From NCBI GenBank assembly GCA_016188765.1, contig JACPHE010000003.1:1-25081 (forward strand): a stretch of 25,081 nucleotides of DNA, written 5' to 3'. The notes below the pieces were generated by a model. That model ran no database searches. It worked only from the letters and a program-made list of their open reading frames with translations, and was not told the origin of the DNA. Below are positions 1-25,081 of the stretch, one piece after another. This DNA comes from Parcubacteria group bacterium (GTDB lineage Bacteria; Patescibacteriota; Minisyncoccia; JACQLN01). The position numbers were made by a program, and so were the translations under genes. Numbering within the stretch: position 1 is the first letter of the stretch; each line of letters starts with the position of its first letter.

Positions 1-1120
1 CGCCAAGGGGCAGGATATAGCGGTTGGGTAGCGGTTGATACAAAGGCGGGGGCTTGTTTTGGATTTTAGATAAAATAATCTTGGCAGCTTGGCGGCCTTC
101 GTCTATGGCCATTTGAGCTGTTTGAGGCAGGGCCTCTCCGTGTTCCATCAAACAGCAATTGTCGCCAATGACCAAAACATTGGAACATCCCCCGGCGTTT
201 TTAATCCCCGAGGCCTCAAAGACGGGGCAGAAATTTCTCTGGATCATCACCCGTCCCCTCGGGTCTTTTTTGAAGGGTAGATTGTCCACCAGGTGATTGG
301 GTTTTATGCCGCCCGACCAAATCAAAACATCAAAATTAAACCGCCCGCCGGATTTTGTCAGCGTACTTTCAAATCTTATTTCTTCTATTAAGTCGCCGGT
401 TACCGTGTTAATTCCCAATTTCCCCAGCCGTTTTTTGGCCCAAGAAACCATTCGTTCGTCAAAACCAGGTAAAATATCTTTCTGACCTTCTATTATGGTT
501 AGGCGGGGTTTTGTTTTGGAGTCGTATTTTTTATTTAGTTTTTTGATATAGCCCCGCATTTCTCCGGCCAGTTCCACGCCGGTAACTCCGCCGCCGCCGA
601 AAACTATATTGATTGGTTTATTGCCGGGCAGAGCGGCGCAGAATTTTTTTTCAATTTCGTTTCGTATTCTTACGGCTGAATTAAGATTTCCCAAGGTCAG
701 GGCTTTTTCCTTTAGTCCGGGAATGTTGTAAAAGTTTGTTTCGGCGCCTAAAGCGATCACCAAGTAATCAAATTTTAATTTAGTCGAATCATTTAAATTT
801 AAAATTTTCTCTATCGGATCAATCTTGGTTACGCGGGCTTGGTGGAATTTAAGCGGCCCGTTTTTAAAAATTTGGTAAAGAGGCAGCGTCACGGCATTTT
901 TTAATTCCAAAGCATCCCCATCATCAAACATGGTTACGGCCATTTCGTAAACCGAAGGCGTAAACAAGTGATGGTCGTTTTGATCAATCAAATAGAGATT
1001 GTATTTTTGGGCCAGCCGGGGATTTTTTTTGAAGGCCCGGCTCAAATCCAATGCCGCTCGCAAGCCCCCGAATCCAGCGCCGGCAATAACAATAGTTGGT
1101 TTGGTGGAGTTAAGAAACAT
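1..1120 (-). CDS. ndh: Type II NADH dehydrogenase / NAD(P)-FAD-dependent oxidoreductase (3' end runs off the window)
   Basis: Not in the ORF track; translated by hand from ATG at 1120. MFLNSTKPTIVIAGAGFGGLRAA (first GxGxxG), FDYLVIALGAETNFYNIPG, IVFGGGGVTGVELAGE (second dinucleotide motif), VLVIGD, LPQTAQMA. Frame stays open to the window edge. Confidence 0.85.
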   Translation of the reverse strand, partial: MFLNSTKPTIVIAGAGFGGLRAALDLSRAFKKNPRLAQKYNLYLIDQNDHHLFTPSVYEMAVTMFDDGDALELKNAVTLPLYQIFKNGPLKFHQARVTKIDPIEKILNLNDSTKLKFDYLVIALGAETNFYNIPGLKEKALTLGNLNSAVRIRNEIEKKFCAALPGNKPINIVFGGGGVTGVELAGEMRGYIKKLNKKYDSKTKPRLTIIEGQKDILPGFDERMVSWAKKRLGKLGINTVTGDLIEEIRFESTLTKSGGRFNFDVLIWSGGIKPNHLVDNLPFKKDPRGRVMIQRNFCPVFEASGIKNAGGCSNVLVIGDNCCLMEHGEALPQTAQMAIDEGRQAAKIILSKIQNKPPPLYQPLPNRYILPLG

Positions 1121-1182
1121 ACTTTACGAAATTACGAATCACTACGGATATACGAATTATTTTATCACGATTAAGTTGATCG

Positions 1183-1191
1183 TGATAGAAT
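1183..1191 (+). promoter_or_regulatory. Putative extended -10 promoter (TGaTAGAAT) for a leaderless pgk transcript
   Basis: TGn-TAGAAT lies 7 nt before ATG 1199 with no SD motif. Confidence 0.45.
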
Positions 1192-1198
1192 TATATTG

Positions 1199-2371
1199 AT
1201 GTTTAAAAAAGTTAAAGATCTCGGAAATCTGAAGGGTAAGCGGGTTTTGGTGCGGGTGGATTTTAATGTGCCGATTAAATCCGGTGAAGTAGCGGCGGGT
1301 GGGGAATGGCGGCTTAAGGCGGTTTTACCGACTTTGAATTATCTTTCGGATCATGGCGCCAAGATCATTATCTTGTCCCATTTGGGCCGGCCAAATGGGA
1401 ATGATTTTGGTTGCAGTTTGTATCCAATCTTTGAATCGTTAAAGAAAATATGGAGGGGCGAGAATTTATTTTTCAGCCATGATATTTTAGGCCAAGCCGC
1501 ACAGAAGCAAATTAAAAAATTAAAAAATGGTCAAGCCATTTTACTGGAAAATCTCCGTTTCTATAAAGAAGAAGAAGATAATGATGATGATTTTGCCACA
1601 GAACTGGCCGCTCTGGGCGATATATTCGTCAACGACGCTTTCGCCGTCTCGCATCGCGCCCACGCTTCCATAGTTGGTATCCCCGCGCATCTTCAATCAT
1701 ACGCCGGATTTTTGATGGAAAAAGAGGTCTCGATGTTATCGGTTATCCGCTCCAAGCCCCGCCGGCCGCTGGTGTTAGTGATGGGCGGAGCCAAAGCCGA
1801 AACAAAATTAAAATTGGTTAAGGAATTTTTAAACAAGTCCGAAGGCATGCTTTTGGGGGGTGTTCTGGCCAACACCTTGCTTTATTCACGGGGTATGTCT
1901 GTGGGAAAATCGATAGTGGACGAAAAACTTATGGAAGAGGCCAGAAAATTGAACTTAACTTCCAACAATCTTCATCTGCCGGTGGATGTAGTTGTTTCCA
2001 AATCATTAGAGCGAGCCAATAATACGGTGGTAAGGTCGATGGACCGGATCGGAGGGGATGAGTTTATTGTTGATATCGGACCGGAGACCATAAAACTTTT
2101 TACCAAGATAATTAAAAACGCTCGCATGGTGGTCTGGAACGGCTCGTTGGGTTTAACGGAAGTTCCGGTTTTTAAAAATGGATCTTTGGCCGCGGCCCGC
2201 GCCGTGGCCGAAAGCAGAGGCGAAAAAATTATCGGCGGCGGCGACCTCATTGGATTTTTGTCGCAAGAGAATCTGCTGGATAAAATGACCTATGTTTCCA
2301 CCGGCGGCGGAGCCATGCTGGAATTTTTAGCCGGAGAGGATTTGCCGGGAATAAGGGCGCTTGAATCATGA
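1199..2371 (+). CDS. pgk: Phosphoglycerate kinase
   Basis: VRVDFNVP, SHLGRP, LLENLRF, FVNDAFAVSHRAHAS, GGAK, VWNG, GGGD and STGGGAMLEFL motifs. ATG 1199 preferred over TTG 1196. Confidence 0.97.
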   Translation: MFKKVKDLGNLKGKRVLVRVDFNVPIKSGEVAAGGEWRLKAVLPTLNYLSDHGAKIIILSHLGRPNGNDFGCSLYPIFESLKKIWRGENLFFSHDILGQAAQKQIKKLKNGQAILLENLRFYKEEEDNDDDFATELAALGDIFVNDAFAVSHRAHASIVGIPAHLQSYAGFLMEKEVSMLSVIRSKPRRPLVLVMGGAKAETKLKLVKEFLNKSEGMLLGGVLANTLLYSRGMSVGKSIVDEKLMEEARKLNLTSNNLHLPVDVVVSKSLERANNTVVRSMDRIGGDEFIVDIGPETIKLFTKIIKNARMVVWNGSLGLTEVPVFKNGSLAAARAVAESRGEKIIGGGDLIGFLSQENLLDKMTYVSTGGGAMLEFLAGEDLPGIRALES

Positions 2372-2432
2372 AACATAAAGCATGGAGCATTTTCTGTGCT
2401 AATGTTTTATGTTGCATGCTATATGTTTTATG
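2367..2432. repeat. 7-nt-period inverted-repeat cassette between pgk and recJ
   Basis: CATGAAA CATAAAG CATGGAG CAT, spacer, then ATGTTTT ATGTTGC ATGCTAT ATGTTTT ATG. The second half is the reverse-complement unit of the first. Confidence 0.75.
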
Positions 2433-4178
2433 AACTACAAATGGATTTTAACTGAACAGGCGCCGCCTGATTTTTTATCTAAATTTCCGGAATATCCGGC
2501 CGTGGTCTCGCAGTTGATTTTTAGCCGCGGTCTGGATACACCCGAAAAAATAAATCAATTTTTTAATCCCCAATATGAGACCGACCTTCACGACCCTTTT
2601 TTGCTTAAGGATATGGATAAGGCCTGTGAGCGCGTCAAACGCGCCGTAGGCCAAAAGGAAAAAATCGTAATTTATGCCGATTACGATGTGGACGGCGTTT
2701 CCGCGGCCACGGTTTTAGGCGAATATTTTAAAAACATAAATTATCCGTTTGAGGTTTACATGCCCGACCGCCAAAAAGAAGGCCATGGCGTTAACCGGGC
2801 CGCTTTAGAATCCATCATTTTGGCCGGCGCCAAACTGATAATAACTTTAGATTGCGGCACCACCAATGTAAAAGAAGTGGCTTGGGCCAAAAGTAAGGAA
2901 GTGGATATGATTGTGGCGGATCATCATCAGACCGTTTCCGGACGGCCCGAGGCGGCGGCTTTTATCAACCAGCATCAGGAAGGAGACAATTATCCGTTTA
3001 AGGGTTTGTGTGGTACGGGGTTAGCTTTTAAATTACACTGTGCCCTCCGAAGCTTTAGCGAAGGAGGGATTGGCTCAAATCAAAATCATGGACAGGAAAA
3101 ATGGCTTTTGGATCTTGTGGCTTTGGCCACGGTGGCTGATATGGCGCCTTTGTTGGATGAAAATAGGGTTTTGGTTAAACACGGCCTTTTTGTTTTGGCC
3201 AAAACCAAACGGCTGGGTTTAAAAAAGTTGATGGAGTCGGCCGGTGTTAAAGCCCGGCACGATTTAGGAACCCTATCTACAAATTTAGACAGTTTTACTT
3301 TGGGTTTTACATTGGGGCCGCGAATCAACGCCGCGAGCCGGATGGCGCACGCCAATCTGGCCTACGAACTTTTAACCAGCAACAACGAAGCCAAAATAGA
3401 CGAACTGGTTGTTTCTTTAAACGATAATAATCGCAAGCGCCAGCAGATTGTAGATAAGGTTTTGAAAGAGGTTAAGGCCAGAGTAGATGCTTATAAAGAA
3501 CTTCCCAGTTTTATTATGGAGGGTTCGGCAGATTGGTCGGTTAACCTTTTGGGTTTGGTGGCCTCCAAGATCACCGAAAAATATCACCGGCCGGTCATGT
3601 TGTACCAAATATCGCCCGAGGGCAAGTGCAAAGGATCCTTAAGAACTATCGCCGGTTTTGATTTGATGAAGGCCTTGGGTTCAGTCAGCGAAGATTTCAT
3701 CCAGTATGGCGGCCACCCAGACGCCGGCGGCTGTAGTTTTAAGGTGGTTAAGGCCGATAAAATAAAATCTGGCCTAAACAGTTATGCCGAAAATATTTTA
3801 ACGGCGGAGTTATTATTAAAAAAATTACAGATTGATATCGCGGTTTCACTTTCAGAAATAAGTTGGGGCTTGATTGATTGGTTGGATAAATTTAAACCCT
3901 GGGGCATGGCCAATTCTCGGCCAAAATTTGTTTCTAAAAATGTTTTGATCCAAAATGTTATTTTAATGGGCCAGCATCGGGAGCATTTAAAAATTATGGT
4001 TTCTGACTCAAGTATGATGAATAGACAATTGCCGTTACTAATGTTTCGGCATAACGGATTTGCTCAAAACCTAAAAATCGGCGACACTTTGGATATTGTC
4101 TACGAGGTTGATGTTAACGAATGGAACGGCAATAGAGAGATTCAGCTAATGCTGGTTGATTTTAAAAAATATGAATAA
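2430..4178 (+). CDS. recJ: Single-stranded-DNA-specific exonuclease RecJ
   Basis: IYADYDVDG, LIITLDCG, IVADHH (DHH motif), LDLVALATVAD, LGPRINAASR, GSLR and YGGH motifs. Start placed at MNYKW because the upstream ATGs lie inside the repeat cassette. Confidence 0.95.
   Translation: MNYKWILTEQAPPDFLSKFPEYPAVVSQLIFSRGLDTPEKINQFFNPQYETDLHDPFLLKDMDKACERVKRAVGQKEKIVIYADYDVDGVSAATVLGEYFKNINYPFEVYMPDRQKEGHGVNRAALESIILAGAKLIITLDCGTTNVKEVAWAKSKEVDMIVADHHQTVSGRPEAAAFINQHQEGDNYPFKGLCGTGLAFKLHCALRSFSEGGIGSNQNHGQEKWLLDLVALATVADMAPLLDENRVLVKHGLFVLAKTKRLGLKKLMESAGVKARHDLGTLSTNLDSFTLGFTLGPRINAASRMAHANLAYELLTSNNEAKIDELVVSLNDNNRKRQQIVDKVLKEVKARVDAYKELPSFIMEGSADWSVNLLGLVASKITEKYHRPVMLYQISPEGKCKGSLRTIAGFDLMKALGSVSEDFIQYGGHPDAGGCSFKVVKADKIKSGLNSYAENILTAELLLKKLQIDIAVSLSEISWGLIDWLDKFKPWGMANSRPKFVSKNVLIQNVILMGQHREHLKIMVSDSSMMNRQLPLLMFRHNGFAQNLKIGDTLDIVYEVDVNEWNGNREIQLMLVDFKKYE
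3043..3068. repeat. Short palindromic element in frame within recJ
   Basis: CCCTCCGAAGCTTTAGCGAAGGAGGG, nearly identical to 24312-24337. Confidence 0.7.
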
Positions 4179-4620
4179 AGAAAAAATTATTGTCTATGCC
4201 GATGGCGGTTCTAGGGGTAACCCCGGCCCGGCGGCGGTGGGGGTGGTGGTCTGCAATGAAAAGGGCCAGAAGATAAAAGAGTGCGGCCAGAAATTAGAAG
4301 AAATTTCCACCAACAACGAAGCCGAATACGAAGCGGTTATTTTCGCGCTAAAAAAATTAAAACAATTATTCGGCAAAGACAAAACTAAAAATTTGACTGT
4401 GGAGTTTAGAGTAGATAGCGAACTTATCGCTTCGCAGCTTTCCGGAGAATATAAAATCAACGAAGAGCGGATGCAGTTATTGTTTATGAAGGTTTGGAAT
4501 TTAAAGTTTGATTTCGGCCGGATGACTTTCAAGTCCATTCCGCGCGAACAAAACAAACGGGCGGATGAATTGGTTAATCTGGCCTTAGATGGCCAAGGCG
4601 AGACGGTAAAAATGATTTGA
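4171..4620 (+). CDS. rnhA: Ribonuclease HI
   Basis: YADGGSRGNPGPAAVG, TNNEAEYEA, DSELI and PREQNKRADELVN motifs. ATG 4171 overlaps the recJ stop. Confidence 0.92.
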   Translation: MNKEKIIVYADGGSRGNPGPAAVGVVVCNEKGQKIKECGQKLEEISTNNEAEYEAVIFALKKLKQLFGKDKTKNLTVEFRVDSELIASQLSGEYKINEERMQLLFMKVWNLKFDFGRMTFKSIPREQNKRADELVNLALDGQGETVKMI

Positions 4621-4644
4621 CTTTTTATTGTGGATAAGTATAAT
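4617..4644 (+). promoter_or_regulatory. Sigma70-type promoter of rnpB
   Basis: TTGACT (4617-4622), 16-nt spacer, TATAAT (4639-4644), directly upstream of the P1 5' strand. Confidence 0.7.
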
Positions 4645-4721
4645 TAAAGCATCAAGAAAGTGAGATGATCGCCCCGAGGACAATCGCAAGATTGTATCGA
4701 GGGGAGGAAAGTCCGAACACC

Positions 4722-4869
4722 TGCCAATTTTGTTCGCGAGTTATGCGAGTGATTACAAAATTGAGCATCCGCCGTAGCTTCATGCGAAGGCGGAAGCCCT
4801 ACTTTGCCCTAACGGGCTTCGCAGGGTGCTCAAAATTGTTGTTTCGCTAACACTCAAACAATTTTGGCA
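4722..4869 (+). repeat. ~148-nt multi-hairpin element, copy A, inside rnpB
   Basis: Aligns end to end with 5277-5423. The 28-mer ATCCGCCGTAGCTTCATGCGAAGGCGGA is identical in both. Confidence 0.85.
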
Positions 4870-5029
4870 AAGAGTGGTTGCGAAATGCAACCGGGAGCAG
4901 ATCCGAATCAAATCGGATCGAAGCCCAGGGAAAGTGCCGCGTCAAACGCGGTGTGCGTTCATGATTCACAGCTGATTTCGTGAGCGCACGCAACAGAGAC
5001 AATACTAGTTGATTATGTCGGAAAAGATT

Positions 5030-5057
5030 ATCCGCCTTCGCTAAAGCTTCGGCGGAT
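5030..5057. repeat. Short palindromic element in the P12 region of rnpB
   Basis: ATCCGCCTTCGCTAAAGCTTCGGCGGAT is the reverse orientation of the CCGCCGwAGCTT..GCGAAGGCGG family. Confidence 0.7.
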
Positions 5058-5276
5058 GCTCGATTCCGCAGCCAAATCTTGAAAAGATTTGGGCGTAATC
5101 GGCAAAAGGTGAAAAGTATCATGTCAAACATGATTCTAATCAGTAGCAATACTGATTGGTTGCAAACCCCACTCGGTGCAAGAGCGTGTCCCGCCATTCC
5201 TTGGTAGTAATATCAAAGAAGTCGGGAAGAATCGCTAGAGGTCGCCAGCGATGGCGACCCCAGATAAATGATTATC

Positions 5277-5423
5277 TCCAATTTTGCCTGCGAGCTTTGC
5301 GAGCAGATGCAAAATTGAGATCCGCCGTAGCTTCATGCGAAGGCGGAGTACCCTACTTCGCCCCTTTGGGGCTTCGCAGGGTTCTCAATTTCATAGTTTC
5401 GCTATCGCTCAAACGAAATTGGA
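5277..5423 (+). repeat. ~147-nt multi-hairpin element, copy B, inside rnpB (P19 position)
   Basis: Lies between CR-IV and CR-V and is a direct repeat of 4722-4869 with compensatory stem changes. Confidence 0.85.
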
Positions 5424-5454
5424 ACAGAATTCGGCTTACGGCTTTCTTGCTAAC

Positions 5455-5496
5455 AAAACACTCCCTCTTCTAGGCAAAGAGGGGTGTTTTGTTTTT
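5455..5496 (+). terminator. Intrinsic terminator after rnpB
   Basis: AAAACACTCCCTCTT / AAGAGGGGTGTTTT stem followed by a T-rich tail. Confidence 0.7.
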
Positions 5497-5570
5497 GGGG
5501 ATTAAAAATAATTGTAAAAGCCATAGGGCTGGAGTATGCTGGAAGATATACTTGAAAGCCAAAATTACCC

Positions 5571-7853
5571 ATGGACTCCGACTTTGTTTTTATAAATCCC
5601 AATAAAATTCCTCCGCGTCGAACGCTTAAAAAAACATCGCCTTTGGGCCAAACGCGTCCGCATGAAATAAGTTCTGACTTACCGGAAAAAACTTTAAAAG
5701 ATCCGCCGGATTTTGATCTGCTGTCCGGTTCAATTTATCTGGTCGGAGAAAGCGCGGTTCCGTTGCCAGAACCTGACCCCTTGACCCGAGCTATGTGGGG
5801 CGAGGTTTTTCTGGACAACCCAGAAATGTCCGACAACACGGCATCATTTACCGATGAACAGCAGCCCAGCCCAACTGATTCCCGCGACGCTCTTTTGGCC
5901 GAACTGGAAAGCATAAATAAAAATGACACGGAACTCCTGCGCCAAATACATAGAATCTCAAAACCATCGCGAACGGCGCCCTTGTCCTTTGCTTCCGTCA
6001 GGACTGATTTTGGAGACCTCAATGAAAATCCAAATCTAAAAATAAATATCTCTAAAAAGACGCCCTCATCGGAAAGTTCTGATTATTATCGCGCCGAAAA
6101 CGACTGGTTTCAGGTGAATCTGGCAGTTCCGGAAAGAATCAGTAAAATTAAAAAATATGCTCGGTCGGAGCCCGAGGAAAATACGACAGAAGATTCTCAA
6201 CCCGAAAATTCCAGCTTCAAATTTAAAACCTTCCTCGCGGCGGTTATGTTATTTTTTTTACCGGCGGCCGCGATGTTTTTTCTTTATTCCGGAGAAAATA
6301 ATTTTTTAAAATCCGCTTTCGCCGGCCTTAATTCCAAACTTTTGAGTTCTTCAAGTTTTACCTTGGTAAATACCGAGGGAAACAGTGTTTTCCCTAAGTT
6401 ATCAGAAATAAAATCCCAAATAAAACGCGCGGGCGTTTCGGATTCAGCAGTGGTTGGACTAGTAAATTTCTTAGAAGAAAACGCCGATTTTGACTGGTTT
6501 AATATCTTTAAAAAAAAACAGCCGGACGGCAGTTTTACGCTAGCGGCGTTGGAGTCCTTGGAGAAAGCGAAAAATATTGTTCTGGCTTCCACGGCTACCG
6601 GTGTTACAGATTTAAACTTGCGCTTAGGAGATCAAATATCTTGGTTTAAATTTTGGAATCAAGTTTTTTCCCCAAAAAAGACATATTTAATTGTATTGAC
6701 GGACGAAGATCAGCTCTGGCCCGGCGGCGGCCGGCCAAAGGACTATGTTGTGGTTAAAACGACTGCCGGCGGATTAGAAATTGTAAATTCGGCTAAAATC
6801 AGCGATCTTGACGCCGCTTTTAATTTAAAAATTACGCCGCCAGAACCGATAAAAATTGCGAGCACCGCTTGGCTGCCTTCGCAGTCATTTTGGTTTTTTG
6901 ATTTTCAGAATTCGGCTAAAACGCTTACTAATTTTTTTGAAAACACCACCAGCGTGCAAATTGACGGGGTTGTTGCTTTCAGCCGTTCTTTTTTAAAGGA
7001 CTTAAGTTTTAAAGAAAATCTTGTTTTTAATATTGACTCACCCGCTTGGTTTTACGGCTTGACGGATGCCGTTTCCAGAAAGCCAGCCGCGAGATGGCTG
7101 ACTTTAGCCGAAGTGATGGAAAGAGCGTTGCTTTCGCGCCAGGTTCAGCTTTATTTTAAAGACGATTCTTTAGAAGGTTTTGTGTTAAATTCCGGTTGGT
7201 CGCCAGATATTAAGTTTTCTTCGCAAGAGGATTTTTTGGGGGTGGGTTGGGCCAGCGTGAAAGGCGGATTTTTGGGCTTGGACTTAATGGAGTATCGCGG
7301 CAATGTTTTTGAGGACGGTTCCATAATGGCCAGAATCAATATTTTATTAAAGCAAAATAATAATGGAATTGATTCGCAAAACTATTTTAAAATATATCTG
7401 CCGCCGGGCAGCCAGCCGCTAAAGGCCAAAGGTTTTTCGCCGCGAGAAAAAATTCCAGAATTTGAATATGCTAGCCAAGGTTTTTCGACTGATGCCCGGC
7501 TGAAATCGCCCATAAAATCAAACATAGAAAATTTGGATGTTTTTGAGGAATCGGGTTTAACCGTGGCTGGGGGCTGGGTAAATTTAAAGTCCGCGGATCG
7601 CGGTTCTATAACACTGGAATATCTTTTACCGTTTAAACTTGACCGAAAAAAAGGTTTGGCGGATTACCGAATCAAAATTGCGCGGCCGCATCAAGACGAA
7701 GATGTGCCATTTAGGTTTATTGTGACCCCGGAAAAGAATATTAAATTCATGTCTTTGGAACCCAATGGCTTTGTGAGTGAAAATTTGGGTGAATATCAGG
7801 GCAATCTCTCCCGCGACCTGACTCTGGACGCCAGTTTGGTGTTTGAGGAATAA
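5571..7853 (+). CDS. Single-pass membrane protein with a divergent DUF4012-like C-terminal region
   Basis: Low-complexity N-terminus, one hydrophobic segment (FLAAVMLFFLPAAAMFFLY), then YLIVLTDEDQLWPGGG, KITPPEPI, WFFDFQNSA and IDGVVAF, which recall DUF4012 blocks. Family assigned from memory, not by HMM. Confidence 0.6.
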   Translation: MDSDFVFINPNKIPPRRTLKKTSPLGQTRPHEISSDLPEKTLKDPPDFDLLSGSIYLVGESAVPLPEPDPLTRAMWGEVFLDNPEMSDNTASFTDEQQPSPTDSRDALLAELESINKNDTELLRQIHRISKPSRTAPLSFASVRTDFGDLNENPNLKINISKKTPSSESSDYYRAENDWFQVNLAVPERISKIKKYARSEPEENTTEDSQPENSSFKFKTFLAAVMLFFLPAAAMFFLYSGENNFLKSAFAGLNSKLLSSSSFTLVNTEGNSVFPKLSEIKSQIKRAGVSDSAVVGLVNFLEENADFDWFNIFKKKQPDGSFTLAALESLEKAKNIVLASTATGVTDLNLRLGDQISWFKFWNQVFSPKKTYLIVLTDEDQLWPGGGRPKDYVVVKTTAGGLEIVNSAKISDLDAAFNLKITPPEPIKIASTAWLPSQSFWFFDFQNSAKTLTNFFENTTSVQIDGVVAFSRSFLKDLSFKENLVFNIDSPAWFYGLTDAVSRKPAARWLTLAEVMERALLSRQVQLYFKDDSLEGFVLNSGWSPDIKFSSQEDFLGVGWASVKGGFLGLDLMEYRGNVFEDGSIMARINILLKQNNNGIDSQNYFKIYLPPGSQPLKAKGFSPREKIPEFEYASQGFSTDARLKSPIKSNIENLDVFEESGLTVAGGWVNLKSADRGSITLEYLLPFKLDRKKGLADYRIKIARPHQDEDVPFRFIVTPEKNIKFMSLEPNGFVSENLGEYQGNLSRDLTLDASLVFEE

Positions 7854-7860
7854 AAAAATT

Positions 7861-7898
7861 AAACACACTGTCCCGCTGTAAAAGTCGGGGTGTTTTTT
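7861..7898 (+). terminator. Possible intrinsic terminator
   Basis: Imperfect AAACAC..CCCG / CGGGGTGTTTTTT stem with T tail, similar in ends to the rnpB terminator. Confidence 0.4.
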
Positions 7899-7934
7899 AA
7901 TTAGGACAGGTATTCGTGCTACTATTTTTAAGAT

Positions 7935-15184: not shown

Positions 15185-16575
15185 AATTTGCCGGCGGCTT
15201 TTTTGATTCTATTTATTGATTCCTCCCGTCCCAGCACTTCCATTATTTCAAAAGGCCCGGGCGATTTTTCCAGTCCGGTCAGCGCCACTCTTAAGGGCCA
15301 CAGCATTTCTCCTCGGCCCGTCTTGTTGGCTAGAGGCATTATTTCCGTGGCGGTGCTGTCTATGTCAAAAGAATCGCCGCTTAGCTTTTCTAAAATCATC
15401 AATATCGTTTCCAGGTTGTTTTTTGTTTTTTCCGGCGAAGCGCCTTTCCACAGCAACATTTTAGAATCGTATTCTGGCTGATTAAAAATAAAGGCCGACA
15501 GTTGCGCTATTTCGGAAAACTTGTTTAACCGGTCCTGAAACAGATGGGCTATTTTTATGATTTGCTCGTCGCTTGGGCTGTGATCGTTCAAATATGGTTT
15601 TAAATATTGGGCCAGTTCAGCCGGCACCAGTTGTTTTATATGGTAATTGTTTATCGAATCAAGCTTGGTCCCATCAAAAACCGCTCCGGCTTTTTGGACC
15701 CTCGCCAGGTCAAATTCTTTTATTAGATCCTCCAGGCCGAATATCTCTCTGTTGTCGGCGGGATGCCAACCCAAGAGAGCCATAAAATTAACCAGCGCTT
15801 GAGGCAGATACCCGGCATTTTTATATTCGGTAACAGCTGTTCCGCCCGCTACGCCTAAGCGAGGCGAGCCGTGCCGTTTAGATAATTTAGATCTGTCTTT
15901 TGCCAGAATCAAAGGCACATGGGCGTAGTCGGGCCGTTTAAAACCCAAGGCCTCTTGTATTAAAATTTGTTTGGGCGTGTTAGAAAGATGATCTTCCCCT
16001 CTTATAACATGAGAGATTTCGGTGTCGTGATCGTCCGCCGCCGCCGCAAAGTTATAGAGCGGGGTGTTTAAGTTTTTGGCCAGCACAATATCGCCTAAAA
16101 GTTCCGAATCAAATGTTACCTCGCCACGGATAATGTCGTTAAACACTATTTTTTTATTTTGGTTTTTCAAACGAATGACCCCGCCGGCCAAGGATTTATC
16201 TTTATGGTCGCAATTGTGTTTTAAAACGGTTTTATTAGTTTGCTGTTCTTTTTGTTCGCCGGCCAATTCTTCGGCGCTGTGGCGGCAATAAAAGGCCTTG
16301 CCTTCACCCAAAAGTTTTTCCAAGTATTCTCTATGGACCGGAGATCTTTCCCGCTGATAGATAATTTCACCGTCCCAGTTTAAGCCCAGCCATTTTAAAT
16401 TTCCCAAAATATCCAGTTCGTATTCTTTTTTGGAGCGCTCCAGATCCGTGTTTTCAATCCGCAGCAAAAACTCGCCGTGGTATTTTTTGGCGAATAAATA
16501 ATTAAAGAGCGCCGTACGGGCGTTGCCGATATGCATATAGCCGGTGGGGCTGGGCGCGATGCGGGTTTTTATCAT
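15181..16575 (-). CDS. gltX: Glutamate--tRNA ligase
   Basis: TRIAPSPTGYMHIGNARTALFN (HIGH-type), LRIENTD, HVIRGEDHLSNT, KLSKRHG (KMSKS-type). Confidence 0.96.
   Translation of the reverse strand: MIKTRIAPSPTGYMHIGNARTALFNYLFAKKYHGEFLLRIENTDLERSKKEYELDILGNLKWLGLNWDGEIIYQRERSPVHREYLEKLLGEGKAFYCRHSAEELAGEQKEQQTNKTVLKHNCDHKDKSLAGGVIRLKNQNKKIVFNDIIRGEVTFDSELLGDIVLAKNLNTPLYNFAAAADDHDTEISHVIRGEDHLSNTPKQILIQEALGFKRPDYAHVPLILAKDRSKLSKRHGSPRLGVAGGTAVTEYKNAGYLPQALVNFMALLGWHPADNREIFGLEDLIKEFDLARVQKAGAVFDGTKLDSINNYHIKQLVPAELAQYLKPYLNDHSPSDEQIIKIAHLFQDRLNKFSEIAQLSAFIFNQPEYDSKMLLWKGASPEKTKNNLETILMILEKLSGDSFDIDSTATEIMPLANKTGRGEMLWPLRVALTGLEKSPGPFEIMEVLGREESINRIKKAAGKL
15844..15869. repeat. Short palindromic element in frame within gltX
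   Basis: GCCCGCTACGCCTAAGCGAGGCGAGC shares its termini with 11533-11564 and adds SPRLGVAGG after KLSKRHG. Confidence 0.7.
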
Positions 16576-16674
16576 TAGTTCTTGGTTATTAGTTTAAAGT
16601 TTTGGTTTTTTAGTTCTTGGTTTAAGTTTAACTGTAACTAACAACTGCAAACTATAACCATAAACTAAAAACTA
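16576..16674. repeat. 7-nt-period inverted-repeat cassette between murG and gltX
   Basis: TAGTTCT TGGTTAT TAGTTTA AAGTTTT ... then AACTAAC AACTGCA AACTATA ACCATAA ACTAAAA ACTA. Confidence 0.75.
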
Positions 16675-17658
16675 TTAACTATTGGCTAAATTTAATAGAA
16701 TTTTAGCCAGTTCTTCTCCTGCGTCTATTTTAGCAAACTCTTTGGCTTTTTGGCTCATGGCGGCTAGCAGATTTGAATCAGAAAGAGTTTTATTTAGGGT
16801 TTCAAAGAGCTTTTGCGCCGTTAAACCGGACTCTTCCAAAATAATCGCCGCGCCAGTATCGGCATATATTTTTGCGTTGTGGGGCTGGTCTCCACCCTTC
16901 CGCTCAAGTGGGATTAAAATGGATGGCTTCCCAAAAGCGGCCAGTTCAAATATGGTGCCGGCTCCGGCTCGTCCTACAGCGAGGTCGCACAATGTATAGG
17001 CGGCGGCCAATTCTTTTTCGGAAAACAAGGCCGATATTAGGAGATTGTTTTTACCCGCCGTTTTTGACCGGAGGTCTTGGTGATTACTAGAGCCGACACT
17101 CCAAATTATAAAATATGATTCCAGCAGACCGGGCAGCGCTCTTAAAATTATATTGTTGATTCTTTGCGCTCCCTGCGATCCCCCGCTTATGAAGACAATC
17201 TTGCGGTTGACCTTGATTGCTAATATGGTTTCAGCTTCGTCTTTGGTTAAGCCGATATATTTGAGCCGGACTGGATTCCCTACTACATGGGTATTTTCCT
17301 TGGGAAATAATTTTCCGGTCTCCTCAAAAGCCAGCGCGACATGGTTTGTAAATTTAGAAAGAAACTTATTGGCGAGTCCGGGAACGGCGTCGGATTCGTG
17401 AAGGACTATTTTTTTTCTTAAAACCCAAGCGGCTAGAACGGGCCAAATGCTGCCATAGCTCCCCTTCCCCAAAACAGCGTCGGGATTTATGCTCGCGACT
17501 ATTATTAAGGACTGAATGAAAGCTAGTGGAATCTTGAACGGCTCCAGCAAATTAAGCCACGAAAAATACCGCCTCATTTTCCCGGCGGCGATTATTTTTT
17601 TTACCACTATCCCCTCTATTCTTAACGGAAAACATGCCCCCCCGTCCCCCCGCCGCAA
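16675..17658 (-). CDS. murG: MurG glycosyltransferase, main portion (true start is out of frame; see the 5' fragment)
   Basis: AGKMRRYF, PDAVLGKGSYGS, HESDAVPGLANK, GNPVR, GGSQGAQRIN, GRAGAGTIFE, DQPHNA. The listed TTG start is not the real N-terminus. Confidence 0.9.
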   Translation of the reverse strand: MRRGDGGACFPLRIEGIVVKKIIAAGKMRRYFSWLNLLEPFKIPLAFIQSLIIVASINPDAVLGKGSYGSIWPVLAAWVLRKKIVLHESDAVPGLANKFLSKFTNHVALAFEETGKLFPKENTHVVGNPVRLKYIGLTKDEAETILAIKVNRKIVFISGGSQGAQRINNIILRALPGLLESYFIIWSVGSSNHQDLRSKTAGKNNLLISALFSEKELAAAYTLCDLAVGRAGAGTIFELAAFGKPSILIPLERKGGDQPHNAKIYADTGAAIILEESGLTAQKLFETLNKTLSDSNLLAAMSQKAKEFAKIDAGEELAKILLNLANS

Positions 17659-17681
17659 AGTAATACCTTAATTTTACTCAT
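17622..17681 (-). pseudogene. murG: murG 5' fragment MSKIKVLLCGGGTGGHVFR*, out of frame with the rest of the gene
   Basis: ATG 17681 gives the hallmark GGGTGGH loop and hits TAA at 17624-17622. The next conserved block (EGIVVKKI) is in another frame, with about 30 residues missing. Confidence 0.8.
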
Positions 17682-17726
17682 CACAGTATTATATAACCGT
17701 TTTTGTGTTTTTTGATACTTTGCCGT

Positions 17727-18824
17727 TTATCTACCGCGAGCCACATTGGCCACTATACCCACGGCGGCGAGTTCTATCAACAGCGCGCTGCCGCCGTAAC
17801 TGATAAAGGGCAAGGGTATGCCCGAAAAAGGAACCAGGCCTAAAATTCCCAAAATATTTATAAAGGCCTGCAGGCCGATCCAAATCACCACCCCCAAAGT
17901 TAAATACCGGCCGTAAATATGTTTGGCCGCGGCGGCCAATTTTAGTCCGGCCAGCACCCAGATAAGATACAAAAAAAGAACAAAACCGGCGCCAACCAAT
18001 CCCAGCTCTTCAGAAATTACCGCGAAGACGGAGTCCCCTATTGTTTCCGGCAGGTAATTATATTTTTGGATGCCCTTGCCCAGGCCCAAGCCAAAAACAC
18101 CCCCCGAACCGATGGTGATTAAGGCCTGGTTGGACTGATAGCTCCGGCCAGCGGTATCTTCTTGCGGGTCAAGAAACGACAAGAATCTTTCCCGGCGGTA
18201 CGGCTCGGCCGCGATAAGAACGGTTAAAACCAAAACGCCGGCCAAACCCACGGCCAGAATTGTTTTTGCTTTAGCGCCGGCGCTAAAATACATTCCCAAA
18301 GATATGGCCGATATTATTAAAAATGTCCCCAGATCCGGTTCTATAAGCACCAGCCCGCCTATTACGCCCAGCCAAAACAAAAAAGGCAGCAACATAAGCG
18401 GATTTTTTATCTTATCTTTTTTTGATTCCAGCCAATAAGCCAAATATATTATTATGGCCAGTTTTGCAAGTTCCGAAGGTTGGAAAGAAAATCCCAATAC
18501 GCCCAGCCATCTTTTAGCGCCGCCGGATTCATATCCGAGCCCGGGAACAAATACGGCCGCCAAAAGCAAGACCGCCAAAAGCACCGCCCCCAGGGAAAAC
18601 TTTTTCAGGCGGTGATAGTTAAACCTATAAAAAAATAAAAAAGCCAAAATACCCAAACCAAAGCCATAGATTATCTGGTGCCTAAAATAATAAAAACTCT
18701 CGCCAAAATTAGCTTGCGAGAGCGGAATTGAGGCATTAGTTATAACGGCGAGCCCCAAAAGCGCCAAAATAGCGGTGGTTAGCAAAAAAACAGAAAAAGA
18801 TTTACTGCCTTCGGTTCGGCGCAT
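17727..18824 (-). CDS. ftsW: FtsW/RodA (SEDS) peptidoglycan polymerase, FtsW by context
   Basis: GGAKRWL, SFQPSELAK, EPDLGT, YQSNQALITIGSGG, LPETIGDSVFAVISEELG, GIPLPFISYGGS. Adjacent to murG. Confidence 0.93.
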   Translation of the reverse strand: MRRTEGSKSFSVFLLTTAILALLGLAVITNASIPLSQANFGESFYYFRHQIIYGFGLGILAFLFFYRFNYHRLKKFSLGAVLLAVLLLAAVFVPGLGYESGGAKRWLGVLGFSFQPSELAKLAIIIYLAYWLESKKDKIKNPLMLLPFLFWLGVIGGLVLIEPDLGTFLIISAISLGMYFSAGAKAKTILAVGLAGVLVLTVLIAAEPYRRERFLSFLDPQEDTAGRSYQSNQALITIGSGGVFGLGLGKGIQKYNYLPETIGDSVFAVISEELGLVGAGFVLFLYLIWVLAGLKLAAAAKHIYGRYLTLGVVIWIGLQAFINILGILGLVPFSGIPLPFISYGGSALLIELAAVGIVANVARGR

Positions 18825-18839
18825 ATTTATGATGTCTAG

Positions 18840-20414
18840 CTATTTACGGATAACCCGGCCGGCTGGTATTTGTTGATATTGGCCCGATTTTACGGCCAGT
18901 TTTCCGTTTATTATGACATGGCTGATGCCTTCGGGGTGGCGATAGGGGTTGGCGTAGCTAGCCGCGTCCTTGATTTTTTCCGCGTCAAAAACAACTACAT
19001 CGGCAAAATTATTTTTGGCGATAACCCCTCTATTTTTTAGGCCTAACCATTCGGCTGGCCGGCCCGACATTTTAAATACGGCCTCTTCCAGGGTCAGGAT
19101 TTTTTTCTCTCTGACATAACGCCCCAACACTCGAGCGGTGCTTCCAAATGAACGGGGGTGGGAGACCGAACTTTTCTGATTATCCAAATGGCCATAGCCG
19201 GAACCGTCGGTGGCGACCATAGCCAGAGGGTGTTTTATAAGCGCTTCCAAAATTTCTTCTTCGAGGTCGTGCCAAAAGACCGTTACCTGGTCCCGAGCCG
19301 CGCTCAACAGATTAAGTATGGCCTCCCCGCCGCTTACATTTTGGTCTTGGGCTATTTGGGCTATATCGCGGCCCACAAAATTATGGCCCAAGGAACTAGA
19401 CGCGATTGTTATTTTTGAATAAGGGTAATTCCGGCCCTCCATATCGCGAATAATGTCTTGGCGGATAGCCGGGGTCTTGATTCGTTTAATGAGCTCGGCC
19501 TTGCCGCCCAAAGTAGCCCATTCCGGAAGCAAAAGATAAAGCACTGTGGCCGAGGCCAAATATGGGTAAACATCAAAATAAATCGGCGCGCCGTCGCGAT
19601 TGGCTATTTCCAGCATACGGATCAGCTTCTCGGCTCCGGCGATATTTTTCTCGCCCAATATTTTTAAATGGCTTATTTTTGATTTTACCGGAACATAACG
19701 CAAAAAATTAAAAACCTCGTTTACGGCGGCGTATATTTCTGTGTCTTCGTTGCGCAAATGGAACGAGACGCCGCCTCCGCCGGTTTGAACCACTCTCAAC
19801 AGGCGGAGTATTTCTTCTTCGGCGGCCAATCTTTCATGGCTGTAGGCGAGGCCGATGGAAAGCCCGAAAGCGCCTTCCTGCAAAGATCTTATTAACAAAG
19901 CGGCTATCTGCCGTTCTTCTTGGGGTGTTAACGGCCGCGAGGATTCGCCTACAAAGTCCCGTCTTATAGTGGCATGACCCACCAAAGTGGTTAAATTAAC
20001 GCCAAGTTCCCGCCGCGACACGGTTTCCAAAAATTCGGCCATACTGGTCCAGTTTATGTTAACCCCAGCCACCTCGGTCCATTTTTGAATAGAGGCCAAA
20101 GAGCCCTTTACCAAAGGCGCCAATGAAGAGCCGCATTGGCCAATTAAAATCGTAGTTATCCCCTGCCGGACCATACTCTCAAGATGAGGATCGGAAAGCA
20201 GGCCGCCGTAACTATCGGAATGATTTTGAATATCAACAAACCCGGGCGAGACAATTTGTCCCAAAGCGTCAATTTCTATTTTGCTTTTGGCCTTGGCTAA
20301 ATTGCCGATGTCAAAAATCTTGTCGCCCGATACGCCCACATCGGACCGAAAAGCCGGCCGCTTGCCCGTGCCATCCGCCACCATGCCATTTTTTATCAAA
20401 ACATCAAATACCAT
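18840..20414 (-). CDS. N-acyl-D-amino-acid deacylase (D-aminoacylase) family amidohydrolase
   Basis: DVLIKNGMVADGTG, SPGFVDIQNHSD, QGITTILIGQCG, FHLRNE, ISHLK, ATDG, HPRSFGS, LEEAVFKMS, ADVVVFD. Confidence 0.85.
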   Translation of the reverse strand: MVFDVLIKNGMVADGTGKRPAFRSDVGVSGDKIFDIGNLAKAKSKIEIDALGQIVSPGFVDIQNHSDSYGGLLSDPHLESMVRQGITTILIGQCGSSLAPLVKGSLASIQKWTEVAGVNINWTSMAEFLETVSRRELGVNLTTLVGHATIRRDFVGESSRPLTPQEERQIAALLIRSLQEGAFGLSIGLAYSHERLAAEEEILRLLRVVQTGGGGVSFHLRNEDTEIYAAVNEVFNFLRYVPVKSKISHLKILGEKNIAGAEKLIRMLEIANRDGAPIYFDVYPYLASATVLYLLLPEWATLGGKAELIKRIKTPAIRQDIIRDMEGRNYPYSKITIASSSLGHNFVGRDIAQIAQDQNVSGGEAILNLLSAARDQVTVFWHDLEEEILEALIKHPLAMVATDGSGYGHLDNQKSSVSHPRSFGSTARVLGRYVREKKILTLEEAVFKMSGRPAEWLGLKNRGVIAKNNFADVVVFDAEKIKDAASYANPYRHPEGISHVIINGKLAVKSGQYQQIPAGRVIRK

Positions 20415-20432
20415 GCCTATATTTTAACATAA

Positions 20433-21479
20433 TTATCTTCCCAAAAGTTGAATTACGATGCCGATAACGGCCATGACGCTGGAAATTATCCAAAATCTTT
20501 CGGTAACTTTGGTTTCGGGCCAACCCCGGGCCTGAAAGTGGTGATGAATGGGCGCGGAAAGAAAAACTTTTTTGCCGCCGCGAAGTTTCTTGCTTAAAAC
20601 CTGAATTATCACCGAAATCGATTCCACCATAGGCACAAAGGCCATAAACGGTAAAACCAAGGCGGCATTGGTTAAAAGAGCTATCACCGCCAAAGTTACG
20701 CCCAAAGCCATAGCGCCGGTGTCGCCCATAAAGAACCTGGCGGGATGAATGTTAAACCACAAAAAAGATAACAGTCCGCCCACTATTACGGCGCAAAAAA
20801 CAGCCAAATCGTAACGGCCTTCAAAAAAAGCTATCACGCCGTAGCCGGCAAAAGCCGTCAGCATTAGCCCGCCGGCGAGGCCATCCAAGCCGTCAGATTC
20901 GTTTACCGAAAAAGAAGTGGCTATGATTACAAAAATGGAGAATGGGATAAACCAGCCATTGATGTTGAATGCGCCCAAGAAAGGTATTTTTATCACATCC
21001 CATTCCAGTTTAAAGTGAAACCATAAGGCCGCTATCACCGCAACTGTGGCGTAAAGAACCAAGCGATGGCGCATTTTTAGCCCGCCGCCGTTAGGGCCTA
21101 TTCTAAAAATACCCAATAAATCGTCGCCCAAACCAATGAGGGCCGAAAAAATTAAAGCGCCCAAAGGCAAAAGTGTTTGCGGGCGGGAAAGAAAACTGAA
21201 TTTGGCCAAAACCCCTCCCGGCATGGCCTTTTCAATCAATCCCAGTATTAGAATTAAAATTAAAACAGTTAACCAAACAATAACCCCGCCCATGGTGGGC
21301 GTGCCCTCTTTGTTTTTATGCAGTGAAGCAAAAATCGGCGCGCCCTCGGTGCGGATTTGCTTGCCTAGGCGGTATTTGTATAAAATATTAGCCCACCACG
21401 GAGTCAGCAGCATGGAAAGCGCAAAGGCCCCAAAAGCCAGAATCAGAACGCGCGCCACTTGAAATGTGATTTCATCCAT
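20433..21479 (-). CDS. mraY: Phospho-N-acetylmuramoyl-pentapeptide transferase
   Basis: HKNKEGTPTMGG, GLGDD, NESDGLDGLA, FNIHPARFFMGDTG, APIHHHF, ETKVTERFW. Start placed at MDEI because upstream codons fall in the repeat cassette. Confidence 0.96.
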   Translation of the reverse strand: MDEITFQVARVLILAFGAFALSMLLTPWWANILYKYRLGKQIRTEGAPIFASLHKNKEGTPTMGGVIVWLTVLILILILGLIEKAMPGGVLAKFSFLSRPQTLLPLGALIFSALIGLGDDLLGIFRIGPNGGGLKMRHRLVLYATVAVIAALWFHFKLEWDVIKIPFLGAFNINGWFIPFSIFVIIATSFSVNESDGLDGLAGGLMLTAFAGYGVIAFFEGRYDLAVFCAVIVGGLLSFLWFNIHPARFFMGDTGAMALGVTLAVIALLTNAALVLPFMAFVPMVESISVIIQVLSKKLRGGKKVFLSAPIHHHFQARGWPETKVTERFWIISSVMAVIGIVIQLLGR

Positions 21480-21543
21480 AATTTGATAAGTCCCAAGAAC
21501 CAAATAACAAATTATTTTTTTGATATTTGGGATTTGTCATTTG
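21480..21543. repeat. 7-nt-period inverted-repeat cassette upstream of mraY
   Basis: Minus strand: TAA CAAATGA CAAATCC CAAATAT CAAA...TTTGTTA TTTGGTT CTTGGGA CTT...ATG. Confidence 0.75.
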
Positions 21544-22539
21544 TTATTTCTCAATCGGCCATTCCCAGGCCCGGTTAACCCATTCGATTAACCTTCTGGT
21601 TTCATTTTCCCTGTCCTCGGCGCCCAGGATAAGATATATTATCTCGGTATTGTTGGGCCCGTAAATCAACAGCGCCATATTCCCCAGCGCTCTTGCGGTA
21701 TAGCCGGTTTTTCCCCCGATAACATTGGTATATTCATCTAAAAAAGGGTTGGTGCTTTTAAAATCGTGCGCGGCCACTTGGTTTTGCGATTCGGCCTGAT
21801 AATTTTTTTGTCTTAAAAGATCCCAAACCAAAAAGTAGTTAGGATTGGTTCGGAGGTATTTTATAAACTTAGCCAGGTCGTCGGCGGTGCTGAAGGACTT
21901 TATATCTTCCAGACCCGCGGGATCGGTGAAATTGGTATGCACCAAGCCCAAGTCATTAAACTTTTGATTCATGGCTCTAACAAAAGCCCTCACTGGAGTG
22001 GCGTTGGATTCGGGGTTGGCGGATAGTTTAGCGCCGACATGTTCGGCCAAGGCGTAAGCCGCGTCATTTGATGATTCTAAAAGAGCCGCGGCCAGAAGGT
22101 CTTTAACCGTCAAAATTTCGCCCTCCCGCAAGTTGCCGCTGTTGCCGTCTTTTTTTATGGCCTCCAAAGACACGACTATATTTTCTTGCGGTTGGACATA
22201 ATCCAAAACAATGGCCGCCGTAATCAGTTTTGTTAAGGAAGCTATCGGCCGCGCGGCGCTTGTTTCTTTGGTAAAAAAATAAAAGTCCTCTTTAAAATCC
22301 CAAGCCAGAGCCGAAACGGCGGCTGATTGAAAATCGGGAATTTCAAATTTTCTTAGGGGTAATTTCTTCTTTTCTGTATCTTTAGAAGCGGAGGCCAGCG
22401 ACAATCTTAAGGCGGGTTTGCTAAAATATTCACCAATATTCGCGGCGGTCATTGCTTCTGGAGTGCCCAGCTGATACGAAAGCAACAAAAGCGGCAGAAC
22501 GATAAAAAACGATATTATTATGTTAAAAGTCGGCTTCAT
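21544..22539 (-). CDS. D-alanyl-D-alanine carboxypeptidase (peptidase S11)
   Basis: SxxK (ASLTK), SxN (SSND), KTG (GGKTGYT) and an N-terminal hydrophobic anchor. ATG at 22539. Confidence 0.9.
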   Translation of the reverse strand: MKPTFNIIISFFIVLPLLLLSYQLGTPEAMTAANIGEYFSKPALRLSLASASKDTEKKKLPLRKFEIPDFQSAAVSALAWDFKEDFYFFTKETSAARPIASLTKLITAAIVLDYVQPQENIVVSLEAIKKDGNSGNLREGEILTVKDLLAAALLESSNDAAYALAEHVGAKLSANPESNATPVRAFVRAMNQKFNDLGLVHTNFTDPAGLEDIKSFSTADDLAKFIKYLRTNPNYFLVWDLLRQKNYQAESQNQVAAHDFKSTNPFLDEYTNVIGGKTGYTARALGNMALLIYGPNNTEIIYLILGAEDRENETRRLIEWVNRAWEWPIEK

Positions 22540-22541
22540 TA

Positions 22542-23084
22542 TCAAATGACCGGAGAAATTATTTTCTCCACATTGCTTATTTCTTGCTTGTGTTCGATAT
22601 ATCTAGGCAAATCCTCTCGTTGTTCCAAACCCAGTTTTCTTAAAGCGGCCAAGGATATTTCGTAACTGGCCGGTTTGGAAAGCTCGTTCTTTTCCACCAA
22701 ACCGCGAGCCATAAGATTCCTTAAAACATAGGTTGAATTGACGCCTCTTATGGACTCAATCCCATGTTTTGTTATAGGACCGCGATAGGCCGCCAAGGCC
22801 AAGACCTCCAAGCCGGCCGGAGTCAGTTCTTGCTGCATCTCGCTTTTTATCAATTTTTCTATATAGGCCGAAGCAACCGTGTCGGCCACCAATTGCCATT
22901 CATTATTTTTAGAAATAAGCCGAATACCTCTTTGGGATAAAGCCGTTTTAATATTATTTAAAGCCAGGTTTATATCCGCGGCCTTTTTTTTAACCACGCC
23001 CTCTAATTTTTTTAAGCTTATGGGTTCGCCGTAAGCAAATAATAAGCCCTCCAGTATTTGTTCTAAATTTGTTGGATTAGCCAT
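22542..23084 (-). CDS. scpB: SMC segregation and condensation protein B
   Basis: LEGLLFAYGEPI, LEVLALAAYRGPITKHGIESIRGVNS..LRNLMARGLV. Follows scpA. Confidence 0.93.
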   Translation of the reverse strand: MANPTNLEQILEGLLFAYGEPISLKKLEGVVKKKAADINLALNNIKTALSQRGIRLISKNNEWQLVADTVASAYIEKLIKSEMQQELTPAGLEVLALAAYRGPITKHGIESIRGVNSTYVLRNLMARGLVEKNELSKPASYEISLAALRKLGLEQREDLPRYIEHKQEISNVEKIISPVI

Positions 23085-23770
23085 TTTAGTTTTATCTCTT
23101 CAAAATTATACCTCTGTTCGGCTTGTATTTTCGACCGCTTTAATAATTCCAATACAGAAAGAAACGCCACTATTTTTTCTTCGGGATTGGGGCTAAGCGC
23201 GATTTCCGAAAAGTTTAGTTGAACCCTATTTTTAAGGGCTGATTCCATCTCGGCCAGTTTTTGCTCTAAAGATATTTTTTCCACCAGGCGGGCTTGGGGT
23301 ATCCTTTGAGGCAAAGTTATGGATCCCAAAAGATTTTCTAGGGCTTGGCTTAAATGTTCCGCCGCCAGTTTTTTGGGGAAATAGAAAACAGGTTTAAGGC
23401 CGGCGAGGTATGAGCGTTCGTAAAAACGGTTTCCCATTTTATCCAATTTGTTTATCAAACGCGATAATTCTTTATATTTTTTATATTCGGCCAGCTGTTC
23501 TTTAAGGCCTTCAATATCTTTTTCTTCGTCGTCCGAGAGTTTAAGAAAAGGCAGCAGGGCGCGCGATTTAATTAGGGCCAGCCGACCGGCTACGGTCAAA
23601 AAATCAGCCGTGTCTTGCATGGTGAGCCGCCCGGAATTTTTTAGATAATTTAAAAACTGTCCAGCCACTTCGGCTAAAGAAATCTCGGTAATGTCCAATT
23701 TTTTTGCTTCTATCAATTGGTGCAGCAGATCCAGTGGGCCTTCAAAGTTGGTTAGTTTGATGTGATACAT
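23063..23770 (-). CDS. scpA: SMC segregation and condensation protein A (kleisin)
   Basis: FEGPLDLLHQLI, LDITEISLA, LALIKSRALLP, VAFLSVLELLK, QRYNFEEI. Confidence 0.95.
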   Translation of the reverse strand: MYHIKLTNFEGPLDLLHQLIEAKKLDITEISLAEVAGQFLNYLKNSGRLTMQDTADFLTVAGRLALIKSRALLPFLKLSDDEEKDIEGLKEQLAEYKKYKELSRLINKLDKMGNRFYERSYLAGLKPVFYFPKKLAAEHLSQALENLLGSITLPQRIPQARLVEKISLEQKLAEMESALKNRVQLNFSEIALSPNPEEKIVAFLSVLELLKRSKIQAEQRYNFEEIKLKWLIQQI

Positions 23771-23857
23771 AATTCCGGAAAACTCGGAATAACTCAGAAT
23801 GTCAGAGTATCTGATTATCAGATGTTCTGATTTCTCTGACCCGCCGAGTTTTCCGAG
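23771..23857. repeat. ~9-nt-period inverted-repeat cassette between aspS and scpA
   Basis: Arms CGGAAAACTCGG / CCGAGTTTTCCG, ACTCGGAAA-type units and a central palindrome ATCTGAT-T-ATCAGAT. Confidence 0.7.

Positions 23858-25081: not shown

Follow-up and report, generated by a model that had tools for sequence, protein, structure and literature searches.

The single RNase P RNA gene (rnpB) of the Parcubacteria genome GCA_016188765.1 is 798 nt long, twice the usual size, and carries two copies of a ~145-nt cassette made of four hairpins. We consider it likely, though well short of certain, that this cassette is a repeat-derived expansion that is tolerated in the mature ribozyme. The window, that is, the whole 25,081-nt stretch of DNA analyzed here, is contig C10 of this genome (G000; 503 kb, 97.8% complete, 58 assembly breaks). 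By its LepA sequence, the organism belongs with groundwater Parcubacteria of the candidate phyla radiation (CPR); the nearest record, a "Parcubacteria group bacterium" metagenome-assembled genome, is 73% identical. A search for loci related to the ORF at 5571-7853 yielded no relatives. Comparisons covered a family set of 11 genomes (G000 to G010, G000 included), in which G001 is the sister species, and a class-wide sample of 151 genomes.

RESULTS

The window carries an enlarged RNase P RNA gene

A covariance search of G000 with RF00010 gave a single match, corresponding to one rnpB gene in the genome. The match spans positions 4897-5269 of the window with 64.2 bits (E = 5e-19) and covers only part of the model (19-313). 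This is under the RF00010 gathering score of 100 bits because the cassette inserts split the model, and at gathering thresholds Rfam returned no match in the window. The full-length model matches the orthologs of G001 (145 bits) and G005 (113 bits), both above the gathering score. Despite its sub-threshold score, the window gene is, judged by its sequence motifs, a bacterial RNase P RNA of class A. CR-I and CR-V (P4), CR-IV, J11/12, the P1/P2 pairing, P13/P14, and P18 are all found, and the gene is collinear with its 10 family orthologs. The gene for the protein subunit, rnpA, is present elsewhere in G000. The features of the locus are as follows:

4617..4644, + strand: sigma-70-like promoter of rnpB (TTGACT-16-TATAAT, 11/12 matches; the -10 box ends 7 nt 5' of the P1 5' strand)
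4652..5449, + strand: rnpB, RNase P RNA class A (798 nt; single RF00010 match; aligned with 10 orthologs)
4704..4721, + strand: CR-I / P4 5' strand (CR-I motif 4704-4718), then P5 5' strand (CACC); kept in 11/11 orthologs
4722..4869, + strand: cassette copy A, J5/7 (P5.1-position) site after P5 (covariance model R1, 153.8 bits)
4722-4725/4866-4869, + strand: outer stem of copy A
4763-4766/4828-4831, + strand: inner stem of copy A
4726-4762, 4768-4794, 4796-4827, and 4832-4865, + strand: hairpins H1, H2, H3, and H4 of copy A
4875..4926, + strand: two family-specific hairpins between P5 and P7 (GAAA-loop hairpin 4875-4893; second hairpin 4893-4926)
4990-5005, + strand: J11/12 motif (motif position)
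5006..5116, + strand: expanded P12 with a partial cassette, the latter in reverse orientation
5117-5135, + strand: P13 (motif position)
5136-5159, + strand: P14 (motif position)
5238-5261, + strand: P18 (motif position)
5262..5276, + strand: CR-IV / J18-2 and P2 3' strand (motif position, RF00010 match)
5277..5423, + strand: cassette copy B, P19 site between the P2 3' and P4 3' strands (R1, 155.7 bits)
5277-5279/5421-5423, + strand: outer stem of copy B
5280-5316, 5321-5347, 5350-5382, and 5387-5420, + strand: hairpins H1, H2, H3, and H4 of copy B
5424..5449, + strand: CR-V / P4 3' strand and P1 3' strand (CR-V 5424-5438; 83-100% identical across the family)
5452..5493, + strand: intrinsic terminator of rnpB

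Copies A and B align end to end with 77% identity overall and share a run of 28 identical nt at the central hairpin. As a direct repeat they form three collinear blocks, 4724-4765/5278-5319 (76%), 4767-4794/5320-5347 (100%), and 4807-4873/5362-5428 (76%). The partial cassette in P12, reversed as a whole, consists of the inner-stem word and an H2-type palindrome (5031-5056). Positions 4759-4780 and 5044-5065 are 91% complementary, and R1 matches the minus strand at 4971-5103 with 45.6 bits. P12 measures only ~26 nt in G009, G001, and G005.

Gene length differs widely in the family, with 798 nt in G000 vs. 443 nt in G001 and a range of 443-825 nt among the 10 other genomes. The 443-nt gene of G001 has a short hairpin at each variable site. 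At the site of copy A this is a native 23-nt hairpin, which the cassette replaces in G000, and the P19 hairpins of G001 and G003 measure 17-21 nt. The two hairpins at 4875-4926 are kept in 11/11 orthologs, the short G001 gene included; they add a P5.1-like feature to an RNA that, with its P13/P14, is otherwise of class A.

An earlier note on this DNA had described an RNase P RNA with all its conserved regions spread over ~800 nt and two end-to-end alignable insertions, one just after CR-I/P5 and one at P19. The motif positions and the 798-nt gene confirm the first point, the repeat search and pairwise alignment agree on the extent of A and B, and the ortholog alignment together with the motif positions places both sites as described. 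Of the checks that the note proposed, RF00010 gives 64 bits in G000 and a full-model match in the cassette-free G001, and sister-taxon rnpB genes reveal both the length range among ten relatives and a species devoid of cassettes.

Covariation supports a four-hairpin fold

Both copies are predicted to fold stably, with energies of -60.4 (A) and -59.3 kcal/mol (B) and z-scores of -5.5 and -4.8; 0/200 shuffled sequences folded as well. RNAalifold applied to seven family copies predicts the four hairpins H1-H4. In a model of these hairpins plus short outer and inner stems, 97.6% of cells are paired across the seven copies and 15 pairs show double changes, a result reached by 0/500 shuffles (slid controls, 1-3). 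The same model applied to 14 copies from 12 genomes and nine families has 93.3% of cells paired and double changes in 23/50 pairs, again reached by 0/500 shuffles (slid controls, 4-8). The outer and inner stems hardly vary among copies and are predicted only. Individual stems of the cassette are 8-14 bp long and interrupted.

The four structure-preserving differences between A and B listed in the earlier note are all present in the alignment. The inner stem reads GAGCA/UGCUC in A vs. GAG-A/U-CUC in B, the H1 stem UGU/ACA vs. UGC/GCA, and the tip of H3 GCCC-UAAC-GGGC vs. GCCCC-UUU-GGGGC, and the H4 stem has three double changes. Its description of a structured, palindromic element whose fold is kept by compensatory changes is upheld by the covariation in 7 and 14 copies.

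We also considered a long-rod fold, suggested by single-sequence minimum free energy, in which the 5' arm pairs with the 3' arm. Its extra helices are 86-89% paired in the seven sequences, and one of its pairs is broken in 5/7; it was rejected as worse than the four hairpins.

Neither the sequence of the H1 stem nor the loop word of H4 varies across the nine families, and several unpaired positions are invariant across families. Tandem internal loops of the G.A type, a motif typically bound by proteins, occur in H1 and H2.

Full-length cassettes occupy four sites of rnpB

In the 11 family genomes, every R1 match of 145-170 bits lies in rnpB. There are three hot sites in the family: after the P5 5' strand (the P5.1 position), P12, and P19. 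The cassette studied here, which we call type I, occupies the P5.1 position in G000, G009, and G010 and P19 in G000, G004, G008, and G009, with a variant form at P19 in G010 and G006. Type II is found in P12 of G010, G007, and G002 and also at P19 and the P5.1 position of G002; type III is found at P19 of G005 and the P5.1 position of G003. In the ortholog alignment, each cassette takes the exact place of a native hairpin and leaves no duplication. Searched genome-wide, types II and III had no full copies outside rnpB, only sub-hairpins of 25-40 nt.

Type II (L015 of G002, 1592-1684 and 1817-1920) is rich in CGCGGA/ACGCAGA words, and the one gene of G002 holds two type II copies that are 96% identical. 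Type III (L014 of G005, 1225-1316; L012 of G003, 1409-1503) begins with an H2-type palindrome. At P19 of G007 (L013, 1171-1206) there is a 26-nt hairpin whose stem is that of cassette H4 and the outer stem; from its sequence, it looks like a deletion remnant of an earlier cassette.

Ten of the 151 genomes in the class-wide sample have R1 matches of at least 60 bits, and 8/10 of the best ten R1 loci from other families are inside rnpB. Full cassettes in these families occur at the following sites:

P19: G131, G134, G034, G078, and G114
P5.1 site: G077
P3: G109
P12: G113

The gene of G109 (L062) combines type I in P3 with type II in P19. All full-length rnpB copies, 15/15 at four sites (P3, P5.1, P12, and P19), are in sense orientation. 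Outside rnpB, four-hairpin copies were found in G023 (at least four, dispersed), with others in G077 and G109.

The cassette is an inverted dimer with dispersed relatives

The ~145-nt cassette is built as an inverted dimer from one unit of two hairpins, H1-H2: when H1+H2 is aligned with H3+H4 in reverse complement, the score lies 6-7 standard deviations above shuffles. Weaker R1 matches (27-54 bits) number 17-46 per genome in ten of the 11 family genomes and four in G002. There are 32 R1 matches in G000 at E ≤ 1; the 13 that we inspected are H1 or H1-H2 hairpins, mostly intergenic, with several at contig ends. The genome-wide search for more copies that the earlier note had suggested turned up H1-H2 units scattered in G000 and full copies dispersed elsewhere (e.g., in G023).

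By strict motif definitions, G000 contains ten H1 motifs and nine H2-type palindromes, vs. 0 of the latter in shuffles. Three of the nine H2-type palindromes are in rnpB and one is upstream of the gene for L27. The other five, each 26 nt, are in frame in ORFs:

3043-3068 of the window
24312-24337 of the window
G000:C49:7665 (rpoC)
G000:C49:9468 (rpoC)
G000:C7:10916 (glycosyltransferase)

These in-frame palindromes encode peptides such as SAFAKASADK, and an exact 24-26-mer of the H2-type palindrome recurs in other families of the class. The larger H1+H2 unit can also sit in coding sequence, because it was found in frame in two genomes: in a TatD-like hydrolase of G057 (L068, G057:C4, ~1500-1630) and in a 243-aa open frame of G009 (L157, G009:C10:225539-225669).

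A pair of an H1-like hairpin and H2 at G000:C13:307-394 (L003) lies directly upstream of the L27 gene, which is on the opposite strand, and the H1-like stem takes in the L27 start codon. This H1-H2 locus on contig C13 had no match to an Rfam family. In G000, the majority of H1 units immediately precede genes on the minus strand, so such units may have a regulatory or terminator role.

Identical H1-H2 units are found at or near contig ends (the end of G000:C5 and C48:22725-22841; C31:8819 and C36:464). Some of the 58 breaks in the assembly are probably due to these repeats, whose copies are under-counted.

A tolerated expansion or a selected domain

The reading we favor starts from the cassette as a DNA palindrome of ~145 nt, an inverted dimer of the H1-H2 unit that is dispersed in these Parcubacteria genomes. 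The whole 798-nt gene would be transcribed from one promoter to one terminator, and the cassettes would most likely remain part of the mature RNA, each as an expansion domain of four hairpins that folds independently. A short putative outer stem would join the ends of each cassette, so that the core (P1-P4, CR-I to CR-V) could fold normally. Selection against misfolding of an essential ribozyme would keep the stems paired, which would account for the compensatory changes. We infer that the cassettes themselves are neutral. Two observations, the confinement of full copies to rnpB in the family and the constant sense orientation, are not obviously expected of a purely selfish, random inserter. 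Moreover, copy B is more conserved between genera than variable core segments of the gene (82-85% identity with its orthologs in G004, G008, and G009 vs. ~75%), and this, like the invariant unpaired positions, could reflect function.

The same observations raise a second explanation, in which the cassette serves RNase P of these bacteria as a functional plug-in domain, a protein-binding platform or a structural brace, that is maintained by selection, and in which H1/H2 units elsewhere bind the same factor. It is favored by the concentration of full copies in rnpB, both in the 11 family genomes and among the best loci from other families, by their orientation, by the conservation of copy B, and by the invariant H1 stem and H4 loop word together with the G.A-type loops of H1 and H2. 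However, G001 has neither cassette and yet possesses a complete 443-nt rnpB whose core is 98-100% identical to that of G009, which has both. In other species, these sites are filled by cassettes of unrelated types. H3 and H4 correspond to the H2 and H1 types in reverse complement, a DNA-level signature that has no RNA-level rationale, and relatives of the unit occur in ORFs and intergenic DNA. We regard a selected domain as unlikely. A more specific form seems less likely still to us: a dedicated, transferable RNA module of Parcubacteria RNase P that serves, for example, as a docking site for a putative protein subunit or as a brace for a weak core, moves in sense orientation among the four sites, and shares a partner with the H1-H2 units.

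The cassettes are probably retained in RNA

The tolerated-expansion reading places the cassettes in the mature RNA. In a freshwater metatranscriptome, contigs from relatives (85-95% identity) correspond to positions 4668-4780 and 5095-5318 and run across the core-A and core-B junctions; these contigs are short, and the library may contain DNA. Other contigs of the same metatranscriptome come from relatives with a short P19. Together with the one promoter and one terminator of the gene, the RNA-library contigs of relatives suggest that the cassettes are kept in RNA.

Alternatively, the cassettes might be intervening sequences that are excised after transcription, with RNase III as one candidate enzyme, so that the RNase P RNA would end up at normal size, either in fragments or religated. 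Intervening sequences in bacterial 23S rRNA are excised in this manner. An RNase III gene is present in G000, and the long, near-perfect stems of the cassette would suit such an enzyme. Nevertheless, the RNA-library contigs of relatives cross both core-cassette junctions, and stems of 8-14 bp with interruptions are short for RNase III. In the literature searched, we found no report of bacterial RNase P RNA being processed by cassette excision. We consider excision improbable.

The two copies are old and were probably exchanged by recombination

In a tree of cassettes, copies group by site and not by genome; copy B of G000 falls with the P19 copies of G004, G008, and G009 (support 96/94). Because copies group by site, A and B are best read as old paralogs, both older than the split of the genera. 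One segment departs from this pattern: the H2 hairpin, and H2 only, has been homogenized in G000, with 97% identity between A and B vs. 72-76% to orthologous A copies. The earlier note had read the gene as the product of two insertions of a MITE-like element; grouping by site across genera speaks against a recent double insertion in G000.

We compared filled (G009) and empty (G001) sites and found no target-site duplication at either position. The native hairpin is exactly replaced between identical flanks, in genes whose cores are nearly the same. The 5' segment of the G009 gene is 100% identical to that of G006 and 74% identical to that of G001. Because of this mosaic 5' segment, the exact replacement, and the highly conserved flanks, these comparisons point to exchange of cassettes by homologous recombination and not by transposition. 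Between species, homologous recombination through the conserved core flanks would be the main route by which cassettes come, go, and are swapped, and occasional non-homologous events may copy a cassette to a new site.

The opposing explanation is an active transposable element, either a MITE or a REPIN moved by a Y1/HUH RAYT-like transposase, that inserted independently at each site. The inverted-dimer architecture resembles that of REPINs and BIMEs, a reversed partial copy sits in P12, and Y1_Tnp genes are present in 10/11 family genomes, the exception being G001, which also lacks rnpB cassettes. G001 is, however, the only genome that fits a link between Y1 genes and cassettes, and thus a single case; across the family, counts of Y1 genes and of element matches do not vary in step. 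The sole Y1/HUH transposase-like gene of G000 (C56:2702-3385; 227 aa, with the HUH motif) scores 22 bits against the RAYT model NF047646, for which the cut-off is 80. In the fashion of a RAYT with its own REP, this gene has the same 21-nt palindrome, CCCAGACGTCCGACRTCTGGG, on both flanks, a sequence with no relation to the rnpB cassette. A link to a RAYT-type transposase is not supported, given the weak model score, the different flanking palindrome, and the Y1 counts. No autonomous transposon sharing the cassette termini was found among R1 matches or near Y1 genes, and no mobilizing enzyme for the cassette was identified in the family genomes. Exact hairpin replacement, the lack of target-site duplications and of full-length copies outside rnpB in the family, and a tree that groups by site with no recent insertions visible leave active transposition, in our judgment, quite improbable.

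Hallmarks that would back the MITE-like label of the earlier note are missing: there is no target-site duplication, the native hairpin is replaced exactly, and the palindrome flanking the Y1 gene is a different one. Its idea of tolerant peripheral sites survives, in that hairpins are swapped outside the core, while the accompanying claim of insertion by a mobile element is at odds with full copies that occur, in the family, only in rnpB.

Independent contigs reproduce both copies

Independent Logan contigs from two groundwater runs cover positions 4500-5058 with 0 differences and 5032-5600 with 1 difference. They span the two copies and show each of them flanked on either side by unique core, and the possibility of mis-assembly that the earlier note had raised was not borne out. 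The contigs break only at the 26-nt palindrome in P12, which is highly repeated in the metagenome; read depth over H2 is ~940 vs. 16. Joints 4790>5047 and 5056>5319 in the DNA runs were attributed to links that the shared H2 palindrome creates in the assembly graph, and not to deletion variants. Although the break at P12 and the depth over H2 might suggest that one copy is collapsed or chimeric, such an artifact is extremely improbable, given that each copy lies with unique core in single contigs from two runs, that G009 and G010 hold both copies in the same order, and that the two parts meeting at P12 complete each other to a single ribozyme.

DISCUSSION

The expanded rnpB of G000 has a practical consequence. 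Cassettes push a real and essential gene to 64 bits against a cut-off of 100, so that rnpB can look missing in CPR genomes, and the presence of rnpB serves as a completeness check for such genomes (Lui et al. 2021, PMC8172020). The cassettes also provide a natural map of insertion tolerance in RNase P: P3, the P5.1 position, P12, and P19 can each take a folded domain of 145 nt, and one RNA can take two at once. Palindromic repeats of very small genomes reshape both proteins, through in-frame peptides in rpoC and other genes, and a catalytic RNA. Pieces of an essential RNA appear to act as exchangeable cassettes between species. If the cassette binds a protein, an unrecognized component of bacterial RNase P would be indicated; if it is a transferable module, an essential bacterial ribozyme would be evolving by the swapping of functional RNA modules.

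Several elements of this picture have precedents: diverged CPR RNase P RNAs, repeats in cyanobacterial rnpB, and palindromes in ORFs and the tmRNA gene of Rickettsia. What appears to be new is a conserved four-hairpin cassette that occupies four rnpB sites, is doubled in one gene, and has dispersed palindromic kin; we found no earlier description of it. A literature search returned no paper linking Rickettsia palindromic elements to RNase P or noncoding RNA, and a search on CPR and palindromes returned organelle papers only.

The closest work on the host RNA is that of Lui et al. (2021, PMC8172020), who, in the passages concerned, describe CPR RNase P RNAs as class A, with helices that are greatly extended or missing and scores under Rfam thresholds. 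The rnpB of G000 is likewise a CPR class A RNA under threshold. Those passages treat the extensions helix by helix and mention no repeated cassette, doubling, multi-site occurrence, or kinship with dispersed palindromes (PMC8172020).

For the invasion of an RNase P ribozyme by repeats, there is precedent in the STRR sequences, genome-wide repeats found inside rnpB of heterocyst-forming cyanobacteria (Vioque 1997, Nucleic Acids Res 25:3471, as cited in PMC2858038). As the title of Vioque (1997) indicates, the STRR is short and tandemly repeated, whereas the element described here is a non-tandem, four-hairpin palindrome of 145 nt at P3, P5.1, P12, or P19.

Rickettsia palindromic elements number 526 copies in R. 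bellii, of which 53 are in ORFs and one is in the tmRNA gene (PMC1458961). Like the cassette, they are palindromic repeats of ~100-150 nt in a reduced genome, and they occur both in frame within coding sequences and within the gene of a structured RNA (PMC1458961); in G000, H2-type palindromes lie in rpoC and other ORFs, and the cassettes in rnpB. The likeness is, however, an analogy only, since the sequence family and the phylum are unrelated and the host RNA is that of RNase P rather than tmRNA. In addition, the RNA studied here holds two full copies and one partial copy, full copies in the family are restricted to rnpB, and four rnpB sites are used across families.

With REP, BIME, and REPIN sequences, the cassette shares dispersed, short, imperfect palindromes that are numerous and mostly intergenic, an inverted dimer as the larger unit, and the presence of Y1/HUH genes in the genomes. 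It differs from them in that no RAYT flanked by the same REP was found and location is not purely extragenic: units also lie inside genes, namely rnpB and in-frame ORFs. In addition, the two arms of the cassette fold separately instead of pairing with each other. As for MITEs, the cassette shows neither a target-site duplication nor a related autonomous transposon.

Finally, ribosomal RNAs are known to carry expansion segments and intervening sequences, and rRNA insertions have been reported for CPR bacteria. As in rRNA expansion, self-folding helices are added on terminal loops of an essential RNA while its core stays intact. In contrast to rRNA expansion, the cassette is a discrete unit, common to non-homologous sites and to loci other than RNA genes, and its presence varies between near-identical sister genes.
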